A stretch of 64,000 nucleotides of DNA from the sequence record PX246731.1, one strand, 5' to 3'. Under the pieces are notes generated by a model that ran no database searches, had not been told where the DNA came from, and worked only from the letters and a program-made list of their open reading frames with translations. The DNA is from a phage. The position numbers were made by a program, and so were the translations under genes. This document shows, piece by piece, positions 1 to 64,000 of this stretch. How positions within the stretch are numbered: position 1 is the first letter of the stretch; each line of letters starts with the position of its first letter.

Positions 1-90
1 TGGTGTGGCTGGGGCTACACCCTTACACTCAACTAGCCCCCCCGGTATGTTGACGGTGTAGCCACTACCCTACCCCACCTTACACGTTAC

Positions 91-105
91 ACATGCTCCG
101 CATGT
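91..105 (+). promoter_or_regulatory. N4-type vRNAP early promoter hairpin (6-bp stem ACATGC/GCATGT, 3-nt loop TCC)
   Basis: Inverted repeat with 3-nt loop; template-strand loop GGA; followed by ttatgga; same architecture recurs at 927 and 1187; upstream of first early ORF. Confidence 0.55.
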
Positions 106-147
106 TATGGACATGTCGTCCTATCATCAACTATTGGAGCTATCATC

Positions 148-471
148 ATGACTACTCAAGCTACTGTACGTATGACCGCAGGAACTTTACTTGGTACTGT
201 TAACTCAGCTGCTACTACTGTTGCAGATACATTTAGTACTGCAACTAAAGCAGTAGGTATGCTTAATTCATATGTAAGTACTATGGCAGAGAAACAAGCC
301 ATTCGTACTAAATTAGAAATGCATACCTTTGTTAATAAACTGGCAGAGGAAACAGCTATGACTGAGACTCTGCGTAAGAAAAGTATTGAGGAATTCTGCA
401 AGGATTCAGAGAACGCTCGTATCTATAACGCAGAATATTCCAAAGTAATTGACATCCTGACTAAAGACTAA
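148..471 (+). CDS. hypothetical early protein (107 aa)
   Basis: ORF with ATG start, followed by intrinsic terminator at 479-505. Confidence 0.6.
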   Translation: MTTQATVRMTAGTLLGTVNSAATTVADTFSTATKAVGMLNSYVSTMAEKQAIRTKLEMHTFVNKLAEETAMTETLRKKSIEEFCKDSENARIYNAEYSKVIDILTKD

Positions 472-478
472 ACCACTT

Positions 479-505
479 AGGAGACTCTTCGGAGTCTCCT
501 GTTTT
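479..505 (+). terminator. rho-independent terminator (GGAGACTC-TTCG-GAGTCTCC + T-tract)
   Basis: Perfect 8-9 bp stem with UUCG tetraloop followed by TGTTTT. Confidence 0.75.
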
Positions 506-561
506 GAACATTAGATAGATAGTCAAAAGTAGATAACTATCTACTTTAAGGAAAGAAAATC

Positions 562-921
562 ATGACTAAATTCCGTTGTATCAAAGGTTCTGTTGCCGTA
601 CCTGTTGGAACAATTATCGTAGGAGAATTGGAAGGAGAACGTATCCGTCTTACCGAGGATTCTACTGTCAGAGATTCTGACAACAATCCTTACTTTGTAG
701 AAGGAGAAATGGTTCCACTAACTGGTTATGTATGGCAATGGGAATCCTGTGAGGGAGAACCAGATAAGGAAGAACTACTGGAACGCTTTGAAGTTGCAGT
801 AGATGTTCTTGCAACCTATGAAAGAGACATCCTTGAATATGGTGAGTCAGATATTGACCACCCCAAAGCAGAGCAAGAGTATGAATCTGCTAAGGCAGAA
901 TTGCTCAAACGTTTGTCTTAA
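562..921 (+). CDS. hypothetical early protein (119 aa)
   Basis: ORF preceded by AAGGAAAG RBS-like sequence. Confidence 0.6.
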   Translation: MTKFRCIKGSVAVPVGTIIVGELEGERIRLTEDSTVRDSDNNPYFVEGEMVPLTGYVWQWESCEGEPDKEELLERFEVAVDVLATYERDILEYGESDIDHPKAEQEYESAKAELLKRLS

Positions 922-926
922 AAACC

Positions 927-941
927 AGAAGCTCCGCTTCT
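927..941 (+). promoter_or_regulatory. N4-type vRNAP early promoter hairpin (AGAAGC-TCC-GCTTCT)
   Basis: 6-bp stem, 3-nt loop; reverse complement GAAGCGGAGCTTC resembles the N4 P2 hairpin core as I recall it; preceded by AAAACC and followed by tattgga as at 1187. Confidence 0.65.
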
Positions 942-965
942 ATTGGATACAATCAGGAGACAGTC

Positions 966-1181
966 ATGAACGTAGAAAATATCCGTATAATTGAGAATTG
1001 CTTTAGCAATAAACCTGTAGACCTCAACAACGCAAGAAGGTCTACTGATAAAGAGTATGGAGAGTTTCTATCCTTACTAGATGAATATCGTATGCAAGGG
1101 CATGTTGAATTACATGCCTATCTGCATAACTCAGGCTACTTCATGGATAAACTGGAAACTAAAACAGGCTGCCCATTCTGA
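966..1181 (+). CDS. hypothetical early protein (71 aa)
   Basis: ORF immediately downstream of promoter hairpin. Confidence 0.55.
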   Translation: MNVENIRIIENCFSNKPVDLNNARRSTDKEYGEFLSLLDEYRMQGHVELHAYLHNSGYFMDKLETKTGCPF

Positions 1182-1186
1182 AAACC

Positions 1187-1203
1187 AAGATGCTCCGCAT
1201 CTT
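1187..1203 (+). promoter_or_regulatory. N4-type vRNAP early promoter hairpin (AAGATGC-TCC-GCATCTT)
   Basis: 7-bp stem, 3-nt TCC loop, preceded by AAAACC and followed by tatgga; third copy of the motif. Confidence 0.65.
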
Positions 1204-1309
1204 ATGGATGATGTAAATGCATCCACTAATCATTGAACTTTTATCCTTTTGTTTGGGTGTTCTCACCGACGAGTTCACCCGTAAATCACATAAATCTGGA
1301 GAGTACAAA

Positions 1310-1690
1310 ATGGCTATTCAAAAATTCACTTTCGGTCAATCTAACGCTGCTGCTTCTACTGCTAAAGCTGATAAACCAAAAGCTCAGTTCTGGCTGAATA
1401 TTGGTTATGTAGCTAACGAAGGCTCTGATGATGAGAAATTCATCTCTCTGCCTACTGGTATTCCACTGGATACTCAGGAACCGCTGCCTACTAATAGCAG
1501 CAATGCTGACTTCCGTGCTATGCGTTGTGCACAGAACGACTTGCTGGAACAGTTAATTGCATATGCTCAGAACCTGGAACCAGGTGAAGAAGGTATCATT
1601 AACCTGCAAGTTCAACTTCGTCGTGTGAAAGCAGAGGCTGCTGACATTCCAGCAGACGAGAATAAATATGCTCGTAAACTGACTTTCTAA
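1310..1690 (+). CDS. hypothetical early protein (126 aa; alternative start 1217)
   Basis: Internal ATG at 1310 has GGAG RBS 8 nt upstream; ATG at 1217 lacks an RBS. Confidence 0.55.
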
Positions 1691-1699
1691 TCAATCACT

Positions 1700-1728
1700 A
1701 GACTCCCTTCGGGGAGTCTTTTATTTTT
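1700..1728 (+). terminator. rho-independent terminator (AGACTCCC-TTCG-GGGAGTCT + T-tract)
   Basis: 8-bp stem, UUCG tetraloop, TTTATTTTT. Confidence 0.8.
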
Positions 1729-1831
1729 AACTAGACGATAAGCTATTTCTACTTTTTGAGTATCTTTAGACGAAGGGTACTGAAACAGTAACCAGATAGA
1801 TATAGATTTATATTAGAAGAGGATATGTACT

Positions 1832-2074
1832 ATGTCTGTATACGAATTAGGCTATTTAATATCTGTTGCTACATGGTTGTGCATCTTCTATGTAGCCTAC
1901 CGAGTAAGATTCATTGTACTGAACTTAGTTAAGTGGGTAGTCACTAAGGCTATCCTTATTGCTAAATTACCAGTTGTATTCATTAAGTGTCTGTTTGCTT
2001 CCATCATAGCTAAAGAGGTGCGTAAGCAACTATGGGCTAAGGAAGCAGAAGACTATGTTAAGAGGAACCAGTGA
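1832..2074 (+). CDS. small membrane protein (80 aa)
   Basis: Hydrophobic N-terminal half; ORF in plus-strand operon. Confidence 0.5.
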   Translation: MSVYELGYLISVATWLCIFYVAYRVRFIVLNLVKWVVTKAILIAKLPVVFIKCLFASIIAKEVRKQLWAKEAEDYVKRNQ

Positions 2075-2220
2075 TGAATTATTCAGAATTGTGGCTTAAG
2101 TTTTATGAAGATTGGCTTAGTGCTGTATCTGGTAGACGCACCGAAGGTGATATGAACCGGGCAAAGGAATTTGCAGATAATTGTATAAAGTCACTGAAGG
2201 AATCGGATGATGTTCACTGA
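2074..2220 (+). CDS. small hypothetical protein (48 aa)
   Basis: ATG overlapping upstream stop (TGATG); below the 60-aa ORF-track cutoff; fills gap in plus-strand operon. Confidence 0.35.
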   Translation: MNYSELWLKFYEDWLSAVSGRRTEGDMNRAKEFADNCIKSLKESDDVH

Positions 2221-2383
2221 CATAGAATCTGCTATTGAAGAAGCTATGTACCGTATGACCAGTGGTCCTCAGATAAGGCACTATGGTCTGGTACAGAAAG
2301 GTCATCTCATTGCTGTACGTATTGTACGTAACAGTAACCCTCAACGTTTTATGTGGACAACTAAATCATGCGTAAGTCATTAA
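2207..2383 (+). CDS. small hypothetical protein (58 aa)
   Basis: Open frame read by eye from ATGATG at 2207; overlaps neighbours by a few codons. Confidence 0.35.
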   Translation: MMFTDIESAIEEAMYRMTSGPQIRHYGLVQKGHLIAVRIVRNSNPQRFMWTTKSCVSH

Positions 2384-2499
2384 TCATGGGAACTAAAGCT
2401 GACGTACAAAAGATGAAAGAGCGTTTGGCTGCTCAGAAACAAACATCTGAACCAGTACGTAAGATTGTTACCTTCAATCATCCAATATTAGGAAACTAA
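2368..2499 (+). CDS. small hypothetical protein (43 aa)
   Basis: ATG at 2368, stop TAA at 2497-2499 directly before next ATG at 2502. Confidence 0.3.
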   Translation: MRKSLIMGTKADVQKMKERLAAQKQTSEPVRKIVTFNHPILGN

Positions 2500-2501
2500 T
2501 C

Positions 2502-2714
2502 ATGTATTTCGTAATCTTTGTAGCACTAATGTATCTAAACGTTTGGCTCACTAATGTAGCAGGTAATATTACTAAAACCTTTGTCACTAATAATGATGCC
2601 AGAGGTTTTGCAATATTTGGTTATGTTACTGCATTAACCAAGGGATTGAGCATAGGCTATGGCTTATGGTTCATATACTATTGTGTAGTCAATTTCCCGT
2701 ATTCATTTATATGA
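2502..2714 (+). CDS. small membrane protein (70 aa)
   Basis: Two hydrophobic segments; ATG start. Confidence 0.5.
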   Translation: MYFVIFVALMYLNVWLTNVAGNITKTFVTNNDARGFAIFGYVTALTKGLSIGYGLWFIYYCVVNFPYSFI

Positions 2715-2773
2715 ACTGGCCTATCACATTAGCCATGTTTGTACTATTAGCCCTTGGTGCATTAGTAGAACTG

Positions 2774-2806
2774 GGAGTCCTCCATTAGGAGGCTCCTATT
2801 TTTTAT
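2774..2806 (+). terminator. rho-independent terminator
   Basis: GGAGTCCTCC-ATTA-GGAGGCTCC hairpin followed by TATTTTTTATT. Confidence 0.7.
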
Positions 2807-2847
2807 TCTTGAATAGTTAGATATGTATTTAAATAGGAGAAATAACC

Positions 2848-3165
2848 TTGAATGAAATTGTTTGTATACTTCCTCAATCAGCTAAGATAGCTGACCGGAA
2901 TATACGTATTCACTTACCATTCCCATTAAGCAATCCATTCGCTCGTAATGAAAGAACCACAGTAGAAGATATAGAGGTAGCTTATGAAGCTTACCTTCGT
3001 AATCGTCTTATTAGTGGTGACAAGCTAATTACAGCAGAGATGGAAAGGATTGCTTCCTTTGTAACAGATAGTACAGGTAAGCCTGTTGGCTTAATTGGTA
3101 CTGAATCTGACGTTAACGTTATTCGTAAAATACTAATGGAGGCACTAAGTGAACAACCTCAGTGA
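2848..3165 (+). CDS. hypothetical protein (105 aa, TTG start)
   Basis: AGGAGA RBS 8 nt upstream of TTG. Confidence 0.5.
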   Translation: MNEIVCILPQSAKIADRNIRIHLPFPLSNPFARNERTTVEDIEVAYEAYLRNRLISGDKLITAEMERIASFVTDSTGKPVGLIGTESDVNVIRKILMEALSEQPQ

Positions 3166-3382
3166 TGTAATTGTAGGTAATGAAATATTCGTTGACCGTA
3201 AAGGTTATGCACGAATTAAACTAAAGGGTACTAATAGAACTATTGTTCGTAAGGTGTATTCTAAACCATTTAGTAATTTCTCTATTGATGAAGTACGCAT
3301 TAATAACGAGATGTACTTCATAGATAGTAAAGTATCCATATGCCATACAGACGGTAAGACCTCACTTGAATATACACATTAA
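3149..3382 (+). CDS. hypothetical protein (77 aa)
   Basis: ORF overlapping upstream gene end, operon-like packing. Confidence 0.5.
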   Translation: MNNLSDVIVGNEIFVDRKGYARIKLKGTNRTIVRKVYSKPFSNFSIDEVRINNEMYFIDSKVSICHTDGKTSLEYTH

Positions 3383-3394
3383 GGAGTAAGCAAA

Positions 3395-3616
3395 ATGCTG
3401 TTCAGCACTAATTATGGTATTTGCCCGATTTGCAATAAAGGAAGAGGAGTTGCTAATCATAAGAAGTGTAGTCGTATTCTACAGAAACGACGGAACCAGA
3501 AAGAATGGGATAAGATATTGGAAAACCAACACAAAGATGAGTTCAAGAAGACGGCTGTTAAAGCATCTACTCAGCTTATTCGTCGTACTAACTTTATAGA
3601 AGGTTATCAGAAATGA
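3395..3616 (+). CDS. hypothetical Cys-containing small protein (73 aa)
   Basis: CPICNKG...KKC motif suggests a zinc ribbon; GGAG RBS upstream. Confidence 0.5.
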   Translation: MLFSTNYGICPICNKGRGVANHKKCSRILQKRRNQKEWDKILENQHKDEFKKTAVKASTQLIRRTNFIEGYQK

Positions 3617-3969
3617 AACTAATCGTAGCTGGTGGAAGAGACTTCGTAAATACCCAAGTAATGATTACAGTATTAATGGATTTAGTGGAGAAGGGTAAGA
3701 TTGACCCTAATCCAGAATTAGTATGTGGTATGGCTCGTGGAGCAGATATGCTTGCATACAGCCTATGGGCTAATAACAAAATGCCTATTCATAATTTCCC
3801 AGCTAACTGGGATAAATATGGAAAATCTGCTGGTTATAGGCGTAATCAGGAAATGGGTGAATTTGCAGATGCTGCTGTATGCTTTTGGGATGGTAATTCC
3901 AAAGGAACCAAGCACATGATTGATATCATGAATAGGCTTAATAAACCCGTATATGTTGTGAGGTACTAA
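3613..3969 (+). CDS. SLOG-family protein (DUF2493/YspA-like)
   Basis: IVAGGRDF ... GMARGAD ... YRRNQEM ... FWDGNSKGTKHMI resembles DUF2493 SLOG-domain motifs as I recall them. Confidence 0.6.
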   Translation: MKLIVAGGRDFVNTQVMITVLMDLVEKGKIDPNPELVCGMARGADMLAYSLWANNKMPIHNFPANWDKYGKSAGYRRNQEMGEFADAAVCFWDGNSKGTKHMIDIMNRLNKPVYVVRY

Positions 3970-4224
3970 ATGATTATTACATATCCTACAGGCAAAAATG
4001 TGGAATATATGGGACATACTATCCAAGTACCACATTGGGTTAAGTATATAGCTCTATATACTCGACAGTATAAGAGTGCTAATACCTCGCTAATAGGATT
4101 CTCTAAGAAGCCTAAGCTAACAGAAAACAATATCTGGGTATCCTCTGGGAGACAAGAAGAAATTGGTTTCTGTGATTTGAGTATTGTCGATAATAACATC
4201 TATGGGACATTGAGAAAGGTATGA
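3970..4224 (+). CDS. hypothetical protein (84 aa)
   Basis: ORF in operon. Confidence 0.45.
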   Translation: MIITYPTGKNVEYMGHTIQVPHWVKYIALYTRQYKSANTSLIGFSKKPKLTENNIWVSSGRQEEIGFCDLSIVDNNIYGTLRKV

Positions 4225-4541
4225 AAACTATTCTAGTAGTTCATGATTCTACATTTACTGATGTAGATAAGATGATGCGTAATATTGATTATGTATCTCA
4301 AACAAGCCAAGCATTCAATGAAGAGTTTATCTTGTACTGTATTGCTGAATCACCACTGGTTCCTATCCTTAAGGAATCAGGACTACCCTTCTCTACAGAG
4401 AACTTCCCGGAAGAACCAGACTATGTAATCTCATTTATATATGACTTACACGATGGCTCTGAAACAAGTGAATTAGCTATGAACCAGTGGCGTAGCAAAC
4501 GTCCTGTGTTCGCATTTCAGGTACTTAAACCAAAGGATTAA
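4221..4541 (+). CDS. hypothetical protein (106 aa)
   Basis: ORF with overlapping start/stop (ATGA). Confidence 0.5.
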   Translation: MKTILVVHDSTFTDVDKMMRNIDYVSQTSQAFNEEFILYCIAESPLVPILKESGLPFSTENFPEEPDYVISFIYDLHDGSETSELAMNQWRSKRPVFAFQVLKPKD

Positions 4542-4543
4542 AT

Positions 4544-4894
4544 ATGAAAGAAATCTTAGTATTCACTACCAATGTACTTGGGCAGCATAACAATGCTGCT
4601 GCCAAATTAGCTTATAAGAAACACGGTGCTCGCTGGGGCATGGCCTATGGTCATTATGGTAATAGCTTTGCCATTCCAGTAAAGGATGGCTATGGTAACC
4701 GAATTAAAGTGAGTGCTATCTATGGCTTCATTGAAGGCTTTATTGCCTATGCATCTTCTAATCCACAGTGGGATTTCAAAGTCATGAGTAATGACTATTT
4801 GGACCCATACCAGTTTATCAATGTTACTGGCAACGTACTGTTACCAGAAGCATGGCGTAAACACTTAGGTGATGCTTACAACTACTGGAGCTAA
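4544..4894 (+). CDS. hypothetical protein (116 aa)
   Basis: ORF; no family recognised by eye. Confidence 0.5.
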   Translation: MKEILVFTTNVLGQHNNAAAKLAYKKHGARWGMAYGHYGNSFAIPVKDGYGNRIKVSAIYGFIEGFIAYASSNPQWDFKVMSNDYLDPYQFINVTGNVLLPEAWRKHLGDAYNYWS

Positions 4895-4896
4895 TA

Positions 4897-5157
4897 ATGA
4901 CTTATGAAGAATTATGGTCTGCTCAAGTCAGAGCCAGAGCACTCACACGACATGACATCTATTGTGCATTACAGAACGAATTAAAGAGTCGTACTAAGCT
5001 GGGTCACATATCTGGCTTAGTTAAAATACCTATGACTAGCCTAGTCTGGCCTTACCAGAAGAAAAGTAATGAGTTTAATGGTAATGGTCTGCATGTACGT
5101 ATCGACTACATTGGTAATGAAAATAGTATTCGTATTACCTTTTGGACTAAGCGTTAG
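4897..5157 (+). CDS. hypothetical protein (86 aa)
   Basis: ORF. Confidence 0.5.
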   Translation: MTYEELWSAQVRARALTRHDIYCALQNELKSRTKLGHISGLVKIPMTSLVWPYQKKSNEFNGNGLHVRIDYIGNENSIRITFWTKR

Positions 5158-5162
5158 GTAAT

Positions 5163-5177
5163 AGCTGCTCCGCAGCT
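5163..5177 (+). promoter_or_regulatory. hairpin AGCTGC-TCC-GCAGCT: fourth vRNAP-type promoter hairpin or intrinsic terminator
   Basis: Same 3-nt TCC loop and 6-bp stem as the three early promoter hairpins, but followed by TTTT and placed after a gene end; lies directly upstream of the RNAP II genes. Confidence 0.4.
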
Positions 5178-5210
5178 TTTGGTTATTAATCACATTTAGG
5201 AGAATAAGCG

Positions 5211-6029
5211 ATGTACTCATCTATTGAACATCAGAAGCAACTCGAAAAACTATTCAATAAAAATCAGCTCTTGCCTCGTATGAGGAAGGAATTCGAGGAC
5301 TCCAAAGAAATTGACTTTAAGGCATTCGCTGCCTATTTAGAAATTGATTATAAGCTGCTCATTGATGCAATGGTGCAGATTGCCCTACATAAACGTGCTG
5401 ACATTCAGACTATGATTGGCTCTCTCATGAGTCACTCAGATGATGCTCAGTATATCGCTGACTGTCTGTATAAGATGGCAGAGAATGACTGCTTCAACTA
5501 TGACCCTACCATCGACAAGTTCGGTGTTATTTATGAGATTAGTGAAGATGTACAGATGGAACTGGAAGCATTCCAGTATCCATTACCTATCGTAAGTGCT
5601 CCTAAACCTGTTAAGTGTAACCGTGATACTGGTTACTACGAGAGCAGAGGTAGCATCATCCTCAAGAAGAACCATCATGAGATGGATGTCTGTCTTGACC
5701 ACATCAACCGCATGAATAACCAACGTCTCTGTATTAACTGGGACGTTGCTAACTATGTAAAAGACTCCCGTCCTAACATGGATAAACCCAAAGAGGGTGA
5801 AACCCGTCAGGACTATGAGAAACGTGTCAAAGCCTTTGAAAAGTACAGCCGTACAGCTAAAGAAGTAATGGAGTTAGTGACCAAAGAAGGTAATAACTTC
5901 TCCTTGGCTCATCGTTACGATAAGAGAGGGCGTACATATGCCTGTGGTTACCACATCAACTATCAGGGAACCAGCTACAACAAAGCTGTACTTGAGTTCG
6001 CTGATAAGGAGTTAGTAAATGAAGACTAA
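5211..6029 (+). CDS. phage RNA polymerase II small subunit (N4 gp15-like, N-terminal half of a T7-like RNAP)
   Basis: 272 aa, close to the N4 gp15 size; paired with the following 405-aa ORF carrying the HDCF motif. Confidence 0.65.
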   Translation: MYSSIEHQKQLEKLFNKNQLLPRMRKEFEDSKEIDFKAFAAYLEIDYKLLIDAMVQIALHKRADIQTMIGSLMSHSDDAQYIADCLYKMAENDCFNYDPTIDKFGVIYEISEDVQMELEAFQYPLPIVSAPKPVKCNRDTGYYESRGSIILKKNHHEMDVCLDHINRMNNQRLCINWDVANYVKDSRPNMDKPKEGETRQDYEKRVKAFEKYSRTAKEVMELVTKEGNNFSLAHRYDKRGRTYACGYHINYQGTSYNKAVLEFADKELVNED

Positions 6030-6180
6030 CATTGGATCCTATGAGCTATGGGTTAATGAAGAGTGTATCTACTCAGGTACATATGTGAAGTGCTTATACT
6101 TTGAGAAGCTTTACAAGCTTCAAAACCCTGAGAGTAAAACCATTATTTATAAACTATCTGCCGACGTAGTAACCGCCTAA
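6019..6180 (+). CDS. small hypothetical protein (53 aa) between the RNAP II subunit genes
   Basis: ATG with AAGGAG RBS 7 nt upstream; open frame read by eye; below ORF-track cutoff. Confidence 0.4.
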   Translation: MKTNIGSYELWVNEECIYSGTYVKCLYFEKLYKLQNPESKTIIYKLSADVVTA

Positions 6181-6236
6181 CTATCCAATAAGCAGGCTCT
6201 CCATAGTGGGGAGCCAAGAAGCAAAAGGAACATAAA

Positions 6237-7454
6237 ATGCAACTGTTAACCGCTAAACAATACCTGAAAGTAGATATTGCGAACTCATATGGCTTAGATA
6301 AAAAGACGTGGGATGAACGTATTGCCTGGTTCGATGAGAACGAAGCTAATCTGCTTAATCTGGTAGATGAGGCTGAAGATTCTGCTCTGTTCTTTGCTGG
6401 TATAAATGCATGGAATGATATGAAAGCTGGTAAGCCTATCGGTTATGCCGTAGCTCTGGATGCTACATCCTCTGGCTTGCAGTTACTGGCCTGTCTGACT
6501 GGTGACCGTTCTGCTGCTGAACTGTGTAATGTAGTTAATTACATGGGAGAGAATGGTAAGCCATTACGTCGTGATGCTTATACAGTTATCTATCACAAGA
6601 TGCTGGACATCCTTGGCGAAGCATCACGTATTAAACGCAGTGACACTAAGCAGGCAGTTATGACTGCATTCTACGGTTCAGAAGCCAAGCCTAAAGAAGT
6701 ATTCGGTGAAGGTATTCGTCTCAAGACTTTTGAGAATGTAATGGAAACTGTTGCTAGTGGTCCTTGGGCACTTAACAAGTTCTTACTGCAATGTGGTAAC
6801 CCGGATGCTAACCGTTACATATGGATACTGCCTGACAACTTCCATGCTGTCATTAAGGTAATGGTTCCAGAAGTACAGACTGTTAACTTCTTAGGTAAGC
6901 CATTCGACATCACTCGTATGGTTCAGGGTACTGAAGAGAAGACCCGTATGCTCTCTGCTAACATCACCCACTCTATTGATGGGATGGTGGTACGTGAGAT
7001 GCTGCGTCGTTGTAATTTCGACCGTGAATTAGTGGAAGCTGTGCGAGAACTCTGCGATGAAGGTCCATCAGAATATGGGGAGATTGCAGGTAACCTGGAG
7101 AAGGTACAGGAGTTGTGGAGCCATTATGAAAAGTCTGGCTTCTTATCCGTATCAATCCTGGACTATCTTGACCCATGTACTATTGCTTATGTAGACCGTC
7201 AGGTAGTAGCAGATATGATTGATACTATGCCTAAGAAGCCATTCCCTATAATGACTGTGCATGACTGCTTCCGTTGTCATCCTAATTACGGTAATGACCT
7301 GCGTCGTCAGTACAATCAGATTCTGTCTGACATCGCTAAGAGTGACTTACTGGGCTTCATCCTGTCTCAGGTATTAGGACAAGAGTTCTCTGCTGGTAAG
7401 CTGGATGACAACCTCTGGCAGGACATTCTTGAAACAGACTATGCATTAAGTTAA
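6237..7454 (+). CDS. phage RNA polymerase II large subunit (N4 gp16-like, T7-like RNAP catalytic half)
   Basis: 405 aa; TVHDCFRCHP resembles T7 RNAP motif C (HDSF). Confidence 0.7.
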   Translation: MQLLTAKQYLKVDIANSYGLDKKTWDERIAWFDENEANLLNLVDEAEDSALFFAGINAWNDMKAGKPIGYAVALDATSSGLQLLACLTGDRSAAELCNVVNYMGENGKPLRRDAYTVIYHKMLDILGEASRIKRSDTKQAVMTAFYGSEAKPKEVFGEGIRLKTFENVMETVASGPWALNKFLLQCGNPDANRYIWILPDNFHAVIKVMVPEVQTVNFLGKPFDITRMVQGTEEKTRMLSANITHSIDGMVVREMLRRCNFDRELVEAVRELCDEGPSEYGEIAGNLEKVQELWSHYEKSGFLSVSILDYLDPCTIAYVDRQVVADMIDTMPKKPFPIMTVHDCFRCHPNYGNDLRRQYNQILSDIAKSDLLGFILSQVLGQEFSAGKLDDNLWQDILETDYALS

Positions 7455-7461
7455 TAAACTA

Positions 7462-7494
7462 GCCTCATTCCTTCGGGAGTGAGGCCTATTTTTT
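7462..7494 (+). terminator. rho-independent terminator (GCCTCATTCC-TTCG-GGAGTGAGGC + T-tract)
   Basis: 10-bp stem, UUCG loop, CTATTTTTT. Confidence 0.8.
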
Positions 7495-7511
7495 GCTTGG
7501 AGATAACAACT

Positions 7512-7694
7512 ATGCTAATCCCTTTTGAAGTAATCTTTCAGCTAATACTGATAGTTTTATCTGTACTGGTTCTGTCTACAATAGTTCATGCCCACAAATC
7601 TAAGTTTGCTTATTACTACTATGGAGCATACTCACTAGGCTGCTTTGTAATGGCAGGATGGATAGCTTTTGCTATCTACTGTGTAAACAACTAA
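7512..7694 (+). CDS. small membrane protein (60 aa)
   Basis: ATG with GGAG RBS; the listed GTG start at 7479 lies inside the terminator hairpin; two hydrophobic helices. Confidence 0.5.
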   Translation: MLIPFEVIFQLILIVLSVLVLSTIVHAHKSKFAYYYYGAYSLGCFVMAGWIAFAIYCVNN

Positions 7695-7721
7695 CCCTCT
7701 TAACGGAGGGTTTATTTTTTT
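7695..7721 (+). terminator. rho-independent terminator
   Basis: CCCTCT-TAAC-GGAGGG then TTTATTTTTTT. Confidence 0.7.
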
Positions 7722-7768
7722 ATCTGTCATGTATACTAACTCTGCTATTTACTTATGAGGAAATTGAT

Positions 7769-8602
7769 ATGCCAACTTTGAAAGTAGGTTTTAACAAAAC
7801 CACTAATGTTGCAACTGTACTGGATGCCAGTGGCTCTATCCCAGGTGGTTCCGTAGAAGTAGGAACCTTTGTACATCCAGATGCCACTTACCCTGATAGC
7901 TTAGTTATCTATCATGGTGTTCGTGACCTGCTGTATAAACGTTCTGCCAAAGACCCTAGTAAAGCAGGCTTCTGGCCTAATAACATCGTGGATATGCAGT
8001 CTATCTCTATTGATATGAAAGCTACTCCACGACTGACTATTGCTACTAAACTGCCTCGTGTAGTCTCTGCTATTGAAGGTGAAGGCATCAACTGGCATAT
8101 TGATGTAGTAGGCGGTAAAGCACCATTTACTTATAAATGGCAATTCAAAGCTAATACCGCTGGTGCAACATTCGCTGATATTAGCTCCAGTACTAACCCA
8201 TCTGCTGCTACTGCAACACTGACACTTAACGACGTAACAGCTGCTTCCGCTGGTACTTATAAAGTGATTGCTACTGATGCTAATGGAACCACGGTAGAAG
8301 ATACGTCACTGCTGGCTGTAGGCTACTACGAAGCAAGCTCCCTGGTAGCTACTCCTGCTTCACTGGCTCTGTCTGTTGCTGCCGATCTTGCTGCTGGTAA
8401 GACTGTAACAATTGCTGCTATGCCTGTTGGTTCTTCTGCTGGTACTTTGTCTATCAAAACTGCTCCAGATTCTGGTCGTGCTACGGCTACCATTGCTGGT
8501 AACGTACTGACAGTTAAACCAGTAGCTGCTGGTGATGCTACTTCTGTAGTAGTTACCAACGGTACGGTCGATGTAACCATCGCTGTTACTGTTGCAGAGT
8601 AA
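7769..8602 (+). CDS. Ig-like domain protein, probable capsid decoration protein (N4 gp17-like)
   Basis: Ala/Thr/Val-rich beta-strand-type sequence (TYKWQFKA...SAGTYKVIATDANG) reads as Ig-like; listed start 7658 spans a terminator, so ATG 7769 with GAGG RBS is used; flanked by strong terminators. Confidence 0.55.
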   Translation: MPTLKVGFNKTTNVATVLDASGSIPGGSVEVGTFVHPDATYPDSLVIYHGVRDLLYKRSAKDPSKAGFWPNNIVDMQSISIDMKATPRLTIATKLPRVVSAIEGEGINWHIDVVGGKAPFTYKWQFKANTAGATFADISSSTNPSAATATLTLNDVTAASAGTYKVIATDANGTTVEDTSLLAVGYYEASSLVATPASLALSVAADLAAGKTVTIAAMPVGSSAGTLSIKTAPDSGRATATIAGNVLTVKPVAAGDATSVVVTNGTVDVTIAVTVAE

Positions 8603-8652
8603 GGGTATCCCTTATTTGGGGTTATAAACCCTGAAAGGAAACCCTCAAGATT

Positions 8653-8682
8653 GGCCTCCCTATTGAAGGGAGGTCTTTTTTT
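8653..8682 (+). terminator. rho-independent terminator
   Basis: GGCCTCCC-TATTGAA-GGGAGGTC then TTTTTTT. Confidence 0.8.
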
Positions 8683-8707
8683 GACTTAAACAAACCGGAG
8701 CCAGGAA

Positions 8708-8896
8708 ATGTATAAAGAGATTGCATTCTTCTCGTTCTTATTAGGTGGGTTAATTGGTGCAGGATTTGTAGCTATTTCTAATACCTACTTTGGTTCTACT
8801 CCAAACTCTGTAACACAAACCCTCAAGCATGAATGTGAATTGAATATCCCTCGTAATCAAAACTGTGTAATGCAGTTCGTACCGGAGAAGAAATGA
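8708..8896 (+). CDS. small membrane protein (62 aa)
   Basis: Hydrophobic N-terminus; ORF. Confidence 0.45.
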   Translation: MYKEIAFFSFLLGGLIGAGFVAISNTYFGSTPNSVTQTLKHECELNIPRNQNCVMQFVPEKK

Positions 8897-9078
8897 AACT
8901 TACTCAGTCCCAAGCAATCTTCCTTCGCATGGTTCAAGGTGGTTCTGCCACTAGTAACCGTAATAACAAAACCGCACAGTCTCTTAAGAAGCTGGGCTTA
9001 GTACAGTTCAATGCTGGTCTTGGGTGGTCATTAACCCCTACCGGAGTACTGCAACTCAACGAGATGAAAGGTAACTAA
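8893..9078 (+). CDS. hypothetical protein (61 aa)
   Basis: ORF with overlapping start. Confidence 0.45.
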   Translation: MKLTQSQAIFLRMVQGGSATSNRNNKTAQSLKKLGLVQFNAGLGWSLTPTGVLQLNEMKGN

Positions 9079-9408
9079 ATGAAAACTTTACTTAAAGGTA
9101 TTGCAGTAGCTGCACTGATAGCTTTGGCTCCAAATGCACAAGCAATTGAGCCAGAACCAATTCTGGAAGGTGCTCAGGCTTATCTGGATGACACTCGCGA
9201 TGCGTTCGGACAAGGATTCTTCATGGGCAGTATGATCTCTTACATCGAGAGCACAAATAACTGTGTTCCGGATGGTATGAAGTATTCCGACATTCTACCT
9301 AAGATTGCCAAAGTAGTTATTTATGATTCTGCAATCCTCAAATTGAAGAATACATCTCAAATTGTCGTGTACTCCGTACACAAGGCATATCCCTGCACTA
9401 AATCTTAA
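9079..9408 (+). CDS. secreted/periplasmic protein with signal peptide (109 aa)
   Basis: N-terminal MKTLLKGIAVAALIALAPNAQA signal-peptide-like sequence. Confidence 0.5.
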   Translation: MKTLLKGIAVAALIALAPNAQAIEPEPILEGAQAYLDDTRDAFGQGFFMGSMISYIESTNNCVPDGMKYSDILPKIAKVVIYDSAILKLKNTSQIVVYSVHKAYPCTKS

Positions 9409-9442
9409 TCAGTAATCCCATTAGCTTTAGGAGAGTAAGTAA

Positions 9443-12243
9443 ATGGCAAGCATCGACTCCTTGACTGTATGTAATTCACGTCAAGCTCGTAACTTTATTA
9501 TCCGTGCCCTGAAAGCAGGTAACGTACCGTTCCTGACTTCATCACCTGGCATGGGTAAATCTGCAATCATTCGTTCTATTGCAGAAGAATTTGGTATGAA
9601 GTTAATTGACCACCGTCTATCTACTTCTGCCCCGGAAGACCTGTCTGGCTTACCTTTCCGTAATGGTGACCGTGCAGAGTTTATTCCATTCGCTGACTTA
9701 TTCCCCATTGAGGGAGACGAAGTACCAGAAGGCTATAATGGCTGGCTCTTATTCCTTAACTGACGGGGCTTCATGAGAGCAATCTCATGTCGAAAGTTAC
9801 CTAAACAGGGAACCTCTTCTAATATGGTTGGCTCAGGTGTATACTTGAGTTTTAATCAATTGGAGACAATCCTGTGCTAAATAATGAAATTTGGAAAGAT
9901 GTGCCCGACTTACCGTATGAAGTTTCCAACTTTGGTGTAGTACGCCGAAAAGAAGGAAAGTATAAATACAAAAATAGGACACATATAAAACCGTATCTTA
10001 ATAACAAAGGGTACTACTGCGTGAACCTGTACATGAATAGTAAAGTGTACAAATATCAAGTTCATCGTCTGGTAGGCATAGCCTTTGTACCAAACCCCAA
10101 TAACTATCCAGTTATTAATCATATAGATGGAAACCCTCTTAATAACCACGAGAGTAACCTGGAATGGTGTACCCAGTCCCAAAATATTAAACATGCTTGG
10201 GATACTGGATTATTGTCAAACAGACATGCCAACGCTAGTAACAAAAATCGTGGAGGCTCCTCCAAATACGTAGGTGTATCCTGGAGTGAGCAAAGACAAA
10301 GATGGTGTGCCCATATAAGGGTTAACAAGAAATCTATTGGTTTGGGACGTTACAAAACAGAGGAAGAGGCTGCCAAAGCCTATGACTCCTACGTAACTAA
10401 CAACAATCTTACACAGATTGGGTACAGTACCAATTTCATTTAAACGCCAAACGACTATCGAAAACACACAGAAATGTGGAAGTGAGTAGAGTAGGGTGCA
10501 AGCCAATGGCACTCGAAACGGTAACAGCCCTAGCAATAGGGCTTTGATATAGTCTCCTCTGCATGGTGACATGCAGCAGTCAGTATTCACTGAGTGTACT
10601 GACGGCATTAGTAGTTGCGAACTAATGTGAAGATAATGCGACGAGTTCAACTCAGCTAAGAAAGAAGTAGTAGCTGCTGCATACAAGCTGATTCTCGACC
10701 GTATGACTGGTCAGAAAAAGCTTCATCCTAACGTGATGATTGTCTGTGCTGGTAACAAAGCTACCGACCGTGCCATTGTTAACCCATTGGGTACTGCAAT
10801 GCAGTCTCGTGTGGTTCACTTTGAAATGGAACTTAACTTCGACATCTTTGTTGAAGACGTAATGATTCCTCAGCAATGGGATGAACGTCTGGTTGCATTC
10901 TTACATGCTAACCCAGGTTACCTGCATGACTTCGACCCAGCACACAAGAACAAAACGTTCTGTTGCCCACGTAAACACACTGCGATTCAGGGGAGTAATT
11001 CCCTGTCTAAAGCTGCCTAAAACGGGAAACACTTTACATTCTGTTGCCTAAAGGTAATATGTAAAAGTCAATCCGTTACTAAATTGGGAGTCAGCATGAG
11101 TGAGATTTGGAAAGATGTTGTTGAATTTGAAGGTTTATACCAAGTATCTAATACAGGTAAATACCGTAAGCATGAGTCACGCCAATCTGTAAATAAGTAC
11201 AGAGAAGTTAAGCCCCTTATCAGGGCACTTAACAAGAACCGATTAGGTTATCTGTATGCCTCTATGTACAAAGATGGGAAGACTCATAAGAAAACTATTC
11301 ATCAACTCGTTTGTGCAGCATTTAAACCAGGCTTTAAGTATGGTGATCCTGTTAACCACTTAGATGGTAATAAGGAGAATAACCATGAAGACAACCTGGA
11401 ACCATGCACCGCACAAGACAATAATCTCCATGCTCATAAAACTGGGCTAGCCCCTAAACCAGGTAAGTCTGTGTACCACAATGTGCACATACGTCGTAGT
11501 AAGTATAAAGATAAAATTTACACTTATTACGAAGCCAAGGTTAAAGATAATTACAAGGTAGTATTCTACAAACAGTTTAAAGATGAGGTAGCTGCTGCTA
11601 AAGCCGTAGATGCCTATCTGGACTCAATTGGGGATACTAGACGTAAACGTAATTTCTGACTTCCATAAATGTCCAACGACTATCCCGGGGAGGGAGTAGA
11701 GCATAAGCCAATGATGCTCGAAATGGTAGCCACCCTACAGGTAATGCTAAGGGTGTTGATATAGTCTAGTCTGCATGGTGACATGCAGCAGTTCATAAGA
11801 GAACGGGCGTAGTCTTGCGAACTACGTCGAATATCACGACCTGGGACTTTGTTAATAAAGACCTCAAGAACCTACCGGAAGGTGCTCTGCCTGATGAGGA
11901 TTCTATCTACTATGCAGGACACGTTACTGCTGGTAAGGCTACAGAGTTTGTTCAGTTTACACAGGTGTACAATCGTATCATTACGATTGAGAAAGTAGTC
12001 AAAGACCCACTGGGCTGTGCACTACCGGAAGATAACAACCTGTGCTGGGCTACTGTTAACCATCTGGCTAACAAAACTACTGAAGAGAACTTCGCTGATG
12101 TTCTTCAGTACATTGAACGCTTTAAAACGTTCACCCATAAGATTCTGTACTTCCGTACAGTAGGCAATGCATTACCAGATCTTCAGGCTACCCCTGAATG
12201 GCGTAAGGCTGCTGCTAATATCTCTCGCTATATTCACGGATAA
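9443..12243 (+). CDS. AAA+ ATPase (MoxR/AAA_5-like) split into three exons by two group I introns; predicted exons 9443-9756, 10639-10972, 11839-12243 (351 aa after splicing)
   Basis: Walker A SSPGMGKS in exon 1; joining exon 1 to exon 2 recreates Walker B LLFLDEF; all three exon frames are continuous and sum to 1053 nt; splice points approximate. Confidence 0.6.
9757..10638 (+). mobile_element. group I intron 1 (approximate ends) carrying an HNH homing endonuclease ORF
   Basis: Contains sequences matching group I core elements as recalled: P-like CCTAAACAGGGAA, R-like CAACGACTATC, S-like TGATATAGTC; intron ends in G and the 5-prime exon ends in U under the proposed junction. Confidence 0.55.
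9874..10443 (+). CDS. HNH homing endonuclease with C-terminal AP2-like DNA-binding domain (intron-encoded)
   Basis: HNH-type His/Asn motif (HRLVGIAF...NHIDGNPLNNHESNLEW) and AP2-like YVGVSWS...RWCAHI...GRYKTEEEAAKAYD; GTG start with GGAGA RBS. Confidence 0.7.
   Translation: MLNNEIWKDVPDLPYEVSNFGVVRRKEGKYKYKNRTHIKPYLNNKGYYCVNLYMNSKVYKYQVHRLVGIAFVPNPNNYPVINHIDGNPLNNHESNLEWCTQSQNIKHAWDTGLLSNRHANASNKNRGGSSKYVGVSWSEQRQRWCAHIRVNKKSIGLGRYKTEEEAAKAYDSYVTNNNLTQIGYSTNFI
10973..11838 (+). mobile_element. group I intron 2 (approximate ends) carrying an HNH homing endonuclease ORF
   Basis: Shares P-like GCCTAAAACGGGAAAC, R-like CCAACGACTATC and S-like TGATATAGTC plus the 3-prime TTGCGAACTA block with intron 1. 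Confidence 0.55.
11096..11659 (+). CDS. HNH homing endonuclease with AP2-like domain (intron-encoded, paralogue of 9874-10443)
   Basis: N-terminal SEIWKDV...EGLY motif shared with the first endonuclease, HNH core and AP2-like C-terminus; ATG with GGGAG RBS. Confidence 0.7.
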   Translation: MSEIWKDVVEFEGLYQVSNTGKYRKHESRQSVNKYREVKPLIRALNKNRLGYLYASMYKDGKTHKKTIHQLVCAAFKPGFKYGDPVNHLDGNKENNHEDNLEPCTAQDNNLHAHKTGLAPKPGKSVYHNVHIRRSKYKDKIYTYYEAKVKDNYKVVFYKQFKDEVAAAKAVDAYLDSIGDTRRKRNF

Positions 12244-12250
12244 TCACAAC

Positions 12251-13426
12251 ATGAACCAATTTCCTCAGCACACACTTAGTGATGAACAACTCATGCGTGA
12301 GTATGACCGTATTCAGGCTCAGGCCTTCCTGGGCAAGTCTGCTGCGTTCTTTGGTTCATTGCTGTGTAGTCTTAAGTTCTCATGGAAACGTGAGGATTGC
12401 CCCACTGCATGTACTGATGGGATAGAACTCCATTTCAACCCAGACTTCTTTATCTGGATGTGTCCAGATGCAAGAGAAACAGTATTAATGCATGAACTAT
12501 GGCATGTAGCATATCTACATGACATCCGTCGTGGAAGCCGTGACCCGGAAATCTGGAACCAGGCTTGTGACCACTTCATTAACCTTCAGTTAGAAGAAGA
12601 TGGTTACAAGTTCACTGGCATTGACAAAGGCATTTGCAAAGACCCTCAATATAAAGGATGGGTCGAAGAAGACATCTACGATGACCTGATGAAGAACCCT
12701 CAGAAAAGGCAGAAGCCGTCAGGGGGTGCTGGAGCAGGTCTTGCTGGCGACATGAAATCCCCCACTTCGGGGCAGTCCCAGGGTGCTGTTGTCAACAACG
12801 TAGTACGTGCAATGCAGAGCCAAAAGATGGCTGGTGGAACAATGCCCGGTAAGGGTGCTGGTCGTATGGAAGAGGTTATTACCCAATTCCTTAAACCAGT
12901 GGTTCCATGGCAGGAAGTTCTCATGAACTTCTTTACCGACATTGATGACACACATTATACGTGGGCCAGACCTAACCGTCGTTACACTGACATCTATCTA
13001 CCTTCACTGGAAGATGATGAAGGTCGTTTACGCCACTTAGCCTACTTTGAGGATGTGTCTGGTTCTATTAGTAGTGCTGACTCTCTGCGTTTTAACTCAG
13101 AGGTCGCCTATGTTAAGAGCCAGTTTAATCCTAAGAAGATGACCCTAATTACCTTCGACGATACTATTCAAGAAGAGATAGACATCACTGAAGAAGATAC
13201 TTTTGAAGAGATTAAGATTACTGGTCGTGGTGGTACAAACCTGGAACCAGTACGCGAGTGGATTATTAAGAATAAGCCAACCGCTGCAATCATATTCTCC
13301 GATATGTATGTTCGCCCAATGGAAGAATTGCCATTTGATATCCCTATCATCTGGTGTGTTCTGAATAATCCTAATGCTACCGTACCTTTTGGGGAGGTAG
13401 TTCATATCCCTAAAGGAATGAAATAA
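12251..13426 (+). CDS. vWA-like protein with metallopeptidase-like HExxH domain (DUF2201-like), partner of the AAA ATPase
   Basis: MHELWHVAYLH motif; Gly-rich linker; sits directly after a MoxR-like ATPase; start reassigned to ATG 12251. Confidence 0.55.
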   Translation: MNQFPQHTLSDEQLMREYDRIQAQAFLGKSAAFFGSLLCSLKFSWKREDCPTACTDGIELHFNPDFFIWMCPDARETVLMHELWHVAYLHDIRRGSRDPEIWNQACDHFINLQLEEDGYKFTGIDKGICKDPQYKGWVEEDIYDDLMKNPQKRQKPSGGAGAGLAGDMKSPTSGQSQGAVVNNVVRAMQSQKMAGGTMPGKGAGRMEEVITQFLKPVVPWQEVLMNFFTDIDDTHYTWARPNRRYTDIYLPSLEDDEGRLRHLAYFEDVSGSISSADSLRFNSEVAYVKSQFNPKKMTLITFDDTIQEEIDITEEDTFEEIKITGRGGTNLEPVREWIIKNKPTAAIIFSDMYVRPMEELPFDIPIIWCVLNNPNATVPFGEVVHIPKGMK

Positions 13427-13968
13427 TGGAAACACCCATAAAAACCTGTCGCAAGTGTTTGCAGGAGTTCCCGGCTACGCTTGAGTTCTTTTACAAGAAC
13501 GCTGGTGGCAAATATGGGGTAACTCCACGGTGCAAATCATGTGTTAATGAGGATAATGCAGCCGGGCATGCAAAACGTTTGGCTGCTAATCCAGAAAAGA
13601 TACGTGCTCAAGCTGCTGCCCGTAGTAAAAAACATTATTACAAAGATTTGGAACAATCGCGTGAACGACAGTGTATAGCTCAAAAGAAAGCGAGAAATGA
13701 TCCCGTAAGGGGAGAACGTATTAAAGCACGTAAACGTGCAAATGGTGCTGGGCTAACACCGGAAGAGATACAACAACTCCTCATTAGTCAAGGAGGCGTG
13801 TGTGCTATCTGTGGTGATCCACCTACCGATTTAGACCATTGCCATAAAACAGGTAAAGTTAGATTTCTACTATGTAAGCATTGCAATAGAGGACTGGGTG
13901 CTTTTAAAGATAAGCCAGAACTAATGCGAAAAGCTGCACAACTACTGGAAGACTTCAATGATAATTAA
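13426..13968 (+). CDS. HNH endonuclease, endonuclease VII-type (free-standing)
   Basis: CRKC...CKSC and CAICG...DHCHKTGKVRFLLCKHCN Cys/His clusters typical of Endo VII/HNH. Confidence 0.65.
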   Translation: METPIKTCRKCLQEFPATLEFFYKNAGGKYGVTPRCKSCVNEDNAAGHAKRLAANPEKIRAQAAARSKKHYYKDLEQSRERQCIAQKKARNDPVRGERIKARKRANGAGLTPEEIQQLLISQGGVCAICGDPPTDLDHCHKTGKVRFLLCKHCNRGLGAFKDKPELMRKAAQLLEDFNDN

Positions 13969-14410
13969 CCGTAATCGCTTACTTGAATTGTCTCCAATAA
14001 AAAACATGGTTAACTCAAAGCAAACCTTTAATGGTTTTTCTTGGGGATTAACAGAATGCGGATACGATATTCGTATTAAGCAAGATGTGACCATGTTTTT
14101 AGGTCGTCGTTTCGTGTTGGCTTCTGCCATAGAAGAATTCGATGTACCTCATAACCTAATGGGACGAGTACTCAACAAGAGTACCTGGGCCAGAAAGGGT
14201 ATTGATGCAAGCATGACTACCAATATCGAACCAGGATGGAAAGGTTTCTTGACTCTTGAGCTTCGTTATTCGGGAATATTGCCCATTACAATCAAAGCTG
14301 GTACTGGTATTGCACAGGTTATCTTCGAAGAGATAGCTGAACATTGTAGTTACAATGGCAAGTATCAGAACCAGGAAAACCAACCAGTAGCTGCTAGACC
14401 TTCAAAATAA
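13958..14410 (+). CDS. dCTP deaminase/dUTPase-superfamily protein
   Basis: GYDIRI ... IEPGWKGFLTLEL ... GIAQVIF resemble dCTP deaminase motifs. Confidence 0.5.
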   Translation: MIINRNRLLELSPIKNMVNSKQTFNGFSWGLTECGYDIRIKQDVTMFLGRRFVLASAIEEFDVPHNLMGRVLNKSTWARKGIDASMTTNIEPGWKGFLTLELRYSGILPITIKAGTGIAQVIFEEIAEHCSYNGKYQNQENQPVAARPSK

Positions 14411-14440
14411 AAGGCTATCCGGCTTAATCAAGGAAACAAC

Positions 14441-14647
14441 ATGTCAGCATTTCAAGTAACTCAAGAAAGTACTGGTATTCGCCTGACCCTTAATGCGAAC
14501 CAAGTGATTGCAGTACAAGAACTTACCGCAGGTAACTCTGCTATTACTACCGTAGGTGGTGATGTATTAATTACCAAAGAAACCTATCGTTCAGTACGTA
14601 ATTACCTGAAGAAAGCTCTTGCTCCTACAAGCAAAGATGCTGAGTAA
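14441..14647 (+). CDS. hypothetical protein (68 aa)
   Basis: ORF with AAGGAAAC RBS-like sequence upstream. Confidence 0.5.
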   Translation: MSAFQVTQESTGIRLTLNANQVIAVQELTAGNSAITTVGGDVLITKETYRSVRNYLKKALAPTSKDAE

Positions 14648-14720
14648 GTAGCTGCCTAAATAGCCCAGCATTGTTGGGCTATTTGTGAAGAAACTAACTC
14701 AACCCCACATAGGAACCATC

Positions 14721-14981
14721 ATGGAATCTTTAGCAGCAATCCTTGTTATGTTGTTTGTATTAGCTGTATACCTTATCCCTACTATCATTGCTTTTGCACG
14801 AGGCCATGCCTCTAAGTGGGGCATTGGTGTGCTAAACATCGTATTAGGTTGGTCACTGGTATTCTGGGTAGTAACACTGATTTGGGCACTGTCCAATAAA
14901 GGACAGTCTCAGACTACAATCGTTAACGTTGGTAGTGGTAACCAGTACAACGTGTCCCAAACGAGCAGTAAAGCAGAGTAA
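14721..14981 (+). CDS. superinfection-immunity-like membrane protein (Imm_superinfect-like)
   Basis: Two TM helices with IIAFARGHASKWG...LGWSLVFWVVTLIWAL, resembling the superinfection immunity family motif; ATG 14721 with AGGAA RBS. Confidence 0.55.
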   Translation: MESLAAILVMLFVLAVYLIPTIIAFARGHASKWGIGVLNIVLGWSLVFWVVTLIWALSNKGQSQTTIVNVGSGNQYNVSQTSSKAE

Positions 14982-15054
14982 CTAACCGAAGTATCCCCAA
15001 GAGGGTACTTCTGGAAGTTACTTCCAGCTCATTGCTTATCCATCTCCTAACCCA

Positions 15055-15083
15055 AGCCCACCTAACCCGTGGGCTTTTTTATT
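15055..15083 (+). terminator. rho-independent terminator
   Basis: AGCCCAC-CTAACCC-GTGGGCT followed by TTTTTTATTT. Confidence 0.75.
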
Positions 15084-15097
15084 TAAAGGTACTTCTT

Positions 15098-15478
15098 ATG
15101 TCAAGTAGACGAAATGGTAAGTCTATCCTACAAGGACTGGACTTCGGTAAGCTGGAACAAACTGCAATGCTTGCTTTAGGTAAAACTATCCATGATCAAG
15201 TGGAAAGTGAAATTGAAGCAGATATTTATACAAGAATGCAGGTTCTTATTAAGAAAAAATGGGTTACTACCAGATCCCTTCATTCATACATTCCCCCAGA
15301 ACCTCATCTGAAATCTAAGGTAGACCGAATCATAGATAAGTTCTGGCTTAACCCATGTAAGGATGACACGCAACTTTATCTGGCTCAAATACAAAAGAAT
15401 CCTCGTACTAAGGATGTATTCAAAGGCAAGAGCACTACCCATCACTACCCCTGGTATAGAAGAGGTAGTAAATACTAA
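15098..15478 (+). CDS. hypothetical protein (126 aa)
   Basis: First ATG downstream of the terminator contained in the listed ORF. Confidence 0.5.
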   Translation: MSSRRNGKSILQGLDFGKLEQTAMLALGKTIHDQVESEIEADIYTRMQVLIKKKWVTTRSLHSYIPPEPHLKSKVDRIIDKFWLNPCKDDTQLYLAQIQKNPRTKDVFKGKSTTHHYPWYRRGSKY

Positions 15479-15921
15479 TGCGTATTCCATTCCTAAGAAA
15501 AAGAGAACGAAATCCTGTTCTTTATAATAAAGGCATAGAGGATGAGTATGAACTCAACCGTAAAGCTCGTTCCTACACAACAAAATTATTCATGGGGACT
15601 AAAAACCCTGATAGATTATTGGACTTTGTTTTTGAACAAGTCTTTATCATATACAGCTTAGCTATGTCTGCTGGTTCACAAGAAGTGAGTGATAAGGCAA
15701 GAGATGCTCTCTGTATGCTCCATAAAGAGTATGAAGCCCTCATGTATGAAGACTTATACTCCTTTAAAAAAGAAACCGCTGTAGCGTGTTCTGTGGCTCT
15801 TACTGAAGGTGTAGCAGTATTACAGGAACTACCTCGTAGTGAGTTTAAGCTGGTATACGTTCAGGTTAAGAAAATCACAGAGACGAGAAGTGGTATCACC
15901 AACTATCTAAGGTCATTCTAA
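15478..15921 (+). CDS. hypothetical protein (147 aa)
   Basis: ORF with overlapping start (TAATG). Confidence 0.55.
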   Translation: MRIPFLRKRERNPVLYNKGIEDEYELNRKARSYTTKLFMGTKNPDRLLDFVFEQVFIIYSLAMSAGSQEVSDKARDALCMLHKEYEALMYEDLYSFKKETAVACSVALTEGVAVLQELPRSEFKLVYVQVKKITETRSGITNYLRSF

Positions 15922-16865
15922 TGATTAAGGCAACTGTCATTGCAGATTCCGTTCATCCAGAAACAGGAACTCGTATCACAACCTTTGAATTGGTTTACCC
16001 CCGATTCATTCACAGTGAGTTTATGACTCACCGTGTATTTAACCGTAACGCTTCAAGCAGTCGTGCTATCCCAACTGCTAAGTTCATCGAACAGGTTCGT
16101 AATGAACCAGTGATGCCAAGTCACTGGGGTAAGAACCAGAAAGGTATGCAAGCAGAGGAAGAACTCACTCCTTTGGAGATTGTAGACGCTACATTTGCAT
16201 GGAAGCAAGCTGCCACAAGTGCAGCTATCTATGCTGAAATCCTTCGTCGTGGGCAAGTACATAAGCAAATTGTTAACCGTATTCTGGAACCGTTCACACA
16301 TATCCGTGTAGTGGTAACTTCAACTAGCTGGGCTAACTTCTATGGATTGCGTGACCACAAAGATGCACAACCAGAGATTCGTAAACTGGCTCAAGCAATG
16401 CGTAAGGCACATGAGGAAAGTACGCCAAGGGCATTACCATATGGGCAATGGCATCTACCTTATATTGCTCATATTGACCGTGTTGGGGCTTACAATTTCT
16501 GCAAACGTAATCGAATTACACGCGATGAACCAAGTGATGCAGAAGTGCATGGACTACTTCTCAAAGTAAGTGCTGCACGTTGTGCCCGTGCTTCATATAA
16601 CAACTTTGAAGGACGCCCGTCCACTATCGAAGAAGATCTCGGTTTATTTGCTAAGTTAGTGGAAAACCAACCTATTCATGCTTCCCCAACGGAACATCAG
16701 GCTACGCCTATGAACCTTGGTGAGAAGTACGTGAATAACATGAACCCAGTTACATGGGAGCAAGGTGTTACATCCATGGATAAAGAAGGGAATCTGTATT
16801 CAGGTAACCTGCTCCACTTTATCCAATTCCGTAAGTTAATTCCTGGTGAGACTATTACTGAATGA
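15921..16865 (+). CDS. thyX: flavin-dependent thymidylate synthase ThyX
   Basis: ThyX signature RHR...S...SxR present (THRVFNRNASSSRAIP). Confidence 0.8.
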   Translation: MIKATVIADSVHPETGTRITTFELVYPRFIHSEFMTHRVFNRNASSSRAIPTAKFIEQVRNEPVMPSHWGKNQKGMQAEEELTPLEIVDATFAWKQAATSAAIYAEILRRGQVHKQIVNRILEPFTHIRVVVTSTSWANFYGLRDHKDAQPEIRKLAQAMRKAHEESTPRALPYGQWHLPYIAHIDRVGAYNFCKRNRITRDEPSDAEVHGLLLKVSAARCARASYNNFEGRPSTIEEDLGLFAKLVENQPIHASPTEHQATPMNLGEKYVNNMNPVTWEQGVTSMDKEGNLYSGNLLHFIQFRKLIPGETITE

Positions 16866-17101
16866 AAAAACTAGCTCTATATGCAATGCTAACTAGTGGC
16901 TTACTCTCATTAATTTTCGCATACAAAGTCGCCTTTGTATTAGAAACAGATATGCAGTTCATTCGAGCCAGTATTCTGTTCTTCGTAAGTGAGATTGGTT
17001 TGTGGTGTCTTTATTATATTGCCCGTGACTATGAAGCAATTCGTGAGCAAGAAGAAGTGAAAAAACAAATGATACGTTTTGTAGAACAAAATCGTAAGTA
17101 A
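16862..17101 (+). CDS. small membrane protein (79 aa)
   Basis: Two hydrophobic helices. Confidence 0.5.
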   Translation: MKKLALYAMLTSGLLSLIFAYKVAFVLETDMQFIRASILFFVSEIGLWCLYYIARDYEAIREQEEVKKQMIRFVEQNRK

Positions 17102-17106
17102 ACCTA

Positions 17107-17132
17107 AGACCTCCTCCGGGAGGTCTTTTTTT
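17107..17132 (+). terminator. rho-independent terminator (AGACCTCC-TCCG-GGAGGTCT + T7)
   Basis: Perfect 8-bp stem then TTTTTTT. Confidence 0.85.
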
Positions 17133-17161
17133 GGTTTCAATTAACTCTTTTAGGAGGGTTT

Positions 17162-17374
17162 ATGCCTGCTAAATACCGTATCAAAGACACACCTGTAATG
17201 TGTGAGGGTGAGAAGGGTGACATTGTATATGCCTGTATCCAGGATGATTTCAATGCTGCTCTTATGTTAACCCAAATGACAAATACACTGCATGTATCTG
17301 TAACACTGGACCCTACCGGTGACTATCCATGCTTTCCTATTCCTGCCCATAATCTGGAGCAAATTCATGATTAA
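17162..17374 (+). CDS. hypothetical protein (70 aa)
   Basis: ORF with GGAGGG RBS upstream. Confidence 0.5.
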   Translation: MPAKYRIKDTPVMCEGEKGDIVYACIQDDFNAALMLTQMTNTLHVSVTLDPTGDYPCFPIPAHNLEQIHD

Positions 17375-17681
17375 TCCTGAAGTAATTCATAGTAAAACCG
17401 GTAAAGCTGTCCCACTTAGTGAAATTGCAGTAACTGGTGATATTGCTGCTTGTCCAGCTAACATCGCTTCTCTATGTATGTGCATTGCTGCACTGGCAGA
17501 AGAACGTAAGTTATGGCTGGAGCCAAGTAAAGAAATGGTACTGGCTGGTATGGCTGAACTGAATGCACTTCTAAAAGAAATGTATGACGAGAATGGTCAA
17601 TTAGTTGAACCAACCGATGACCAAATTTCTGACGCTGTAGTATTTGTCCTTCAAGCAATGGCAGGTAAACGCAATGGCTAA
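17367..17681 (+). CDS. hypothetical protein (104 aa)
   Basis: ATG 17367 with GGAG RBS, overlapping upstream stop. Confidence 0.5.
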   Translation: MINPEVIHSKTGKAVPLSEIAVTGDIAACPANIASLCMCIAALAEERKLWLEPSKEMVLAGMAELNALLKEMYDENGQLVEPTDDQISDAVVFVLQAMAGKRNG

Positions 17682-17865
17682 TGTAAATATCGCCTCAGAA
17701 AAGACGTATAGTATTCAGATTAACGGCTTAACCGAGTATCAGGTCTTATTCCTAATGAATGCTTTTCAAAATAGTCCTGTAGGTCACCATCCTAATGATG
17801 AACCACGGGAAGAAGCTGAACTTCGTAAAGCTATTTTTGATAAGTGTAAACAAATTCTAATGTAA
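17674..17865 (+). CDS. hypothetical protein (63 aa)
   Basis: ATG overlapping upstream stop. Confidence 0.45.
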   Translation: MANVNIASEKTYSIQINGLTEYQVLFLMNAFQNSPVGHHPNDEPREEAELRKAIFDKCKQILM

Positions 17866-17892
17866 GCAACATTTAATCTGGAGAGTAAATAA

Positions 17893-20460
17893 ATGTTAGT
17901 TGCAGATACCAATGAAGTAGCTACCTCAGCGACACTGGGTGGCAAAGAAACAATTGCCTTTGGCATCTCTGATGACCCGGCATTCTTCCATGTATTAAGT
18001 ACTTCCCTATATAACAATCCTACCTTAGCAGTAGTTCGTGAGACTATCTGTAACAGTTGGGATGCTCATATAGAAGCTGGTAAGACTGATAATCCTATTC
18101 GTATCACTATTGATACTGATAACTTTATTACCTTTCGTGACTACGGTAATGGTATTCCAGATGAACTCATTGGTTCCATTTATGGTGTCTATGGTGCATC
18201 TACTAAGAAGTCCAACAGTAGTGTTACCGGTGGCTTTGGTCTGGGATGTAAATCCCCATTCGCTTATACAGATAGCTTCCAGGTTACTTCATGGAACCAG
18301 GGAAAGATGTCGGTATACAACGTAGCTAAGGCTGCGATTGAGAATGATGGTAAGCCTGGTATTGTTCCTATTGTTACTGGTATTCCTACTGAGAAATCTG
18401 GTCTAGAAGTTAAATTCCAGTTAGGCAAACATGACGTAAATACCTTCATACATTACATCACATCAATCGTATTTAACGGTGAGATTAAAGCTGAGCTTAG
18501 TATTCCTAAACTAGTTAAAACAGAAGCAGGAAATAATATTCAACAAGGTGACTACACTTTACTAAATACGCTGGGAATGTCATTTGAACCTGGTTCATAT
18601 GATATGTCTGATAGCTGGTATCAGGGTTATATGGGTAACAGTAACATATTCGTTCGTTACGGCAACGTAATGTACCCAATAGTATCTAGCCCAGCTAGTG
18701 AAGAAGCTGTAGGTCTTATCCTCAACTTTATGAACATCATTGGTGCATCTAATTTAGTAGTTCAGGCTGCACCGGATACTCTAGCTATTGCCCCTAGTCG
18801 AGAAACACTGTCTAATCAGAAGTTAACCGACGATGGTATTACTACTCTATGTGTAGATTTAGTAAACCGTATGGAGAAAGAGATTAAGGCTAAGATTCCT
18901 GAAGCTATTAAGCAGGTTGAAGAATATGCCTCTAAATCCTCTACCTGCTTCTGGACCTATCCGTCTTTCCTGCTTGCTGTTACAGACAGAATCGTTCAAC
19001 GTTATATGTCCTCTAGTTTGTGGGCTAAGCAACGTAAGCATCACATCAAGCATTGGCGTAATCTATCCAATAAAGCATTATTAGCTCGTCCTGAATATGC
19101 AGGTCTTAAGAAACTGTATGGTAAGGCTATGCGTGCTCTTAAGGATACTCGCGAAGAAAGTACATACTCCCCATTCCATGAATTAGTATATCGTCATCTA
19201 CACTTACCTCAGCTTGCTGCTTTAAAAGCTGCTGGTATTAAGTGGTCTGGTTACATAGTGAACCAGGGTAACAGTGTTGACTTGGAGAAGGGTAAACTCG
19301 CTGACTACTTTAGGATATTCCATAACTCTCATCAAAGTATTGGCATATTCACTACCAAGAACGTTGTAGTTACCCGACGTTTATCTGATTGTGCAGACTC
19401 TTTCTCATACTTCCCCGAATACAACCGAGGTGACCTGGAGCGTACAGCTTTTGTTCACTTAGTTGGTCCTAAGAAGGGTGCAGCAGAAGAAGCTGTAGCT
19501 AAGTTCACTGCTATGGGTTATCGGGTGATTGACCTTACTCAATATAATGAGTGGGACAAACCAACCAACTACCGCAGAGAGCAGGCTAAGATAGCTGCTG
19601 AGAAACGGGCTAAGACAATAGCTGCCAATAAAACCAAAGCAGGGGGTAAAACTAATGCTCTGATTTCATTGAATGCAGTTCTTGGTACTACTCCTGTACA
19701 TAATAAAAACGGTGATTGGGAATTTAAGCCGTATATTCAGAAGGAGTTTGCTGACCCAAGTCGCCATGAAAAGTATGGTTTCGTTGAAGTAGAGCATCCT
19801 AAGTACTATGTACTGGCTAATCAGGTTGGTTCTGGTAGTCCATTAACTGCCAGAATTGGAACCATGTGGAAATGGTATGAGCTATCTGATGAGATGAAAG
19901 CAGATACTGTTGTCTGTCGCAATCGAATCGAAGCTAATAAGGCCAAACGACGAGGTGCTATCCACATTGATGATGTTCGCTTTAATGAGTTGATGTCAGT
20001 TATTACCAGTAAAGGCTTCAAGAAGTATGTTACTGAACACCGCATCAGTATTCTGGATTACATAGGACTGGATGACAGAGAGTATTGGGAAATCCTTGAC
20101 ATACTGGGTCTAACGTTCAAACCATTACAGAATCTGATTTTTAAACCAGAGTATGAATGGGCATATGACTTTCTACGGAGTCGACCACATGACAACAAAG
20201 AAAAACTTGTTGAAATGGGCTGTATTAAATCAGTAGATGACTTAGAGCCATATAGAATGATGGCTAATCCACGTAATCATAAGTACTTTAAAATTCTTAA
20301 TGATTACAAAGAATTATTCAGTTATAGCTGGAATAAAAATGACATCCTACAGACGCTGGACTTAGGTAGTTTGGTAAAACACCTTAAGAAGAATCCAGAG
20401 GATATTCCTGGGTTTAAGTCCCTCTACCGTAACCGTCTAAATAAACTGAAAGGTAACTAA
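17893..20460 (+). CDS. rIIA: rIIA-like protein (histidine-kinase-like ATPase fold)
   Basis: 855 aa; N-terminal HATPase-like motifs (NSWDAH, DYGNGIP, GGFGLG); followed by rIIB-sized partner. Confidence 0.7.
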   Translation: MLVADTNEVATSATLGGKETIAFGISDDPAFFHVLSTSLYNNPTLAVVRETICNSWDAHIEAGKTDNPIRITIDTDNFITFRDYGNGIPDELIGSIYGVYGASTKKSNSSVTGGFGLGCKSPFAYTDSFQVTSWNQGKMSVYNVAKAAIENDGKPGIVPIVTGIPTEKSGLEVKFQLGKHDVNTFIHYITSIVFNGEIKAELSIPKLVKTEAGNNIQQGDYTLLNTLGMSFEPGSYDMSDSWYQGYMGNSNIFVRYGNVMYPIVSSPASEEAVGLILNFMNIIGASNLVVQAAPDTLAIAPSRETLSNQKLTDDGITTLCVDLVNRMEKEIKAKIPEAIKQVEEYASKSSTCFWTYPSFLLAVTDRIVQRYMSSSLWAKQRKHHIKHWRNLSNKALLARPEYAGLKKLYGKAMRALKDTREESTYSPFHELVYRHLHLPQLAALKAAGIKWSGYIVNQGNSVDLEKGKLADYFRIFHNSHQSIGIFTTKNVVVTRRLSDCADSFSYFPEYNRGDLERTAFVHLVGPKKGAAEEAVAKFTAMGYRVIDLTQYNEWDKPTNYRREQAKIAAEKRAKTIAANKTKAGGKTNALISLNAVLGTTPVHNKNGDWEFKPYIQKEFADPSRHEKYGFVEVEHPKYYVLANQVGSGSPLTARIGTMWKWYELSDEMKADTVVCRNRIEANKAKRRGAIHIDDVRFNELMSVITSKGFKKYVTEHRISILDYIGLDDREYWEILDILGLTFKPLQNLIFKPEYEWAYDFLRSRPHDNKEKLVEMGCIKSVDDLEPYRMMANPRNHKYFKILNDYKELFSYSWNKNDILQTLDLGSLVKHLKKNPEDIPGFKSLYRNRLNKLKGN

Positions 20461-20464
20461 TCTG

Positions 20465-22513
20465 ATGAAAATCGAACTGATTTCTATCATCGCACTGGCA
20501 GTTGACAGTCGTAATCTTACATTGTGGAAGCCTGATGGCTCCACGATTGTATATCCTCAGAGCGACCCACGGGTTGCTCGCATTGTATCTGAAGCACAAA
20601 CCAAAGGTTTGGGAACTACTAAAGACCAGATAGAAGTAAACATTGCACCAGAAGAAAACCTGCGTACTGAATATCTGGAAGCAGAGAAGAACACTAATGG
20701 ATTCGTCCGTTTCTTCAAGGTAGCTAAAGCTAAACTTAAAGAGTTCTTCCAGGATGGTACAGGTGTCCAACCTGCACACATAGTCTCAGATATTAAGTTG
20801 GGTAATCCTACTAAGACATTAGTATCTAAAGCCATGGATACCTTCCTGGCTGTACAGGCTAATGAACCAGAAGTAACAGTAGTAGATGGTTGTTATGACA
20901 GACGTGACAACCTGATGTGGGTTACTGGCTGGGATAAGGACCATAACCATCTTGCACTGGTTCGCTTTATTAACGATGTATTGTATTGGGGTTATGTCCA
21001 TACCGACCGTATTCTTGCACAAGAGTGGCCTATTGCAATTCGTGCAGTATCCGATGATGAAATGAGTGAGTTTGCTAAACAAGCTAAGCACATCAAAGGA
21101 GTACACATTGTATTTACCAGTCGTGATGTAACTCCATTTCCTTACGTAGAAGTAGCTAAAACTACGAACCAGGATAAACTGGCTGCTGCTTCTGAGAAGT
21201 TAGCTGCATTGGGGGCTATTAGTACCGATGATGCTAACTTCCATACTGATGTGAAAGAAGATGAGGTGGTTGTTGCTGTTACCAACAATGGGGTTATCCC
21301 TGGGGTTGAAAACCTGCATCGTCACTTACGTCAGTCTGCCAAGCTTAAAGACTACAAGGGCTTTACTAAGTTCCTTGAACGCCTGGCTCCGGTTATTAAA
21401 GACCGTCTGCACTCAGTAGAAGACCTGATGAAGTTCATGGAGACTGCTGAATTACCTATTGCTGATGATGGTTCAATCCTGTTCCTGAAACGCCTGCAGT
21501 ATAAAGGCAACGAAGATGGTAAGCGTGTATTCGTTGACTGTCACTCAGGTAACATCAAACAGTGGGTAGGTTGTAAAGTGCAGGTACGTGAAGACCTGGT
21601 AGACCCTGACCGTCGTCAGGACTGCTCAAATGGTCTGCATGTAGCATCCATGAGTTATATCCGTAGCTTCGGTGGTAATGTGACCATCCTTGGTAAAGTA
21701 GCACCAGAAGACGTATTTGCTGTTCCTCAGTACAACACTAATAAGATGCGTGTATCTGCGTATCATATTATTGCTGAACTACCGGAAGAGGAGCGTAATA
21801 ACGTTAACAATGGTATCTACCTGTCTAAGACAGAAGTAGGTAAAAAGCTGCTTAATGATGCCATCGTTGGTAACCATAGTTCACCTACCACACTTATTAT
21901 GGTTGGTGGTCATTATGGTACTAACCTCAAATACACTAATCTCACATCTGGTTCTGTAGAACAATTCCGTACAATTGCTAGTAAAGAAGCACTGAACATG
22001 GAAGAGTCACTGAATGAAGCTGTAGCTGCTGAACCAGTGAAGGCTACTGACCTTAAACCTGTTATTAAGAAGGCTCCTACTGTGAAAGAACAAATCCAGG
22101 AACTGGTAAAAGAGTTCCTCAATGCAACAACACCAGAAGATAAGTTAGCTGCTGCTGATTTGCTTGTGGAAATGCGAGGCAAGGCTCGTAAGCCATGGGC
22201 TGCTTTAGGTGTTAGTTCCGATGTGGTGGATGCAATTGCTACTATCCGTAGTACTCGCATTCCTGTACCTAAAGCTGTTAAGCAGGATAAGACAGTTAAA
22301 CCTACGCGTTATGCTACTGCCACTAAAGTAGCTACGTCTGGTAAACACGCTGATAATCTGCGAAGCATCCTTAATGATACGACGTACTCTGACTATCAGA
22401 AAGGCCATGCTCTGCAAGACTATAAGCGTCATGCTAAGAAGTCATTCACTGCAATGGGTCTGACTGAGGAAGAAGCTAAGTTAGCTACCAATCTGGTCAA
22501 AGCTGCTAAGTAA
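20465..22513 (+). CDS. rIIB: rIIB-like protein
   Basis: 682-aa ORF immediately downstream of rIIA-like gene; assignment by synteny. Confidence 0.5.
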   Translation: MKIELISIIALAVDSRNLTLWKPDGSTIVYPQSDPRVARIVSEAQTKGLGTTKDQIEVNIAPEENLRTEYLEAEKNTNGFVRFFKVAKAKLKEFFQDGTGVQPAHIVSDIKLGNPTKTLVSKAMDTFLAVQANEPEVTVVDGCYDRRDNLMWVTGWDKDHNHLALVRFINDVLYWGYVHTDRILAQEWPIAIRAVSDDEMSEFAKQAKHIKGVHIVFTSRDVTPFPYVEVAKTTNQDKLAAASEKLAALGAISTDDANFHTDVKEDEVVVAVTNNGVIPGVENLHRHLRQSAKLKDYKGFTKFLERLAPVIKDRLHSVEDLMKFMETAELPIADDGSILFLKRLQYKGNEDGKRVFVDCHSGNIKQWVGCKVQVREDLVDPDRRQDCSNGLHVASMSYIRSFGGNVTILGKVAPEDVFAVPQYNTNKMRVSAYHIIAELPEEERNNVNNGIYLSKTEVGKKLLNDAIVGNHSSPTTLIMVGGHYGTNLKYTNLTSGSVEQFRTIASKEALNMEESLNEAVAAEPVKATDLKPVIKKAPTVKEQIQELVKEFLNATTPEDKLAAADLLVEMRGKARKPWAALGVSSDVVDAIATIRSTRIPVPKAVKQDKTVKPTRYATATKVATSGKHADNLRSILNDTTYSDYQKGHALQDYKRHAKKSFTAMGLTEEEAKLATNLVKAAK

Positions 22514-22525
22514 TAGCCTGTTCAA

Positions 22526-22560
22526 ATAGCCTCACTTATAATAAAGTGAGGCTATCTTTG
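22526..22560 (+). terminator. hairpin terminator (12-bp stem ATAGCCTCACTT / AAGTGAGGCTAT)
   Basis: Long perfect inverted repeat after rIIB stop; weak T-tract. Confidence 0.6.
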
Positions 22561-22575
22561 AAGAGGAAATAAGCT

Positions 22576-22971
22576 ATGTCTAAAGTATTCAGAAGTAATC
22601 GCAAAGCAACTGATGAAGACATCATTCGTATGAATGCTGTTGGTCTGTCCCTCGCAACTATCGCTAAGACGTTGGGGGTTCACCCCACTACGGTTACTTT
22701 GCGATTGCGTTCTCTAAACATTGAACCAGCCGACACACGTCGGACGTTCATGGAAAACGTATTACGACCTTTACCAACCCATGTGGCTGATTGGCTGTCA
22801 GAACAAGTTGGTCCTGCTTATGAGATTCGCTCATATGTAAGAGACTTGATTCTGGAAGCATATAATAATCGCCACCTTAACCAAGAGAGTGAGCATGACA
22901 AGTTCATCCGTTTGTACGCTGGCAAATACGGAAGCCTGGTTCCGGAAAGCAGTACCAAATCCGACAAGTAA
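22576..22971 (+). CDS. helix-turn-helix DNA-binding protein
   Basis: LSLATIAKTLGVHPTTVTLRL is HTH-like. Confidence 0.5.
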   Translation: MSKVFRSNRKATDEDIIRMNAVGLSLATIAKTLGVHPTTVTLRLRSLNIEPADTRRTFMENVLRPLPTHVADWLSEQVGPAYEIRSYVRDLILEAYNNRHLNQESEHDKFIRLYAGKYGSLVPESSTKSDK

Positions 22972-22987
22972 GAACATTAGTACCCAG

Positions 22988-23350
22988 ATGGGTTGCCATC
23001 TGGAAGAAGTAGAAGAAATGCTTCAAACCATTTATCCAAATGGTAGCTACGATGCAGAATTACTGCAACGTGCACAAGATGCTCTTACAAATCTGGCAAA
23101 CCATATGAAACGTAATGATGATGCTTATCGCATTGACGCTAGTACCAACCTGCTGGATTCACTGGCAGACCAGATTGTTACAGCAACTGGCGTCGGTACT
23201 TTCCTTGGGATGAATGTCCCTGGAGCATTGGCTGAGGTCAATCGCTCAAACTATTCTAAGTTTGAGGATGGGGAACCAGTCTTCAACGAGAATAAAAAAG
23301 TTATGAAAGGGAAAGACTACACTCCCCCGGATTTAACCCCTTACATCTAA
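22988..23350 (+). CDS. MazG-like nucleotide pyrophosphohydrolase (tentative)
   Basis: All-alpha pattern with EEVEE ... ELLQRAQDAL; start moved to ATG 22988 to avoid overlap. Confidence 0.35.
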   Translation: MGCHLEEVEEMLQTIYPNGSYDAELLQRAQDALTNLANHMKRNDDAYRIDASTNLLDSLADQIVTATGVGTFLGMNVPGALAEVNRSNYSKFEDGEPVFNENKKVMKGKDYTPPDLTPYI

Positions 23351-23371
23351 CCCTCTACGGAGGGTTTTTTA
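23350..23371 (+). terminator. rho-independent terminator (ACCCTC-TACG-GAGGGT + T6)
   Basis: Stem-loop followed by TTTTTT. Confidence 0.8.
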
Positions 23372-23383
23372 CTGGAGATTTTA

Positions 23384-24694
23384 ATGTTTTCCAAATCTAC
23401 CAAAGCCCCACTGAACAAGGGGCAAGAAGCGGTTGCGAAGGAGTTCTTCGACTTCCTGCTCAACCCTAATGCTACCGAATTCAATATTAGTGGCCCAGGG
23501 GGAACTGGCAAGACATTCCTGATGTCGCATCTCATTGATGACACTATGCCTGCATATATGGAAACTTGCTCCCTTATGGGAACCAAGCCCCTGTATAACG
23601 AAGTTGTTATGACTGCGACCACGAACAAGGCTGCTGAAGTTCTGGCTCAGGCTACTGGACGTTCAACATCTACCTATCACTCCTTTCAGGGACTGATTGT
23701 TAAGAATGACTTTAAGACTGGTGAGGCTAATGTCGTACCTTCTAAATCATTCAATATTAAGAAGAACAAAATCATCTTCGTAGATGAAGCATCCATGATT
23801 GACCGTCAGTTACTTAAGTATGCTCGTGAAGGTACTCACCAGTGCAAACTGGTATTTGTAGGTGATGCTTCTCAGCTTCTGCCTGTTAAAGAGAATAAGT
23901 CTCCAGTGTATGCAGGTAATATCCCAACACACTATCTGACTGAACAGATGCGTACCGATGCACCGGAACTCAAAGCATTGCACCAGCAATTGCGTGATAC
24001 GGTGGAGGGTAAGACGGGCTTCCTGCCTATTAAATGTATTCCAGGCATTATTGACTGGGTACAAGGAGAGGAGATGGAGAAACTGGTTCTTAGTCACTTC
24101 ACTCAACCTACCAACAGCCGTATTGTTGCTTACACTAATGACCAGGTTATTAATTACAATAACTACATTCGTGAAGCCAATGGCTACGTGGGTGAATACT
24201 CCATCGGTGAGCAGTTAGTATCTAACTCTGCTGTTCGCTTAGGGGTGGAAGACCGTCTGTCTATTGAGCAGGACGTAAAACTCATTGACCAGGATAGTAG
24301 TACTCGAATGATTCAGGTTACTGGTGACCTGGAACTAGAAGTCCGTGATAGTACACTTGACCTTGGTTATGGTGGTATTGTAAGTGAAGTTCCAGTACCC
24401 ACTGACCCAGAATACTTCAACCGTTTGGTTAAGTGGCTAGGAAAGGAGAAGAACTGGGAACCTTACTTCCGTCTTAAAGAAACCATTCCAGACCTACGTG
24501 CTACTCATGCATGTACTGTCCATAAATCACAAGGCTCTACTTACGACACAATCTTCATTGATGCAGATGACCTCTCAAGCTGTCGCCAACCCGATATGGT
24601 TGCCCGTCTGCTTTACGTCGCTGTGTCCCGTGCACGTAAGCGAGTAGTGTTCTATGGCAATCTTGCCAGTAAGTATGGTGGTCTAACTTTCTAA
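23384..24694 (+). CDS. Dda/RecD-like SF1 DNA helicase
   Basis: Walker A GPGGTGKTF, Walker B FVDEASMI, motif ACTVHKSQGSTYD. Confidence 0.8.
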   Translation: MFSKSTKAPLNKGQEAVAKEFFDFLLNPNATEFNISGPGGTGKTFLMSHLIDDTMPAYMETCSLMGTKPLYNEVVMTATTNKAAEVLAQATGRSTSTYHSFQGLIVKNDFKTGEANVVPSKSFNIKKNKIIFVDEASMIDRQLLKYAREGTHQCKLVFVGDASQLLPVKENKSPVYAGNIPTHYLTEQMRTDAPELKALHQQLRDTVEGKTGFLPIKCIPGIIDWVQGEEMEKLVLSHFTQPTNSRIVAYTNDQVINYNNYIREANGYVGEYSIGEQLVSNSAVRLGVEDRLSIEQDVKLIDQDSSTRMIQVTGDLELEVRDSTLDLGYGGIVSEVPVPTDPEYFNRLVKWLGKEKNWEPYFRLKETIPDLRATHACTVHKSQGSTYDTIFIDADDLSSCRQPDMVARLLYVAVSRARKRVVFYGNLASKYGGLTF

Positions 24695-24704
24695 GGGAGG
24701 ATAT

Positions 24705-25235
24705 ATGCCTCAGATTGGTTCAGCGACTATTGGTCAGGTTGCCAATAGCAGTGAGATAGTCAAACACCTGTTCTTAGCAGAACTGGTTCGTCTTGATAGT
24801 GTGTTAAACGGTATCATTGATAAGAACGACCGTATTAATGGTATTGATGTATCGGCTGGGTTCCTTTATCAAGGGGAGTTCTATCAGCGTTCTAATGCTG
24901 CCAGACCTCCAACCTACGGTGAACGATTAACGCTTAATCCAGAACTCTGGCCTGCAATGGACAAGTATCTGAAAGCCTCCAGCCGTCTGATTATGGAAGT
25001 ACACCTTGTGAACCAGACTGTATATCGCCTGGTTCGTGGTTGTATGTCCTATCAGGATGTACGTGATGCTTTGCCTGAATGTTTGGTAGCACAGGACCAG
25101 ACTGGTAAGTACAAGGAACTGCCACGTACTCGTGAAGCAGCCTGGACACTTGCCGGTGATCCTATGGCAATAAAGCAGTATGAGAAGATTCTGCCTTCTA
25201 TTGAGTACTATGCAGCTTCCCATCTGATTTTCTAA
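24705..25235 (+). CDS. hypothetical protein (176 aa)
   Basis: ORF with GGGAGG RBS. Confidence 0.55.
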   Translation: MPQIGSATIGQVANSSEIVKHLFLAELVRLDSVLNGIIDKNDRINGIDVSAGFLYQGEFYQRSNAARPPTYGERLTLNPELWPAMDKYLKASSRLIMEVHLVNQTVYRLVRGCMSYQDVRDALPECLVAQDQTGKYKELPRTREAAWTLAGDPMAIKQYEKILPSIEYYAASHLIF

Positions 25236-25244
25236 GGTAAAGCT

Positions 25245-27824
25245 ATGCGTTACATCACCTCTCAAGATACGGGTAAGTATCCCATTGCTATCCTCGGTCA
25301 TCAAATCCGAAGGGAGGAGATGATTAAAACCTACTTGCTGCCTAATGACCTAAGTATGGAAGATTTCATCTTCATTGAACTTCATTCTGCCCCTGGTAAG
25401 AAGAAGACTCCTGCAAGGGAGATTAAGGAGTTCATACAGCAGGAACTGCAACAAGTACTGGATGATGCAGAGACTCAGTACATTATCTGTACCGATTCTG
25501 ATTACTTTAAAATACTGACTAAAGAAGCTAAAGCAGAGGCTAACCTCGGCTATGTTTGTGACTCAGTATGGGGTAAGCAGAAGGTTATCTATGCACCTAG
25601 CTACAGACAGGTCTTTTATGACCCTCCTGTAGTGAAATCCAAGATTGCTCAGGGTATGGATGCATTACTTAACCACATTCGTGGACAGTATGCTGAACCA
25701 GGTCATGGAATCATTGAGTTTGAAGCCTACCCGGATACTCCAGAAAAGATTAAAGCCTGGCTAGACCAGTTGCTTGAGATGAATAAGCCACTGGCTATAG
25801 ACATTGAAGCATTCGGTTTAAAGCACTATAACGCAGGTATAGGGACAATTACATTCTGTTGGAGTAAGACACAAGGCATAGCCTTTAATGTGGACTACGA
25901 GCCAATTCCTGGAGCTACTGAAGCACCATATGGACGTATCAACAGGAATGATGTTGTTCGAAATCTTCTACGCGAGTTCTTCATTAAGTACACACAACGG
26001 CAGATGTATCACAACATTAGCTATGACGTGTATGTACTTATCTATCAGTTATTCATGGATAACCTGATTGATACAGAAGGCTTACTGCATGGCATGGAAA
26101 TCATGCTGCGTAATTGGGACTGTACTAAGCTAATCACTTACTTAGCTACTAACAGTTGTGCTGGTAATCACCTTAGTCTGAAAGATCAAGCTCAGGAGTA
26201 TGCTGGTAACTATGCTCAGGATGATATTAAAGACATTCGTCTTATTCCTAATGAGCAACTGTTACGCTACAACCTCATTGATGGTTTATGTACTTGGTAC
26301 ACCTATGAGAAGCACTGGGATACCTTGGTAGCTGATGACCAACTGGATGTTTACAACAACATCTTTAAGCCAGCTTGTGAAGACATCATCCAGATGCAAT
26401 TAACCGGTATGCCTATGAATATGGATACCGTTAACCAAGTAGCTAAGGAGATGGAAACTGACAGGAACCAAGCTCTGAAAACTATTCGTGAGTCTAAGCT
26501 CATGAAGAACTTCACCCTGATGCTTCGTCAGGAATGGGTAGATGATAAGAATGCTAAGCTTAAGAAGAAACAAGTAACGCTTGCTGACTGTGACATCGAG
26601 TTTAATCCAAACTCCGGTCCACAATTACAGAAGCTGTTATTTGATTATATTGGCTTACCGGTTCTTGGTCTTACTAAGAACAAGCAACCTGCTACTGACG
26701 GTGACACTATTAAAGCACTGCGTACACACACGCAGAGTGAAGATGTTAAGGAACTGCTCAATGCACTTATCGACTATAAGCTCGTGGATAAGATTATCAC
26801 TAGCTTTATACCAGCTTTCAGGAATGCCCAACCCGGGCCGGATGGATGGCACTACCTATTCGGCAACCTCAATTTGGGAGGCACAGTCTCCGGTAGGCTA
26901 TCGGCTTCAGAGCCAAATCTACAAACAATTCCATCCGGCTCTAAATATGCCAAGAAGATTAAGAAATGCTTCGAAGCTCCTCCAGGCTGGATATTTTGCG
27001 GCTTGGATTTCGCCTCGCTGGAAGACAGAATCTCTGCACTAACTACTAAAGACCCACAGAAGCTTAAGGTATATACCGATGGCTATGATGGGCACAGTCT
27101 CCGTGCATATGCTTACTTTGGTGAGCAGATGCCAGACATAGAAGACACAGTAGAATCCATTAACTCCATTCAGCATAAGTACAAATCATTACGTAGTGAC
27201 TCGAAGGCTCCAACCTTCTTGCTTACCTATGGTGGTACGTATATGGGGTTAATGAAAAACTGTGGCTTCTCTGAAGAGAAAGCTAAGACTACAGAGAAAC
27301 GTTATCACGACCTCTATGTAGTTAGCGACAAGTGGGTTCAGGCTAAGCTAGACGAAGCTGCCAAAACTGGTTATGTTACTGCCGCATTCGGTTTGAGAGT
27401 GCGTACTCCTTTACTGGCTCAGGTTTTACGTGGGACATGTAAGACTCCGTATGAAGCAGAAGCAGAAGGCAGAACTGCTGGTAATGCTTTAGGGCAAAGC
27501 TGGTGTCTACTGAATAACCGTGCTGGTTCAGAATTTATGCGTAAAGTCAGAGCCAGTGAGTTCAGGTTAGATATACGTCCTAGTATTCATATTCACGATG
27601 CTCAGTACTTCATGATTCGTGACAACATGGATACCTTGCAGTTCACGAACAAGCACTTGGTTGAGGCCGTTAACTGGCAAGACCATCCCGATATTGCTCA
27701 TCCAGAAGTTGGTTTGGGTGGGGAACTATCCTTGTTTTACCCAACGTGGGCTAACGAGATTGAAATTCCAAATCACGCTACCCCAGAAGAAGTTCATCAA
27801 ATAATTCAAAAGGCATTCGCATGA
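25245..27824 (+). CDS. family A DNA polymerase with 3-5 exonuclease domain (N4 gp39-like)
   Basis: Exo I IDIEAFGL; pol motif A LDFASLEDR; motif B RSDSKAPTFLLTYGG; motif C IHIHDAQYF. Confidence 0.9.
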   Translation: MRYITSQDTGKYPIAILGHQIRREEMIKTYLLPNDLSMEDFIFIELHSAPGKKKTPAREIKEFIQQELQQVLDDAETQYIICTDSDYFKILTKEAKAEANLGYVCDSVWGKQKVIYAPSYRQVFYDPPVVKSKIAQGMDALLNHIRGQYAEPGHGIIEFEAYPDTPEKIKAWLDQLLEMNKPLAIDIEAFGLKHYNAGIGTITFCWSKTQGIAFNVDYEPIPGATEAPYGRINRNDVVRNLLREFFIKYTQRQMYHNISYDVYVLIYQLFMDNLIDTEGLLHGMEIMLRNWDCTKLITYLATNSCAGNHLSLKDQAQEYAGNYAQDDIKDIRLIPNEQLLRYNLIDGLCTWYTYEKHWDTLVADDQLDVYNNIFKPACEDIIQMQLTGMPMNMDTVNQVAKEMETDRNQALKTIRESKLMKNFTLMLRQEWVDDKNAKLKKKQVTLADCDIEFNPNSGPQLQKLLFDYIGLPVLGLTKNKQPATDGDTIKALRTHTQSEDVKELLNALIDYKLVDKIITSFIPAFRNAQPGPDGWHYLFGNLNLGGTVSGRLSASEPNLQTIPSGSKYAKKIKKCFEAPPGWIFCGLDFASLEDRISALTTKDPQKLKVYTDGYDGHSLRAYAYFGEQMPDIEDTVESINSIQHKYKSLRSDSKAPTFLLTYGGTYMGLMKNCGFSEEKAKTTEKRYHDLYVVSDKWVQAKLDEAAKTGYVTAAFGLRVRTPLLAQVLRGTCKTPYEAEAEGRTAGNALGQSWCLLNNRAGSEFMRKVRASEFRLDIRPSIHIHDAQYFMIRDNMDTLQFTNKHLVEAVNWQDHPDIAHPEVGLGGELSLFYPTWANEIEIPNHATPEEVHQIIQKAFA

Positions 27825-28126
27825 CCAAAAGCACTAAAGAAACTGTAGTCAGAAAATATCATTGGATGGTAGCAGCACAGGTAGTATTCCAACTTCCTAA
27901 AGTGGATGATGGTTCCCTGCTTACCATGAATACAATGTTGCTCACTGATGAACCTTATGTGACCTATAAAGATTTGGCCCGTGCCAATCACTCCCTGAAA
28001 ATTAGTCTGGACCAACGCTTCGATACCTCAGTTGACTTGAAAGACATTGTTTACCTGTCTCTTAGCAACCTGGGTCTGATGTCTGAACCAGAGTTCCAGG
28101 CAAACATGATTCCTAAGGAGAAGTAA
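27821..28126 (+). CDS. hypothetical protein (101 aa)
   Basis: ORF, overlapping start. Confidence 0.5.
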   Translation: MTKSTKETVVRKYHWMVAAQVVFQLPKVDDGSLLTMNTMLLTDEPYVTYKDLARANHSLKISLDQRFDTSVDLKDIVYLSLSNLGLMSEPEFQANMIPKEK

Positions 28127-28593
28127 TGGCTAAGCTCTCCGGTGGATTGAATAACTGGTATGTAGTACCAGTTAAGCACCCTCAACGGAAAGAGCAAGAG
28201 CCATATCAAGCGGAGTGTGAGGATATTATCCAAGCACTGGGCATGACCTTCGATGAAGGTTGTGCCTTTAAAGCTCTATGGCGAAATGCTGCTGCCCGTA
28301 TGGGTAATGGTAAACCAGGAAACACTTCAGTATATGACGCTGAAAAGCTAGTTCATTACGCTAATCGTATTCTTACTAAGGAGAAGTTAGTAGATGAATT
28401 GCCTGCCACAGATACCACTGCTATTGGGAGATGCTGGCATTACCCAGGAAATGGGAAGCCTTATATAACAACAAACTTTCAGTTCATTGAGGTAGCGTAC
28501 AAAGGTGAGCTAGATAATATAGTCAGCTATAACTTCGATGAGGTAGAGGGTATTCGCTGGAACCAGGTGCATAAATACAGGATTACTTACTGA
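28126..28593 (+). CDS. hypothetical protein (155 aa)
   Basis: ORF. Confidence 0.5.
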   Translation: MAKLSGGLNNWYVVPVKHPQRKEQEPYQAECEDIIQALGMTFDEGCAFKALWRNAAARMGNGKPGNTSVYDAEKLVHYANRILTKEKLVDELPATDTTAIGRCWHYPGNGKPYITTNFQFIEVAYKGELDNIVSYNFDEVEGIRWNQVHKYRITY

Positions 28594-29573
28594 TGAAGAT
28601 AACCAACAATCATGGTGTCTCACTGGCCCTGGCTGTATGGCTATTACATGACGAGTATGATTACGTAGACAATCCTAAGTATTTGTCTGTTACTACATTG
28701 CTTAAGCCTATTAAGCAAATCGTCATGAAACATCGTGTAGATCTTAGTGACCAGTCAATTGATGTTATGGATTTCGTCTCCACATCAATGGGTACTGGTT
28801 TACATGATTCTATCGAGAAAGCCTGGAAGCTGGGACATAAGACTGCATTGAAGAAGTTGGGATATCCTCAGCGAGTAATTGATGCAGTAGTTATTAACCC
28901 AACCAAAGCAGACTTTGATGCTAACCCTGACCTTATCCCAATCTACATTGAACAACGTGGAACCAGGGTAGTTAAGGGTTGGACTATCGGTGGTAAGTTC
29001 GACATCGTAACAGAAGGTCTGCTGCAAGACTTTAAGTCCACCTCAACCTATTCCTGGGTTGCTGGTTCCCGTGATGATGAACACAAGATGCAAGGCAGCT
29101 TGTACCGTTGGATTCACAACGACATCATTACTGAGGATGTAATCCGTATTAACTACATCTTCACTGATTTCATGAAGCACATGGCTAATAGCAACCCGAA
29201 CTATCCTGCTAATCGTATTATGCACAAGGATATTCCGTTGCTATCTGTCGAGAATACTGAACGTTGGGTAGAAGAGAAGATTCACCTCATTGAGAAGTAC
29301 TGGAATGCACCTGAAGAGGAAATTCCTGAATGTACTGACGAGGAGTTGTGGCGAACAGAGCCACAGTTCAAATACTTCTCTGATGCTTCCAAGGTAGATG
29401 TGCCTGGAGCCAGAAGTACCAAAAACTTTGACGATATGGCATCTGCTCGTATCTTCATGGCTGAAAAAGGTGGCAAGGGTGCTATCAAGGTCGTGGAGGG
29501 GCAGGTTAAGCGTTGTCTATACTGCCCTGTCGCGTCCATTTGCAAACAAAGAGAGAGATATTTTCCATCATGA
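28593..29573 (+). CDS. PD-(D/E)xK nuclease, Cas4/RecB-like, with C-terminal Cys cluster (tentative)
   Basis: GKFDIV...LQDFK looks like a D...(D/E)xK core; C-terminal CLYCPVASIC is a CX2CX5C cluster. Confidence 0.45.
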   Translation: MKITNNHGVSLALAVWLLHDEYDYVDNPKYLSVTTLLKPIKQIVMKHRVDLSDQSIDVMDFVSTSMGTGLHDSIEKAWKLGHKTALKKLGYPQRVIDAVVINPTKADFDANPDLIPIYIEQRGTRVVKGWTIGGKFDIVTEGLLQDFKSTSTYSWVAGSRDDEHKMQGSLYRWIHNDIITEDVIRINYIFTDFMKHMANSNPNYPANRIMHKDIPLLSVENTERWVEEKIHLIEKYWNAPEEEIPECTDEELWRTEPQFKYFSDASKVDVPGARSTKNFDDMASARIFMAEKGGKGAIKVVEGQVKRCLYCPVASICKQRERYFPS

Positions 29574-31723
29574 GTATTGACCTGACCGGAGTCACTCACC
29601 ACCCTGCAATTGAAGAAATTGTAGACGTGCTGTGTAACAAGACGCAAAACAACGACAGAGGATTCTTCCGTGTCGAAGTAGCCTACTTCCTGGCTAAAAT
29701 GGCATCCTGCATGGGTGCAACCATTGTCACTAAAGACCGTGGTGACTTACCAGTCAACATTTACGCTATGGCATTAGCAACGTCTGGCTTCGGTAAAGGT
29801 CACTCGGTAAATATTATTGAAGACGGGTTCATGACTGGCTTCCGTAAACGCTTTATGGAAGACACCATGCCCGTCATTGCAAATGACCGTTTATGGAAGA
29901 TTGCTAACGAACGTGCTGCTCGTCAGGGTACAGACCAGAACGATGAGTTTGATAAAGTTGAAGCAGAATATAAACGTGCTGGGGCATACCCGTTTACGTT
30001 TGACTCGGGTACTCCACCAGCAGTGAAACAGCTACGGCATAAGCTGTTAATGGCTGGGTGTGGTTCAATCAACCTTCAGATTGATGAGATTGGTTCAAAC
30101 CTGTTGGCTAACACAGATGTATTAACCCTGTTCCTGGAATTATATGACCAGGGTAAGGTTAAACAGAAGTTAACCAAGAATACTGCTGAAAGTGTCCGTG
30201 GGGAAGAACTGGATGGTAAGACTCCAGCTAACCTGTTGCTGTTTGGTACACCAAGTAAGCTACTGGATGGTGGTCAGACTGAAGACCAGTTCTATGACTT
30301 TCTGGATACAGGATATGCTCGTCGCTGTCTGTTTGCCATTGGGCATATAGACAAACGAGCACATGCAACAATGTCTCCAGAAGAAATCTACCGTAACCTG
30401 ATTAAGCAGGATAACGTACAGTCTCTAGGTAAGTGGGCTAATCATTTCCATAGTTTGGCTGACCCAAACCTGTTTGGCTTTAAGATGGTTGTGGAAGATG
30501 CAGTGGGCATTGCTCTGATTACTTACAAGATTGATTGTGAGAAACAAGCAGAAGCTATGGCTGACCACGAAGAAATTCGTAAAGCTGAAATCTCTCACCG
30601 TTACTTCAAAGCTCTTAAGCTGGCTGGAGCACTGGCGTTTGTTGACCAGAGTTCATTCATTGAGATGTCCCACCTTAAACAAGCAATTCTGCTTGTAGAA
30701 GAATCCGGAGCAGCATTCCAGGGTATCCTCAATCGTGAGAAAGCCTACGTGAAGCTGGCTAAGTACATTGCCTCTGTAGGTAAAGAAGTGACTCATGCTG
30801 ACTTACTGGAGTCATTGCCGTTCTATAAGAGTGGCAATGCAGCTCGTAATGAGATGATGACTCTTGCTACAGCATGGGGTTATAAGCAGCACATCATTAT
30901 TAAGAAGACCTTCAATGAAGGTATTGAGTTCTTCCGTGGGGAAACTCTGAAAGAAACTGACATCAATGAGATGATAGTGGCATATAGTGATAGCTTTGCT
31001 TATGACTACATTGGTGAACGTGTACCGTTCGACCAGTTGCATGTATTAACCCAAGCTCCCGGTATGCACTGGGTGAACCACCACATGAAGAATGGACATC
31101 GTTCTGAAGAGAACGTTATTCCAGGATTTAACATGATTGTTATTGACTGTGATGGTGGAGTACCACTGCATACGTGCCATGAACTGATGAAGGAATATAA
31201 GTTCATGACCTATACCACTAAGCGTCATTCCGATGAAGAGAATCGCTTCCGGCTGATTATTCCAATGAACTATGAGTTACACCTCGATACCGAGGAATAC
31301 AAAGAGTTCATGAATAACGTCATGTCTTGGCTACCGTTTGAAACGGATGAATCTGCTAATCAGCGAGCCAAGAAGTGGATGTCCTGTGAGACTGGTTCTT
31401 ATCATTACAACCTTGAAGCAAATCTGTTGGACGTGCGTGACTTTATTCCTCGTACTAGTAAGAACGAGCAGTTCCAGAACCAGATGAAGGAAGTACAGTC
31501 GTTGGATAATCTGGAGCGTTGGTTCGCTAGTCGTATTGCTACCGGTAATCGTAATAATCAAATGATTAAGTACGCACTGGCATTGGTTGACAGTGGTTGG
31601 GATTTTGCCCAAGTACAGCAAGCCGTCCACTCATTCAATAAGAAACTGGCTAATCCATTGCCTGATGATGAATTGAATGCAACCGTAATGGTCACCGTGG
31701 CTAAACGCTTCGCTGGCAAGTAA
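29570..31723 (+). CDS. primase-like replication protein (AEP-type DxD motif in C-terminal part)
   Basis: MIVIDCDGG resembles the archaeo-eukaryotic primase motif I; position in replication module; start at ATG 29570. Confidence 0.45.
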   Translation: MSIDLTGVTHHPAIEEIVDVLCNKTQNNDRGFFRVEVAYFLAKMASCMGATIVTKDRGDLPVNIYAMALATSGFGKGHSVNIIEDGFMTGFRKRFMEDTMPVIANDRLWKIANERAARQGTDQNDEFDKVEAEYKRAGAYPFTFDSGTPPAVKQLRHKLLMAGCGSINLQIDEIGSNLLANTDVLTLFLELYDQGKVKQKLTKNTAESVRGEELDGKTPANLLLFGTPSKLLDGGQTEDQFYDFLDTGYARRCLFAIGHIDKRAHATMSPEEIYRNLIKQDNVQSLGKWANHFHSLADPNLFGFKMVVEDAVGIALITYKIDCEKQAEAMADHEEIRKAEISHRYFKALKLAGALAFVDQSSFIEMSHLKQAILLVEESGAAFQGILNREKAYVKLAKYIASVGKEVTHADLLESLPFYKSGNAARNEMMTLATAWGYKQHIIIKKTFNEGIEFFRGETLKETDINEMIVAYSDSFAYDYIGERVPFDQLHVLTQAPGMHWVNHHMKNGHRSEENVIPGFNMIVIDCDGGVPLHTCHELMKEYKFMTYTTKRHSDEENRFRLIIPMNYELHLDTEEYKEFMNNVMSWLPFETDESANQRAKKWMSCETGSYHYNLEANLLDVRDFIPRTSKNEQFQNQMKEVQSLDNLERWFASRIATGNRNNQMIKYALALVDSGWDFAQVQQAVHSFNKKLANPLPDDELNATVMVTVAKRFAGK

Positions 31724-31779
31724 GCAAACAGGAGTCTTTCTTTGGTTTGAAGGACTCCTAAATTAAATGAGGAAAAATA

Positions 31780-32532
31780 ATGTCCGAAGTAATTCCCAAT
31801 GATATGAACACTCAGCTAATCCTGATTGCAGGATTCTCAGCGAGTGGTAAATCAGCATCACTGCGTAACATCCGGAACCAGGAACGCTGGCTCTATCTGA
31901 ATACTGAAGCAGGTAAACGTCTGCCTTTCCGTAACAAATTTAATACTTACAACATTGAAGACCCATACCAGATTTGGGAAGCATTTGATGTTGCATCTCC
32001 TGGTGGAGAAATGGCAGATGATGTTGATGGTATCATCATTGACTCAGCAACCTTTATGATGGATATGCTGGAATCCCAGTACGTATTGCCTTCTGCAAAT
32101 ACGCAAAAGGCATGGGGTGACTTTGCACAGTTCTTTAAGATACTGCTGCAACAAAAAGTCGTTAAGTTTGGTAAGCCAGTAATCATTACTGCTCATGCTA
32201 AAGACGAACTTGATGAAGCTGCTGGTGTAATGAAAACATTCATCCCAGTGAAAGGTTCTCTGAAGAATAACGGGCTTGAAGCCTACTTCTCTACAGTGGT
32301 TTACGCAGAACGTGTAGACATTAAAGAACTGGAGAAGTACGGAAACAAGATGCTTGAAATTACGGAAGAAGAACGTGACTTAGGGTATAAGCACGTATTC
32401 CAGACCCGTCCAACTAAGAAGTCGGTCGGTAAACGACTTCGTTCTCCAATGGGTATGTTCGATAAGTCCGAGACTTACATTGATAACGATGCCCAAAAAC
32501 TCTTAGACCATCTGGCTGAATACTACGCTTAA
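31780..32532 (+). CDS. P-loop ATPase (replication/recombination-associated)
   Basis: Walker A GFSASGKS near N-terminus. Confidence 0.5.
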   Translation: MSEVIPNDMNTQLILIAGFSASGKSASLRNIRNQERWLYLNTEAGKRLPFRNKFNTYNIEDPYQIWEAFDVASPGGEMADDVDGIIIDSATFMMDMLESQYVLPSANTQKAWGDFAQFFKILLQQKVVKFGKPVIITAHAKDELDEAAGVMKTFIPVKGSLKNNGLEAYFSTVVYAERVDIKELEKYGNKMLEITEEERDLGYKHVFQTRPTKKSVGKRLRSPMGMFDKSETYIDNDAQKLLDHLAEYYA

Positions 32533-32571
32533 GCGTTTGCCTGGTTGTTAATCACTTATTAGGAAAATCAT

Positions 32572-33369
32572 ATGTCATTGTTCAGTAATCTGAAAGAAAA
32601 AACCAAAAACGTTGAAGCTGTTAAAGACTCCCTGGGTGGTGGTGGCTTCGGTGCAAAAGAAACCGATATCTACACTGGTACTGTAAAAGTAGCTTACGTA
32701 GGCAAAGCTGACTCTGGTGCAGATTGGATGCAGTTAATCATTGAAGACCTGAAGAACTCTGATGGCGTACCTGCTGGTGAGTTCCGTGCTCAGGTGTACT
32801 TCACTTCTGGTAATGCTAAAGGCAACAAGCCGACTTACGAGAAGAACGGTAAAGAGTACTTCTTGCCTGGCTACACTGTCATTAACGACATGATGCTGAT
32901 GGCTACCGGTACTGAACTGCCTGAAGCTGACTTCGAAGAGAAGATTGTTAAAGTCTATGACTTCGATGCTAAAGCAGAAGTTAATAAATCCGTCATGGTT
33001 CCGGTTGACCTGGTAGGTCAGACTGTTACCTTCGCTCTGGAAAAGGTTCTGGAATCCAAGCAGGTTAAAGGTGACAACGGTTACGTTGACTCCGGTGAAA
33101 CTCGTGAAGTAAACGAGATTCAGAAAGTGTTTCATCCGGAACTGTTGGTCACAGTCGTCGAAGCTCAGGAAGCAGAGAAGGCTGAGAAAGAACTGACCCC
33201 AGAACTGGCTGTATTCTATGCAGCATGGCTAGAGAAGAACAAAGGCAAGACTCGTGACAAGACTAAGAGTTCTGCTGGTGGTAATGGTAAAGGTGGCTTG
33301 CCTCCTAAACCTGGTGCTGGCACGGGTACTACTCCTACTGGTGGTAAATCACTGTTCGGTAAACGTTAA
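32572..33369 (+). CDS. single-stranded DNA-binding protein, N4 gp45-like (tentative)
   Basis: 265 aa, close to N4 SSB size; Gly-rich tail; placed between replication ATPase and RuvC-like gene. Confidence 0.45.
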   Translation: MSLFSNLKEKTKNVEAVKDSLGGGGFGAKETDIYTGTVKVAYVGKADSGADWMQLIIEDLKNSDGVPAGEFRAQVYFTSGNAKGNKPTYEKNGKEYFLPGYTVINDMMLMATGTELPEADFEEKIVKVYDFDAKAEVNKSVMVPVDLVGQTVTFALEKVLESKQVKGDNGYVDSGETREVNEIQKVFHPELLVTVVEAQEAEKAEKELTPELAVFYAAWLEKNKGKTRDKTKSSAGGNGKGGLPPKPGAGTGTTPTGGKSLFGKR

Positions 33370-33923
33370 TGAAAATCCCAATTGTCGGTGCAGACATTAG
33401 TCTCCGCAATTGGGGTTTAGCTCGTGGGATGCTGGACATTGAGTCCGGCGTCTTCGAGCAGGTCGAACTTAAACTGGTTCAAACTGAAGTTGACCACAAC
33501 AAACAAGTTCGAACCAACTCCAAAGATATACAAGCCGCTCACGATTTGTTTCTTGGTTGTGAGGAATGGTTACGGTCTGCTAAAGCAGTATTCGTAGAAG
33601 TACCAGTAGGCTCTCAGTCTGCTAACGGTATGAAATCCTATGGCGTATGCGTAGGATTAATAGGTGCATTTCGTGCATTGGGTTGTCCAATCTTTGAAGT
33701 ATCCCCAATTGAAAACAAACTTGCACTGGTCGGTGATAAAACTGCATCCAAGGACACGATGATTCGTGCTGCTCATGCCATCTATCCTGAAGCCAACTGG
33801 CTCACGGATAAGAAAGGCAAACTTCTGAATAAGAATGAGCACTTAGCAGATGCAATCGGTGCAATCCATGCTGGTGTAAATCTCCCAGCTTTCCAGAACC
33901 TCATTAAATTATTAAAGGCGTAA
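33369..33923 (+). CDS. RuvC-like Holliday junction resolvase
   Basis: N-terminal IVGADIS, central FVEVP, C-terminal EHLADAIGAIHAG resemble RuvC catalytic motifs. Confidence 0.55.
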   Translation: MKIPIVGADISLRNWGLARGMLDIESGVFEQVELKLVQTEVDHNKQVRTNSKDIQAAHDLFLGCEEWLRSAKAVFVEVPVGSQSANGMKSYGVCVGLIGAFRALGCPIFEVSPIENKLALVGDKTASKDTMIRAAHAIYPEANWLTDKKGKLLNKNEHLADAIGAIHAGVNLPAFQNLIKLLKA

Positions 33924-33924
33924 T

Positions 33925-34371
33925 ATGCAAATCATTTTGAACCAGTCCGAAGTAGAAGCTGCTGTACAGGCTTATGTCGATGATCAAATCAATCTTGCTG
34001 GTGACATCAATATTGTCATCAATGCAGATGGTACTGCCTCCGTTGGTATTAATGAAGAGGTAAGTCATGATGATGACACCCCACCCGTGGTAGAGAAGAA
34101 GACTCGTCGTTCTCGTAAGAACCCACAAGAAGCTAAACATCGTCCGGTAGAACCAGAACCGGAAGAAGTAGCTGAAGAGGTAAAGGTAGAAGAAACCCAG
34201 ACCTCTACTGGTGGTCAGAACGAGAGTTCTACGCCGGAACCTGAAGAAGAAGAAGCAGTAACTGAACCAGAAGCACAAGAAGAAGTTGTGCAGGAAGAAG
34301 TTAAGGCTGAAGAACCAGCAGAAAAACCTGCTACTAAGCCTTCACTGTTCGCTGGCCTTAAACGTAGTTAA
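33925..34371 (+). CDS. acidic Glu-rich protein (148 aa)
   Basis: ORF; C-terminal half highly acidic (EPEPEEVAEE...). Confidence 0.5.
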   Translation: MQIILNQSEVEAAVQAYVDDQINLAGDINIVINADGTASVGINEEVSHDDDTPPVVEKKTRRSRKNPQEAKHRPVEPEPEEVAEEVKVEETQTSTGGQNESSTPEPEEEEAVTEPEAQEEVVQEEVKAEEPAEKPATKPSLFAGLKRS

Positions 34372-34602
34372 TCTGGTAGGTGGCTCAGAAGCTGCTGCTA
34401 GGTGTGGTAGTGTTTATAGTCCTGATGCTACTACTGGTCAGGATTATAGACGTGTCGGCTCCATACATAGCTTTTATCATCACTGTCATTATCCTGTGGA
34501 AATGCAGTGGTAAACACGGTGGTGACAAGCCGCCAGAGTAACAACAACCGAACCAGTGTGCAGGAATACTCTCCCCTGTGCATTGGTTCAACTGAGGCCA
34601 AT

Positions 34603-34773
34603 ATGAACAAATTTACTATTCACTGGTTTAATGGAAAGGTTAGTTCTTTCATGGGTGGAGAACCTGCTGAAGGAAAGAAAGCATTTCACATTGAATCAGA
34701 AGGCTGCAAAATCTTAGTACCGTATGTTTGGTATAAAGATGGTGAAGTAGAAGCATTAAAAAAGAGTAGTTAA
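34603..34773 (+). CDS. small hypothetical protein (56 aa)
   Basis: ATG with GAGG RBS; the upstream part of the listed ORF lacks an RBS. Confidence 0.4.
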   Translation: MNKFTIHWFNGKVSSFMGGEPAEGKKAFHIESEGCKILVPYVWYKDGEVEALKKSS

Positions 34774-35349
34774 TATCGTGAAGGGTTCTGTTAGAATCCT
34801 TTGAGATAGGAACTCCTATCATAACCTTTCTTAACTTAATCTTTGCCGTATGGCACTGACGCTAGGGTTGATGCCCATCCGTCAGTTAGACTATTTTAAG
34901 AATGGGTTATCACAGAAAATGTAAAGCAACATTCGGGTTAATCAATGGCCTCTCCCTATATGGGCCATTTCTGAATCTTAGGCTATATCCCAAAGGTTAG
35001 TATCTTTGGGATAAGGCTTCAGATCCCTTATCAAACTAACGCTCATGTTGAGCACAACATTAACCCTTAATGTCGGATAGTTCATTAGGCTATTCCTCCA
35101 ACATCGAGATGTTAGGTCTTACATGTAAGCTAAAACATAGGGTAAAGAGGGACTTGTCATCCCTCCCCTATTATGACATCCTATCAATGAGTACATTAAG
35201 CTAACGTGCGGAGGTTTACACTGTAGCCGGTGTAGATAGAGAAGACGGCAGGATAGCTACCTGTGCTTAGTGTACTCTTTGATAGGTTGTGCTATCAAAG
35301 TCCAGACGATATCTGAGTGACTTTAAAAACAGATGGAGCCAGGTGGAAT

Positions 35350-35429
35350 CCCTGGCAATTAATTCCGGTGTAGGTACTAGTGTCGTGCACGGCATGAGCA
35401 TTCTGGTTCGAGTCCAGACGCCGGAACCA
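35350..35429 (+). tRNA. tRNA candidate with encoded CCA (5-prime boundary uncertain)
   Basis: T-arm TCTGG-TTCGAGT-CCAGA at 35402-35418, acceptor 3-prime strand CGCCGGA pairs with TCCGGTG at 35364-35370, then A-CCA; full cloverleaf not resolved by hand. Confidence 0.35.
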
Positions 35430-35477
35430 ATTACCAGTTGCACGAGATGGCTTGACATGTTCAAGTTTGGACTAAGT

Positions 35478-35555
35478 ATGACACCGCTAGATTGGAGGGC
35501 TGCTGCGGTAAGCTATAGACTCCAACCGGGGGTTCGAATCCCTCACTGGTAACCA
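35478..35555 (+). tRNA. tRNA candidate with encoded CCA (5-prime boundary uncertain)
   Basis: T-arm GGGGG-TTCGAAT-CCCTC at 35528-35544, then ACTGGTA-A-CCA; a perfect complement TACCAGT lies at 35432-35438, which would imply an insertion. Confidence 0.35.
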
Positions 35556-35675
35556 ATTCAAAGTAGCATTGTGATAATCCATCCCGGAGTTCAAAGGCCA
35601 AACATGGAGCAGTGCTACTTTGAATTAGAAGAATTATGGCGGGTCTGGTGAAGTAGATGGGGTTCGATTCCCTCC

Positions 35676-35749
35676 GGTGGGTAAAACCACTAGCGTGCTT
35701 GGTGCACGAATAAGACTTAATACTGGTGGTTCGATTCCATCCCCCGTTA
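35676..35749 (+). tRNA. tRNA candidate (boundaries uncertain; a second T-arm motif at 35658-35674 precedes it)
   Basis: T-arm GGTGG-TTCGATT-CCATC at 35725-35741 and acceptor-like CCCCGTT; GATGGGG at 35656 or GGTGGGT at 35676 could pair with it. Confidence 0.3.
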
Positions 35750-45600: not shown

Positions 45601-47441
45601 AAGCTATCCATAGACATGATGTTGTCATACATCTGGATTGCAGCTTCCATTTGAACGTTAGGGTCTTCGGCAGTATTAACCAAGTCAGCCATCTTCTGAA
45701 TAGCTTCAACACGGTTAGTGGAACCAGAAACAGCTTCACGGATTGCCGGGCTAGCCTGTTCCAGTTCTACTGGGTCAAACTTCATTACCTGAGTTAAGTC
45801 AGCAGCATACTGTGTAGCAGCAGCTTTCTCTTCAGGAGAAATGTCCATTGCATCTACTGCTTCCTGAACAGTTGCCTGTGCCTGTTCTGCCTGAGCAGTA
45901 GCTTCTTGTGCAGCAGCGTTAACCGTAGCATCAGATACAGGGGATGCTTGCTCATTACGCTTAGCAACTTCTTCACCACGCTGAACCAGGATGTTAGTAA
46001 TAGGTGAAGCTACTTTCGCTAATGCTTTACCAGCCAGAGAAGCACCAGCCAGGGTAGTACGTACAGCAGGACCTACGGCAGCACCAGCAGCCTTAACAGT
46101 TGCACCAGGAGCTTGAGCAACTCCAGCACTACCGAAGCCATACAGTGCACCAAGCCCGGTTTGTTCACCCACACCTTTAAGCAAATCACGATTAGCATCT
46201 ACATTACCTTGAATTGCTTTGTTCTGTGCAAACTGACTTGTACCAGACTGGATACCTTCTTCTACAGTCTCACGCAGCATGTTAGAACCAGCTCCAGCCA
46301 GTGAACCTACCTTAAGTGGGTTAAGTTCAAACTTGGATACCAGTGGAGCAGTAAGAGCAGCAACTGGAGCAGTTAAGCCAGCAGCAGTGATACCTGTTTC
46401 AGATGCAGTCTGACGACGTGCTTCTTCAGGAGACAGACCATCTTTAATATGCTGTTGGTATACAGGAGATTTAGCAGCCAGTTCACTGAACGGCATTTCC
46501 ATAATTTCATTAGCAGTCTGCTGGTATGCACCACCAGCTTCCATACCACCAATTGCTATAGCAGGTGCAGCAACACGACCAGTAGCTAATGCAGTACGTG
46601 CAGGACGCGAACCTAATTCAGCAGCTAGGGTAATACCCTTAACAGCTTTATCACCACCTACCATTACTTTACCAAGTGCAGATACACCACGGATAAGTGG
46701 ACCACCAGTAAACAATGAACCAACACCCTCAGCCAGACCATCTGTAGCAGCCATGCCATTAGATAAGGTGTTAGCAACAGAATCATAAGCATCACGACCA
46801 ATTCGAGATAGGGAAGCAACGAGTTCACTTTCTCCTTTATCAATATCTTGCTTATAGAGTTTCTCATTCTCCTGAGCAGATATTACGTTCTGGTTCTGTA
46901 CTACATTACGGCGAGCATTCAGTGCATCAGACTGTAGGTTGTGTACACCTTTATTTAACCAGTCAAGACCGGAAGCAGTGGATGCCCCGGCATTATCATT
47001 GACCAAACCTGTGCCAAGAGCAGCAATGCCCCCAAGGGTATTAGCAACACCAAGACCAACACCAGAAAGGGTATCACCAAGTGCTTCACCATATGTACGA
47101 CTCTTAGTTAAATCACGACGAACAGCATTAGCTGCATTGACACGAGCATTGAGAATGTCCATTCCTTGCTCATTGCCATACTTGTTTATGATTTCAAGAG
47201 GAGAGGCATTAGTAAAATCTGCCTGAATAGAACCTGGGTTAAATGCACCAGCACCTAAGTTACCAGCACGGCCTGCCTGTAATTGGTAGGCGTTCTGTGG
47301 GGTTAATTGGAAAGGGTTTTGCCCTTGTTCAGCTTGTTTCCGAGAGGTTGCAGTAGAGACATCGACTTGCTTAGCAGTAGTGATGCTGTCTGCGAAACCT
47401 GCCAGACGGTCAAATGTTGACATAGCATGATTCCTGTTCAA
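36636..47441 (-). CDS. virion-encapsidated RNA polymerase (vRNAP, N4 gp50-like), 3601 aa
   Basis: Single uninterrupted 10.8-kb ORF, the size class of N4 gp50; sits with RNAP II genes and hairpin promoters. Confidence 0.85.
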   Translation of the reverse strand: MNRNHAMSTFDRLAGFADSITTAKQVDVSTATSRKQAEQGQNPFQLTPQNAYQLQAGRAGNLGAGAFNPGSIQADFTNASPLEIINKYGNEQGMDILNARVNAANAVRRDLTKSRTYGEALGDTLSGVGLGVANTLGGIAALGTGLVNDNAGASTASGLDWLNKGVHNLQSDALNARRNVVQNQNVISAQENEKLYKQDIDKGESELVASLSRIGRDAYDSVANTLSNGMAATDGLAEGVGSLFTGGPLIRGVSALGKVMVGGDKAVKGITLAAELGSRPARTALATGRVAAPAIAIGGMEAGGAYQQTANEIMEMPFSELAAKSPVYQQHIKDGLSPEEARRQTASETGITAAGLTAPVAALTAPLVSKFELNPLKVGSLAGAGSNMLRETVEEGIQSGTSQFAQNKAIQGNVDANRDLLKGVGEQTGLGALYGFGSAGVAQAPGATVKAAGAAVGPAVRTTLAGASLAGKALAKVASPITNILVQRGEEVAKRNEQASPVSDATVNAAAQEATAQAEQAQATVQEAVDAMDISPEEKAAATQYAADLTQVMKFDPVELEQASPAIREAVSGSTNRVEAIQKMADLVNTAEDPNVQMEAAIQMYDNIMSMDSFINRDPGALANLEQGSPAANIVDQFSGLMANVQNTPKVLRAFRAIHSMIQEQAEAGKLKATEKANQAQANNIAMAADMSPEVLDADSVNMVLKHASEGKITLGNRQRAALQSAAALLQGAREFDAKAEELGLRPQDIVSKQIKTDESRSNEGQYSALQHAKRIRSAYNSGNFDLASAYLDDFMKFAQHMQNKVGALNEHLISGNADKNKSVHYQALTPSREWVRSRTGLGVNPYDTKSVKFAQQVGLEAKTVADIANALATAYPELNVSHVKVTPLDSRLDKPAAQVVKEFRQGNLDAAQSQQTNEPVNQVDEAPVIKQEPVTPTVQTKPSVSEAVKTEPTIKESKPQTVKEPENQSEKQDIVEQPTESERDSYVKENTISQDTLNKYGDRRDSPWLFADGTVVGSNGDHISLSDVFGHDGYRDMSLDTGAVRSTFYKGSEQPFVSLQLFDNQKLTAEQFNTVQSFVEANNALIQIGVDTSGLNTNNVEKEEVSLAQLKADYTVGGKPLSGMEAVFPVYNNEKTPNQFLKAFSLPEEPKSRTIGSESPLTDVKKALSSAARFEAFTQKENNALTSDVIKRYQDLFEFGETLKTTLSDRLAKFLANKNVGKRFAEGTEANRWVGGKLLNIVEKDGDTFKFNDQLLETAVLAGLQWRLTATQNAAIKDMQDVAAITGVNASLLPEGILAEFENAQTLVEATNSLAQKIESYWGLNRNADAPLGYTKGIPMAMATEILSSLIEMGEVKESMLDVSEIDPESNKTIGLYTIEKLDDTDAINKFPTAIEEAVLVEPVEKLYFGDDIPPVAHTQLRNPAVRNTPEQKAALKAEQATEFFVHTPMVQFYEALGKDRILELMGAGTLDKDLLNKNHAKSLEGKNRSVEDSYNQLFSVIEQVRAQSEDISSVPIHYAYNMTRVGRMQMLGKYNPQSAKLVREAILPTKATLDLSNQNNEDFSGFQLGLAQALGIKVHKMTRETMSEELTKALEGKLKPAVDMMVEFDKSGYLPTDAVNILTTSLGNDKSFVALMALMEYARYLNSDDRANFNTPLYVEADGVTNGPINAMVLMTGGKFTPNWIKNTAKGGLFFGKAGKTMNEHHTQEDSVDLYEASTNSLQFYLNELRNAYSKNIPVINQMDHLQKLMDLFIKDFNLNEDGTLDLKRGIAKNPLTITIYGSGARGIAGKMVSAITDTIYERLSDVLKARAVDPNISPAMAMFGKEAASEADAQAMLDTFLTSMKALTGNIPAKRKGKLFIKEVDGVLTGKLDPQEFTVSGDALKNLQENMLHFFVEPMRQGIRFTVGDGLMQSTENLQKATQIQSLVLQDMFQQAVQAKLAEKEKDPTWKKGDFLTQKELNEIQNSLAPLAPMIETGSQTFYIAGSENTDVANQVLATNLDDRMRVPMSIYAPSQAGVAGIPFMTIGTGDGMMMQTLSTMKGAPKNTLKIFDGMNIGINDITDASRKANEAVYTSWQGNPIKNVYESFSKFVKNVDLNKLSDSAIDAIAKSALDFEQRTHIARVDGDRDYKISMIKDSGIALIERNLRNIALGVDIRHKVMDQVQVTVDQMAAVGAPYVNNGKISLEGLTVDQQVAKLNELFDAELNKRRDAVRAAKAEPVKEVPAMEQVGRVLKSGVRLLSNTAITKLAKEMSPEQQEVLKEIQKSLAAKDYKVVYGTPSQLDAYAIEKNITRPAPEDIEAAEAGNAYGWTNFEDKTIYLVTPSLETLVHELVHASTFESVLAHYEGTPNEAVQNIEDLMNQFRALDVNDESPAVREAYADALNTINGHLSNGFIEPAMAKAAALNEYMAWGLTNRELISKQKKTTALKTMVQAVYEAIKRLVFGRKKAPANADDMFSGLLFNSAVVMRGQAPTAAVAKDTTLFHNKAYGDNTRLEELGKTFDKLITNYIGSEPVQQVIRKGKFSDAVVNATKVTRDVQAHGFTMNMQEQRLFTNIVAALATEAAINPAAMARAQEYYTHVTKNLTVEAFMADPDSTNPADRYYAQQKFDTIMGANNIEFDAQGRSSLLPTFVGLAMVSEEVRKVLADIPVMKADKKSGNTVDAMLTNIGTAAMASLNARVAGDTKATNVQEGMDALAQTIMQTSLNAESFYDSVATPTGNAIDRANQYLVDSIDVLSTRALEGAREVAANTKNPLVKGAAHAAQLVAAIATEKNGSIVAEGVMAAMNQGKVWQPFHDLVNDIIGRTKSNASVYDLIKAVRAQVQADRQQFREHLPTTIAAKFSRKLTNDEWKAMHTGMGKTDLAVLRDTMSLDEIRDLLTDQKIVDREVNKLEADLQKQAGRNWPLINRKSKQLAQYMINGTVGNNLLRNATAISRLLGERKTTRSVVDVAQLDKLITLYALEAMNKIDREMLSSLAQTEIEGMDFATSYLVGQRKDEMAKAKSDSRATLNQYKGYIPGETKQGVNLIVAEDSQFADLIEKSYVRLGTYQGSSANRGSARSYYFAPVQAQAPFSQGILQNVRNTAGGVDLGTGFTMGTMVAGRITDKPSVDRITKALARGERGNEPLLPVYDANGNVVAYEQSIDPNMLKHIEGENHLARAIGVWRGRQVEEAKAQRFNDMLIENLHSMYENDIKMSASNKSQYVNLLGSKLDPVTADALKLMNSETRQKAESLFGPGELWVRRDMLNDALGYRAASVGDAWSGNSRWSPETLDTFKKAMLGVFGNRAYKYVMGGENLVQNLVKEAKTLIVVKSVVVPAVNFLANLYQMVARGVPVKNIAKSIPQKTAEINQYLKSRLRQVDAEAELRAATNPNQIRKLKAEIQSISDSHKRLSIWPLLEAGEFSSIADAGIGRDDILITEGKLHEYMDKLADKLPKSVRNAGRYALITKDTALFQGIQKTVEYSDFIAKAIIYDELTQRKGKTREEALGRVTEEFINYDRLPGRFRGYMESVGLMWFYNFKIRSAKVAVSMIRNNPVHAAMAMLAPTPTMFGNVGLPIQDNIFSIAAQGNLGYSFGFGQGLRAHTLNPWLNLTN

Positions 47442-47490
47442 ACTTATATCGTATAAGAAGATTCACTGTACAGTAAGTGAATGTAAGAGA

Positions 47491-47510
47491 AAAGCCCCGG
47501 ATGGGGCTTT
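47491..47510 (-). terminator. hairpin AAAGCCCC-GGAT-GGGGCTTT between virion gene and vRNAP gene
   Basis: 8-bp stem read by eye; downstream of the 47527 stop on the minus strand. Confidence 0.45.
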
Positions 47511-47526
47511 ATTAGTATGTAAGATT

Positions 47527-49473
47527 TTATCGAGGTTGCATATAGGGAGGTAAACCCTCTGCCAATTTTCGATAACGTTTAGCTCGTTCTTCATCTTCAC
47601 GACTACGCTCACGTTCTACTGAAGCATTAGAACGGAAGTTCTGTGGAACCAGGTTTCCTTGGTTAGCCACCACAGTATTAACAGCAGCATCAAGTGCAGC
47701 ACGTGCTCTTGCTAACTCAGCCTCACGAGCAGGAATAGTAGCAGCAAGTCCACTTTGCCCAGCAGCCACACGACGACGAGTATCAGCAAGCAAGGCTTCT
47801 GCTTGTGTTACCTGGTTCTGAGCATTTTCAATATTACCCTGTACCTGAGTAAGAACATTATCACGAGCAGTAGCTTCAATACCTTCTCCACGTCGTACTG
47901 AACGTGCTAGTTCTCTGGCAACGGTATCATCAATACGAATACCATTACCACCCTCGTTAGAAATGAATGGGTTAATAGCATCTAGTGCTCGACTAATCAT
48001 ACCTTCAGGTACGTTGGTAGTAGACTGCTTAAGAATCTCAGCAGCTACAGCAGGAGACTGCCCGGATTCCTGCATAACATCATTAAGTCGAGCTATCATC
48101 CATCCTTTCTCAGAACCTTTGAAAGCATCCTTAAGAAGACGGTCTGCTACTTCACCAATAGTAGAGTTGTCACGCAATGCACGGGCATAGTTAGCAGTAA
48201 TAGTTCCAGTATTATCTTCAGACTGGCGAGCAGCAACTGTATTGCCTGCCATGTTTGAGACTACTTGCTGGGTCTGTAACTGTTCAAGAGGTGCACCTAC
48301 TTCTGCCTGTGCAATTAACTGACGTGCTTCACTCCATGGCATATCCTTATAACCACCAACACCCAAGTCAGGCAATGCAGCCCAAGTCTTAGAAAGGTTA
48401 CCACTCTTACGGTCATTGAAGATTGCTTCAGCTATTTTGTCCTGTACTTCAGGAGTCATTTGCTGATTACGCCAATCTGAACCAAGCACCTTAGGTGCAT
48501 AGTCTTCCAGAGTAGCTTTATTAATCTGAAATGCTCCTACAGGGGAATGACCTTGTGACGGGTTATTAATCATAGTTTGTTGATGATTAGTAACCTCACC
48601 CAGTGTCATTTCAGTAATAGGCTTATCAGTAGCAGCAAAGGTATATGTTGCATCATAAGGAGAACCAGAACGAGTACCAGCAGTTCCCGGAGCAGAGCCA
48701 GAAGGAGACACAGCATAAGTACCCGGGAATCTCTGATTCACACCTCGCATGATTGCAGCACGTACACCAGGAGAAGCATTCTGCATAGCAGACTCTGCCA
48801 GTGTAAGAGCATCCATAGGTGTAGAAGCACTACGGAAAATGTCTGTCAATATACCGGATGCAGCTTGTGAATCAGCATCATTACGTTGAGCCACACCCAA
48901 ATCAAAACGGTTCTGTGCTTGGTTAATAGCCTGACCACCTTGCCCTTGAAGACGACTCAGCATATCCAGTTGTTGATCAGCAGGGAGTGTAGACAGTGAC
49001 TCTCGGGTTTGTCCCAATGCAGAATTAATACGGTTCTGGTCACCGGACTGATAAGCCTCAGACAGCAATCGAATAGCTGGAGAAGCATTATCCAGTGCAG
49101 AGTTAACATCCTTTAAGCGACCAAAGTTATAAGCATTGAAGTCATTGATTCCCTGTTGACCTTGCTGAGTCAGAAGTGTACCTGCTCGCTCATCCAGATT
49201 CTGAAGGGTATGTTGGTTTACCAATGAAGGGTCAACCCCCTGAAACAGTGCACCAGATGCCAGAGCATTACGATACTCAGTAGGGTCTTGATACTGCATA
49301 GCATTCATCATGACGGCATTGCCAGCCTCCTGCTTGGCAGCGTTCTGGAAGTTACCCAGTGCATCACTTAAGCCGGAGGTGGCGTTACCAATCATGCTTC
49401 CAAATGTGCGAATGCTGTCACCAACTCCGGAGAAGTTAGGTGCATCAACATTACGCCATGTAATTTGAGCCAT
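47527..49473 (-). CDS. virion protein with possible lytic transglycosylase-like segment (648 aa)
   Basis: SPVGAFQINKATLEDY resembles the G-x-x-Q SLT motif; position next to vRNAP suggests an ejected internal protein. Confidence 0.45.
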   Translation of the reverse strand: MAQITWRNVDAPNFSGVGDSIRTFGSMIGNATSGLSDALGNFQNAAKQEAGNAVMMNAMQYQDPTEYRNALASGALFQGVDPSLVNQHTLQNLDERAGTLLTQQGQQGINDFNAYNFGRLKDVNSALDNASPAIRLLSEAYQSGDQNRINSALGQTRESLSTLPADQQLDMLSRLQGQGGQAINQAQNRFDLGVAQRNDADSQAASGILTDIFRSASTPMDALTLAESAMQNASPGVRAAIMRGVNQRFPGTYAVSPSGSAPGTAGTRSGSPYDATYTFAATDKPITEMTLGEVTNHQQTMINNPSQGHSPVGAFQINKATLEDYAPKVLGSDWRNQQMTPEVQDKIAEAIFNDRKSGNLSKTWAALPDLGVGGYKDMPWSEARQLIAQAEVGAPLEQLQTQQVVSNMAGNTVAARQSEDNTGTITANYARALRDNSTIGEVADRLLKDAFKGSEKGWMIARLNDVMQESGQSPAVAAEILKQSTTNVPEGMISRALDAINPFISNEGGNGIRIDDTVARELARSVRRGEGIEATARDNVLTQVQGNIENAQNQVTQAEALLADTRRRVAAGQSGLAATIPAREAELARARAALDAAVNTVVANQGNLVPQNFRSNASVERERSREDEERAKRYRKLAEGLPPYMQPR

Positions 49474-49485
49474 GATGGTTTCCTA

Positions 49486-49929
49486 TTAACGAGTTAGCTT
49501 ATTAGCTGCAATGTAAGCATCAGCTGAAGACTGGTCACGGTTCTCTGCTGTAGCACGACTACGAGCACGGTCTTCTAGTGCAGTGTTATAAGACTTAATC
49601 TGGTTATTCAGGTTAGTGTTAGTAACACTCTTAGCAAAGTTCAACTGGTCTTTGGCTAACTTATTAGCCTGGAAACCACTGTAGATATTAGCTAATGAAC
49701 CAAGTGCACCAAGCCCTAACTGAAAGGTAGGTACGTTTAGGCCCAACTGATTAGCTGAACCAGACATGAAAGAAGTAGGGGAAGATGCCCCTAAACTCGT
49801 ACCCATACCAATAGCTGCACCAGGGTTATAGTTCATAGCCGGGGTATTAAAGTTCTGATTGTTATTAGACATCCAAGACATAGCAGCTGGCTGTGGGGTT
49901 TGGTTGCCTGTTAAGAATGACAAATCCAT
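49486..49929 (-). CDS. virion structural protein (147 aa)
   Basis: ORF in late operon; Gly/Ser/Asn-rich. Confidence 0.5.
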   Translation of the reverse strand: MDLSFLTGNQTPQPAAMSWMSNNNQNFNTPAMNYNPGAAIGMGTSLGASSPTSFMSGSANQLGLNVPTFQLGLGALGSLANIYSGFQANKLAKDQLNFAKSVTNTNLNNQIKSYNTALEDRARSRATAENRDQSSADAYIAANKLTR

Positions 49930-49942
49930 GGGGATTCTCCTG

Positions 49943-52597
49943 TTAAACTAGGTCAGTATTAAGGGTCATGTCAGAGTAGTTGCCAATCATGTCTAGAGAC
50001 AAGTCAGCTATATCTGAACCAGTCATAAGAGTACGTGATAAGAATGAATCCAGTGACTCCATTGACACGAATTGCATTGGGTCAATTACACCCTGCCCAG
50101 CAGTACCAAACATTTCTTCATACTGCTTATTGATTGCCATCATATCAGTATTGTACTGCTGCATTACTTTCTCTGCTTTCTGAATAGTAGCAGCCGTAGA
50201 TGCATTAATATACTGACTAATACCATTACCTACCGAACTGGTAAGCTGCATGATGTTTTGGGCATTCATCATCTCACCTGCTAGGGTGGATAAGGATGTA
50301 CCAGTAGACAAAGCAGTACCAACATTCATAGCTACCAATGAAGCAATAGCAGCAATGATAAAACCTAGCTTATCTCCGAACAGTGCAGTGGATACTTTTG
50401 TAGTAATGGATATCAGAATCATTGCAGCAATAGCATTTGCTACAGCACCAACTATTACAGCAGCTAATCCAACAAAACCAAGAGAAGCACCAACTGCACC
50501 ATATGCTCCAAGTATACCTGCACCACCAGCACCCATAGTGAATACGGATACAACGACAGCAACTACAACAACCACAATCTTAAAAGCAGATGTTTGATAC
50601 CACTTCTGCTTAACCTTCTTATATGAGTTCATCACTAAGTAGGAACAGGCAGTGGATAACTGAGTACTTCGAACCAGTGACATTGAACGGTAGATGTTAG
50701 TATGTAGTGGAATAATGAATCCACTCTCCTCTGCATCACCCATTGCTTCGGCAACATCAATGTGCACTGACTTATTCTTATATACCCTGTTATTGTGGTT
50801 TAGACCCAGTACCCTGAGTTTACGGTAAGTGTTATTACCATCCTGCCAAAGCAACTCATACTCCTGCATCGAATAGAATGTATATGTTACTTCAAGTTTC
50901 TTAGCAGAACCGGAGTTAGAAGCTGTCCTTATGTTCTTGCGAGTAAGAGTTATATCTCCTGCATACCTGGCTCGAAGTTGTCCTTGCTTAGCACCAGACC
51001 ATGCTTGTCCTGAGTGAGTAGTTTCGGATACATAGTTCCAGCCAATAGTCATGTCATATTTGTAATGCTTATTACTATGTACCCTAAACTCTCGCTTAGG
51101 TATGACTGGATATTCTGGAAGTGGCGGGGGAGTTCCAATAGTATGCCCTTCAGTCCTGTTCCACCATTCTACATATGCATCAACTGCATCATTAGCTGCC
51201 CGATAACCTGCAATTACTGCTTCCAAAGTTGGGTAGGTTGGGTCAGGTGGGAATGCTTCAGTAGCCATCTGAAAGAAACGGTAGATGTATTCCTTAGCAG
51301 TATCCTCTGGAGTATTAAGAGATACACCGAATGTGCCATAAATGTACTGAATATCACCAATATCCTTATTCTTCTTAAGTTCTGTCACTACCTTATCAAT
51401 TTTTCCACCAGTAGCTTTATAAAGAGCCTTTTTACAGTGAGGGTAGATTGAGTCATTCTCTACCCATTGCTTGTCATTCCTGATTGGAATGAATGGATAG
51501 AATCGGTTATCAGTAGCCTCAGTTTCAAACAGTGAATCTAGTGCAACGTTACCAGAGTTCTGCTTATAGATAAGCATCTTAGGTGTACCAACAGCAGTCA
51601 TCTCAGTATCAGTACGAGTAGTCTGAGATGAGTACTTACGAACCAATGTCTCTGTGGTTGTAGTAATTGTATCAGTACGAGTAACTCCACCACCTATATC
51701 AACTACATTGGTAGTTACATTAGTACTGGATTGAACCTCACCAAACTTTTTATGGGTCATTACCCTGTCAGATACAACTACAGTCACATCATCAGGTTTC
51801 TCAGTGAATCCTCTACGGTAAACCTTAACGTAAGAGTTCCAGTTATCCACACTTGGCTCAGTGACAGTACTATCTTCATCTGGTCTGCCATCAGAGTAAA
51901 CAGAATGAGTATGTATAGTCTTAATAAGGTTGGTTGTATTAGCCGTCGTATCGCTTGAAATGGTAGTCCATAACAAAGTGGAGGGTAAGTCATCCTCATC
52001 ATCATAGACAGTAGTCGGTCCTACTACAGGTGGATTAATAGAAGGGGATTTGTAAAAAGAGTAATCAGCATAGAGATACAAAGCACCTGGTTCAAAGTTA
52101 GTAGGTGTGAATTTAATAGTAGAACCTCCATCCAAGGAGGTCATAGTAATTTCATTGGTATCTTCATCAATGTCGATGTCGAATCGTTCCATGATTCGAC
52201 TTGGAGCATTCTCATAAAGATACTGGTCACACCATTGTTCAAAGTCAGCAAAGCCAATCTCTGCTGCCTGAACGTAGACAGACTCTCCAGCAGGTGGTGT
52301 AATTTGACCCTCTATAACAGTAGGGTCAATCTTAGCCAGTACACCTAATGAAGAACCAGCCATGCCAACTTCTGAATCATAGTGATTCTTACTCCAGCTG
52401 GAGAACAGTCGCATACGAATACCCGGCCCATTCAGATAACTATCAGAGATAGTGTCTGCCATAGTGAATCCTGTATTTGAAACGATATTGCCTATGACTA
52501 CAGTCTTCATATAGTTAGGGCGTTTATGTATATCCCCTGCCATGTTATAGACAGAGGATGCTACGTATACTTTGGTCTTCCCACTGAATAAGCCCAT
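49943..52597 (-). CDS. virion protein with C-terminal membrane-spanning Gly/Ala-rich helices (ejection/channel candidate), 884 aa
   Basis: C-terminal region has three or more hydrophobic segments (VVVVVAVVVSVF, ILGAYGAVGASLGFVGLAAVIVGAV). Confidence 0.5.
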   Translation of the reverse strand: MGLFSGKTKVYVASSVYNMAGDIHKRPNYMKTVVIGNIVSNTGFTMADTISDSYLNGPGIRMRLFSSWSKNHYDSEVGMAGSSLGVLAKIDPTVIEGQITPPAGESVYVQAAEIGFADFEQWCDQYLYENAPSRIMERFDIDIDEDTNEITMTSLDGGSTIKFTPTNFEPGALYLYADYSFYKSPSINPPVVGPTTVYDDEDDLPSTLLWTTISSDTTANTTNLIKTIHTHSVYSDGRPDEDSTVTEPSVDNWNSYVKVYRRGFTEKPDDVTVVVSDRVMTHKKFGEVQSSTNVTTNVVDIGGGVTRTDTITTTTETLVRKYSSQTTRTDTEMTAVGTPKMLIYKQNSGNVALDSLFETEATDNRFYPFIPIRNDKQWVENDSIYPHCKKALYKATGGKIDKVVTELKKNKDIGDIQYIYGTFGVSLNTPEDTAKEYIYRFFQMATEAFPPDPTYPTLEAVIAGYRAANDAVDAYVEWWNRTEGHTIGTPPPLPEYPVIPKREFRVHSNKHYKYDMTIGWNYVSETTHSGQAWSGAKQGQLRARYAGDITLTRKNIRTASNSGSAKKLEVTYTFYSMQEYELLWQDGNNTYRKLRVLGLNHNNRVYKNKSVHIDVAEAMGDAEESGFIIPLHTNIYRSMSLVRSTQLSTACSYLVMNSYKKVKQKWYQTSAFKIVVVVVAVVVSVFTMGAGGAGILGAYGAVGASLGFVGLAAVIVGAVANAIAAMILISITTKVSTALFGDKLGFIIAAIASLVAMNVGTALSTGTSLSTLAGEMMNAQNIMQLTSSVGNGISQYINASTAATIQKAEKVMQQYNTDMMAINKQYEEMFGTAGQGVIDPMQFVSMESLDSFLSRTLMTGSDIADLSLDMIGNYSDMTLNTDLV

Positions 52598-52598
52598 A

Positions 52599-53441
52599 TT
52601 AGTTCAGCCCGTTGTTAGACTTCAGCTTGGTCAGAATGGTATCAATACTTGCGTTAGTGAAGCCATTCGGTGGGTTCAAGCCTTCGTCAATAGTCTTCTG
52701 AGTAATCCATGCATCAGTAAACAACTTAGATGCTTTAACCTCTGCATCACGTTGGTAAGAAGTAATCTGTTGAGAGTACAACTCTTTCTGTTTACCTACA
52801 GAACCCTTAACTACTGCACCATCAGTACGAGTGTCCAGCGTCTGTGCACGTTGTGCTTCTGTCTGCTCAGTAAGCAATTTAAGCTGTTGGGGTAACATCT
52901 GACTAGCATTAAACAATGCAGCACAGTATGTCTCAGACTCAGTAGCAATCTTTAACTTAGTAAGTGCATATTCACTCTTAGCAGACAGTGCCTGAAGCTT
53001 AGCCAGTACAAACTGTGCTTTAGAAGTTGCCAATGTAACACGTGCAGTAACTGCCTGAATCTGTGCCAGTGCAGCAGCCCAGTATGCCTGGTCACGACCA
53101 AGTAAGAACTGAACAGCATTACTCATGCAAGATTCCATCATAGCAATATATGCTTTGGTATATTCACCACCCGTAATACGGTTAGCTTTAAACTCAGCTT
53201 TAAGGTGATTATGTGCAGATTCCATTAATGCATCAAACGTACCACTACCACCTACTTCACGGGTAGTAAGGGATTCATTGGTTATTTTAGTAATAGCACC
53301 AAAGATTGGAGAACCATCTCCACCAGGGATATCCCATTCAGGACCAGACATATCAATATCAGGAAGGGTAAAGTCATCACCCTTAGTTAGCTCTTCTAGG
53401 AGTCGGTTAGCTTCTACCTCAGCAGAACAAGACATAATCAT
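52599..53441 (-). CDS. virion structural protein (280 aa)
   Basis: ORF in late operon, coiled-coil-like sequence. Confidence 0.5.
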
Positions 53442-53511
53442 TCCTCTTGGTTCAAAAAGAAACGGCCCACGGAGTTACCCCAGTGAGCCGTGTTGAACTG
53501 TAGCTTATACG

Positions 53512-54153
53512 TTAATCGTTAAGGCTACCAGCAGCAATCTGTGCTTGAGCCAGCTGAGCCAATTCTGCTTCAGTCAACGGAGGCAGTACTTCAATGGAGA
53601 ACTCACGTGCTTCTGTTGCACGGATGTCCGGTAAGCCATTCTTACCTTTACGGGTAGTAATGTTAATGAACTTACGTTCTTTAAGGAACTCGTAGATACA
53701 GTACGGAATATGATAACCATTGTCCGTTACTTCACCGAACGGGACAAACTTACGTACAGTACCCATATATTCGTTAGCTACGGTGATAATTTCACCCGGC
53801 AGGTCTTTCTTCTTAGGATCAAGGTTCTGGATACGTACACGAATCAGTCGAGTCTGTTCTGCACGAATCTTCTGACCCAGGGTCATCTTCTTAACACCAA
53901 CTTCCTGTTTTTCACCAAGGGGGTTAACAGCAGCTTCCTCTACTACTGGTTCATCTTTTACTTGTGCAGCTTCAATCTTCTCACGAAGCTTCTCAACGGA
54001 AATGTTGTTAGAGAACTTAATATTCATCAACGTTGCACGTTGCTTAAGAACTTCAAGTTCGCTAGGCATTGCAATATCGTTAACGGTATCTTCGTTGCCC
54101 TGTACGTTTACTTCTACGTCAGTGGTCGGTTTATCGTTAATGCTCATGTTCAT
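53512..54153 (-). CDS. hypothetical late protein (213 aa)
   Basis: ORF directly downstream of the major capsid gene. Confidence 0.5.
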   Translation of the reverse strand: MNMSINDKPTTDVEVNVQGNEDTVNDIAMPSELEVLKQRATLMNIKFSNNISVEKLREKIEAAQVKDEPVVEEAAVNPLGEKQEVGVKKMTLGQKIRAEQTRLIRVRIQNLDPKKKDLPGEIITVANEYMGTVRKFVPFGEVTDNGYHIPYCIYEFLKERKFINITTRKGKNGLPDIRATEAREFSIEVLPPLTEAELAQLAQAQIAAGSLND

Positions 54154-54182
54154 ATTTCCTGTGGTTCATTTAGTTTTATTAA

Positions 54183-54204
54183 GAGGGGGACATAAGTCCC
54201 CCTT
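54183..54204 (-). terminator. GC-rich hairpin after the major capsid gene (possible partial terminator)
   Basis: GGGGGAC-ATAA-GTCCCCC stem immediately after the MCP stop; weak U-tract on minus strand. Confidence 0.4.
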
Positions 54205-54220
54205 GTTTTATTTCGGACTA

Positions 54221-55423
54221 TTACAGAGGAGCAACAGTCTTAATCAGAGCCAGACGTTCTGGGCGTTTAACCAGGATACCATAGTACCACTTGATAGAAC
54301 TGAAGCCAGTTTCACCATACGGGTCATTACGGTCAGCAGTTTCTTTACCAGGCATCTTAGTCATGATGGTGAACTTAACAGACTTACCATCAGTCTGGAA
54401 GCCAATGGTAGAGAAGGAGTCATCACCAACTACCAGCATCGGGAACACGTCGTAGTGCTCCTGACCAGATACCATAGAGCTACGATAACCTGGGTTATTG
54501 CTAACCTGTGCACCAGCACCTGCCCAATGCAGCATCTCAGGAACCTGGATAATACGGAACTTATCAATACAACCGATTTCACCATTCATCAGTGTACCAG
54601 CATCAGCATAGTGCTGAACTTCGATGAATGCTTTATTACCAAACAGGTCTTTCATCGCTTTCAGTTCTGGAACTAGTTCAGAACCAACGTACATCACACG
54701 AGTACCACCAAGTACTTTGGTATCTGTCAGTTTAGAACCAGTGATGATAGTAGTCTGGGTCGGGGTACGGTTCTCAGTAAGAATCTGGTCAAGACGCATC
54801 AGGTTCTTATAAGAAACTACAGACGGAGTAGCACCTTCACCAGTGATGGTAGCATCAGAGACAGCAGCACCTGCATACAGTACAGTACCAGCAGCAGCCA
54901 GCAGGTCTTTCTGGAGAACAGCTTCAGTCAACTGTACGGCACCATTCATCAGTTCACGAGACAGGTGTTCTTTCAGTTGGTCATCAGAATCAAAGTCCAG
55001 AGACTCTTGGGTAAATTCGTAGAAGAAACCGAACTTATGAATAGAACCTTCACGAGCCAGACGAGTGAAGCCTACACGGTTAACACGACCACCGTTCTCT
55101 GACAGCAGAGGCAGTTTAGAGGTGATGTTACCAACGTCTTTGGAAGAACCATACAGGTTACCGTTAACGATGGTAGCACCATTAGCATCAATACCCTGGT
55201 CGTTAATGTTCTTATCGTCGAGCAGAGGAACGTACTCATACACCTTAACAGTCTTACCGTAGTTCTTCGGCATGTTAACGGTGTTAGCCAGAGGCATAAA
55301 ATACTGATCTTTACGGGACTGAATAATAGCTTTCTTCAGCCAGTAATAGGTATTCATCTGGTCGGAGCCAGCACCATCAATGCTAGATTTCTGACCGTCA
55401 ATTGGAGCGTTATAGTTTAACAT
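54221..55423 (-). CDS. major capsid protein (N4 gp56-like, HK97 fold presumed)
   Basis: 400 aa, close to N4 MCP size; between scaffold-like and portal genes; strong RBS. Confidence 0.75.
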
Positions 55424-55439
55424 ATCATCTCATTCCTGT

Positions 55440-56660
55440 TTAAAGACTACCCGGTACTGGGAGTTTAGCGAAATCTTCATCACTCATAGCGAGTGGGTTT
55501 ACAATAGGTGTTGCTTTACGTGTAGCAGCCCGATTAAGGGAAGCTGCTTTAGCTTGCTCGTTGTTAGCCAGAGTCTGCTTAGGTTGTGCTACACGCACTA
55601 CCGGCTGAACTGCTGGTTTAACTGCTTGTACCGGTTCAGGCTTAGCCACTTGGTTAAATGCTCCCTGTTGTGCAAGGAGGTTACCAACGTAGTTATAAGC
55701 CTGAATGAACGGAGTACCTACCGGAATCTGACCTAACACCTGAAGACGATTCACTTCATTAGCAATGGTGTCATAAATACCATTCTCACGTTGTTCGTGA
55801 ATAGTGTGGAGTAGACCACGATTCTGATAAAGAGCATCTTTACTGGCAGCATCCCATGTCGAGCTAATAACACCTAATGTAGCTTGTCCTTCTTGAGTAG
55901 ACTTTAAGTCGTCAATTTCGGTTGCAAAATCTGCTTCGGTGTCTGTAACACGGTGTTTGCCACCCTGGTAGTTAATTTCCTCTTCTGGATTAAAGTCCAG
56001 AGGATCTGTACCAGAGTCTTTCAACAACTTTTTAATGGCTTCAGGATTCTTCTTATCCAGGTCAATAAGGAAAGAAAGTTTTTCCTCATCCATTAAACCG
56101 TTGTTTTGTAACATCAGCATTACCTTACGGTACGGCTGAAGTTCTTGCATCTTACGAGTATAATTAGCACCCATCTGCATCAGGCTAATGGCCTCCTCCG
56201 GTGAACGGGGAGTAATCATTTTGCCGTTAGCTTTAAAAGGAGCCATCAACTTCTCATAACCTTCCTTATAGTTGAAGTCAGCAGGCAGACCTTCAGACTG
56301 TTTACCTTCTTCTTTCTGTTCCTGGCCTGGTTCAGTAGTAGAAGGTTCAGCTTCAGTAATCGGCTTACCGTTACTATCAACTTCTGTGTCAACAACTTTA
56401 TCATCAACTTTATCAGAAGTTAAAGAATTTGCTGAATCATCTTCAACTGGGTCAGTTTCAGTGGAGGTTTCTTCGGTTGGTAGGTCTTCAACAGCAGGGG
56501 GGTCAACTTCTTCATCAGGAGTCTGTACGCCGTTGGTTTCTGGGTTGTTCTGAGTGGAAGAATCTTCCTCAGCAATAATTGCTGGGGCTTCCATATTCAG
56601 AATCTCATCATCCGACATTGCGAGAATGTCGGAAGCTGTGGTTGCAGCTTCCGTAGTCAT
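55440..56660 (-). CDS. scaffolding-like acidic protein (406 aa)
   Basis: Highly acidic, low-complexity N-terminal half; position between portal and MCP. Confidence 0.45.
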   Translation of the reverse strand: MTTEAATTASDILAMSDDEILNMEAPAIIAEEDSSTQNNPETNGVQTPDEEVDPPAVEDLPTEETSTETDPVEDDSANSLTSDKVDDKVVDTEVDSNGKPITEAEPSTTEPGQEQKEEGKQSEGLPADFNYKEGYEKLMAPFKANGKMITPRSPEEAISLMQMGANYTRKMQELQPYRKVMLMLQNNGLMDEEKLSFLIDLDKKNPEAIKKLLKDSGTDPLDFNPEEEINYQGGKHRVTDTEADFATEIDDLKSTQEGQATLGVISSTWDAASKDALYQNRGLLHTIHEQRENGIYDTIANEVNRLQVLGQIPVGTPFIQAYNYVGNLLAQQGAFNQVAKPEPVQAVKPAVQPVVRVAQPKQTLANNEQAKAASLNRAATRKATPIVNPLAMSDEDFAKLPVPGSL

Positions 56661-56679
56661 AGGAAATATCTCCGGTTAA

Positions 56680-57024
56680 TTATTCGTCTTCAGGTTCAGC
56701 ACGAACTGCATCGAGTTCTTCTTCTACCTGTAGAATAACGTCAGCTTCGTTTTCACCCATACGAATGGCGAGGTCGAGCCAACGACGTAGATGACCAGCA
56801 GCTTGAGCCATGTTCAGTGCGTCTGCACGGTTATTAGGTTCAAGCAGTGGGTCACCAGACTCCTGCACGTAACGTGCACAGTCTTCCACACAGAACTGGC
56901 GAAGGATTACTTTACGGAACAGTGGGTTCTCCAGAAGTTTACGTACATCTTCTGCGTGTGCAACTGCACCTTTAGCAGCTTCCAGTCGATGTTCCAGTCC
57001 TGCAATTGTTGATTCTTTACTCAT
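56680..57024 (-). CDS. hypothetical protein (114 aa)
   Basis: ORF between portal and scaffold-like genes. Confidence 0.5.
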   Translation of the reverse strand: MSKESTIAGLEHRLEAAKGAVAHAEDVRKLLENPLFRKVILRQFCVEDCARYVQESGDPLLEPNNRADALNMAQAAGHLRRWLDLAIRMGENEADVILQVEEELDAVRAEPEDE

Positions 57025-57037
57025 GTGAAGGTCTGCC

Positions 57038-59308
57038 TTATAGGTTCATACCAAGAGCCGATGCTGGGTCTTGGCTAGGGTCATAATACTGGGAACTAAG
57101 TGAATAAGTCGGGTCTTGCTGTGCAGCTAAGTCACGTTCCTGTAAAGAGTTCCCGTTAGTCAAAGCGTTATATCCGACAGCAGCAGATATGTTGGGGGTA
57201 GTTTCACCTTCTTTAGTAGGTGTTGTCAACGCCTTAGTTATTTGAAGGTTCTGGTTTCCTTGCGATTGTGCTTTTTGTTTTTCCATATCACGAGCATGTT
57301 TAGTACCAGATTCCTGTTCCAGATAATCCAGGTCTTTAAGGTCACCACTAGAAATAGCTTCTTTAGCTTTAGCATTATTGAGTGCAATTTTACTTTTCAA
57401 CTCTTCATTCTCAAGCTGTGCTTTCTGAATTGCTAGTTGCTTAAGCTGCTCTTCCATTGGGTCTGGTTGTGGTTTCCAGGTACGTAATTCATGAGCAAGG
57501 TCTGGCATACGTTTAAGTTCTGCAATCTTAGCTACGAGAGATAACGTAATAGTCTGGTCAACCGTATTACCTAACGTTTGAACCATGAAGCTCAAGTCCT
57601 GAGATTTCTGGTTATCAATTTCAGCAGTATTAATATCAACCTCAATATCGAAGTTACCTTTAAGGTCTTCACGATTAATTTCTACATACTGCTCATTAGT
57701 AATACGTACTACTTCTTTCTCAGATAAGAACACAGCATTCATTGCACAAATCTTAGTACCAATGTCTGCCATACCCTTAGCTAACCGACGAAGGATTGCC
57801 ATCTCACGTTTGGACGCTGCATCGAGTGCACCACGAATACCAGCAGCCACATCCCCGTAAGCTGCACCAGTTACACCACCAGAGAATGCTTTAACACCAG
57901 TTAGTGCTTCTGCTTCCTGGTTCTGCATCTGAGTCATTACTATTGCCGACTGAGGTAACTCAGGGAACTTATGCTCCATAATGGCCTGACTAGGATTACC
58001 CTGCATTGGGTTGTATTCATAGTCTTGCCCGTCATCATATCGACGTCGGTTCAGGGTATCTAACATCCCTTTAGGATAACCACGTTGCCCGTTTGCACTT
58101 CGGCCTAACAGGTCAATCATCCCACGCATGGTTGCACCAAGAATTGCTTGGTTATCCCCCAACAATTCAGCATCAGCTTCACCATAGAGTTCACGTTTAC
58201 GAGGCATATAGGGAACAACTACCAAGGGCAACTTACCATCCGGGAATGGGTTCTTCTCCATACGAATAAGAGTAGAGCCAATCCAGGTAGCGACAATTGG
58301 TTCCAGTGAACCATCATCGTTGATGTCATAGAATCCCCAGTATTCATAAGCGACTACTTTCTTACGAAGTGCATCCTTAAACTGGAAGTCACCAGGAGTT
58401 TTACTTTCATGGTCTGGGTCAGTCATAGGACTGGAACTTTCCCAGTCAATCTTATCCAGGTTATGGTAACGGTCTTTGTTCTTCATAAGGTCTGCTTTGC
58501 ACGTCTCAAATGAGATAACTGCATAAAGAGCCTTATCCAAATCACCATTACAGCTTGGGTCAATAACTACGTTATTTGGGTTAAGCATTTCAACAGTAGG
58601 TCTGTTAACCAGTGCTTTCTCTACTTCTACTTCAGTAACACCAGTCTGAATTGCATAGGTAGCTTCTCCAGTTTCATTGAAGTAGTTAACAGCTTCCTTG
58701 ATATCTTCCGGCATTGTTTCATCATACTCACGGGGATTCTCTGCCTGAAGCTGTAGAGCCTGCTGAAGAATATCTGCTTGTTCCTGGTTCTCAATTGGAT
58801 ACAACTGGAAGACTGGAGTTTCTGTTTTAATCTTAACAGTCTTACGTTCCCAACCGATACGAGCAATACCAGTACCATCATCTACGACACTGTGTACGTA
58901 ATCATCCACCAATTTTACTTTATTAAGCTGGGTACGGAATTGGTAGTTAAGAACTAGCTCATTCTGACGTGCAGCTAACTCATCTTCAAAAGTTACAGGA
59001 GTTACCTTAAAGAGTTTATTGGATGAGAGGAATGGTTCAGACAATGGTGCATAACGCCATTCTGCCTGACGGCGAACCAGTCTAGGTTGGACTTGTGAAC
59101 GACCTTTAACCTTTGGGGGTTTAGCCTTACCCTTAACTTCCATCAGGTCATTCCACTCACGAATCTGTGCCATGATTGCATCGTGAGCAGGTTTAGCTGA
59201 TTCCAGATCACCTTTCAGTAATTGGATACTTGGTTCCTTCTTCCAGTCCGTTAACTTCTCTGATTGAGCCGGGTCTGGTAAAGGCTTAAAAGTGTCTTGG
59301 TGTTCCAT
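57038..59308 (-). CDS. portal protein (N4 gp59-like)
   Basis: 756 aa, close to N4 portal size; position upstream of scaffold and MCP. Confidence 0.7.
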
Positions 59309-59310
59309 AG

Positions 59311-59838
59311 TTATTCCTGTTCAAAAAGTTTACGGTCAGCCTGAATCTGCTTACCCAACTCAATTAGTTGGCTGTCACGGAGTCTAACAGTTGCCCGGAG
59401 TTCTTCAACCAAACGTCTGCCTTCTTCAAGACTGTTGTCGAGTCTGGCTGCATGGCTTGCAAGACTTCTGCACTCAAAGGTTCCGGCTTCGGCTTGACGT
59501 TTATATACCGATGCCCGTCTTTCAGACTGTTGCATCCGGCTGTCATAATCACTGCTAACGCGAGCAAGCTCGCTTGCGTAATTACTCTCAGCCGTCTGCA
59601 ACCGGGAAGTGAGTAACCCGACTTCATAACTATGGTTTCTTTGGAGAGCATTGTATTTGTCCTGTAATTTTTGCAGTGCCTTACGGTCTTCAATCTTTTG
59701 GTCATCCCACTTCTTTTGAACAGTAGACTGCCCATTGGAATTACCCCAAAAGTAAATGGTGGCCCCTAGGACCACCACCAGAAGATAAGGCCAACCTTTA
59801 GAGATTAGCATCTTCATTACATGCCTCCAGTGGCACAT
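59311..59838 (-). CDS. i-spanin (Rz-like)
   Basis: N-terminal TM helix ([13 protein letters not shown]) followed by coiled-coil-like periplasmic domain; contains embedded lipoprotein ORF. Confidence 0.65.
59364..59627 (-). CDS. o-spanin (Rz1-like lipoprotein) embedded in the Rz gene in another frame
   Basis: Signal peptide with lipobox-like AVIMTAGC, then Pro-rich KPKPEP; entirely inside 59311-59838; start choice uncertain. Confidence 0.55.
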   Translation of the reverse strand: MKSGYSLPGCRRLRVITQASLLALAVIMTAGCNSLKDGHRYINVKPKPEPLSAEVLQAMQPDSTTVLKKADVWLKNSGQLLDSVTAN

Positions 59839-60433
59839 TGCCTATTCGGTTAGCTACCCAACCATACGTAAAGTCTGGCATGTTTAATGAGGTGTAGTGG
59901 TTCAGTTGTTTGGCATCAAGTAACTTAATCATTACCTGACATGCTGCAACTTTGCCTCGTTTTTTCTGTAATGCTTTATATGCATTAACAGTACTTGTAC
60001 CGACTTTACCATCAACCTGTATTTTAGGGTAGTCTTTGCCATCACGGGACATTTCATTGAGAGATTGCTGTAACCACTTAGCCGGACGGGTTACACCCGT
60101 ATTAACACCAGCATCTACCAGCTTATGTGTTACAGCAGGAGATATATCAGCGAAGGCTACGAAGTTAGGCTTAAGTACGTAGTCATCAATGTATATCTCA
60201 GCAGCCATCTCTTTAGATAAACCTTTCATAGAACCATCCCAACCATACTCAGTAGCCAGAACTTCTTTATGTGTCTTAGCTACAGCTTGGGTAATTCCGT
60301 GGTTAGTTTCCCCACCTGGGTCACGAAGATTGTTTACGTAACCCCCTTCCATATAGAACACTGCCCCCAGGATAGCAGCGATAACTCCTCCCACTGCACC
60401 ACCTTTCGCAGCAAGTTTCTGTTTAGCTTTCAT
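59798..60433 (-). CDS. endolysin, GH108-like N-acetylmuramidase with N-terminal signal-anchor
   Basis: EGGYVNNLRDPGGETNHGIT resembles the GH108 catalytic motif; Gly/Ala-rich N-terminal hydrophobic segment (GGAVGGVIAAILGAVFY). Confidence 0.7.
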   Translation of the reverse strand: MKAKQKLAAKGGAVGGVIAAILGAVFYMEGGYVNNLRDPGGETNHGITQAVAKTHKEVLATEYGWDGSMKGLSKEMAAEIYIDDYVLKPNFVAFADISPAVTHKLVDAGVNTGVTRPAKWLQQSLNEMSRDGKDYPKIQVDGKVGTSTVNAYKALQKKRGKVAACQVMIKLLDAKQLNHYTSLNMPDFTYGWVANRIGNVPLEACNEDANL

Positions 60434-60683
60434 GTGAATCTTCCTTTGGTCGGAATCGTATCAATCTACCAACGATGTTTAAGGCAAACAGTGCGATTGC
60501 AATATTGGAACCATGGGGAATATCTTCCAGGATGTGACGGGGTAATCCTGTCAACATTGGTTGTATAATATCTACAGCAGAAAACAGAATTAAACCAAAC
60601 GTACTAATCTGAATGGATGACCACTTCCAGCATCTTTTCCAGTTAGGTACTAACTCTACCTTTCTTTTTAACCTGCGAACCAT
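60423..60683 (-). CDS. holin candidate (two TM helices)
   Basis: Basic N-terminus MVRRLKRK then two hydrophobic helices; directly upstream of endolysin. Confidence 0.5.
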   Translation of the reverse strand: MVRRLKRKVELVPNWKRCWKWSSIQISTFGLILFSAVDIIQPMLTGLPRHILEDIPHGSNIAIALFALNIVGRLIRFRPKEDSHES

Positions 60684-60997
60684 GCGAATATCTCCCGTCT
60701 TGCAGCAGCCAATACACCAATAATTGCACCTGCCCCAGCCCACACCCACTTACCGAAAATCCCAGCACCAACGACTTTATGCTTAATGGTAATGAACTCT
60801 TCAATAGTAGGTTCGTTCTTAGCTAAGCTATCCTCCACGTTTTTCAGTCTATTGCCTATGTCATTGATTGAATCCCGTAGTTCTACCAAAGTTTCCTCCA
60901 GTTTCTCACGGTCCTGTCTTTCCCTTGTCTGGTTCTCAAACAGAGTCTTCAATCGTTCCTCCAGTCTGACTAGAAGCAGTTCACCCGATTCATTCAT
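60668..60997 (-). CDS. lysis-associated membrane protein (coiled coil with C-terminal TM; holin/antiholin candidate)
   Basis: Charged coiled-coil-like N-terminus and C-terminal hydrophobic helix (GAGIFGKWVWAGAGAIIGVLAAA). Confidence 0.45.
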   Translation of the reverse strand: MNESGELLLVRLEERLKTLFENQTRERQDREKLEETLVELRDSINDIGNRLKNVEDSLAKNEPTIEEFITIKHKVVGAGIFGKWVWAGAGAIIGVLAAARREIFAWFAG

Positions 60998-61340
60998 AAT
61001 ATTACCGTAGTTGTGTAGTTAGAATCCCCAATGGGGTCATATCATAAGATGCCTCTTAGATAATACTTAGTATGATGATGTACATCCAGACATAGTGTCT
61101 GCCCTAGAAATTATTGTAAGAAGTGCCGGTACAGCAAGAGAACGGAGAACACAAACAAGGCGAACCAATGGAATCACAGTAGTAGGTTCAGACGCTAGTA
61201 TTAAAGTACAGGGTACGGACATATCTAATAGAGATAATATATTAGCTGCATACACACTTGGTTCAACAGAACCTTTCATGGTAGAAGGTATTCAGTTAGG
61301 GTAATGCAAACAGTAACTCTATATAAAAAGTAATATTAAT

Positions 61341-61377
61341 AAGTTAAAAACTAACCCCGCCGAAGCGGGGTTTTTAT
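61341..61377. terminator. bidirectional terminator (AACCCCGC-CGAA-GCGGGGTT flanked by A- and T-tracts)
   Basis: Perfect 8-bp stem; TTTTTATTT on plus side, A-run on the other; directly after the tail fibre stop. Confidence 0.8.
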
Positions 61378-63942
61378 TTACATTGCTGATATGATGAAGC
61401 AAAGAAGCTGAGAGTATTCTATCCCCCAGCGATTGCCTGCTGGTTTTGCTGCGGAAAGAATTTTACCGGTCTTTTCATCAATGACTTCTGGAACATCGTC
61501 CCACTCCTCATAAGACAGGAAGTGATATAATTTATGATCAAGTCCGTTACGATTCAGTATCTCAGCAACCTCTTGAGCCATTACACCGAAATGCCATTTA
61601 GCACCATCACCGTCTCTTTCAACTTCGTCATTGCGCTTGTATGCTCTGATTGATAACTTTATTTCAGCAGCCGCCTTCTTCTCTGCATCATAAAGCAATC
61701 TCTGCTGCTGTTTTTCTCTGATGTCTGATGTGTTAATCGTGCCGTTAACAGCGTAAATCTGTGCCCACCTAAGCGAGGCCGATCCATTTGATTTGCTGTT
61801 ATCCACCATCGGAGCAATTATGCCTTTGACGCTGACGTTACCTGACGCGCCAAACCACGTCATCACAGGGGAATTGTCACCGTTGAACTTGATGCTCCCA
61901 TTACTCGCTGAGAAATCCAGCCCCTTCGTGACACCATCCATAGTTATCCATCTGAGGCCATCTTTTGTATAAAAGTAATAGCCTCCTGGCGATGCTTCAC
62001 TCGCACCTTCACGGAGCACGATTGCGTCATTCCCATTCGAGAACTGAACTCGGGTATTCGTCTCACGCCAGTTCTTCAGGATAAATGAACCATCAGTGAA
62101 GTCCGTCTTTATCTGTCGGTTGTCCAGAAAAGCATCACGCGGAGTGAACCCGGTGGTATCCGTAGACGCCTGAATATCTGATGCAAACAGGCGTAGGTTC
62201 CCTGTGTACCCCTGAGTTTCCGCGAGACTGTAGGCCACCATTATCCCGTTCTCGAACTCGGAAGATACGATCTTCGTATCTCGACAATCCCCGAAAAGTG
62301 TATTCCCTTTATCAAAGGTCGTTTGCGCCTTGAACTTGTCGAAGCGAAGGTTACGCATCGGATAGCCATCGATTTCAAGAGCAAACGCTACTGGCAAGCC
62401 CAACGAATCAGATGATTGTCCGGAAGAATGCCCAAAGCTGGTAGCAACCGTATTCTCGAACACAGTACCGGAGAAGTTATTGCCAATGTTAGGGAAGCGA
62501 ATGACGCCCAGGGACGCAGGCAATGACGGCGTAATACCAGTAAGCGTAATGTTCGTCCCATCACTCGTTGACCCGGTAAATGTATACAGGGCTGCGCTAC
62601 CTGAAATCCTAAAGGAGTTGGTCGCGGTCAAACGGAGTGACGGTCTCTGTTTGAATGTAATGGTACTTGAGGTGTTACTCACCACATCTATTTGTGGGCT
62701 ATTTCGAATTAGTAAACCACGAATACCCTGAGTATAGAAACGATTGAACCTGGTTCTTTCTGGGTTCCCTTTCATCGTCAGAGAGCCGTCGTTTTCAGTC
62801 AACAGCGTACCAGCAACGCGCCAGTACCCGCAGACCTGAACGTTCTCGATAACAGCCTCAGAGCTATCGTAGACGTGAAGACCGATATCCCAGTTATCAC
62901 CCAGTGACGACGAACTAAAGTCGTTGTATCCATCAATGCCGTTGTTACTAAGCATGATGCGCAGGTTTTTTAGTTGCGATGTGTGAGTAGCCGTCACCGC
63001 CACACTGAACGATTTTAACGTTGCGGGAGTCGTTCCTACCGCGTCCTCATTCGTGAAAGACGTGAACTTGCAGTCAACGCCATTGACAGACTTAAGAGGC
63101 CGCTCGTTAGAGATATTTCCAAACGTTTTATCCTTCACGCCGGTCCCGGTGAACACCAGATGTGTGCCTTTGGACCAGCTTTTTAACAACCGGTCAGGGG
63201 CTGGGCGGTATGTGTCCCAGTAGTCGATACCGCTACCCTCAAGCGTTACCCCAGACGGAACAGCTATGGTCTTAGAAAGAATACAGCGGCCAGCGGGTAT
63301 GCGTAATTTAGAACGACCTGAGTTAATTGCTGCGATCAGCGCATCTGAGTCATCTGTCTCACCGTCAACTTTAACGCCCCAGCCCCGGACATCCCCTTCG
63401 TCGCGCCAGCGCGACATCTGAATGTCCGGAAACTTCTCTGCACCATCTGGGTCCGTTAACTGTGATCGCAGCACACCATCGCCAACACTAATCCACTTCC
63501 CTAAACCAATCCCACCAGCAGTTTCTGGAGTTGAGCCAGCAGTTACTGTTTTAGGGAATTCGCCATCCCAGCGATACTTACCTGTTGTATTGGTAAGCAA
63601 TTCATTTTTAACATTAAGTGTAGCACCGGAATCAAACGACCCAGGCAATGTAACGTACTCTTCACGGGATACGGCTAATTCCCCAAGGTCTACGGAACCT
63701 GCTGAATGTACAAGTACTGCCTGTTCACTAAGGCTTACGGCAGTGGTTCCTACTGGAAGTACGGGTAATGAGTAAGCACGTTGGGTAATTTTATCGTAAA
63801 TGACTTTGTATCCACCTAAGTCTACACCTACAGCAAAGTAGACTACCTCGTTCTGCTTAACACCAAACTTACGGGCAATGGCTTGTTTGTTGGTAAGAAT
63901 ACCAGTGGAGCCTTTACCACCTTGTGAGAACATTCCGTTCAT
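61378..63942 (-). CDS. tail fibre/tailspike protein with C-terminal intramolecular chaperone-like domain
   Basis: 854 aa; C-terminus (SDIREKQQQRLLYDAEKKAAAEIK...WHFGVMAQEV) resembles the S74-type self-cleaving chaperone domain; central body has different composition. Confidence 0.65.
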   Translation of the reverse strand: MNGMFSQGGKGSTGILTNKQAIARKFGVKQNEVVYFAVGVDLGGYKVIYDKITQRAYSLPVLPVGTTAVSLSEQAVLVHSAGSVDLGELAVSREEYVTLPGSFDSGATLNVKNELLTNTTGKYRWDGEFPKTVTAGSTPETAGGIGLGKWISVGDGVLRSQLTDPDGAEKFPDIQMSRWRDEGDVRGWGVKVDGETDDSDALIAAINSGRSKLRIPAGRCILSKTIAVPSGVTLEGSGIDYWDTYRPAPDRLLKSWSKGTHLVFTGTGVKDKTFGNISNERPLKSVNGVDCKFTSFTNEDAVGTTPATLKSFSVAVTATHTSQLKNLRIMLSNNGIDGYNDFSSSSLGDNWDIGLHVYDSSEAVIENVQVCGYWRVAGTLLTENDGSLTMKGNPERTRFNRFYTQGIRGLLIRNSPQIDVVSNTSSTITFKQRPSLRLTATNSFRISGSAALYTFTGSTSDGTNITLTGITPSLPASLGVIRFPNIGNNFSGTVFENTVATSFGHSSGQSSDSLGLPVAFALEIDGYPMRNLRFDKFKAQTTFDKGNTLFGDCRDTKIVSSEFENGIMVAYSLAETQGYTGNLRLFASDIQASTDTTGFTPRDAFLDNRQIKTDFTDGSFILKNWRETNTRVQFSNGNDAIVLREGASEASPGGYYFYTKDGLRWITMDGVTKGLDFSASNGSIKFNGDNSPVMTWFGASGNVSVKGIIAPMVDNSKSNGSASLRWAQIYAVNGTINTSDIREKQQQRLLYDAEKKAAAEIKLSIRAYKRNDEVERDGDGAKWHFGVMAQEVAEILNRNGLDHKLYHFLSYEEWDDVPEVIDEKTGKILSAAKPAGNRWGIEYSQLLCFIISAM

Positions 63943-63968
63943 AACAACCTCTTTGTTTTTCTAGTAAA

Positions 63969-63988
63969 CCACCCCCTTGTGGGGGTGG
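63969..63988 (-). terminator. GC-rich hairpin CCACCCCC-TTGT-GGGGGTGG upstream of the tail fibre gene
   Basis: Perfect 8-bp stem at window edge, followed on the minus strand by TTTAC and the tail fibre RBS. Confidence 0.5.
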
Positions 63989-64000
63989 GGAGTAGTTAAT

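Follow-up and report, generated by a model that had tools for sequence, protein, structure and literature searches.

Four predicted hairpin promoters of the N4 virion RNA polymerase type at the left end of a G7C-like coliphage genome

The early promoters of phage N4, termed P1, P2 and P3, are reportedly the subject of work by Haynes and Rothman-Denes in 1985, Glucksmann in 1992, Dai in 1998 and Gleghorn in 2008. A promoter for the N4 virion RNA polymerase (vRNAP) is built around a GC-rich heptamer centred at -11 with inverted repeats on both sides, where the template strand presents -12A, a purine at -11 and -10G in the loop (T-Y-C on the coding strand), together with a G:C closing pair, a G at template -8, a C at template +1 and a purine at template -1 (PMC4496689). 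These rules were taken from that 2015 review and the sequence of N4 P2 from a 2026 cryo-EM paper (PMC13492108). In N4 the vRNAP transcribes gp1, gp2, gp15 and gp16 (PMC13434306), and the scan described below, when applied to the left 12 kb of the N4 genome, returns exactly three sites, which lie upstream of gp1, gp2 and gp15. The site upstream of gp2 has the sequence of the published P2 oligonucleotide (PMC13492108); on the basis of the scan and the statement in PMC13434306, the hairpins at 90-102 and 4546-4562 would correspond to P1 and P3.

Related arrangements are found in other members of the family. The Pseudomonas N4-like phages LUZ7, LIT1 and PEV2 have small left-end hairpins, read by a virion RNA polymerase, in which the 3-nt loop is conserved and the start is a G (PMC3715699), although their stems are of 4-5 bp and they belong to other phage genera with other hosts. 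In LUZ7 there are nine early start sites, some early starts are without hairpins, and the starts have been measured at 13-14 nt from the hairpin centre (PMC9163698), such that the N4 rules are imperfectly transferable within the family. In the Klebsiella phage KP8 (Kaypoctavirus; MG922974) four promoters, P1-P4, have been predicted ahead of gp1, a gp1.2-like ORF, gp2 and the gp15 region, all of them with GCTCCGC as the core and TGG at the start (PMC6950046).

The window considered here, a stretch of 64,000 nucleotides (PX246731.1), covers the left 64 kb of the genome of a G7C-like coliphage (Gamaleyavirus, Schitoviridae) that is 93% identical to St11Ph5 over the first 3 kb. An earlier, sequence-only reading had proposed three promoters of the N4 type at its start, namely the hairpins ACATGC-TCC-GCATGT at 91-105 (6 bp stem), AGAAGC-TCC-GCTTCT at 927-941 (6 bp stem) and AAGATGC-TCC-GCATCTT at 1187-1203 (7 bp stem). 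All three are real, but the count missed a fourth hairpin of equal quality, AGCTGC-TCC-GCAGCT, at 5163-5177, which is followed by TTTGG. The flanking motifs that had been described are likewise in place: AAAACC lies directly 5' of hairpins 2 and 3 (921-926 and 1181-1186), its first A in both cases completing the upstream stop codon, and the TATGGA or ATTGGA reported after hairpins 1-3 provides a TGGA downstream of all three, with a G at the loop centre +11. The four loop centres are at 98, 934, 1195 and 5170, and the GCTCCGC core is found only at 95, 931, 1192 and 5167 when both strands of the 64 kb are searched.

How exceptional are these structures within the genome? If every stem of 6 bp or more around a 3-nt loop is counted, the 64 kb hold 46 hairpins, a number that in itself favours a view of the four as chance palindromes without function. 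When the loop is restricted to TCC and the stem to at least 6 bp, five hairpins are found on the + strand and none on the - strand, whereas 300 dinucleotide-preserving shuffles gave 0.23 on average and never more than 2. The fifth of these, GTGTAC-TCC-GTACAC at 9367-9381, does look incidental and was rejected as a promoter, as it has an A at template -8 and a pyrimidine at -1, falls within the 3' end of ORF 9079-9408 and is unconserved, with a TCA loop in EC1-UPM and no hairpin in G7C, PhAPEC7 or U1G. A 5 bp hairpin at 9920-9932 (AAGTT-TCC-AACTT) was also set aside, being without the GC core and inside a homing-endonuclease ORF. With the full N4 rule set (a C-T[C/T]C-GC core, a stem of 5 bp or more, a pyrimidine at -1 and a G at +1) both strands of the 64 kb yield four sites, where 1000 shuffles averaged 0.006; all four are on the + strand within the first 5.2 kb, and the middle and late regions of the window have none. 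A relaxed scan, with a 3 bp stem and -1 and +1 left free, adds one match in 64 kb, on the - strand at 22363, which has a 3 bp stem, a TTC loop and a C at +1. Hairpins with other pyrimidine loops (TTC, TCT, CCC and others) and stems of at least 5 bp are absent from the first 12 kb of the window. The earlier reading would have been undermined by an equal frequency of stem-TCC-stem hairpins in the late region; a pattern search of the whole window detected none beyond 10 kb. At curated thresholds the whole window had no match in Rfam, as would be expected because the elements are predicted to be DNA promoters and not RNA families.

The hairpins are also maintained in relatives. Alignments of the regions upstream of gp2 and gp15 were made from 10-11 related phages. 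At the gp2 site 95.7% of the stem cells are paired and three of the seven pairs have changed on both sides, while at the gp15 site pairing is complete (100%) and two of the six pairs have changed on both sides; for these alignments none of 500 shuffles reached the observed percentage paired or the covariation score, and sliding the 3' partner by 1-3 columns reduces pairing to 5-65%. At both sites it is the structure rather than the stem sequence that is conserved, with bases varying while pairing is kept, and compensatory stem changes are seen in other genera as well. Variation among relatives is confined to the remainder of the stem, and the loop sequence, the GC closing pairs and the TGG downstream do not vary. 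A search that imposed no requirement on +2 or +3 collected 31 different promoter sequences in 17 related genomes and contigs; +2 is a G in every one of them (31/31) and +3 is an A in 24. A pattern scan of IMG/VR for P1-like sites gave 13 loci, several of them from the isolates KP8 and G7C, and added some stem variants but little new diversity. The sites are on one strand and are intergenic or at a gene end, and the notion of functionless palindromes, to which virtually no probability is attached, is refuted by the shuffle counts and by what relatives conserve.

The correspondence with the N4 rules extends to individual positions. At all four sites a stem of 6, 6, 7 and 6 bp, respectively, encloses a 3-nt loop, where TCC on the + strand gives GGA on the template, and each has the G:C loop-closing pair (template -13G:-9C) and the G at template -8. 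The base at centre +11 is a G in each case, followed by a G at +2 and preceded by a T at -1, and the starts are thereby predicted at G109, G945, G1206 and G5181. When folded with DNA energy parameters the template strands each adopt exactly these hairpins, with energies of -4.2 to -5.7 kcal/mol and z values of -2.4 to -3.5. The start of the window is only a few bases away from the genome ends in the deposited sequences of relatives, and the hairpins are at the left, first-injected end and oriented rightward, upstream of the gp1, gp2 and gp15/gp16 homologues.

In comparison with N4, the hairpins that begin at 91, 1187 and 5163 correspond in position to those ahead of gp1, gp2 and gp15, and the N4 sites share the stem of 5-7 bp, the 3-nt loop with GGA on the template, the G:C closing pair, the -8G, the GG start 11 nt out, the left-end location and the rightward orientation. 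The stem of N4 P2 (AAGAAGC/GCTTCTT) is nearly that of hairpin 2 of the window (AGAAGC/GCTTCT), and the N4 hairpin upstream of gp15 is nearly identical to hairpin 4. The two phages differ in that N4 has three sites and the window four, the extra one serving a small gene absent from N4; in that the first N4 hairpin has a TTC loop and 5 bp where that of the window has a TCC loop and 6 bp; and in the stem sequences at the gp1 and gp2 sites, which in the window are not those of N4. The N4 promoters have been defined experimentally, and those of the window are predicted from sequence. With KP8 the layout is identical and its sites are, like those of the window, computational predictions; KP8 differs in its stem sequences and in having P4 ahead of an extra small ORF before gp15.

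The window also encodes a cognate polymerase. The vRNAP gene is located at 36636-47423 on the - strand, encodes about 3595 aa from the ATG and matches the N4 vRNAP structures with E = 0; its product is 68% identical to N4 vRNAP overall and 73% identical in the polymerase domain. Eight of the nine promoter-contact residues are kept (K114, R119, W129, K268, K849, K850, D901 and R904), the exception being K267, one of the two beta-hairpin lysines, which is an N. The kept W129, R119, K114, D901 and R904 are those that in N4 touch -11G, -10G, -9C and -8G. This enzyme is predicted to be the one that reads the four promoters. The proposed match to the N4 vRNAP early promoters is upheld in that every sequence-level rule testable here is observed, the cognate vRNAP is present and the stems co-vary, and the four hairpins are very probably early promoters of the virion-encapsidated single-subunit RNA polymerase of this phage.

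Promoter 1 (91-109, + strand) comprises the hairpin at 91-105 and the predicted start G109 (GGA), with a template fold of -4.7 kcal/mol and a z of -2.66, and it would correspond to the hairpin ahead of gp1 in N4 that is taken as P1. It probably lies inside the direct terminal repeat; in a relative, Mimir124, the annotated terminal repeat is of 403 bp. Of the related genomes and contigs that were compared, 10 contain the identical 27-mer of promoter 1. Downstream is the gp1 homologue (148-471, + strand; 66% identity to N4 gp1; phrog_5020). Promoter 2 (927-945, + strand; hairpin 927-941, predicted start G945) is placed 21 nt upstream of an early ORF of 71 aa (966-1181, + strand) that belongs to the G7C gp1.2 family (phrog_20790, function unknown) and gave no Pfam match, N4 being without both this gene and this promoter site. 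In an alignment of relatives a TCC-loop hairpin is present at the promoter 2 site in 8/8 sequences, with three different stems, and the KP8 equivalent carries the annotation 'early promoter'. In G7C, EC1-UPM and Moo19 the equivalent hairpin is closed by T:A and not C:G, a closing pair that is not predicted to work under N4 rules and should impair extrusion, and the activity of promoter 2 is therefore the least certain of the four.

Promoter 3 (1187-1206, + strand; hairpin 1187-1203, predicted start G1206) is placed as P2 is in N4, immediately ahead of the gp2 homologue (1217-1690, + strand; 68% identity to N4 gp2). The gp2 protein is the single-stranded-DNA-binding cofactor of RNA polymerase II. 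Promoter 4 (5163-5181, + strand; hairpin 5163-5177, predicted start G5181) is upstream of the genes for the two RNA polymerase II subunits, the homologues of gp15 (5211-6029, + strand; 66% identity to N4 gp15; phrog_2166, N4-like RNA polymerase) and gp16 (6237-7454, + strand; 66% identity to N4 gp16; phrog_2051), which are predicted to form one early transcription unit from this promoter. By both position and sequence its counterpart in N4 is AAGCTGC-TCC-GCAGCTT at 4546-4562, the hairpin ahead of gp15 and presumably P3.

Hairpins 2, 3 and 4 start no more than 6 nt from an upstream stop codon, a position that would also suit structures acting in the RNA, as factor-independent terminators or as stability elements for the genes that end there, and the hairpin at 5163-5177 appears on the terminator scan list with TTTGGTTATT following it. 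Such a role is nonetheless very improbable, as stems of 6-7 bp around a 3-nt loop are short, what comes after hairpins 1-3 is TATGGA or ATTGGA and not a T-run, hairpin 1 has no upstream gene, and a terminator has no need of an invariant loop, GC closing pairs and a downstream TGG. A G+C-rich stem followed by a T-run, as in an intrinsic terminator, is not what is found at these sites, with 5163-5177 alone passing a lenient scan, whereas far stronger canonical terminators are present on the + strand at 1700-1719 and 7462-7485. The terminator-like hairpin after gp2, with its T-run, spans 1700-1729 (8 pairs, TTTATTTTTA tail) and the strong one after gp16 spans 7462-7495 (10 pairs, 6 of them G-C); the PhAPEC7 record has an annotated terminator at the equivalent position to the latter. 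A further terminator-like hairpin follows gp1 at 479-505 on the + strand (AGGAGACTC-TTCG-GAGTCTCCT then GTTTT), which is a perfect 9 bp inverted repeat that falls just under the T-run threshold of the terminator scan. The early region had been placed at 1-5 kb; its left-end location holds, while its right limit has to be moved because promoter 4 would drive gp15/gp16 up to the terminator at 7462-7485, and the vRNAP-transcribed early region probably runs to this point, at about 7.5 kb.

A compromise would be that the hairpins are DNA promoters that additionally cause pausing or partial termination of vRNAP in read-through RNA, insulating the early units from each other. The promoters directly after stop codons, the T-run at 5163-5177 as the special case, and the TTTT before the GG start at the 5163 site, N4 P2 and N4 P3 would fit with this, but promoters 1-3 lack a conserved T-run and the second role is a mere add-on to the main explanation; we regard it as unlikely.

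Other polymerases might in principle use the same sites, since these lie upstream of genes in the correct orientation, and the middle promoters of LUZ7 are hairpins as well (PMC9163698). RNA polymerase II of N4, however, is reported to start at T and to recognise sequence motifs, not hairpins (PMC9163698), and the downstream gp2, gp15 and gp16 would need to be expressed before RNA polymerase II exists, because they encode that enzyme and its cofactor. For the host sigma-70 RNA polymerase, no sigma-70-like hexamers are found at the four sites and matches to sigma-70-type promoters are depleted in 1-10 kb (6 against 27.5 expected). It is very improbable that the hairpins are promoters for RNA polymerase II, serving middle genes, or for the sigma-70 enzyme.

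As early promoters for the vRNAP, the four hairpins may be envisaged to operate as in N4. The left genome end and the vRNAP would enter the cell, after which supercoiling by host DNA gyrase would allow the inverted repeats to extrude as small cruciforms; host SSB would melt the non-template hairpin and leave the template hairpin in place (PMC4496689). The latter would be unusually stable on account of its 5'-GGA-3' loop and G:C closing pair, and would be bound by the vRNAP through base contacts to -11G, -10G, -9C and -8G. The RNA would begin with GG opposite the template CC, at a distance of 11 nt downstream from the centre of the loop. In this process the four promoters would give rise to rightward transcripts for gp1, for the 71-aa gp1.2-family ORF, for gp2 and for gp15 and gp16, and these early transcripts would set up middle transcription, gp15 and gp16 being RNA polymerase II.

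How did the promoter set come to be four rather than three? A module of 33 nt, consisting of the stop codon, AAAACC, the hairpin and TATGGAT, is present in two copies, at 916-948 and 1177-1209, which are 79% identical. It is conceivable, if doubtful, that the set grew from the three of N4 by duplication of this module and that a hairpin lengthened by CC/GG controls the start. The upstream CC and the GG at +1/+2 could lengthen the extruded hairpin over the template start bases, and a DNA fold of the template strand of 1183-1209 does add a CCA/TGG helix; if true, the longer hairpin would control access to the start site, or extrusion, in a way undescribed for N4. Four promoters would also match the speculation in PMC13492108 that a virion carries about four vRNAP molecules, one for each promoter.

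Hairpin promoters are ordinary and well known in this phage family, the four-promoter layout is already predicted for KP8 (PMC6950046), and the understanding of the system is unchanged by the present analysis. Its main value is in annotation. The early units of a G7C-like coliphage are fixed as gp1, the 71-aa ORF, gp2, and gp15 with gp16, from predicted promoters 1-4, respectively, and the 31 natural variants, among them the T:A-closed hairpins of G7C, EC1-UPM and Moo19, make up a comparative set for the positions that the enzyme tolerates. The deposited records of St11Ph5, PhAPEC7, U1G, EC1-UPM and G7C contain no promoter features in their first 11-12 kb, and the rule set used here could annotate these genomes directly.

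Promoters of the virion RNA polymerase (vRNAP) of phage N4 are conserved from -17 to +1, where +1 is the transcription start and negative positions are counted upstream from it, and contain a GC-rich heptamer centred at -11 with inverted repeats on either side (PMC4496689, Lenneman and Rothman-Denes review). On the template strand the loop consists of -12A, a -11 purine and -10G, closure of the loop by a G:C pair is required for extrusion and stability of the hairpin, the polymerase specifically recognises -11, -10, -8G and +1C, the -1 purine stacks on the initiating GTP, and transcripts carry GTP at +1 and +2 (PMC4496689). In coding-strand form these rules become stem-C-T-Y-C-G-C-stem; the base at -1 is a pyrimidine, +1 and +2 are both G, and the start at +1 is 11 nt downstream of the loop centre. 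A scan of both strands of the window that required the core, at least 5 bp of stem, a -1 pyrimidine and a +1 G returned four sites on the + strand (loop centres 98, 934, 1195 and 5170) and none on the - strand, against a mean of 0.006 for both strands together in 1000 shuffles. The GCTCCGC core heptamer is confined to these four sites within the window, the predicted starts are G109, G945, G1206 and G5181, each with a second G directly after it, and all four template strands fold into the expected hairpin at -4.2 to -5.7 kcal/mol (z-scores -2.4 to -3.5) under DNA energy parameters, which omit the added stability that a sheared G:A pair gives to the GGA loop.

Hairpins 1-3 (91-105, 927-941 and 1187-1203) had been proposed as N4 vRNAP-type promoters in a sequence-only reading, and they lie exactly where that reading placed them, with flanking AAAACC and TGGA motifs and the full N4 rule set; the list was, however, incomplete. 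Scanning the whole window for 3-nt TCC-loop hairpins with a perfect stem of at least 6 bp gives five on the + strand and zero on the - strand (mean 0.23, maximum 2, in 300 dinucleotide-preserving shuffles), all within the first 9.4 kb, and thereby adds 5163-5177 (AGCTGC-TCC-GCAGCT; hairpin 4) and 9367-9381 (GTGTAC-TCC-GTACAC), both on the + strand. The last of these, despite its perfect 6 bp stem and TCC loop, is treated as an incidental look-alike: it is without -8G and the -1 purine, it falls within coding sequence at the 3' end of ORF 9079-9408, its loop is TCA in EC1-UPM, and G7C, PhAPEC7 and U1G lack it.

The 70 nt downstream of 9367-9381 (about 9395-9445, upstream of gp24) are nearly invariant across relatives and may be the site of a middle promoter. 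The gp24 (AAA ATPase) homologue itself, at 9443-12240, is in three coding pieces (9443-9760, about 10556-10972 and 11839-12240), whereas that of G7C is uninterrupted. Each insertion holds one NUMOD4 + HNH_3 homing-endonuclease ORF (9874-10443 and 11084-11659), and Rfam group I intron matches below the curated threshold of 50 bits occur at 11615-11788 (32.6 bits, E = 5.5e-6) and 10266-10576 (18.9 bits, E = 0.07); both insertions in this gene are probably group I introns.

In its first 3 kb the window matches G7C-like coliphages (genus Gamaleyavirus, subfamily Enquatrovirinae, family Schitoviridae), best of all St11Ph5 (93% identity over 93% of the query), whose record position 1 aligns with window position 8. 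About two dozen deposited phages share positions 40-140 at 100% identity, many of them holding the stretch in two copies, as expected for a terminal repeat; the relative Mimir124 has an annotated direct terminal repeat of 403 bp. These matches to G7C-like left ends and signs of a terminal repeat indicate an N4-like genome of about 72 kb, of which the window is the left 64 kb. At its left terminus, upstream of promoter 1, there is a 20-nt imperfect inverted repeat (2-21 and 55-74, 75% complementary).

In the first 12 kb of N4 (NC_008720) the same scan finds exactly three sites, upstream of gp1 (90-102, GTTGC-TTC-GCAAC), gp2 (557-573, AAGAAGC-TCC-GCTTCTT) and gp15 (4546-4562, AAGCTGC-TCC-GCAGCTT). 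The cryo-EM oligonucleotide of the published early promoter P2 contains CCAAAAGAAGCGGAGCTTC (PMC13492108), the reverse complement of the 557-573 hairpin, so that the gp2 site is P2; we infer that the gp1 and gp15 sites are P1 and P3. N4 vRNAP is reported to transcribe gp1, gp2, gp15 and gp16 (PMC13434306), whose homologues in the window (148-471, 1217-1690, 5211-6029 and 6237-7454, respectively) share 66-68% protein identity with them. Hairpins 1, 3 and 4 thus stand at the positions of the three N4 hairpins, since the ORFs downstream are the homologues of gp1, gp2 and gp15. That the hairpins might instead be middle or host promoters is excluded by logic because the genes downstream encode the middle polymerase itself, and sigma-70 hexamers are absent at these sites. 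Unlike the window, N4 is without the gp1.2-family gene that hairpin 2 precedes, a 71-aa ORF of the G7C gp1.2 family at 966-1181 (phrog_20790, no functional annotation).

Left ends of G7C, St11Ph5, PhAPEC7, U1G, EC1-UPM, Moo19, KP8 and several IMG/VR contigs were also scanned, and in every complete one gp1, gp2 and the gp15 region are each preceded by a full-rule hairpin, as is the gp1.2-like ORF in some. In alignments anchored on gene position, independently of the hairpin, the stem sequence varies while the hairpin is retained. Upstream of gp2, where the stems read AAGATGC, AAGAAGC, GACGC, AGACGC, GGCTGC and AAGACGC, 95.7% of cells are paired and three of seven pairs have changed on both sides; neither the percentage paired nor the covariation score was attained in any of 500 shuffles, and pairing falls to 29-57% when the partner columns are slid. 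Upstream of gp15 pairing is 100%, with 2/6 pairs changed on both sides. All 31 distinct promoter sequences have G at +2 and 24 have A at +3, neither base being a search requirement; 28 have T at -4. Hairpins 1-3 are unlikely to act as terminators, as they have no T-run and their loop and downstream TGG are invariant; termination may occur, as a secondary effect, at 5163-5177 only.

Among the four sites, confidence is lowest for promoter 2, given that (i) it has no N4 counterpart and (ii) the equivalent hairpin of G7C (795-809, AGCTGT-TCC-ACAGCT), shared by EC1-UPM and Moo19, is closed by T:A rather than the C:G found necessary for extrusion in N4. Either the gp1.2-upstream promoter is weak or dead in these three phages or the closing-pair rule is looser than in N4. 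Promoters 2 and 3 lie in two copies of a 33-nt direct repeat (916-948 and 1177-1209, 79% identical) composed of a stop codon, AAAACC, the hairpin and TATGGAT. Most relatives, KP8 and Moo19 included, have an A-rich stretch that ends in C(C) before the corresponding hairpins, and when the template strand of 1183-1209 is folded as DNA, the CC upstream of the hairpin can base-pair with the GG region at +1/+2.

Hairpins resembling terminators lie after gp1 (at 479-505, an inverted repeat read from the sequence), gp2 (at 1700-1719) and gp16 (at 7462-7485). The early region had been set at 1-5 kb; transcription by vRNAP would instead most likely extend to about 7.5 kb, because promoter 4 is predicted to serve both gp15 and gp16. 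Matches to the sigma-70 consensus are strongly depleted in 1-10 kb, about 4.5-fold (6 against 27.5 ± 5.6 expected from shuffles), which fits a region that the host polymerase does not read during early infection. Between the gp1 terminator and ORF 562-921 lies a perfect 10 bp palindrome with a 2-nt spacer, AAAGTAGATA-AC-TATCTACTTT (526-547). The gp2 message from G1206 would have a leader of just 11 nt before the tentative ATG start at 1217, with no obvious ribosome-binding site between, an arrangement also found in N4; the gp2 PHROG profile spans residues 32-157 only, and some relatives annotate gp2 from an internal ATG at 1310 preceded by GGAG.

The vRNAP is encoded by a giant ORF on the - strand (36636-47441, ATG at 47423), the central domain of which matches N4 vRNAP structures (E = 0), and it aligns with N4 gp50 at 68% identity overall and 73% in the polymerase domain. 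All reported base-specific promoter-contact residues are unchanged, namely K114 and R119 (-10G and -11G), W129 (stacking on -11G) and D901 and R904 (-9C/-10G and -8G), as are the backbone contacts K849 and K850 and the catalytic residues; of the beta-hairpin lysines K268 is retained and K267 is N. Such unchanged recognition residues agree with the identical promoter core.

Knowledge of vRNAP-type hairpin promoters in N4 dates from 1985-1992. Many N4-like phages have predicted ones (PMC3715699), and those of LUZ7 have been mapped through start-site sequencing (PMC9163698), the spacing and promoter repertoire of LUZ7 showing that variation is possible within the family. Klebsiella phage KP8 has four predicted promoters, published (PMC6950046) and annotated in GenBank, which share the arrangement and GCTCCGC core of the window. 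The deposited records of St11Ph5, PhAPEC7, U1G, EC1-UPM and G7C hold no promoter features. With the class so long known and the records of these close relatives bare of such features, the sites predicted here would simply be further members of a well-known class, new and as yet unannotated.

Follow-up and report, generated by a model that had tools for sequence, protein, structure and literature searches.

The early region of an N4-like coliphage carries a small gene, at positions 3613-3969 of the window (the whole 64,000-nucleotide stretch of record PX246731.1 that was analyzed), which raises the question of what a SLOG domain standing on its own might do for a phage. The original prediction took its product for a SLOG-family (DUF2493-like) protein that could bind or sequester a nucleotide signal, possibly in counter-defence, or act in nucleotide metabolism. 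The counter-defence idea for viral SLOG domains is already published (Iyer/Aravind 2021, 2022), in the form of a prediction that the YAcAr/YpsA-like SLOG domains of viruses act on ADP-ribose derivatives generated by the host (PMC7824862, PMC9503650). Searching the literature, we found no experimental characterization of the DUF2493/YAcAr/PF10686 family; our statements on SLOG clades draw on PMC9503650, PMC7824862, and PMC6459960.

A genuine gene in a variable early block

The phage belongs with the G7C/EC1-UPM-like group of N4-like coliphages (Gamaleyavirus). The ORF lies at exactly the predicted coordinates, is on the plus strand, and encodes 118 aa. It begins with ATG and has its stop codon within the coordinates, its start overlaps the stop of the preceding ORF (ATGA at 3613-3616), and the following ORF begins one base after its own stop. 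Gp11 of Escherichia phage EC1-UPM (YP_009598285) is 99.2% identical, has the same length with a single difference (N95K), and occupies the same position between the same neighbors in a genome with 94% DNA identity; further orthologs occur in Gamaleyavirus phages. The SLOG gene is a genuine gene on which purifying selection acts, and its product is an ordinary member of a catalogued, already known family with an annotated ortholog at 99% identity. The GenBank names for EC1-UPM gp11 and the orthologs are 'GTP-binding domain', 'DNA processing protein DprA', and 'hypothetical protein'. We rejected the GTP-binding label for the SLOG protein and its orthologs because a Walker A motif is absent.

Placement in the early region rests on synteny with N4 gp1-gp16, and the proposed run of small ORFs at 3395-5157 was recovered as six abutting or overlapping plus-strand ORFs inside a larger block (Table 1). 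Terminator-like hairpins at 2779-2792 and 5163-5177 bracket this block, and sigma70-like promoters are depleted in the variable early block that holds the SLOG gene. The part at 3149-4224 is missing from phage N4: a tblastn search against N4 recovered the gp9-, gp11-, and gp14-like genes, and found neither the SLOG gene nor phrog_1972.

Two other ORFs of the block weakly resemble enzymes that recur elsewhere with the family. The N4 gp9-like ORF matches Pfam DUF4326 under threshold (E = 0.044) and, by BLASTP, the protein from phage 24-32N that is a genuine DUF4326 member (E = 4e-7 across 52 aa); judged by sequence, its product is a possible functional partner of the SLOG protein. The N4 gp14-like ORF lacks a conserved 8-residue segment when aligned with N4 gp14 and IMG/VR homologs, and its product is possibly Macro-like, the hhalign match to Macro reaching E = 0.03 only. 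Such weak look-alikes are all that the window offers; a clear partner of the Macro, NADAR, or DUF4326 type is absent. The ORFs at 4221-4541 and 4544-4894 were also considered as extra SLOG domains and rejected, with hhalign probabilities below 1% against the family profile. In ΦDruSM1, a phrog_1972 member precedes the SLOG gene of that phage by two genes; BLAST found no similarity between it and the phrog_1972 product of our phage, and the link exists at the PHROG level only.

Table 1. Positions in the window of the SLOG gene, its conserved codons, and neighboring features
Feature	Position	Strand	Description
Early accessory block	2848..5157	+	Eight tightly packed ORFs including the SLOG gene (ORF map)
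N4 gp9-like ORF	2848..3165	+	74% identical to N4 gp9; weak DUF4326 resemblance
Shine-Dalgarno-like AGAAGG	3598..3603	+	9 nt 5' of the SLOG ATG; sequence reading, putative
SLOG gene	3613..3969	+	118 aa, 13.4 kDa, pI 8.9; standalone YAcAr-family SLOG domain
G7-G8-R9 codons	3631..3639	+	Glycine-rich loop after strand 1; GGR, DprA equivalent GSR
G39-M-A-R-G-A-D45 codons	3727..3747	+	GxARGxD loop; DprA counterpart SGLARGID
P63-A-N-W66 ... R77-N78 region codons	3799..3846	+	Conserved family motif
W92-D-G-N-S96-K-G98-T99-K-H101-M102 codons	3886..3918	+	Loop after strand 4; LOG PGGxGTxxE counterpart
phrog_1972 ORF	3970..4224	+	Directly downstream of the SLOG gene
N4 gp14-like A1S_2505-family ORF	4544..4894	+	NCBIfam NF049995, E = 6e-24

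Family assignment, fold, and conserved loops

Profile, fold, and conserved residues all agree with the SLOG/DUF2493-like assignment. The Pfam check suggested with that assignment places the protein inside PF10686: it scores 39.8 bits, where the gathering threshold is 28.2 (E = 4e-10), and its residues 1-69 match model positions 1-66 of 66. PF10686 is YAcAr, the 'YspA, cpYpsA-related SLOG family' previously called DUF2493 (Pfam). The protein also matches PHROG 289 (E = 3e-31); NCBIfam and PADLOC gave zero matches, a single-sequence search of the PDB returned only chance matches to designed repeat proteins, and a PDB profile search found DprA as the sole family, at a marginal E = 0.07. In a 90%-clustered database 4,637 homologs were found at E <= 1e-3, and PF10686 is present in 120 of 120 among the matches listed. 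Clustering at 50% identity divides the family into 16,073 clusters; it is present in 836 of 50,697 phage records and extends to archaeal and giant eukaryotic viruses.

The confident AlphaFold model, run with an alignment (a single-sequence AF2 run gave pLDDT 63), has the fold of the SLOG superfamily, a Rossmann-like three-layer alpha/beta arrangement with a five-stranded parallel sheet. Its best fold matches are YpsA, ShosA/DprA, LOG-like proteins, and the SLOG domain of ThsA. The latter belongs to the host defence system Thoeris, where it is joined to a SIR2 effector and acts as a sensor that binds 3'cADPR, whereas the SLOG protein, 14% identical to it, is standalone and viral. In the model, G7-G8-R9 comes after strand E2-7, and W66, R77, and N78 lie inside helix H66-84, after strand E59-61.

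The SLOG protein has all the residues that are invariant or near-invariant in the family (G7, R9, G39, A41, G43, D45, A64, W66, A73, G74, R77, N78, M81, W92, S96, G98, T99, and M102). Four loops are conserved family-wide: G7-G8-R9, G39-x-A-x-G43-x-D45, W66...R77-N78, and S96-x-G98-T99. We counted residues in an alignment of 76 diverse family sequences with 40-55% identity to the SLOG protein. The first loop has G7 in 76/76 and R9 in 75/76 sequences, with G (39) or S (35) at position 8, and in hhalign its partner in E. coli Smf is VGSR. In the second loop G43 and D45 are invariant and G39 and A41 are each found in 75/76; this loop aligns with SGLARGID of Smf (hhalign E = 3e-4) and with S. pneumoniae DprA, and its counterpart in the YpsA clade is the GxD/E motif (PMC6459960). 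W66, A73, R77, and N78 are invariant; R77 aligns weakly with R241 in PpnN from E. coli, the Arg of the LOG/PpnN RK motif ahead of strand 4 (hhalign E = 0.11), and R77-N78 corresponds to RRN of Smf by motif reading rather than by structural superposition. In the strand-4 loop, at which S. pneumoniae DprA LDGLSDGCHHLI is aligned, S96 is present in 74/76, G98 in 76/76, T99 in 70/76, H101 in 55/76 (N in 10, D in 5), and M102 in 69/76 sequences.

By alignment and motif reading, the family-conserved residues (GGR, GxARGxD, RRN, and SxGT) appear to be the set common to DprA. The protein lacks the PGGxGTxxE motif of LOG/PpnN with its catalytic Glu: the position of this Glu is occupied by Met in the SLOG protein and in 69/76 family members, and the strand-4 loop (WDGNSKGTKHM) is two residues longer than in LOG/PpnN. 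The exchange of Glu for a conserved Met, along with invariant residues that appear to be the DprA set, would favor ligand recognition (capture, or presentation to a partner enzyme) or non-LOG chemistry over a LOG-type N-glycosidase.

Fusion partners, neighborhoods, and a homolog with a phenotype

We scanned 43 multi-domain proteins from the 150 closest 50%-identity representatives and found DUF4326 (11), NADAR (5), DUF488 or DUF488-N3a (6), and Macro (3) as fusion partners, all of them ADP-ribose or ribose-phosphate processing domains. None of the 43 contained a nuclease or helicase family, and 9 had weak PF02481 matches (best 5e-5). Similar partners are encoded as separate genes: in the sister phages pSb-1 and 24-32N the SLOG gene is followed, at a distance of 3-4 genes, by a genuine DUF4326 gene (in 24-32N its product matches at E = 9.5e-23), Kuravirus SU10 encodes Macro two genes upstream, and N4 has DUF4326 (gp12) in the same cassette and lacks the SLOG gene.

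The wider surroundings are less uniform. The ±2-gene neighborhoods of 72 IMG/VR loci are heterogeneous (278 proteins in 199 clusters) and hold mostly replication and nucleotide-metabolism genes. Neither these neighborhoods nor contig look-ups showed a dominant neighbor family, and at the 72 loci no conserved neighbor ties the SLOG domain to CBASS, Thoeris, or Pycsar. Scanning 150 neighbor cluster representatives gave DUF4326 twice and NADAR, an NMN transporter, and a Tad2-like protein once each. Other members of the family are found with DNA-handling proteins, namely in a HelB helicase-DUF2493 fusion in ICP1 (10.1101/671271), in fusions to DciA (10.1101/2022.01.24.477630), and in a Sbno-Toprim-DUF2493 triad on conjugative plasmids.

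The only phenotype, on AVAST type III, belongs to ORF83 of ΦDruSM1, a distant homolog, and would bear on the SLOG protein by analogy. ORF83 traces to Ojima et al. and is listed in EVADES as an anti-AVAST type III protein. Deletion of ORF83 lowers plating on AVAST type III cells, the sensitizing deletions also include that of the ATP-dependent DNA ligase, and deletion of the adjacent ORF84 has a stronger effect; the ORF83 phenotype comes from a deletion, for which the accessible text reports no complementation (10.1101/2024.04.14.589459). In the accessible parts of the sources we found no report of AVAST/Avs type III as a nucleotide-signaling system, which complicates a counter-defence role aimed at a nucleotide signal. 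CAjan gp82 (Seuratvirus), 98.5% identical to ORF83, matches PF10686 (E = 2e-18), and its similarity to the SLOG protein (BLASTP E = 4e-8, 29% identity) establishes the homology of the latter to ORF83. ORF83 carries R89, N90, T112, and D114, the residues cited in 10.1101/2025.06.06.658234. ORF83/gp82 and the SLOG protein share PF10686, PHROG 289, and the motifs GGR, GxxxGxD, PAxW, and YRN, and are small standalone proteins encoded in accessory regions. They differ by a 15-residue insert preceding the RN motif and by the beta4 loop, which is a LOG-like PGGAGTMD in ORF83/gp82 and WDGNSKGTKH in the SLOG protein.

Candidate functions of the SLOG protein

The explanation that we prefer, and hold tentatively, is that the SLOG protein is a ribose-5'-phosphate/ADP-ribose-binding module made early and acting in counter-defence with partner enzymes. 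The four conserved loops would make up the SLOG pocket, the site at which DprA, LOG, and ThsA bind a nucleoside-5'-phosphate or ADP-ribose moiety. The predicted ligand is probably of the ADP-ribose type, either a free NAD-derived molecule or an ADP-ribosyl/ribose-phosphate adduct on nucleic acid. The protein would probably partner rhodanese-phosphatase-like (DUF4326/DUF488), NADAR, or Macro enzymes, and together they would neutralize a host defence or the damage caused by it. We count in favor of this explanation the invariance of the pocket residues across 76 sequences, the fusions, the DUF4326 and Macro neighbors, the early-block position, the published prediction, and the ORF83 genetics. 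Against it we count the heterogeneity of the IMG/VR neighborhoods, the lack of a clear partner in the window, a sole phenotype that comes from a 29%-identical homolog with a different beta4 loop, and the other members fused to or adjoining DNA-handling proteins (ICP1 HelB, the plasmid Toprim/Sbno block, and DciA). Counter-defence directed at a nucleotide signal is further complicated by the DprA-like residue set, the loss of the LOG Glu, and the lack of a CBASS, Thoeris, or Pycsar neighbor.

The DNA contexts, including replication-module neighbors, lend themselves to another explanation, which we regard as unlikely though worth serious attention: a minimal DprA-like ssDNA-binding protein, whose two conserved Arg residues would bind phage ssDNA or DNA ends and so protect DNA or feed recombination/repair, conferring tolerance of nuclease-type defences. 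The motifs GGR/GSR, SGxARGxD, RRN, and SxG[ST] match VGSR, SGLARGID, RRNR, and RSGS of Smf, the match to S. pneumoniae DprA takes in LDGLSDGCHH, and DprA is both the one PDB family found by profile and, with ShosA, among the best fold matches. The first Arg that ssDNA binding requires, R52 in HpDprA and R139 in ShosA (PMC12961424), lies in the GSR motif and would correspond to R9 in the SLOG protein; the second Arg, HpDprA R143/ShosA R234 (PMC12961424), is plausibly R77, a correspondence read from motifs and not from structural superposition. The presence of both the ligase and ORF83 among the sensitizing deletions would also fit damage repair (10.1101/2024.04.14.589459). However, the SLOG protein has 118 aa compared to 288-374 aa in the full-length DprA chains; its Rossmann domain falls short of that in DprA/Smf and ShosA by about 100 residues, and it lacks their extended Rossmann fold, their SAM and C-terminal domains, and any known dimer or RecA interface. 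It shows neither the PF02481 match nor the full-length Rossmann domain flanked by SAM or DML1 domains that mark DprA/Smf; in Pfam, PF10686 alone matches at E <= 0.1. ORF83 likewise lacks the dimerization and RecA-binding residues of DprA, and its predicted interaction with RecA is poor (ipTM 0.18; EVADES). The identified fusion partners of the nearest relatives, moreover, are all ADP-ribose/ribose-phosphate enzymes and include no recombination proteins.

Both kinds of context would be accounted for if YAcAr SLOG domains were DprA-derived readers of ssDNA or DNA ends which, with DUF4326/DUF488, NADAR, and Macro, strip ADP-ribose or ribose-phosphate adducts off viral DNA, countering DarT-like or other NAD-dependent DNA-modifying defences and repairing nuclease damage. 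We offer this as speculation to which we give little credence. Such an adduct-removal system is uncharacterized to date; its parts are fused in many viruses and are separate neighboring genes in N4-like phages.

It is similarly improbable that the SLOG protein is a nucleotide-pool enzyme, an NMP/dNMP phosphoribohydrolase resembling LOG/PpnN that would alter host pools or supply phage nucleotide metabolism. AMP binding is predicted for ORF83 (AF3 ipTM 0.9; EVADES), among the neighbors in other phages are a nucleoside 2-deoxyribosyltransferase, a dNMP kinase, a ribonucleotide reductase, and a PnuC-like transporter, and guanylate kinase recurs, as the label 'guanylate kinase' on a matching stretch of Clostridium phage c-st, as 'putative guanylate kinase' for a fold match from a Pseudomonas phage, and in fusions (PMC9503650). 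Set against these are the Met at the Glu position and the H/N/D variation next to it, a non-significant PpnN alignment, and LOG Pfam families that are unmatched.

The leading idea of the original prediction, a non-catalytic sponge for one host immune signal nucleotide (e.g., a cADPR isomer) that would act as Tad1, Tad2, or Acb2 do, fares worse still and seems to us hardly likely: the frequent hydrolase fusions and DNA-related contexts fit it poorly, the sole phenotype is against Avs type III, and a family distributed so widely, archaeal and giant eukaryotic viruses included, speaks against any one bacterial signal. A YpsA-like host-takeover factor, which might for instance block division of the host cell upon binding a ligand, is most improbable, as YpsA (178 aa) is 12% identical to the SLOG protein, its link to gpsB and cell division is specific to Firmicutes, and divisome pointers are absent from the fusion and neighborhood data.

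The YAcAr family is among the commonest uncharacterized viral domains, and no member has a measured activity. The copy in our phage contributes nothing unique to the question of family function; the gene is a handy representative, a clean standalone domain of 118 aa in a tractable E. coli phage, and its relatives form a natural presence/absence series with SLOG only, DUF4326 only, or both. If the DprA-like reading is true, the family would serve phage DNA repair as a minimal reader of ssDNA; if the ADP-ribose link of our preferred explanation is true, viruses would have in it a widespread means of answering NAD-based immunity.

Family assignment and distribution

The window protein scores 39.8 bits against Pfam PF10686 (gathering score 28.2), the YAcAr family ('YspA, cpYpsA-related SLOG family', formerly DUF2493), and matches PHROG 289 at E = 3e-31. 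These two matches confirm as written the original prediction of a DUF2493-like SLOG protein, and the Pfam search that it had proposed as a check places the protein inside the SLOG family. Searches of NCBIfam and PADLOC with the protein gave no match. The 'GTP-binding domain' label carried by PHROG 289 and by GenBank orthologs (e.g., NC_041906 2990-3346) was rejected, as the protein has no Walker A motif and its fold is SLOG, not P-loop. Other labels found in records on the matching stretch are 'DprA', 'phosphoribosyl transferase', 'guanylate kinase', and 'threonine-tRNA ligase'.

The family is large, with 4,637 homologs in a 90%-clustered database; when the 50%-identity representatives were searched exhaustively, the clusters numbered 16,073 at E <= 1e-3 and 4,510 at E <= 1e-10. 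Using tblastn, homologs were detected in 836 of 50,697 phage records, including phages of Mycobacterium, Vibrio, Escherichia, Klebsiella, Erwinia, Campylobacter, and Bacillus as well as jumbo phages; just 83 of 72,556 plasmid records gave a match. In BFVD, fold matches also came from archaeal tailed viruses and from Marseille-, Pandora- and Pithoviruses. The finding is an ordinary one: an ortholog with 99% identity is already annotated, and the Pfam family is catalogued.

The gene and its mosaic early cassette

The SLOG gene lies in a densely packed run of ORFs bounded by terminator-like hairpins. By sequence reading, a Shine-Dalgarno-like AGAAGG is located 9 nt 5' of its start; the start codon shares bases with the stop of the ORF before it (ATGA), and the next ORF opens one base past the SLOG stop codon. 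Pairwise Nei-Gojobori comparison with five orthologs gave dN/dS values of 0.02-0.39, indicative of purifying selection; the SLOG gene is a real, functional gene. Within positions 1-7000 of the window, sigma70-like promoter matches are depleted (4 versus 21.1 ± 4.8 expected from shuffles) and terminator-like hairpins enriched (9 versus 3.6 ± 2.2), which fits transcription by phage RNA polymerases and not by host sigma70. N4 gp15 and gp16 (RNAP II) are early gene products, and synteny with N4 suggests that the SLOG gene would also be early.

Features of the early region around the SLOG gene
Feature	Position	Strand	Details
Terminator-like hairpins bounding the ORF run	2779-2792 and 5163-5177		
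Densely packed ORF run containing the SLOG gene	2848-5157	+	ORF map
N4 gp9 homolog	2848-3165		74%; tblastn vs first 12 kb of N4
SLOG gene	3613..3969	+	ATG start, 118 codons + stop
phrog_1972 ORF	3970-4224		Directly 3' of the SLOG gene
N4 gp11 homolog	4221-4541		79%; tblastn vs first 12 kb of N4
N4 gp14 homolog	4544-4894		45%; tblastn vs first 12 kb of N4
N4 gp15-type RNA polymerase subunit	5211-6029		272 aa; downstream of the SLOG gene

The SLOG gene region matches 64 records of G7C-like N4-like phages (Schitoviridae, Gamaleyavirus), with 94% DNA identity to Escherichia phage EC1-UPM, whose ortholog of the protein is 99.2% identical. The first 12 kb of N4 contain homologs of flanking ORFs but, by tblastn, no SLOG gene, which therefore belongs to a block (3149-4224) that is absent from N4 and is flanked, in the early region, by the gp9-like and gp11-like genes. 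The content of this early cassette varies in mosaic fashion among N4-like phages (window 3149-4224 versus 2805-3602 of L099, the extracted N4 stretch): four ORFs of the window and EC1-UPM, among them the SLOG gene and the phrog_1972 ORF, are absent from N4, and both lack N4 gp12 (DUF4326) and gp13.

A phrog_1972 protein is also encoded two genes upstream of the SLOG gene in the unrelated Seuratvirus ΦDruSM1 (stretch L004, 1678-1980), and the best match given for it in the Dru_SM1 record is the G7C-like phage St11Ph5. BLAST found no direct similarity between the window and ΦDruSM1 phrog_1972 proteins, so that the link exists only at the PHROG level. The gp14-like ORF is of the A1S_2505 family and lacks the 8-residue segment RVGCGLAG of N4 gp14; three IMG/VR homologs likewise have a segment at this position. 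The family motifs VFGSNxxGxHGxGAA and GCGxxG are reminiscent of Macro domains, and in some GenBank records the ORF is named 'ADP-ribosylglycohydrolase'; hhalign against two Macro sequences reached only E = 0.03.

Fusion partners, gene neighbours and a distant homolog

A viral role of the family has already been predicted in print. Iyer, Aravind and colleagues catalogued YAcAr SLOG domains in jumbo phages, noted fusions with Macro, NADAR, and DUF4326 and sporadic ones with helicase, HNH, exonuclease, and guanylate kinase, and described viral SLOG domains as experimentally uncharacterised. Their prediction was that these domains target ADP-ribose derivatives made by the host, either sensing them or, as enzymes, cleaving the 1'-ribosyl N-glycosidic bond (PMC7824862, PMC9503650). 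Our literature searches on the family found no biochemical study. A genetic phenotype is already known for one distant member: in the work of Ojima et al. (10.1101/2024.04.14.589459), 73 ORFs of ΦDruSM1 were deleted, and mutants of ORF55 (DNA ligase), ORF72, ORF83 (annotated 'Smf/DprA Rossmann'), and ORF84 showed reduced plating on AVAST type III cells. EVADES lists ORF83 as anti-Avs, with AMP binding predicted via R89, N90, T112, and D114 (10.1101/2025.06.06.658234). We identified ORF83 as 56640-57032 of Dru_SM1 record PP596835 (PHROG 289), an identification resting on these four residue positions and the annotation since the locus tag is numbered 95, not 83. CAjan gp82 is 98.5% identical to the Dru_SM1 protein, shares all four residues, matches PF10686 at E = 2e-18, and has 29% identity with the window protein (E = 4e-8).

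Fusions give the clearest context signal. Among the 150 nearest 50%-identity representatives, the 43 of at least 170 aa, a length that extends past a single domain, were scanned: DUF4326 was fused in 11, DUF488 or DUF488-N3a in six, NADAR in five, and Macro in three. No further partner family recurred in these 43, except for weak DprA-model matches on the SLOG domain itself.

The SLOG-DUF4326 pairing, fused elsewhere, occurs as separate genes in the N4-like lineage. Phages pSb-1 and 24-32N carry both, with DUF4326 three to four genes downstream of the SLOG gene (24-32N protein, E = 9.5e-23 on Pfam DUF4326); N4 has DUF4326 (gp12) and no SLOG gene; in the window and EC1-UPM the SLOG gene is present and DUF4326 is represented only by a weak look-alike, the gp9 homolog. 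This ORF matches DUF4326 below threshold (Pfam E = 0.044) and the genuine 24-32N protein over 52 aa (BLASTP E = 4e-7); it may represent a diverged or shortened version of DUF4326, the family most often fused to SLOG.

Gene neighbourhoods outside the N4-like lineage were not informative. Within two genes on either side at 72 IMG/VR loci we collected 278 proteins in 199 clusters; among the 150 scanned representatives Pfam found mainly replication and nucleotide-metabolism genes, with sporadic DUF4326 (2), NADAR, NMN transporter, and Tad2-like proteins. The last two were isolated cases, each in one SLOG-adjacent protein (PF11195, Thoeris anti-defence 2, for the Tad2-like one; L015-L094, the IMG/VR loci). 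Individual orders were nucleoside deoxyribosyltransferase, PnuC, SLOG, RNR (Proteus P59); deoxyribosyltransferase, hypothetical gene, SLOG, hydrolase, small ORF, endonuclease VII (mycobacteriophage Pumbaa); and Macro, sigma factor, SLOG, dNMP kinase (SU10). In ICP1 the SF1B helicase HelB carries the domain at its C-terminal end (10.1101/671271). A DUF2493 protein of 307-313 aa is encoded on conjugative plasmids of alphaproteobacteria behind a strawberry-notch-like NTPase and a Toprim protein, which places the domain in a conserved setting of DNA processing. This gene order is shared by pRLG203 (L097 1-5354) and pCHQ1 (L098 1-5348), from different alphaproteobacterial orders, and in both a DUF736 gene lies a little further downstream, a few genes away.

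The conserved pocket and its proposed function

AlphaFold2 performed poorly from the single sequence (pLDDT 63); with an 87-sequence alignment it returned a confident model (pLDDT 96.3, pTM 0.90; b1-a1-b2-a2-b3-a3-b4-a4-b5), which Foldseek matched to ShosA (E = 2e-5) and then to DprAs. A profile search of PDB sequences reached only DprA (E = 0.07), with no solved structure for any family member. In an alignment of 76 diverse sequences (40-55% identical to the query except CAjan gp82, at 32%), G7, R9, G39, A41, G43, D45, A64, W66, G70, A73, G74, R77, N78, M81, W92, G94, S96, G98, T99, and M102 are invariant or nearly so, and the window protein carries every one. The protein consists of a compact SLOG domain whose family-specific pocket is intact; its gene evolves under purifying selection and lies in a variable part of the early region in a virulent phage.

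Tentatively, and at slightly less than even confidence, we favour a protein that would bind a ribose-5'-phosphate or ADP-ribose moiety and act with DUF4326/DUF488, NADAR or Macro-type enzymes, so that host defence, or its consequences, would be blunted. The family retains the residue set of DprA and lacks the catalytic Glu of LOG, and for this reason we lean towards ligand recognition, or chemistry unlike LOG, over LOG-type hydrolysis. A minimal DprA-like binder of ssDNA or DNA ends that helps repair or recombination is a less probable candidate. Read against E. coli Smf, the conserved family positions would correspond to the DprA motifs (VGSR, SGLARGID, RRNR, and RSGS), and LDGLSDGCHHLI of S. 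pneumoniae DprA aligns with WDGNSKGTKHMI of the window protein. Of the ssDNA-binding arginines of HpDprA (R52, R143) and ShosA (R139, R234) (PMC12961424), the first falls in the GSR motif (R9 here) and the second plausibly in RRN (R77), the latter by motif reading and not superposition. Such a binder would also suit the contexts involving DNA and the shared phenotype of the ΦDruSM1 ligase mutant, which speak for it, whereas the small size of the protein and the fusion spectrum speak against it.

An NMP phosphoribohydrolase like LOG/PpnN appears unlikely. The Arg before strand 4 of E. coli PpnN would correspond to R77 and the GT of PGGVGTAEE to G98-T99, but the position of the catalytic Glu is M102, a Met in 69 of the 76 sequences; the preceding residue varies (H in 55, N in 10, D in 5). 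These motif comparisons suggest that the pocket for the ribose-5'-phosphate moiety, common to DprA, LOG, and ThsA, is kept and the LOG catalytic acid is not. A pure signal sponge is more doubtful still, and a YpsA-like host-takeover factor highly improbable.

Speculatively, the preferred ligand-binding role and the DprA-like one could be unified in a domain that recognises, on behalf of partner hydrolases, ssDNA carrying ADP-ribose or ribose-phosphate modifications. For work on the function of the family, the window copy has no particular advantage other than residing in a tractable coliphage.

Follow-up and report, generated by a model that had tools for sequence, protein, structure and literature searches.

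How short DNA hairpins act as promoters has been established in phage N4 over several decades. The virion RNA polymerase (vRNAP) transcribes gp1, gp2, gp15, and gp16, and gp15 and gp16 are early products in N4. The N4 vRNAP promoters are conserved from -17 to +1 and contain a GC-rich heptamer centred at -11, with inverted repeats on both sides (PMC4496689). An early promoter of this type has a 5-7-bp stem, and its 3-nt loop reads 5'-GRA-3' on the template strand. The polymerase recognises -11A/G, -10G, -8G, and +1C, and four template A's serve as a ruler (PMC4496689). In the stem, variation outside the required bases is tolerated if the pairing of the hairpin is kept (PMC4496689). A cryo-EM structure with the P2 template oligonucleotide ...CCAAAAGAAGCGGAGCTTC... 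contains two GTPs in the active site (PMC13492108). As to the number of early promoters in N4, a 2026 paper speaks of three in its introduction and of "four early promoters (P1-P4)" in its discussion. Related sites are described in other N4-like phages. In Klebsiella phage KP8, the site orthologous to the one studied here is tabulated as putative promoter P4 (PMC6950046, Table 1). The early hairpin promoters of Pseudomonas phage LUZ7 have been mapped by ONT-cappable-seq (PMC9163698). A literature search on N4/G7C-like phages found no transcript mapping other than that for LUZ7 and no binding assay for a Gamaleyavirus.

The window analysed here is the whole 64,000-nucleotide stretch of phage DNA in record PX246731.1. 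By megablast, it is a Gamaleyavirus of the G7C/ECBP1/IME11 type, a coliphage within the N4-like Enquatrovirinae, at about 94% identity. The inverted repeat AGCTGC-TCC-GCAGCT lies on the plus strand at 5163-5177. Its coordinates, together with its position past a gene stop and before the RNAP II genes, agree with an earlier note on this DNA, which had left open whether it is a promoter or a terminator. We read it as an N4-type early promoter for the injected vRNAP and as the ortholog of N4 promoter P3, with a probability of roughly 90%. This reading is based on the fit of the sequence, orthology, covariation, and the conserved contact residues of the polymerase.

The hairpin consists of AGCTGC (5163-5168), TCC (5169-5171), and GCAGCT (5172-5177), and would occupy promoter positions -18 to -4. 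The template (minus) strand form is 5'-AGCTGC GGA GCAGCT-3', a perfect 6-bp stem closed by the 3-nt loop GGA, and template-strand DNA folds exactly in this way (-5.7 kcal/mol, z = -3.4). The GC-rich heptamer GCTCCGC on the plus strand (5167-5173) is centred on -11, with C5170 corresponding to template -11G. It also carries template -10G, -9C, and -8G, and the template reads GC-GGA-GC. The TTTT spacer (5177-5180, plus strand) covers positions -4 to -1 and corresponds to the "four As" ruler of the template. The earlier note had the hairpin followed by TTTT; the four T's are there, but the first of them is the last base of the stem, and only TTT (5178-5180) follows it. Next comes GG at 5181-5182 (plus strand), the predicted +1 and +2, which are 11 and 12 nt past the loop centre. 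Judging from the spacing shared with the other hairpin sites, transcription would start at G5181. The predicted 5' UTR of 30 nt (5181-5210, plus strand) includes the Shine-Dalgarno sequence AGGAG at 5198-5202. Stem and loop, heptamer, 4-nt spacer, and GG all follow the sequence rules of an N4 vRNAP early promoter. The geometry also matches that of P2, whose template reads ...CCAAAA-GAAGC GGA GCTTC and in which the GTPs pair with the CC before AAAA.

The site, at 5.2 kb, is on the plus strand, co-oriented with the early genes, within the left ~10% of the genome. It starts 5 nt past a TAG stop (5155-5157), which ends an 86-aa ORF (4897-5157, plus strand), and lies 33 nt before the ATG (5211) of the RNAP II small-subunit gene. 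The 86-aa ORF gave no alignment with N4 gp14 and is not homologous to it. A scan for sigma70 sites found no host-type promoter near 5163, and an Rfam scan of window positions 1-9000 (E <= 1) gave no match at the site. Upstream of the hairpin is a conserved block, CGTTAGGTAAT, which was considered as an additional promoter element. The block is formed by the 3'-terminal part of the 86-aa ORF, stop codon included, and is common to KP8-like phages; a remnant is found in N4, and it is absent from G7C and pSb-1, both of which still have the hairpin. It was rejected as a promoter element because it is the end of an ORF and is missing where the hairpin persists.

In N4, GCTYCGC-N7-GG occurs exactly three times within the first 10 kb, where 0.02 sites would be expected. 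The sites lie at 90-102 before gp1, at 557-573 before gp2, and at 4546-4562, 40 nt before gp15. Of these, the one at 557-573 corresponds to P2 as published. That at 4546-4562 we take to be promoter P3, by elimination and in agreement with the P3 sequence. N4 P3 is reportedly an experimentally mapped promoter, and the window site is a predicted one. The window hairpin and N4 4548-4566 have an identical core, GCTGCTCCGCAGCTTTTGG, with matching strand and matching location with respect to gp15. The promoter reading offered in the earlier note is strongly supported both by the base-by-base fit to the vRNAP rules and by the hairpin being the positional and sequence ortholog of the one upstream of N4 gp15. 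A full-text literature search with the P3 sequence string matched only the KP8 table. Three sites are also present in G7C, again preceding gp1, gp2, and gp15. The RefSeq record of G7C (NC_015933, positions 1-9000) has no annotated promoter features; what is annotated there is a terminal-repeat misc_feature at 1-1160 and one stem_loop at 8126-8145.

The earlier note had seen three further TCC-loop hairpins in the window, and a scan for perfect stems with 3-nt loops recovered them, all on the plus strand. One is at 91-105, in the P1 position, with a 6-bp stem, before the gp1 ortholog (66% identical). Another, at 927-941, also has a 6-bp stem; it precedes a 71-aa ORF (966-1181) and is extra compared with N4 and G7C. 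The last is at 1187-1203, in the P2 position, with a 7-bp stem, before the gp2 ortholog (68% identical). The hairpins at 927 and 1187 start 5-6 nt past a stop codon, as does that at 5163, and neither has a T-run. All four hairpins have the GC-TCC-GC core with GG 11-12 nt past the central loop base. GG at the same spacing is present in 4/4 window hairpins, 3/3 N4 hairpins, 3/3 G7C hairpins, and 15/15 orthologous loci. The pattern GCTCCGC-N7-GG is found four times in the 64 kb against 0.10 expected, 40-fold over chance, and none of 100 shuffled sequences reached four sites. All four are on the plus strand in the first 5.2 kb, co-oriented with the early genes. A relaxed scan of the window gave no further site in which the core, the outer stem pairing, and GG come together. 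The TCC-loop hairpins at 9367-9381 and 9920-9932 were rejected as promoters and look accidental: both are within ORFs and without the GC core, and GG is either missing or not in register.

To call the 5163 hairpin the fourth of its kind, as the earlier note did, is misleading. It is the third member of the gp1/gp2/gp15 triad in N4 and G7C. Since it is the conserved P3, it is not a supernumerary hairpin, and the extra, lineage-specific one is that at 927-941. Several observations concern this extra hairpin. Its stem AGAAGC/GCTTCT equals the stem of N4 P2, and ATAACTATCTACTTTAA, which immediately precedes P2 in N4, recurs at window positions 533-549. Together, the P2-like stem and this recurrence suggest that an insertion between gp1 and gp2 brought in two ORFs and a duplicate of the promoter. 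The ORFs flanking 927-941 are those at 562-921 and 966-1181. KP8 shares the four-hairpin layout with the window, whereas N4 and G7C have three hairpins.

Conservation was examined in 17 IMG/VR loci, which were taken via alignment of the RNAP II small subunits. At a protein identity of at least 66%, the GC-TCC-GC hairpin is present upstream of the RNAP II gene in every locus (15/15, all of Enquatrovirinae type). The distance from hairpin to gene is 30-43 nt, or 266-292 nt in four loci (L018, L022, L023, and L029), in which an extra small ORF is inserted after the hairpin. In these four loci, the ATG of the inserted ORF is about 10-12 nt past the predicted +1, leaving a very short leader, and a GGA-rich Shine-Dalgarno sequence overlaps the predicted 5' end of the transcript. 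The hairpin is kept where the upstream gene differs, as in G7C (L019), pSb-1 (L020), and N4.

Covariation was assessed in an alignment of 18 hairpins, comprising those of the RNAP II-gene orthologs and paralogous promoters. In this alignment, 99.1% of the stem cells are paired, compared with 10-56% in register-slid controls. Compensatory changes occur at three of the six stem pairs, including -15:-7 and -16:-6; they are T:A to A:T, C:G to G:C or A:U, and one G:C to C:G. No variation occurs in the GG, in the loop, or in either inner GC pair, and the heptamer is unchanged in all 18 hairpins. This combination of invariant bases and covarying outer pairs fits the vRNAP promoter rules derived from N4 biochemistry. 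The spacer varies in the orthologs (TTAA, TTGT, TTTA, and TTTC, with two to four T's in 8 nt). More distant Schitoviridae were also sampled, namely Achromobacter phage Axy24, Erwinia phage Gutmeister, Burkholderia phage HN04, Stenotrophomonas phage Pokken, Agrobacterium phage OLIVR3, and loci L031 and L032; LUZ7 itself was outside this sample. None of those sampled has a 3-nt-loop hairpin with the GC core in the 500 bp preceding the RNAP II small-subunit gene, which argues that the arrangement is specific to the N4/G7C/KP8 group.

The polymerase that would read these sites is encoded on the minus strand at 36636-47423. It has about 3,600 aa and shares 68% identity with N4 gp50; the program-made ORF extends to 47441, with the likely ATG 18 nt inside. 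K114, R119, W129, K268, K849, K850, D901, and R904 are conserved with respect to N4, and the residues that read -11G, -10G, and -8G are kept. The sole change at a promoter contact is in the beta-intercalating hairpin, where K267 is replaced by N and K268 is kept. In N4, K267 helps to melt the base of 7-bp stems.

By analogy with N4, the 5163 hairpin would be extruded in a supercoil- and SSB-dependent manner, bound by vRNAP, and used to set the start site in the window phage. E. coli SSB would melt the non-template arm, leaving the template mini-hairpin 5'-GCTGC-GGA-GCAGC-3'. W129 of vRNAP may then stack on the flipped-out -11G, and -10G, -9C, and -8G may be read via K114, R119, D901, and R904. 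With the four template A's acting as the presumed ruler, the RNA would begin with GG at 5181-5182. The resulting transcript is predicted to carry the RNAP II small subunit, a 53-aa ORF, and the large subunit, and to end probably at the terminator at 7462. Together with the promoters of gp1 and gp2, the 5163 promoter would supply four proteins for middle transcription.

The genes downstream of the hairpin are indeed those of the RNAP II subunits, as the earlier note had stated. The small subunit, the ortholog of N4 gp15 (5211-6029, plus strand, 272 aa, 66% identity), matches phrog_2166 "N4-like RNA polymerase" (3.3e-117). The 53-aa ORF between the two RNAP II genes (6019-6180, plus strand) matches phrog_15352 (4e-41). 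The large subunit, the ortholog of N4 gp16 (6237-7454, plus strand, 405 aa), matches phrog_2051 (1.7e-175) and the Pfam family PF00940 RNA_pol (2.8e-14). The statement that the 5163 hairpin is the only one placed to drive these genes also holds, as the hairpin and sigma70 scans gave no other candidate promoter upstream of them. An 8-bp hairpin, GGCTCTCC-ATAGT-GGGGAGCC, with one G:U pair and no T-run after it, lies at about 6195-6215, in the 56 nt that separate the 53-aa ORF from the large-subunit gene. This hairpin may serve in RNA processing or stability.

A strong terminator-like hairpin on the plus strand (7462-7495) has a 10-bp stem, a UUCG loop, a T6 run, and a folding energy of -17.3 kcal/mol, and probably closes the RNAP II transcription unit. 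Terminator-like hairpins with a UUCG tetraloop are found after the gp1, gp2, and gp16 orthologs, at 480-499, 1700-1719, and 7462-7485. The N4 equivalents are at 493-512, 1079-1100, and 6680-6705, the last after gp16. With the UUCG hairpins following these three orthologs, each early unit has a hairpin promoter at one end and a strong stem-loop at the other. The early region appears to be made of short vRNAP units that run from a hairpin promoter to a terminator-like hairpin, and N4 is arranged likewise. The first unit appears to run from the promoter at 91 through gp1 to the terminator-like hairpin at 480-499. The second appears to have the promoters at 927 and 1187, the 71-aa ORF and gp2, and the terminator at 1700-1719. 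The third appears to consist of the promoter at 5163, the small subunit, the 53-aa ORF, and the large subunit, with the terminator at 7462. These units fit the published transcription of gp1, gp2, gp15, and gp16 by vRNAP. With respect to host-type promoters, sigma70-like matches are depleted in window positions 1-10000, with 6 against 27.5 +/- 5.6 expected. In the N4 early region (L001, 1-8200), there are 13 against 25.4 expected. The depletion is consistent with early avoidance of the host RNAP.

Could the hairpin also work at the RNA level? The best surviving alternative, an unlikely one though one that deserves some weight, keeps the promoter and adds a weak RNA-level terminator or pause that insulates the RNAP II unit from upstream read-through. 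With 6 pairs, including 4 GC pairs, and 5 T's in the next 8 nt, the hairpin is accepted by a lenient terminator scan, and it lies 5 nt past a stop codon. Read-through RNA could reach the site, as the stretch from 1719 to 5163 is free of strong terminators, and many terminators of the N4-like phage LUZ7 are weak and leaky. However, the RNA stem alone has only -7.2 kcal/mol. The clear terminator-like hairpins of the window (1700, 7462, 7693, and 8653) have -10.3 to -17.3 kcal/mol, with 8-10-bp stems, 4-5-nt loops, and six or seven T's in the next 8 nt. At 5163, three T's follow the stem, four if the last stem base is counted, and then comes GG; an uninterrupted U-tract of about 6-8 nt, conserved in relatives, is absent there. 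The orthologs have the variable spacers given above, which indicates that the U-tract is not under selection, and the N4 ortholog is not flagged by the same terminator scan. The promoter hairpins at 927 and 1187 are also directly past stop codons, yet have no T-run. The location past a stop and the T's, which had suggested a terminator in the earlier note, thus do not tell a terminator from a promoter. Termination as a selected function likewise finds no backing, considering that the spacer T's are also present in N4 P2 and are replaced in orthologs, and that the RNA stem is weak. A specific form of this double use, which we regard as slightly less probable still, is that the palindrome works twice, as a promoter in DNA and as an RNA hairpin that attenuates read-through by RNAP II or the host RNAP. 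If true, RNAP II synthesis would be confined to the vRNAP (early) phase, and this would apply only to the phages with a TTTT spacer, namely N4, the window phage, ECBP1, and IME11.

Far less probable is a hairpin that only terminates, ending the upstream gene cluster, with the RNAP II genes transcribed from elsewhere. The hairpin and its T's do come straight after a stop codon. Nevertheless, it is the promoter-specific features that are conserved (the TCC loop, the GC-GC closing pairs, and the distance to GG), and not the U-tract. The RNAP II gene also keeps its hairpin in L019, L020, and N4, where a different gene is found on the upstream side, and upstream of the RNAP II genes there is neither a sigma70-like site nearby nor another hairpin motif. 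Last, a functionless chance palindrome is the least probable reading of all and is effectively refuted by the conservation data: perfect 6-bp hairpins with 3-nt loops are common (about 45 in the window), and the TCC-loop hairpins at 9367 and 9920 look accidental, but the full motif occurs four times against 0.10 expected, is conserved with covariation in 15/15 related loci, and has a core identical to that of N4 even though the flanking proteins are 66% identical or non-homologous.

The biology of the promoter at 5163 is already known, and the hairpin raises no new question. Its value is mainly for annotation, as the site marks where the early unit for the middle-phase RNA polymerase begins, and promoter features are missing from the public records of close relatives such as G7C. 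The promoter triad of N4 gp1, gp2, and gp15 is kept, with covariation, across Enquatrovirus, Gamaleyavirus, and KP8-like phages.

Compared with known systems, the 5163 hairpin has some likeness to intrinsic (rho-independent, T7 class I-like) terminators, being a GC-containing stem-loop with T's just past a stop codon. It differs from them in its 6-bp stem, 3-nt loop, -7.2 kcal/mol, and short, unconserved U-run. The LUZ7 promoters share a short stem, a conserved 3-nt loop, a G start, and an injected vRNAP. They differ in starting 13-14 nt from the hairpin centre, in sequence, and in having stems from 4 bp up. Closer is KP8, whose four hairpins are at 89, 962, 1225, and 5965, compared with 91, 927, 1187, and 5163 in the window. 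KP8 P4 (L029) also precedes the RNAP II small-subunit gene and has the same loop, inner pairs, and GG; its stem is AAGCAGC/GCTGCTT, with a compensatory change from T:A to A:T, its spacer is TTGT, and it is likewise predicted only. N4 P2 shares the heptamer GC-TCC-GC, the TTTT spacer, and the GG start, whereas its outer stem is GAAGC instead of GCTGC, and it drives gp2 and not the RNAP II genes. N4 P3 differs in lying 40 nt instead of 33 nt before the ATG of the RNAP II small subunit, in a stem that can be extended to 7 bp (AAGCTGC/GCAGCTT) compared with 6 bp in the window, and in its non-homologous upstream gene. It has the same core, GCTGC-TCC-GCAGC-TTTT-GG, on the same strand, and the operon downstream is also the same, with a strong terminator at its end.

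Follow-up and report, generated by a model that had tools for sequence, protein, structure and literature searches.

The td intron of phage T4 is a group I intron of subgroup IA2 that interrupts the thymidylate synthase gene and carries the open reading frame (ORF) of the GIY-YIG endonuclease I-TevI in a loop closed by helix P6a. The hallmark of IA2 is a pair of additional helices, P7.1 and P7.2, which are joined by G-U-A and lie between P7 and P3′; another member of the subgroup, the Pf-WMP3 intron, opens with UAA at its 5′ end and has an ORF that begins in P6a (PMC3428280). For I-TevI and I-TevII as well as for I-TevIII, RNA structure sequesters the ribosome-binding site (PMC2988022). Other phage group I introns, located in other host genes, carry HNH endonucleases of the I-HmuI type, which are demonstrated nickases with mapped cut sites. 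One phage gene can also hold several group I introns, some of them with an HNH ORF and some without, as in orf142 and nrdE of Staphylococcus phage Twort and in bnrdE/F of Bacillus SPbeta. The same ATPase gene that is described here is interrupted by td-like introns with homologous NUMOD4-HNH ORFs in Klebsiella phage Pylas, Pseudoalteromonas phage pYD6-A and Vibrio phages JA1/VchO139-I, with one intron in each. The Pylas intron lies at codon 119/120 in a record that reads "ATPase split by intron", the pYD6-A gene is annotated as a joined CDS with its intron between P214 and R215, and Fouts et al. 2013 remarked that the homologue of gp24 was split by an HNH gene (PMC3670811).

In the phage analysed here, which is a Gamaleyavirus, an N4-like coliphage, the interrupted gene is homologous to N4 gp24 and encodes an AAA+ ATPase, and it contains two inserts, as does that of NAN33P5. 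The window studied was a 64-kb stretch of its DNA (record PX246731.1). The two window introns have in common with td the ribozyme architecture and the junction sequences, the P7.1/P7.2 helices between P7 and P3′, the ORF in a P6a-closed loop and a nearly identical J8/7-P7′-P9 block (GATATAGTCT..TCTGCATGGTGACATGCAGC), although the identity of their cores to td is only about 55-60%. They are also similar to the Pf-WMP3 intron in the features given above. Unlike in the T4 system, the host gene encodes an ATPase, the ORFs are of the NUMOD4-HNH(-AP2) kind and no internal late promoter or operator was identified in the window introns. The kind of ORF is shared with the introns of the I-HmuI group, whose enzymes were characterised experimentally, whereas those of the window are putative. 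The DNA-binding modules of I-HmuI-type enzymes may differ from the AP2 of the window, and the multi-intron genes of Twort and SPbeta differ from the window in hosts, genes and intron subgroups. Very probably, as argued below, the gp24-type gene carries two independent mobile IA2 group I introns that are relatives of td.

The first-pass annotation had read three ORF fragments (9443-9763, 10703-11020 and 11815-12243) as a single ATPase, and all three are present at these positions on the plus strand. Joining 9443-9756, 10639-10972 and 11839-12243 yields 1053 nt, equivalent to 350 codons plus the stop, and this in-silico splicing recreates the Walker B motif LLFLDEF across the first junction, as had been proposed. 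Exon 1 (9443-9756) encodes Walker A (SPGMGKS) together with LLFL, the opening half of Walker B, exon 2 (10639-10972) opens with the DEF of the same motif, and exon 3 (11839-12243) opens with TWDF and ends in the stop codon at 12241-12243. The comparison with uninterrupted homologues that the annotation had suggested bore out the join, as the spliced frame aligned without gaps, from 1 to 1053, to 53 of 59 related Gamaleyavirus records. The intronless ECBP1 allele mapped to the window as exactly three blocks corresponding to the predicted exons, the first of them being nt 1-314 of the ECBP1 gene. The intron boundaries are thus fixed by the 53 uninterrupted alleles and the ECBP1 blocks. Each exon-intron junction is free to slide by 1 nt, and only the choice of 9756/10639 and 10972/11839 gives a U at position -1 and a G at the intron 3′ end; this choice also fits the UAA(C) 5′ end of related introns.

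The spliced protein corresponded end to end to phrog_1297 (residues 4-349, E 1e-133), and its best PDB match was the AAA domain of midasin (E 4e-4). The Pfam family PF00004 (AAA) scored 27.2 bits, above its cut-off of 21.2, whereas AAA_5 scored 17.4 bits, below its cut-off of 22. The earlier description of the product as a MoxR-like ATPase is thus upheld for its AAA+ part, whereas the MoxR-like label, for which an AAA_3/AAA_5-type domain and a VWA partner are expected, is plausible rather than established. PHROGs families also exist whose matches to the spliced protein end near the intron sites (residues 1-67 and 1-187). Directly downstream of the ATPase and outside the introns, its partner, a homologue of N4 gp25, is encoded on the plus strand (12251-13426), with a DUF2201 putative metallopeptidase domain (PF13203, E 1.5e-56) and a VWA-like domain (PF09967, E 3e-35).

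When the exons were compared with ECBP1, exon 1 showed 21 synonymous and no nonsynonymous codon differences, and the three exons together showed 62 synonymous versus 6 nonsynonymous differences, a ratio by which the exons are judged to be under purifying selection. Such a ratio bears on the possibility that the inserts are free-standing HNH cassettes rather than introns, with the ATPase made as three separately translated, perhaps reassembling pieces, or left as a dead gene. This possibility would agree with GenBank and RefSeq, where the alleles of U1G, pSb-1 and PW8 are each entered as distinct "ATPase" fragments along with an "HNH endonuclease", and with the free-standing HNH genes that adjoin the gp24-type gene of Bp4. 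However, besides the selection on the exons, exons 2 and 3 have neither a start codon nor a ribosome-binding site at the junctions, the Walker B motif is bisected by intron 1, and the inserts obey exactly the rule of U(-1) plus a 3′-terminal G. Separately translated pieces are highly improbable for these reasons and for those given below with the RNA fold.

The reading frames also bear on whether the inserts could be inteins or group II introns, both of which occur in phage genes with HNH-type nucleases. Read on into the inserts, the frames of exons 1 and 2 meet a stop after 2 and 15 codons, respectively, and the insert ORFs are not continuous with the flanking exon frames; an intein is excluded because these stop codons break the frame between exons and ORFs. 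Searches of Rfam and Pfam found no group II family and no reverse transcriptase domain, and the core fits the group I elements P, Q, R and S. The sequence itself already refutes both options, and the probability left to them is negligible.

The assignment of both inserts to group I, subgroup IA2, and their clear kinship with T4 td are supported by their predicted anatomy. Intron 1 (9757-10638, plus strand) is 882 nt long and intron 2 (10973-11838, plus strand) is 866 nt long, and both end in the terminal omega G (G10638 and G11838). In intron 1, the helices were placed at 9753-9756/9765-9768 (P1), 9772-9789 (P2), 9796-9801/10520-10525 (P3), 9805-9810/9870-9875 (P4), 9815-9819/9862-9866 (P5), 9876-9877/10446-10447 (P6), 9883-9891/10432-10440 (P6a), 10453-10458/10549-10554 (P7), 10465-10478 (P7.1), 10494-10514 (P7.2), 10526-10543 (P8), 10559-10576 (P9), 10579-10603 (P9.1) and 10606-10627 (P9.2). 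In intron 2, the corresponding positions are 10970-10973/10981-10984 (P1), 10988-11005 (P2), 11012-11017/11725-11730 (P3), 11021-11026/11072-11077 (P4), 11031-11035/11064-11068 (P5), 11078-11079/11671-11672 (P6), 11085-11094/11656-11665 (P6a), 11678-11683/11761-11766 (P7), 11684-11694 (P7.1), 11699-11719 (P7.2), 11731-11755 (P8), 11771-11788 (P9), 11791-11804 (P9.1) and 11808-11826 (P9.2).

In both introns the last exon base forms the U·G pair of P1 with the internal guide sequence (U9756-G9765 and U10972-G10982). This helix is short, with 4 bp in each case, only three of which involve the exon in intron 2, and a by-eye search for P10, in which the guide region would pair with the 3′ exons, gave no convincing candidate. 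The conserved catalytic core, comprising the P3-P8 and P4-P6 domains and the P3/P7 pseudoknot formed by R and S, is present in canonical order in both introns. The P7.1/P7.2 region reads CCC GGGGA GGG - AGUA - GAGCAU...AUGCUC in intron 2 and CACA...UGUG - ...GAGUA - GGGUGC...GCACUC in intron 1, so that both have the two extra helices with the G-U-A linker characteristic of IA2. The core elements that the first reading had noted as shared were recovered, as each intron has one copy of ACGACTAT (R) and one of GATATAGTC (S), with no others in the window, and a 34-nt block covering S and P9 occurs twice versus zero expected by chance. The common 3′ block TTGCGAACTA plus 14 nt ending in G was likewise found in both introns, where it corresponds to the loop and 3′ strand of P9.2 followed by the 3′ tail.

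The 14 helices from P1 to P9.2 are ordered as in the T4 td intron in both window introns and in four relatives, and the junction sequences are also those of td (J3/4 UAA, J6/7 CNAAC and the UAAAU/UAAAU loop between P6 and P6a). For the Pylas intron, helices were found through P9.1, with P9.2 complementarity seen by eye only and with unequal, bulged P6a strands. In a MAFFT alignment of seven introns, itself made without structure, 98.9% of the cells were paired, a figure that is partly circular because the helices were first set by eye against td. Slid controls paired 25-44%, and none of 500 shuffles was as good. Both sides had changed in 20 of 39 pairs, and these compensatory changes fell in P3, P4, P6, P8 and P9, with P7 being invariant. 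With their ORFs deleted, the introns gave minimum free energy folds (z-scores -5.2 and -4.3) that recovered P2, P3, P4, P5, P6a, P7.1, P7.2, P8, P9, P9.1 and P9.2. The approximately 300 nt of non-coding sequence in each insert is predicted to fold into a complete td-like ribozyme with covariation, which argues against the inserts being free-standing cassettes.

The only Rfam family matched was RF00028, with 32.6 bits for intron 2 (E 6e-6) and 18.9 bits for intron 1. No match was obtained in the whole window at the gathering threshold of 50 bits, and a whole-window search at E<=0.01 returned intron 2 alone. These sub-threshold scores would suit the cassette interpretation, but the same tool gave 40.3 bits for the self-splicing T4 td intron and did not detect T4 nrdB, so the 50-bit threshold is uninformative for ORF-bearing IA2 introns. 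The group I model proposed as a check thus matched both introns, though below the gathering score, as did the td control. No third intron or HNH paralogue was found in the window by scans with the R/S motifs or by tblastn with both HNH ORFs.

Each intron contains one ORF on the plus strand, located in the loop closed by P6a. ORF1, in intron 1 (9874-10443), has a GTG start and encodes a putative NUMOD4-HNH_3-AP2 homing endonuclease of 189 aa. ORF2, in intron 2 (11096-11659), encodes a putative NUMOD4-HNH_3 homing endonuclease of 187 aa with a divergent AP2-like C-terminus; its start is most likely the ATG at 11096, with GGGAG 5 nt upstream, rather than the TTG at 11084. In Pfam searches, ORF1 scored above the cut-offs for AP2 (PF00847; 40.1 bits, cut-off 33.3), NUMOD4 (38.9 bits) and HNH_3 (33.3 bits), and ORF2 scored 35.8 bits for NUMOD4 and 26.8 bits for HNH_3 (PF13392; cut-off 24.8 bits). 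The HNH (His-Me finger) catalytic motif was detected near the N-terminus of both proteins with PF13392. I-HmuI (1U3E) was the best PDB match of both (E 2e-12 for ORF1 and 3e-10 for ORF2), and the PDB search with ORF1 also matched plant AP2/ERF. For ORF2, AP2 went undetected at E<=10 in both Pfam and the PDB search, although the C-terminal part of the protein can be aligned with that of ORF1 where AP2 lies. The claim that each intron carries an HNH-AP2 ORF consequently stands for HNH in both, with AP2 detected by Pfam in ORF1 only. The two proteins are 34% identical over 184 aa (E 3e-26), both are full length and align over their whole length with four homologues, and both are by homology I-HmuI-like HNH endonucleases.

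The translation signals of the ORFs are embedded in the ribozyme. The Shine-Dalgarno sequence of ORF1 (GGAG, 9862-9865) lies within the 3′ strand of P5, its start codon overlaps P4′/P6 and its stop codon falls in the internal loop that separates P6a from P6. In ORF2, P6a holds both signals, with the Shine-Dalgarno sequence (GGGAG, 11086-11090) inside its 5′ strand and the stop codon inside its 3′ strand. The ribosome-binding sites would thus be buried in P5/P4′ for ORF1 and in P6a for ORF2, so that an RNA being translated into endonuclease is unlikely to fold as a ribozyme at the same time, and vice versa, as in T4, where the sites of the I-Tev enzymes are sequestered in a similar way.

In the proposed sequence of events, each transcribed intron would fold into the P1-P9.2 ribozyme and would be excised in two guanosine-initiated steps, with cuts after U9756 and U10972 and ligation of the exons after G10638 and G11838. 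The product would be an mRNA that encodes a single ATPase of 350 aa in which Walker B is intact. During mixed infection, the I-HmuI-like NUMOD4-HNH(-AP2) enzyme would cut or nick an intronless allele near the insertion site, and repair of this allele would copy the intron in.

The distribution of the introns among related phages bears on their mobility. The gp24 gene is uninterrupted in 53 of the 59 related records, and introns were found in only four of the phages among the 59. Intron 1 is identical to its NAN33P5 counterpart (0/882 differences, 100% identity) and intron 2 is 99.2% identical to its own (7/866 differences), whereas the exons of the two phages show 27/314, 31/334 and 34/405 differences, about 91% identity (Fisher P 4e-32 for intron versus exon divergence). 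A similar situation was found between pSb-1 and PW8, with 98.7% identity in the intron and 91.7% in the exons. Introns that are 99-100% identical within exons that are about 9% diverged point to recent horizontal transfer or homing. The base at +1 of the intron 1 site (C10639) was linked to the presence of the intron, being C in three of three carriers and T or G in nine of nine non-carriers. When IMG/VR was scanned for exact matches to the P1-P2 region of either intron, there were 0 matches and thus no further carriers.

Of the two origins first suggested for the pair, homing or duplication, recent homing is thus favoured by the near-identity with NAN33P5. The idea that one intron arose recently inside the gene as a copy of the other was rejected because the cores of the two window introns are about 60% identical and their ORFs 34%. 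The closest relatives also differ, being the Pylas and pYD6-A introns for intron 2 and the pSb-1 intron for intron 1.

It could be argued that the inserts are group I introns by descent that have lost self-splicing in one or both cases, or whose endonuclease is inactive, and that they persist as relics needing host or phage factors or in a dispensable gp24. The 4-bp P1, the lack of a P10 in the search by eye and the undetectable AP2 of ORF2 would agree with such decay, and T4 I-TevIII is a known defective intron endonuclease according to its record annotation. However, all core helices are intact in both introns, the ORFs have kept their full length and align throughout with their four homologues, the exons remain under purifying selection, and the near-identity of the introns across diverged exons requires a recent transfer. 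Decay of this kind is consequently improbable, and two mobile introns remain the preferred explanation.

The insertion sites known in this 1-kb gene are within codon 67 (pSb-1 and PW8), within codon 105, between its second and third bases (intron 1 of the window and NAN33P5), and at the codon boundaries 119/120 (Pylas), 214/215 (pYD6-A) and 215/216 (intron 2 of the window and NAN33P5), the pYD6-A site being 3 nt upstream of that of window intron 2. The related intron ORFs are 37-39% identical to that of intron 1. A tentative and rather doubtful extension of these data is that gp24 could be a hot spot for homing in N4-like phages, with at least five sites colonised by one radiating td-like IA2/NUMOD4-HNH-AP2 lineage. 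In the transfers between phages about 9% diverged, the co-conversion tract appears to have been of 6 nt or less.

Intron-split gp24 genes were already annotated in other N4-like phages (Pylas and pYD6-A), and the introns described here are a familiar phage mobile element that reveals no new element type or mechanism. For annotation, the gene should be given as one joined CDS for a 350-aa ATPase, whereas the GenBank records of U1G, pSb-1 and PW8 give fragments. The group I introns known from phages gain a twin-intron allele which, together with its relatives, presents one small ATPase gene struck at several sites by what may be a single intron/endonuclease lineage. Identical introns in diverged exons clearly indicate that introns are still moving among coliphages, which serve in therapy and typing. 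If the hot-spot reading were true, the short tracts would suggest a nick-initiated, nearly scarless homing, and the gp24 introns would provide a natural series for studying the retargeting of HNH-AP2 enzymes.

The uninterrupted 1053-nt ATPase gene of phage ECBP1 aligned with three blocks of the window (9443-9757, 10640-10973 and 11839-12243), and the three ATPase ORF fragments described in the first-pass annotation were present. Both junctions were ambiguous by one base, allowing a slide of 1 nt, and only the proposed choice, 9756|10639 and 10972|11839, left each insert preceded by a U and terminated by a G. The same choice was also required because the homologous intron of phage pYD6-A, whose junction is unambiguous, likewise starts with UAAC. 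Joining the exons (9443-9756, 10639-10972 and 11839-12243, plus strand) gave the expected continuous frame of 351 codons including the stop and restored the Walker B sequence LLFLDEF, which intron 1 splits between LLFL and DEF. The spliced CDS aligned with uninterrupted homologues over positions 1-1053, in one ungapped piece, in 53 of 59 related records.

Read through, the frame of exon 1 reached a stop two codons into intron 1 (9757-10638, 882 nt), and that of exon 2 fifteen codons into intron 2 (10973-11838, 866 nt); neither exon 2 nor exon 3 began with a start codon. An intein was excluded, as the exon frames meet stop codons inside the inserts, and neither a group II intron model nor a reverse transcriptase domain was found in Rfam and Pfam searches. 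Exons 1, 2 and 3 differed from ECBP1 at 21, 19 and 28 codons, of which only six, all in exon 3, changed the amino acid. Therefore, the gene has been maintained as one protein, and for this to be so both inserts would have to be precisely removed at the RNA level.

When the region 9000-12700 was searched, matches were obtained in 103 phage records, nearly all of Gamaleyavirus (N4-like, Schitoviridae) and headed by phage NAN33P5. The label of the gene in these records is 'ATPase, similar to gp24 of phage N4'. The spliced protein was identical to that of ECBP1 at 344/350 residues and matched PHROG family 1297 (ATPase) over residues 4-349 (E 1e-133). Two further profiles matched only parts of it: phrog_21479 (68 aa) at residues 1-67, the stretch that exon 1 encodes in the split allele of pSb-1 type, and phrog_16335 at residues 1-187, suggesting that annotations of intron-split genes have given rise to fragment families in PHROGs.

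Downstream, the N4 gp25 homologue (12251-13426) carried a DUF2201 putative metallopeptidase domain and a VWA-like domain. Several RefSeq records name gp25-type homologues 'HNH endonuclease' (Pylas gp37, U1G gp29/gp30, Bp4 orf66), in what looks like an annotation error. The next ORF (13426-13968, 180 aa), its ATG overlapping the preceding gene's stop codon, contained a recombination endonuclease VII domain (PF02945, E 7e-19). In phage Bp4 (locus L004, 1796-2310) and, judged by span, also in Uz-1 and PD38, an insert of about 515 nt bearing a free-standing 'HNH endonuclease' ORF separates the ATPase from the gp25 homologue. The Bp4 ATPase, annotated as two CDSs, matched over 1052 nt, not 1053, suggesting a frameshift or a sequencing error.

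An Rfam scan of the window at the gathering level returned nothing. At a relaxed threshold, RF00028 was the only meaningful family for both inserts, with sub-threshold scores of 32.6 bits (E 6e-6) for intron 2 and 18.9 for intron 1. With the same tool, the self-splicing T4 td intron reached only 40.3 bits, T4 nrdB was missed entirely, and the related introns of U1G, pSb-1, pYD6-A and Pylas scored 22-27 bits. Therefore, a sub-threshold Rfam score is normal for this subgroup.

The core elements noted earlier in both introns were borne out, as the T4 td layout was matched throughout from P1 to P9.2. Both shared with td a 5′ half consisting of P1, P2 (7 bp, GNRA loop), J2/3, P3, J3/4 UAA and P4, followed by a td-type middle with P5(+P5a), P4′, P6, a UAAAU/UAAAU internal loop and P6a enclosing the ORF loop. 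Next came J6/7 CNAAC, P7 GACUAU, P7.1, (A)GUA, P7.2 and GAAA, then P3′, P8, UUGAU, P7′ AUAGUC and P9 CUGCAUG-GUGA-CAUGCAG, and finally P9.1, P9.2 and an 11-12-nt tail with a terminal G. The 3′ block previously recognised as common to both inserts proved to be the P9.2 loop, the P9.2 3′ strand and this tail. In a script check, all helices were correctly ordered and fully complementary in the window introns, U1G, pSb-1, pYD6-A and td; P9.2 of Pylas was confirmed by inspection only. Subgroup IA2 is defined by P7.1 and P7.2 joined via GUA (PMC3428280), and on this sequence feature the window introns are assigned to IA2.

Covariation was assayed on a MAFFT alignment (A1) that had been built without structural information, with 39 pairs in P2, P3, P4, P6, P7, P8 and P9. 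Pairing was 98.9%, with 20 of the 39 pairs changed on both sides; no shuffle out of 500 reached the observed value, and slid controls were 25-44% paired. The same hairpins, together with long-range pairing in P3 and P4, were recovered by predicted minimum-free-energy folds of the ORF-deleted introns (z-scores -5.2 and -4.3). The presence of two group I introns in the ATPase gene is correct and well supported.

An HNH-AP2 ORF had been assigned to each intron, which held in full for one of them. ORF1 (9874-10443, GTG start) contained NUMOD4, HNH_3 and AP2, each over the Pfam cut-off, and its PDB matches included I-HmuI (E 2e-12) and AP2/ERF domains of plants. ORF2, most likely starting at ATG 11096 with GGGAG 5 nt upstream, contained NUMOD4 and HNH_3 and matched I-HmuI (E 3e-10), and no AP2 domain was detected in it by Pfam and PDB searches. 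The two ORFs were 34% identical across 184 residues (E 3e-26) and could be aligned end to end with those carried by the pSb-1, pYD6-A and Pylas introns, among which only that of pSb-1 gave a weak AP2 match; the C-terminal tail of ORF2 is probably a divergent AP2-like sequence. The 3′ strand of P5 is the Shine-Dalgarno of ORF1, whose start codon overlaps P4′/P6, and the Shine-Dalgarno of ORF2 lies inside the 10-bp P6a helix, the opposite strand of which contains the ORF2 stop codon. Sequestration of the ribosome-binding site is the known means of restricting I-TevI, II and III expression in T4 (PMC2988022), and by analogy the expression of ORF1 and ORF2 may be limited likewise.

HNH-encoding group I introns are well known in T4, SPO1, Twort, T7-like phages and cyanophages (PMC2988022, PMC3428280), and phages commonly encode HNH-AP2 endonucleases (PMC2248197). 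In Vibrio N4-like phages, Fouts et al. (2013) described a gp24 homologue split by an HNH gene that might lie within an intron (PMC3670811), and the td gene of one N4-like Vibrio phage is reported to contain a group I intron (PMC5746245). A literature search found no published description of Gamaleyavirus gp24 introns. An intron-split gp24 is not new in kind, as the Pylas and pYD6-A inserts are already annotated as introns in their own records; the HNH ORF of pYD6-A carries the RefSeq label 'ATPase'.

In a survey of 59 Gamaleyavirus records, the ATPase gene was uninterrupted in 53, intron 1 occurred alone in U1G (two records), both introns were found only in NAN33P5, and a related intron occupied a third site, codon 67, in pSb-1 (two records) and PW8. 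This td-like intron (Shigella phage pSb-1, L003 944-1814; Escherichia phage PW8, L016 201-1068) encodes a NUMOD4-HNH-(weak AP2) ORF. Its P7.1-P7.2 is nearly identical to that of intron 1 and its P8 resembles that of intron 2, a mixed likeness suggesting that these introns are mosaic. Related introns also occur in other subfamilies: that of Pylas is at codon 119/120, and that of pYD6-A (L006 1915-2754) separates the codons for P214 and R215, its position being exactly 3 nt upstream of the intron 2 site (R215|T216); the pYD6-A intron and its ORF rank among the closest relatives of intron 2. No further carriers turned up in exact-pattern scans of IMG/VR. The 3′ core (P7-P9.2) had matches at 70-82% in 154 phage records for intron 1 and 540 for intron 2, drawn from highly disparate groups, the Vibrio, Pseudomonas KIL-like (terminase), Campylobacter, Bacillus, Yersinia and Pectobacterium T7-like, Acinetobacter and rV5-like coliphage groups. 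Therefore, the td-like IA2 core is very widely spread among phages.

At the intron 1 site (site B), the first base of exon 2 (10639) was C in 3/3 intron 1 carriers and T or G in 9/9 examined alleles without the intron. This position is synonymous (CTC, Leu). The C possibly reflects co-conversion over a minimal tract, a need of the splicing reaction or an effect at the target site. On the 3′ side, the window had C at +1 and +4 in common with NAN33P5, and by +7 it was of the type of the intronless PD38 allele; therefore, any co-conversion tract is of 6 nt or less. Such a tract would fit I-HmuI-like nicking near the insertion site, as I-HmuI nicks 3 nt away from its own (PMC3428280).

Compared with NAN33P5, the window differed at 0/882 positions in intron 1 and 7/866 in intron 2, against 27/314, 31/334 and 34/405 in the exons (Fisher P 4e-32), with the nearest exon differences lying 3-7 nt from each junction. 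The same pattern was found between pSb-1 and PW8 (intron 98.7%, exons 91.7%), and a lesser contrast between U1G and the window (intron 95.4%, exons 91.5%). Judged from these comparisons, near-identical introns in diverged exons are the trace that would be expected of recent intron transfer between diverged phages.

Follow-up and report, generated by a model that had tools for sequence, protein, structure and literature searches.

N4 gp24 and gp25 orthologues in a Gamaleyavirus genome: an ATPase gene with two group I introns and its predicted zincin/vWA partner

What do the gp24 and gp25 proteins of N4-like phages do? Both belong to the 14 core genes of this phage group, five of which, these two included, have no assigned function; in N4 they are middle genes, not late ones, and are located in the replication arm. 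The question is raised here by a 64,000 nt stretch of phage DNA (sequence record PX246731.1; hereafter the window), whose source is a Gamaleyavirus (G7C/N4-like, Schitoviridae). Positions 9443-13426 hold the Gamaleyavirus orthologues of gp24, an AAA+ ATPase, and of gp25, a predicted zinc-peptidase/vWA protein. A sequence-only reading of the window had delimited this pair exactly, from the ATPase start ATG at 9443 to 13426, the last base of the gp25-orthologue stop codon, and had called its role in N4-like phages unclear, in agreement with the missing functional assignment of both core genes. In the literature we found no experimental work on gp24 or gp25 of any phage; searches on DUF2201, COG3864, sll7029 and Schitoviridae vWA proteins gave nothing relevant, and the CRISPRi-ART paper mentions neither N4, nor gp24, nor MoxR. 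The pair itself is already known as N4-like core genes, and no new kind of system is revealed here.

The two genes follow each other in the same order and orientation as in other N4-like phages, upstream of a dCTP deaminase gene. The window ATPase is ∼62% identical to a record annotated as gp24, and the gp25 orthologue is ∼61% identical to its homologue on an IMG/VR contig (L029, 70,153 bp). The locus differs from that of N4 in two respects: the ATPase gene, unlike N4 gp24, is interrupted by two group I introns, each with an HNH endonuclease, and an EndoVII-type homing endonuclease gene is inserted after the gp25 orthologue. Scans for promoters and terminators found no more than would be expected from shuffled sequence. 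For the gp25 orthologue (391 aa, 12251-13426) we used the ATG at 12251, the start found in annotated orthologues; the mechanically called ORF begins at 12167 (419 aa) and runs into ATPase exon 3. Features of the locus are listed in Table 1.

Table 1. Coordinates of features of the ATPase/gp25 locus (positions in the window)
Feature	Coordinates	Strand	Description and evidence
ATPase exon 1	9443..9756	+	aa 1-104 and 2 nt of codon L105; BLASTN against intron-free St11Ph5, junctions, alignment
Group I intron 1	9757..10638	+	882 nt, within codon L105, directly before Walker B D106-E107
Intron 1 HNH homing endonuclease	9874..10443	+	189 aa; NUMOD4, HNH_3 and AP2 (Pfam); PHROG 59
ATPase exon 2	10639..10972	+	from the third base of codon 105 through R216; includes D106-E107 of Walker B, N144 and R162
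Group I intron 2	10973..11838	+	866 nt, inside the invariant CCPR|TWDF motif, separating codons R216 and T217
Intron 2 HNH homing endonuclease	11084..11659	+	191 aa; NUMOD4 and HNH_3 (Pfam)
ATPase exon 3	11839..12243	+	aa 217-350 and stop; helical C-terminal region (AlphaFold2 model of orthologue P0121)
gp25 N-terminal zincin domain	12251..12700	+	aa 1-150; Pfam DUF2201_N, invariant columns, pLDDT about 90
gp25 Gly-rich linker, mostly disordered	12701..13027	+	aa 151-259; low pLDDT, conservation
gp25 minimal vWA domain	13028..13426	+	aa 260-391 and stop; complete MIDAS motif

The ATPase had been described as intron-split. Alignment to the intron-free St11Ph5 gene confirms the split and corrects the number of introns, which is two rather than one. 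The same alignment set the exon junctions, and a 1-nt ambiguity at each junction was settled by the group I rule, under which the exon ends in U and the intron in G; intron 1 has a T and a G at these positions. The joined exons would read CT|C-GAC and CGT|ACC. With the introns removed, an ORF of 1053 nt (350 aa, encoded within 9443-12243) is obtained, the product of which is 97-99% identical to intron-free orthologues. The ATPase mRNA would have to shed both introns, which are predicted to be self-splicing, before the 350-aa protein could be made.

The two introns are homologous, each with a single HNH homing endonuclease, and the endonuclease of intron 2 has 34% identity to that of intron 1. 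They show the features of group I introns: precise presence or absence among relatives, U before the 5′ site, a terminal G, restoration of the ORF and an internal homing endonuclease. Matches to the Rfam Intron_gpI model (RF00028) were 18.9 bits (E = 0.16) for intron 1 and 32.6 bits (E = 1.3e-5) for intron 2, both under the gathering score of 50, in cores split by the ORF insertions; a scan of the whole window at the gathering threshold gave no match. The core of intron 1 shares ∼74% identity with both the core of intron 2 and the pSb-1 intron, and hundreds of phage genomes contain intron cores that match the 3′ core (∼150-180 nt) of these introns. Full-length copies are rare: in the phage collection searched, intron 1, which is missing from St11Ph5 and most Gamaleyaviruses, was seen elsewhere only in NAN33P5 (100%) and U1G (95.4%), and intron 2 only in NAN33P5 (99.2%), the sole other carrier of both. 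Across N4-like phages introns of one family occupy at least four sites of the ATPase gene (at about aa 67, 105, 120 and 216); judged by these sequence matches, the gene is an insertion hotspot for a single family of group I introns. In the presence of a homing endonuclease ORF, the choice of the most conserved codons as sites, the U/G rule and a patchy distribution among close relatives, these introns resemble phage group I introns with HNH or GIY-YIG homing endonucleases, namely those of the T4 td type and their relatives. What sets them apart from the td-type and related phage introns is the use of several sites in one gene by one family, two of them filled at once in the window.

The designation of the first protein as a MoxR-like AAA+ ATPase is supported by its Walker motifs, its helix-2 (H2) insert and its fold neighbours. 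Walker A (PGMGKS, aa 35-40) is encoded in exon 1 and Walker B (LLFLDE) lies at aa 102-107; G38, K39, S40, D106 and E107 are invariant across 28 homologues. An AlphaFold2 model was made for orthologue P0121, 97% identical to the spliced protein. By fold, this model resembles dynein, midasin, CbbQ and NorQ (the MoxR/H2-insert clade). It has the H2 insert between strands β2 and β3, which contains the invariant motif HRLSTSxPEDLSGLP (exon 1), and it is closest to members of the MoxR/midasin/dynein clade. The invariant N144 (in AGN) and R162 (in SR) are placed by the model at the expected strand ends and may serve as sensor 1 and arginine finger, respectively. Generic Pfam AAA was the sole AAA profile passed by the window ATPase (27.2 bits), with AAA_5 (17.4 bits, cut-off 22) and bpMoxR (13.8 bits, cut-off 27) under their cut-offs. 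A sequence search of PDB detected midasin as the only solved protein (E = 3.7e-4 with a single sequence, 0.0028 with a profile) and no bona fide MoxR protein. Five plasmid ATPases that we scanned match the gp24 profile with E-values of 1e-23 to 1e-43; four of them pass AAA_5, and three of these four carry the PGAP label 'MoxR family ATPase'. We characterize the gp24 orthologue as an AAA+ protein of the MoxR/midasin/dynein (helix-2-insert) clade, likely to form a hexameric ring.

For the second protein, a length of 391 aa, an HExxH motif and a Gly-rich linker had been reported, and all three are present. Its proposed vWA/metallopeptidase-like character, for which the lack of a vWA or DUF2201-like domain had been named as the refuting outcome, is borne out as well, with both Pfam domains found far beyond chance: DUF2201_N (E = 1.8e-56) followed by DUF2201 (VWA-like; E = 3.4e-35). 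In N-to-C order the two families (PF13203 and PF09967) scored 192.2 bits (cut-off 23.2) and 121.3 bits (cut-off 26.4). The N-terminal domain contains the stretch LMHELWHVAYLH at aa 79-90, with HExxHxxxxH at aa 81-90 (nt 12491-12520). H81, E82, H85, H90 and D107 are invariant in phage and bacterial homologues, the third zinc ligand presumably being among them; R93, N103, A105 and N111 are invariant across the same homologues. The linker that follows has Gly-rich stretches PSGGAGAGLAGD (aa 155-166) and MAGGTMPGKGAG (aa 192-203), pLDDT below 50 at aa 157-164, 202-221 and 232-256, and a nearly invariant W..P.RR...YLP motif (R243-R244). The C-terminus was assigned a Rossmann-like vWA fold by fold search, and its MIDAS is complete (D268-x-S270-G-S272, nt 13052-13066, with T329 and D351), all five residues being invariant in 14 phage and bacterial homologues.

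Searches of gp25 against PDB by sequence, with a single sequence and with a profile, gave no match; NCBIfam gave no match and PADLOC no significant one. In the fold searches matches were dominated by the vWA domain, leaving the zincin domain without a structural relative, so that it is Pfam and the motif which support assignment as a peptidase. From these we take the N-terminal domain to be a zincin metallopeptidase, presumably with proteolytic activity. In U1G and pSb-1 gp25 is split. We rejected a true domain split, as each break is a 1-nt deletion within a homopolymer run and most likely reflects a sequencing error.

A different name is attached to this protein in databases: PHROG 1314 and many RefSeq records call gp25 orthologues HNH endonucleases. 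We see virtually no chance that the name is right. No HNH family in Pfam matches the 391-aa protein, which has only DUF2201_N and DUF2201; the motif is the HExxH of zincins and the C-terminus has a vWA fold. The common label looks like an annotation error that was propagated, and the present analysis corrects this widespread mis-annotation.

The description of the pair as a recurrent two-gene module, with co-occurrence across N4-like genomes proposed as a check, agrees with what we observed in phages and plasmids, the elements surveyed. The ATPase and gp25 genes are co-conserved and adjacent in all 74 informative N4-like viral contigs, and homologous pairs exist in two unrelated phages and in 10 of the 10 bacterial plasmid loci examined; a scan of genome contigs returned only N4-like contigs binned into MAGs. 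The presence of the same ATPase-peptidase pair on plasmids of distant bacteria suggests that the protein it acts on is probably not peculiar to the biology of N4. Proteobacterial plasmids have a conserved gene of ∼300 aa between the ATPase and VWA genes; no homologous gene is present in the window or at the other phage loci, and Pfam returned nothing informative for it. A gene for a HEAT-like protein is a further candidate third member. Plasmid neighbours of the pair include DnaN-like, T4SS, Toprim/ParB, RNase HI, UvrD-like helicase and PD-(D/E)XK nuclease genes, and in the jumbo phage locus DprA and ThyA are nearby. In rV5-like and Vi1-like phages and in Bacillus phage G no ATPase was detectable within 3.5 kb of the DUF2201 gene, and a hidden ATPase beside it was rejected with an hhalign probability of about 0.1. 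The rV5-like gene adjoining DUF2201 carries the annotation 'anti-sigma factor'; ATPase homologues are found at other places of rV5-like genomes, and also in phages with genomes of about 143-149 kb, the size class of the Vi1-like phages.

The structure of the genes, their domains and folds, the invariant motifs and the linkage of the two genes on phages and plasmids are the basis of a model which we consider somewhat better than an even bet: gp24 and gp25 would form a two-protein machine, an ATP-driven, target-specific protease or maturation device of the middle (pre-replicative) phase of infection. The vWA domain of gp25 would dock on the gp24 ring, the two proteins being expected to interact physically, and the MIDAS metal site would capture an acidic residue of a specific protein, presumably a single target for the pair. 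ATP hydrolysis by the ring would then remodel or extract the captured target, and the tethered HExxH domain would cleave it. Action in the middle phase is assumed from the timing of the N4 genes. The model is testable, with K39 and E107 (ATPase), E82 (peptidase), D268 (MIDAS) and R243/R244 (linker) as key residues. We counted against it the sub-threshold AAA_5 and bpMoxR scores, the failure of sequence searches to reach bona fide MoxR proteins in PDB, the missing structural relative of the N-domain and the DUF2201 genes that have no nearby ATPase in some phages.

The layout of gp25, in which a disordered linker joins the N-terminal domain to a vWA domain at the C-terminus, is that of NorD and CbbO, cofactors of MoxR proteins. 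Unlike the proteins of the NorQ/NorD, CbbQ/CbbO and RavA/ViaA pairs, gp25 has an HExxH zincin as its N-domain and a minimal vWA domain (∼130 aa), while the gp24-type ATPase ends in an additional conserved helical region and diverges too far to pass AAA_5/AAA_3; no gene for a metallo-enzyme client accompanies the phage/plasmid pair. In midasin/Rea1 AAA modules and a MIDAS domain match gp24 and gp25 by fold; this protein, however, is one giant eukaryotic polypeptide of ribosome biogenesis with no peptidase domain.

All characterised MoxR-vWA pairs are remodelers (chaperones) or metal insertases, which we also counted against a protease. This, together with the layout shared with NorD, speaks for a pure chaperone or an assembly/metal-insertion system of the NorQD, CbbQO or RavA-ViaA type, in which the zincin-like domain would be just a module for binding or for handling metal, or would cut only gp25 itself, no foreign protein being cleaved. 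We regard this as rather unlikely, given the lack of a linked metallo-enzyme client and the invariance of E82 and all three histidines in very distant homologues, as expected for an active peptidase. Virion morphogenesis would be another task for a chaperone. A virus-encoded precedent in assembly exists in the archaeal-virus MoxR-vWA pair described for tail development (cited in PMC7159879), and the pair of jumbo phage WPEC3 adjoins virion structural genes. N4 gp24 and gp25, however, are expressed from the replication arm ahead of the late genes, and homologous pairs reside on plasmids without any virion; among the readings of the pair's role we find this one the least probable, a shade below the counter-defence reading that follows. 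A protease directed at host immunity or at a housekeeping protein, for counter-defence or host takeover, would suit the occurrence on both phages and plasmids, the pre-replicative expression known from N4 and the placement of some plasmid copies among toxin-antitoxin and DUF262 genes. Yet strict conservation as a core gene in N4-like phages of very different hosts is unusual for anti-defence, and there were no significant PADLOC matches; we consider it highly improbable.

SprT/Wss1/Spartan zincin proteases work with the AAA+ protein Cdc48/p97, and in the pair, too, a small zincin of the HExxH type is combined with an AAA+ motor. This likeness, a lead only, suggests a specific version of the two-protein machine: extraction and cleavage of host or pilot proteins bound tightly or covalently to DNA, so that incoming mobile DNA, be it a phage genome or a conjugative plasmid, could replicate. 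The N-domain matches Pfam SprT-like weakly (best E = 1.4e-5, 3 of 11 members), and the sampled pairs on phages and plasmids usually stand beside replication, nucleotide or transfer genes (dCTP deaminase in the window, for example), an anecdotal trend. Against this version, M48 and M78 match the N-domain too, the AAA+ clade differs from that of Cdc48/p97, Pfam detected no DNA-binding domain in either orthologue, and no DNA- or ubiquitin-binding modules were found in the pair; we think it quite improbable. A wider proposal, to which we give slightly more credence while still finding it distinctly unlikely, is that gp24/gp25 represent, on the phage side, a large and so far essentially undescribed system of mobile elements. 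In it a dedicated MoxR-type motor, coupled to a zincin protease through a MIDAS clamp, would extract and cut a host protein or one bound to DNA, by the logic of SprT/Wss1 with Cdc48, and so allow mobile DNA that has just arrived to establish itself and replicate. The family in question extends over phages and over plasmids from six or more bacterial lineages; it comprises ∼21,000 clusters, and >14,000 sequence clusters are reached at E ≤ 1e-10. If that proposal were true, the fact that introns and inteins have repeatedly invaded both genes would be a sign that neither gene is dispensable.

We observed that the genes of the AAA+ ATPase (the gp24 orthologue) and of the 391-aa protein (the gp25 orthologue) occur together in N4-like phages, in other phages and on plasmids, in agreement with the recurrent two-gene module proposed in the sequence-only reading. 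Among 78 IMG/VR loci found with a gp25 profile, a gp24 homologue lies upstream on the same strand in 74, usually at a spacing of tens of bases; the remaining four are uninformative because the contig ends there. Phage records with homologues of the two proteins number 752 and 829, and their host-genus profiles are near-identical. Outside the N4-like group, the two genes adjoin in jumbo phage WPEC3 and are separated by three small ORFs in Rhizobium phage TM27B. The DUF2201 gene (the gp25 counterpart) of rV5-like phages, Vi1-like phages and Bacillus phage G has no detectable ATPase gene within 3.5 kb; rV5-like genomes hold ATPase homologues elsewhere, as do phages of about 143-149 kb (the Vi1-like size class).

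Some individual loci deserve mention. The ATPase homologue of the rV5-like phage NHEP1 is situated at a distance of ~4 kb, on the other strand. In rV5-like MaxTheCat the DUF2201 gene is directly preceded by a gene labelled 'anti-sigma factor', which has neither a Pfam match nor similarity to the gp24 ATPase. N4-like pairs with 50-55% identity were also seen on bacteria-assigned contigs (locus L006, Roseococcus MAG, 296 kb; protein P0152, Mesorhizobium, 153 kb), which could be phage DNA misplaced by binning or mis-assembly, or else an N4-like element that is integrated or episomal.

On plasmids, an ATPase matching the N4-like gp24 profile (E-values 1e-11 to 1e-46) is located 0-2 genes from the DUF2201 gene in all 10 loci considered, from Burkholderia, Ralstonia, Variovorax, Rhodovastum, Synechocystis, Thermus, Allomeiothermus, Deinococcus, Arcobacter and Miltoncostaea. 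PGAP names it 'MoxR family ATPase' in five of the ten, and four of five plasmid ATPases scanned pass the Pfam AAA_5 threshold. The alpha- and betaproteobacterial versions (4/10 loci) carry between the ATPase and VWA genes a conserved middle gene of ~300 aa, absent from phages, with 30-57% identity among these plasmids and no informative Pfam match. Arcobacter has in the same position a 330-aa gene not detectably related to it, and in Thermales a HEAT/LRV-repeat protein adjoins the pair. The ~300-aa and HEAT/LRV-repeat proteins may each be a third component or a client. The DUF2201 family comprises 21 339 representative clusters (E ≤ 1e-3).

The 391-aa protein had been described as having an HExxH motif, a Gly-rich linker and a vWA domain, and this description is borne out: Pfam assigns DUF2201_N (E = 1.8e-56) and DUF2201, a VWA-like domain (E = 3.4e-35). 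In its structural model (pLDDT 76.9) the N-domain (aa 10-150) and the C-domain (aa 260-391) are confident, and the Gly-rich linker between them is mostly disordered. We aligned 14 homologues, including those from jumbo, rV5-like and Vi1-like phages, Bacillus phage G and five plasmids, with 20-30% identity to the window protein. Invariant in this alignment are H81, E82, H85 and H90 (HExxHxxxxH), R93, N103, A105, D107 and N111, and every residue of the complete MIDAS motif (D268, S270, S272, T329 and D351); R243 and R244 of the linker are near-invariant. The label 'HNH endonuclease', propagated widely for gp25 orthologues (PHROG 1314 and RefSeq: NC_070873, NC_070872, NC_023719 and others), is wrong, since the Pfam scan found DUF2201_N (putative zincin) and VWA-like domains only and no HNH domain. 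In the records of U1G (L002) and pSb-1 (L003) gp25 is divided into two ORFs. Each interruption is the loss of one base from a homopolymer stretch (G or C) of the Gly-rich linker and most likely reflects a sequencing error.

For the ATPase, the designation 'MoxR-like' holds at the level of the clade; the protein belongs to a divergent subfamily of its own, with generic AAA alone above the Pfam threshold and AAA_5 and bpMoxR below it. Midasin was the sole match in a sequence search of the PDB. Walker A, Walker B, N144, R162 and the motif HRLSTSxPEDLxGLP, situated within a 40-residue insert separating strands 2 and 3, are invariant or nearly so among 28 homologues with identities as low as 50%. 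The AlphaFold2 model (pLDDT 85.3), made for the 97% identical orthologue P0121, has a helical region C-terminal to the AAA+ core.

It is known that in MoxR-vWA systems a peptide is captured by the vWA MIDAS site and the bound protein is remodelled by the AAA+ ring; in NorQ-NorD a hexamer works with one VWA protein, whose MIDAS binds an acidic patch of the target and whose N-domain is connected via a disordered linker (PMC7159879; PMC9976466). The anatomy of the phage pair fits such a remodeling pair with a cofactor bearing a putative zincin peptidase of its own, and the interpretation of the sequence-only reading is supported. The pair would be a protease or maturation device that is driven by ATP and targeted through MIDAS, presumably active before or during replication; its substrate, the physical interaction of gp24 with gp25 and proteolysis are all matters that we infer. 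The catalytic and MIDAS residues are strictly invariant across phages and plasmids, which argues that both activities are used; a pure chaperone is considered less probable than a protease or maturation device. The N-domain has weak secondary Pfam matches to Peptidase_M48 (5 of 11 members), SprT-like (3 of 11, best E = 1.4e-5), M78 and PhageMetallopep, and SprT-like clearance of DNA-bound proteins is likewise given a lower probability. The wide host range argues against an N4-specific target; roles in virion assembly or in counter-defence are also ranked behind the proposed device.

The pair as such is already known to be conserved: gp24 and gp25 are among 14 core genes of 25 N4-like phages and have middle-class transcripts in N4 (PMC4193335; PMC2784036). 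All literature matches for the term DUF2201 were unrelated. Added here are the range of the module over phages and plasmids, a set of invariant residues as experimental targets, and the burden of introns and inteins that the two genes carry.

That the ATPase gene is intron-split was shown by alignment to St11Ph5, an intron-free relative, which gave three colinear blocks and hence two introns. A 1-nt ambiguity per junction was settled by the group I rule, in which a U precedes the 5' splice site and the intron ends in G; predicted splicing restores an ORF of 1053 nt (350 aa) with 97-99% identity to intron-free orthologues.

Coordinates of features in the window and in compared loci
Feature	Location	Strand	Basis
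ATPase exon 1	9443-9756	+	St11Ph5 alignment + group I rule
Intron 1	9757-10638	+	St11Ph5 alignment + group I rule
ATPase exon 2	10639-10972	+	St11Ph5 alignment + group I rule
Intron 2	10973-11838	+	St11Ph5 alignment + group I rule
ATPase exon 3	11839-12243	+	St11Ph5 alignment + group I rule
Upstream ORF, Hoc-like counterpart	7658-8602	+	
Endonuclease VII-type gene	13426-13968	+	Pfam
dCTP deaminase gene	13958-14410	+	
Downstream ORF, ThyX-like	15921-16865	+	RHR...S motif
'Anti-sigma factor' gene, MaxTheCat	L016 2424-3401		
gp25 as two ORFs, U1G	L002 3443-4617		
gp25 as two ORFs, pSb-1	L003 3471-4602		
~300-aa middle gene, plasmids	L017 3070-3999; L100 5036-5935; L101 5058-5984; L104 5104-5997		
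Plasmid-version neighbour proteins (~300-aa / HEAT/LRV-repeat)	L019 2036-2926; L102 4758-5942		

Both introns contain an HNH homing endonuclease ORF (NUMOD4 and HNH_3, with AP2 additionally in intron 1; 34% identity between the two) and a group I core that Rfam detects with a score under the gathering cut-off (18.9 bits, E = 0.16, for intron 1; 32.6 bits, E = 1.3e-5, for intron 2). Their ribozyme halves and those of a third intron, from pSb-1/PW8, share ~74-78% identity, and group I introns of hundreds of phage genomes match the 3' core. Intron 1 is inserted within codon L105, just 5' of Walker B D106-E107, and intron 2 at the R216/T217 boundary in the invariant CCPRTW motif. NAN33P5 is the sole database record with both introns; U1G has intron 1 only. 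Other N4-like ATPase genes have introns at ~aa 67 (pSb-1, PW8 and loci L031 and L091), ~aa 120 (L057) and aa 216 (L036), and those of pYD6-A, Pylas and pVco-7 also hold related introns. Introns of one group I family are concentrated in the N4-like ATPase gene, a hotspot with sites at ~aa 67, 105, 120 and 216, all of them inside invariant motifs. An intein (Pfam Vint/Hint, Intein_splicing) interrupts some gp25 homologues, P0244 (519 aa) and P0249 (701 aa), at ~aa 97-102 of the peptidase domain, just ahead of the invariant WNxACD motif; thus both genes of the pair are targeted by mobile elements that are predicted to be self-splicing.

The region matches Gamaleyavirus (G7C-like N4-like phages; Schitoviridae, Enquatrovirinae), with NAN33P5 on top (coverage 100%, identity 95.8%); most relatives have 56% query coverage because the inserted elements are absent there. 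The St11Ph5 counterparts are annotated gp24 (ATPase, 350 aa), gp25 (391 aa, there too under the erroneous name 'HNH endonuclease') and gp26 (dCTP deaminase). Between gp25 and the dCTP deaminase gene the window has a 180-aa Endonuclease VII-type gene (E = 7.4e-19) not present in St11Ph5. The deaminase itself is a divergent allele (150 versus 168 aa) that resembles St11Ph5 little at the nucleotide level, and the Endonuclease VII-type gene appears to be a homing endonuclease of the free-standing kind, linked to this resistant neighbouring allele. The upstream ORF, counterpart of the relatives' Hoc-like Ig-domain decoration protein, and the downstream ORF, whose RHR...S motif is ThyX-like (flavin-dependent thymidylate synthase), are usual N4-like content.
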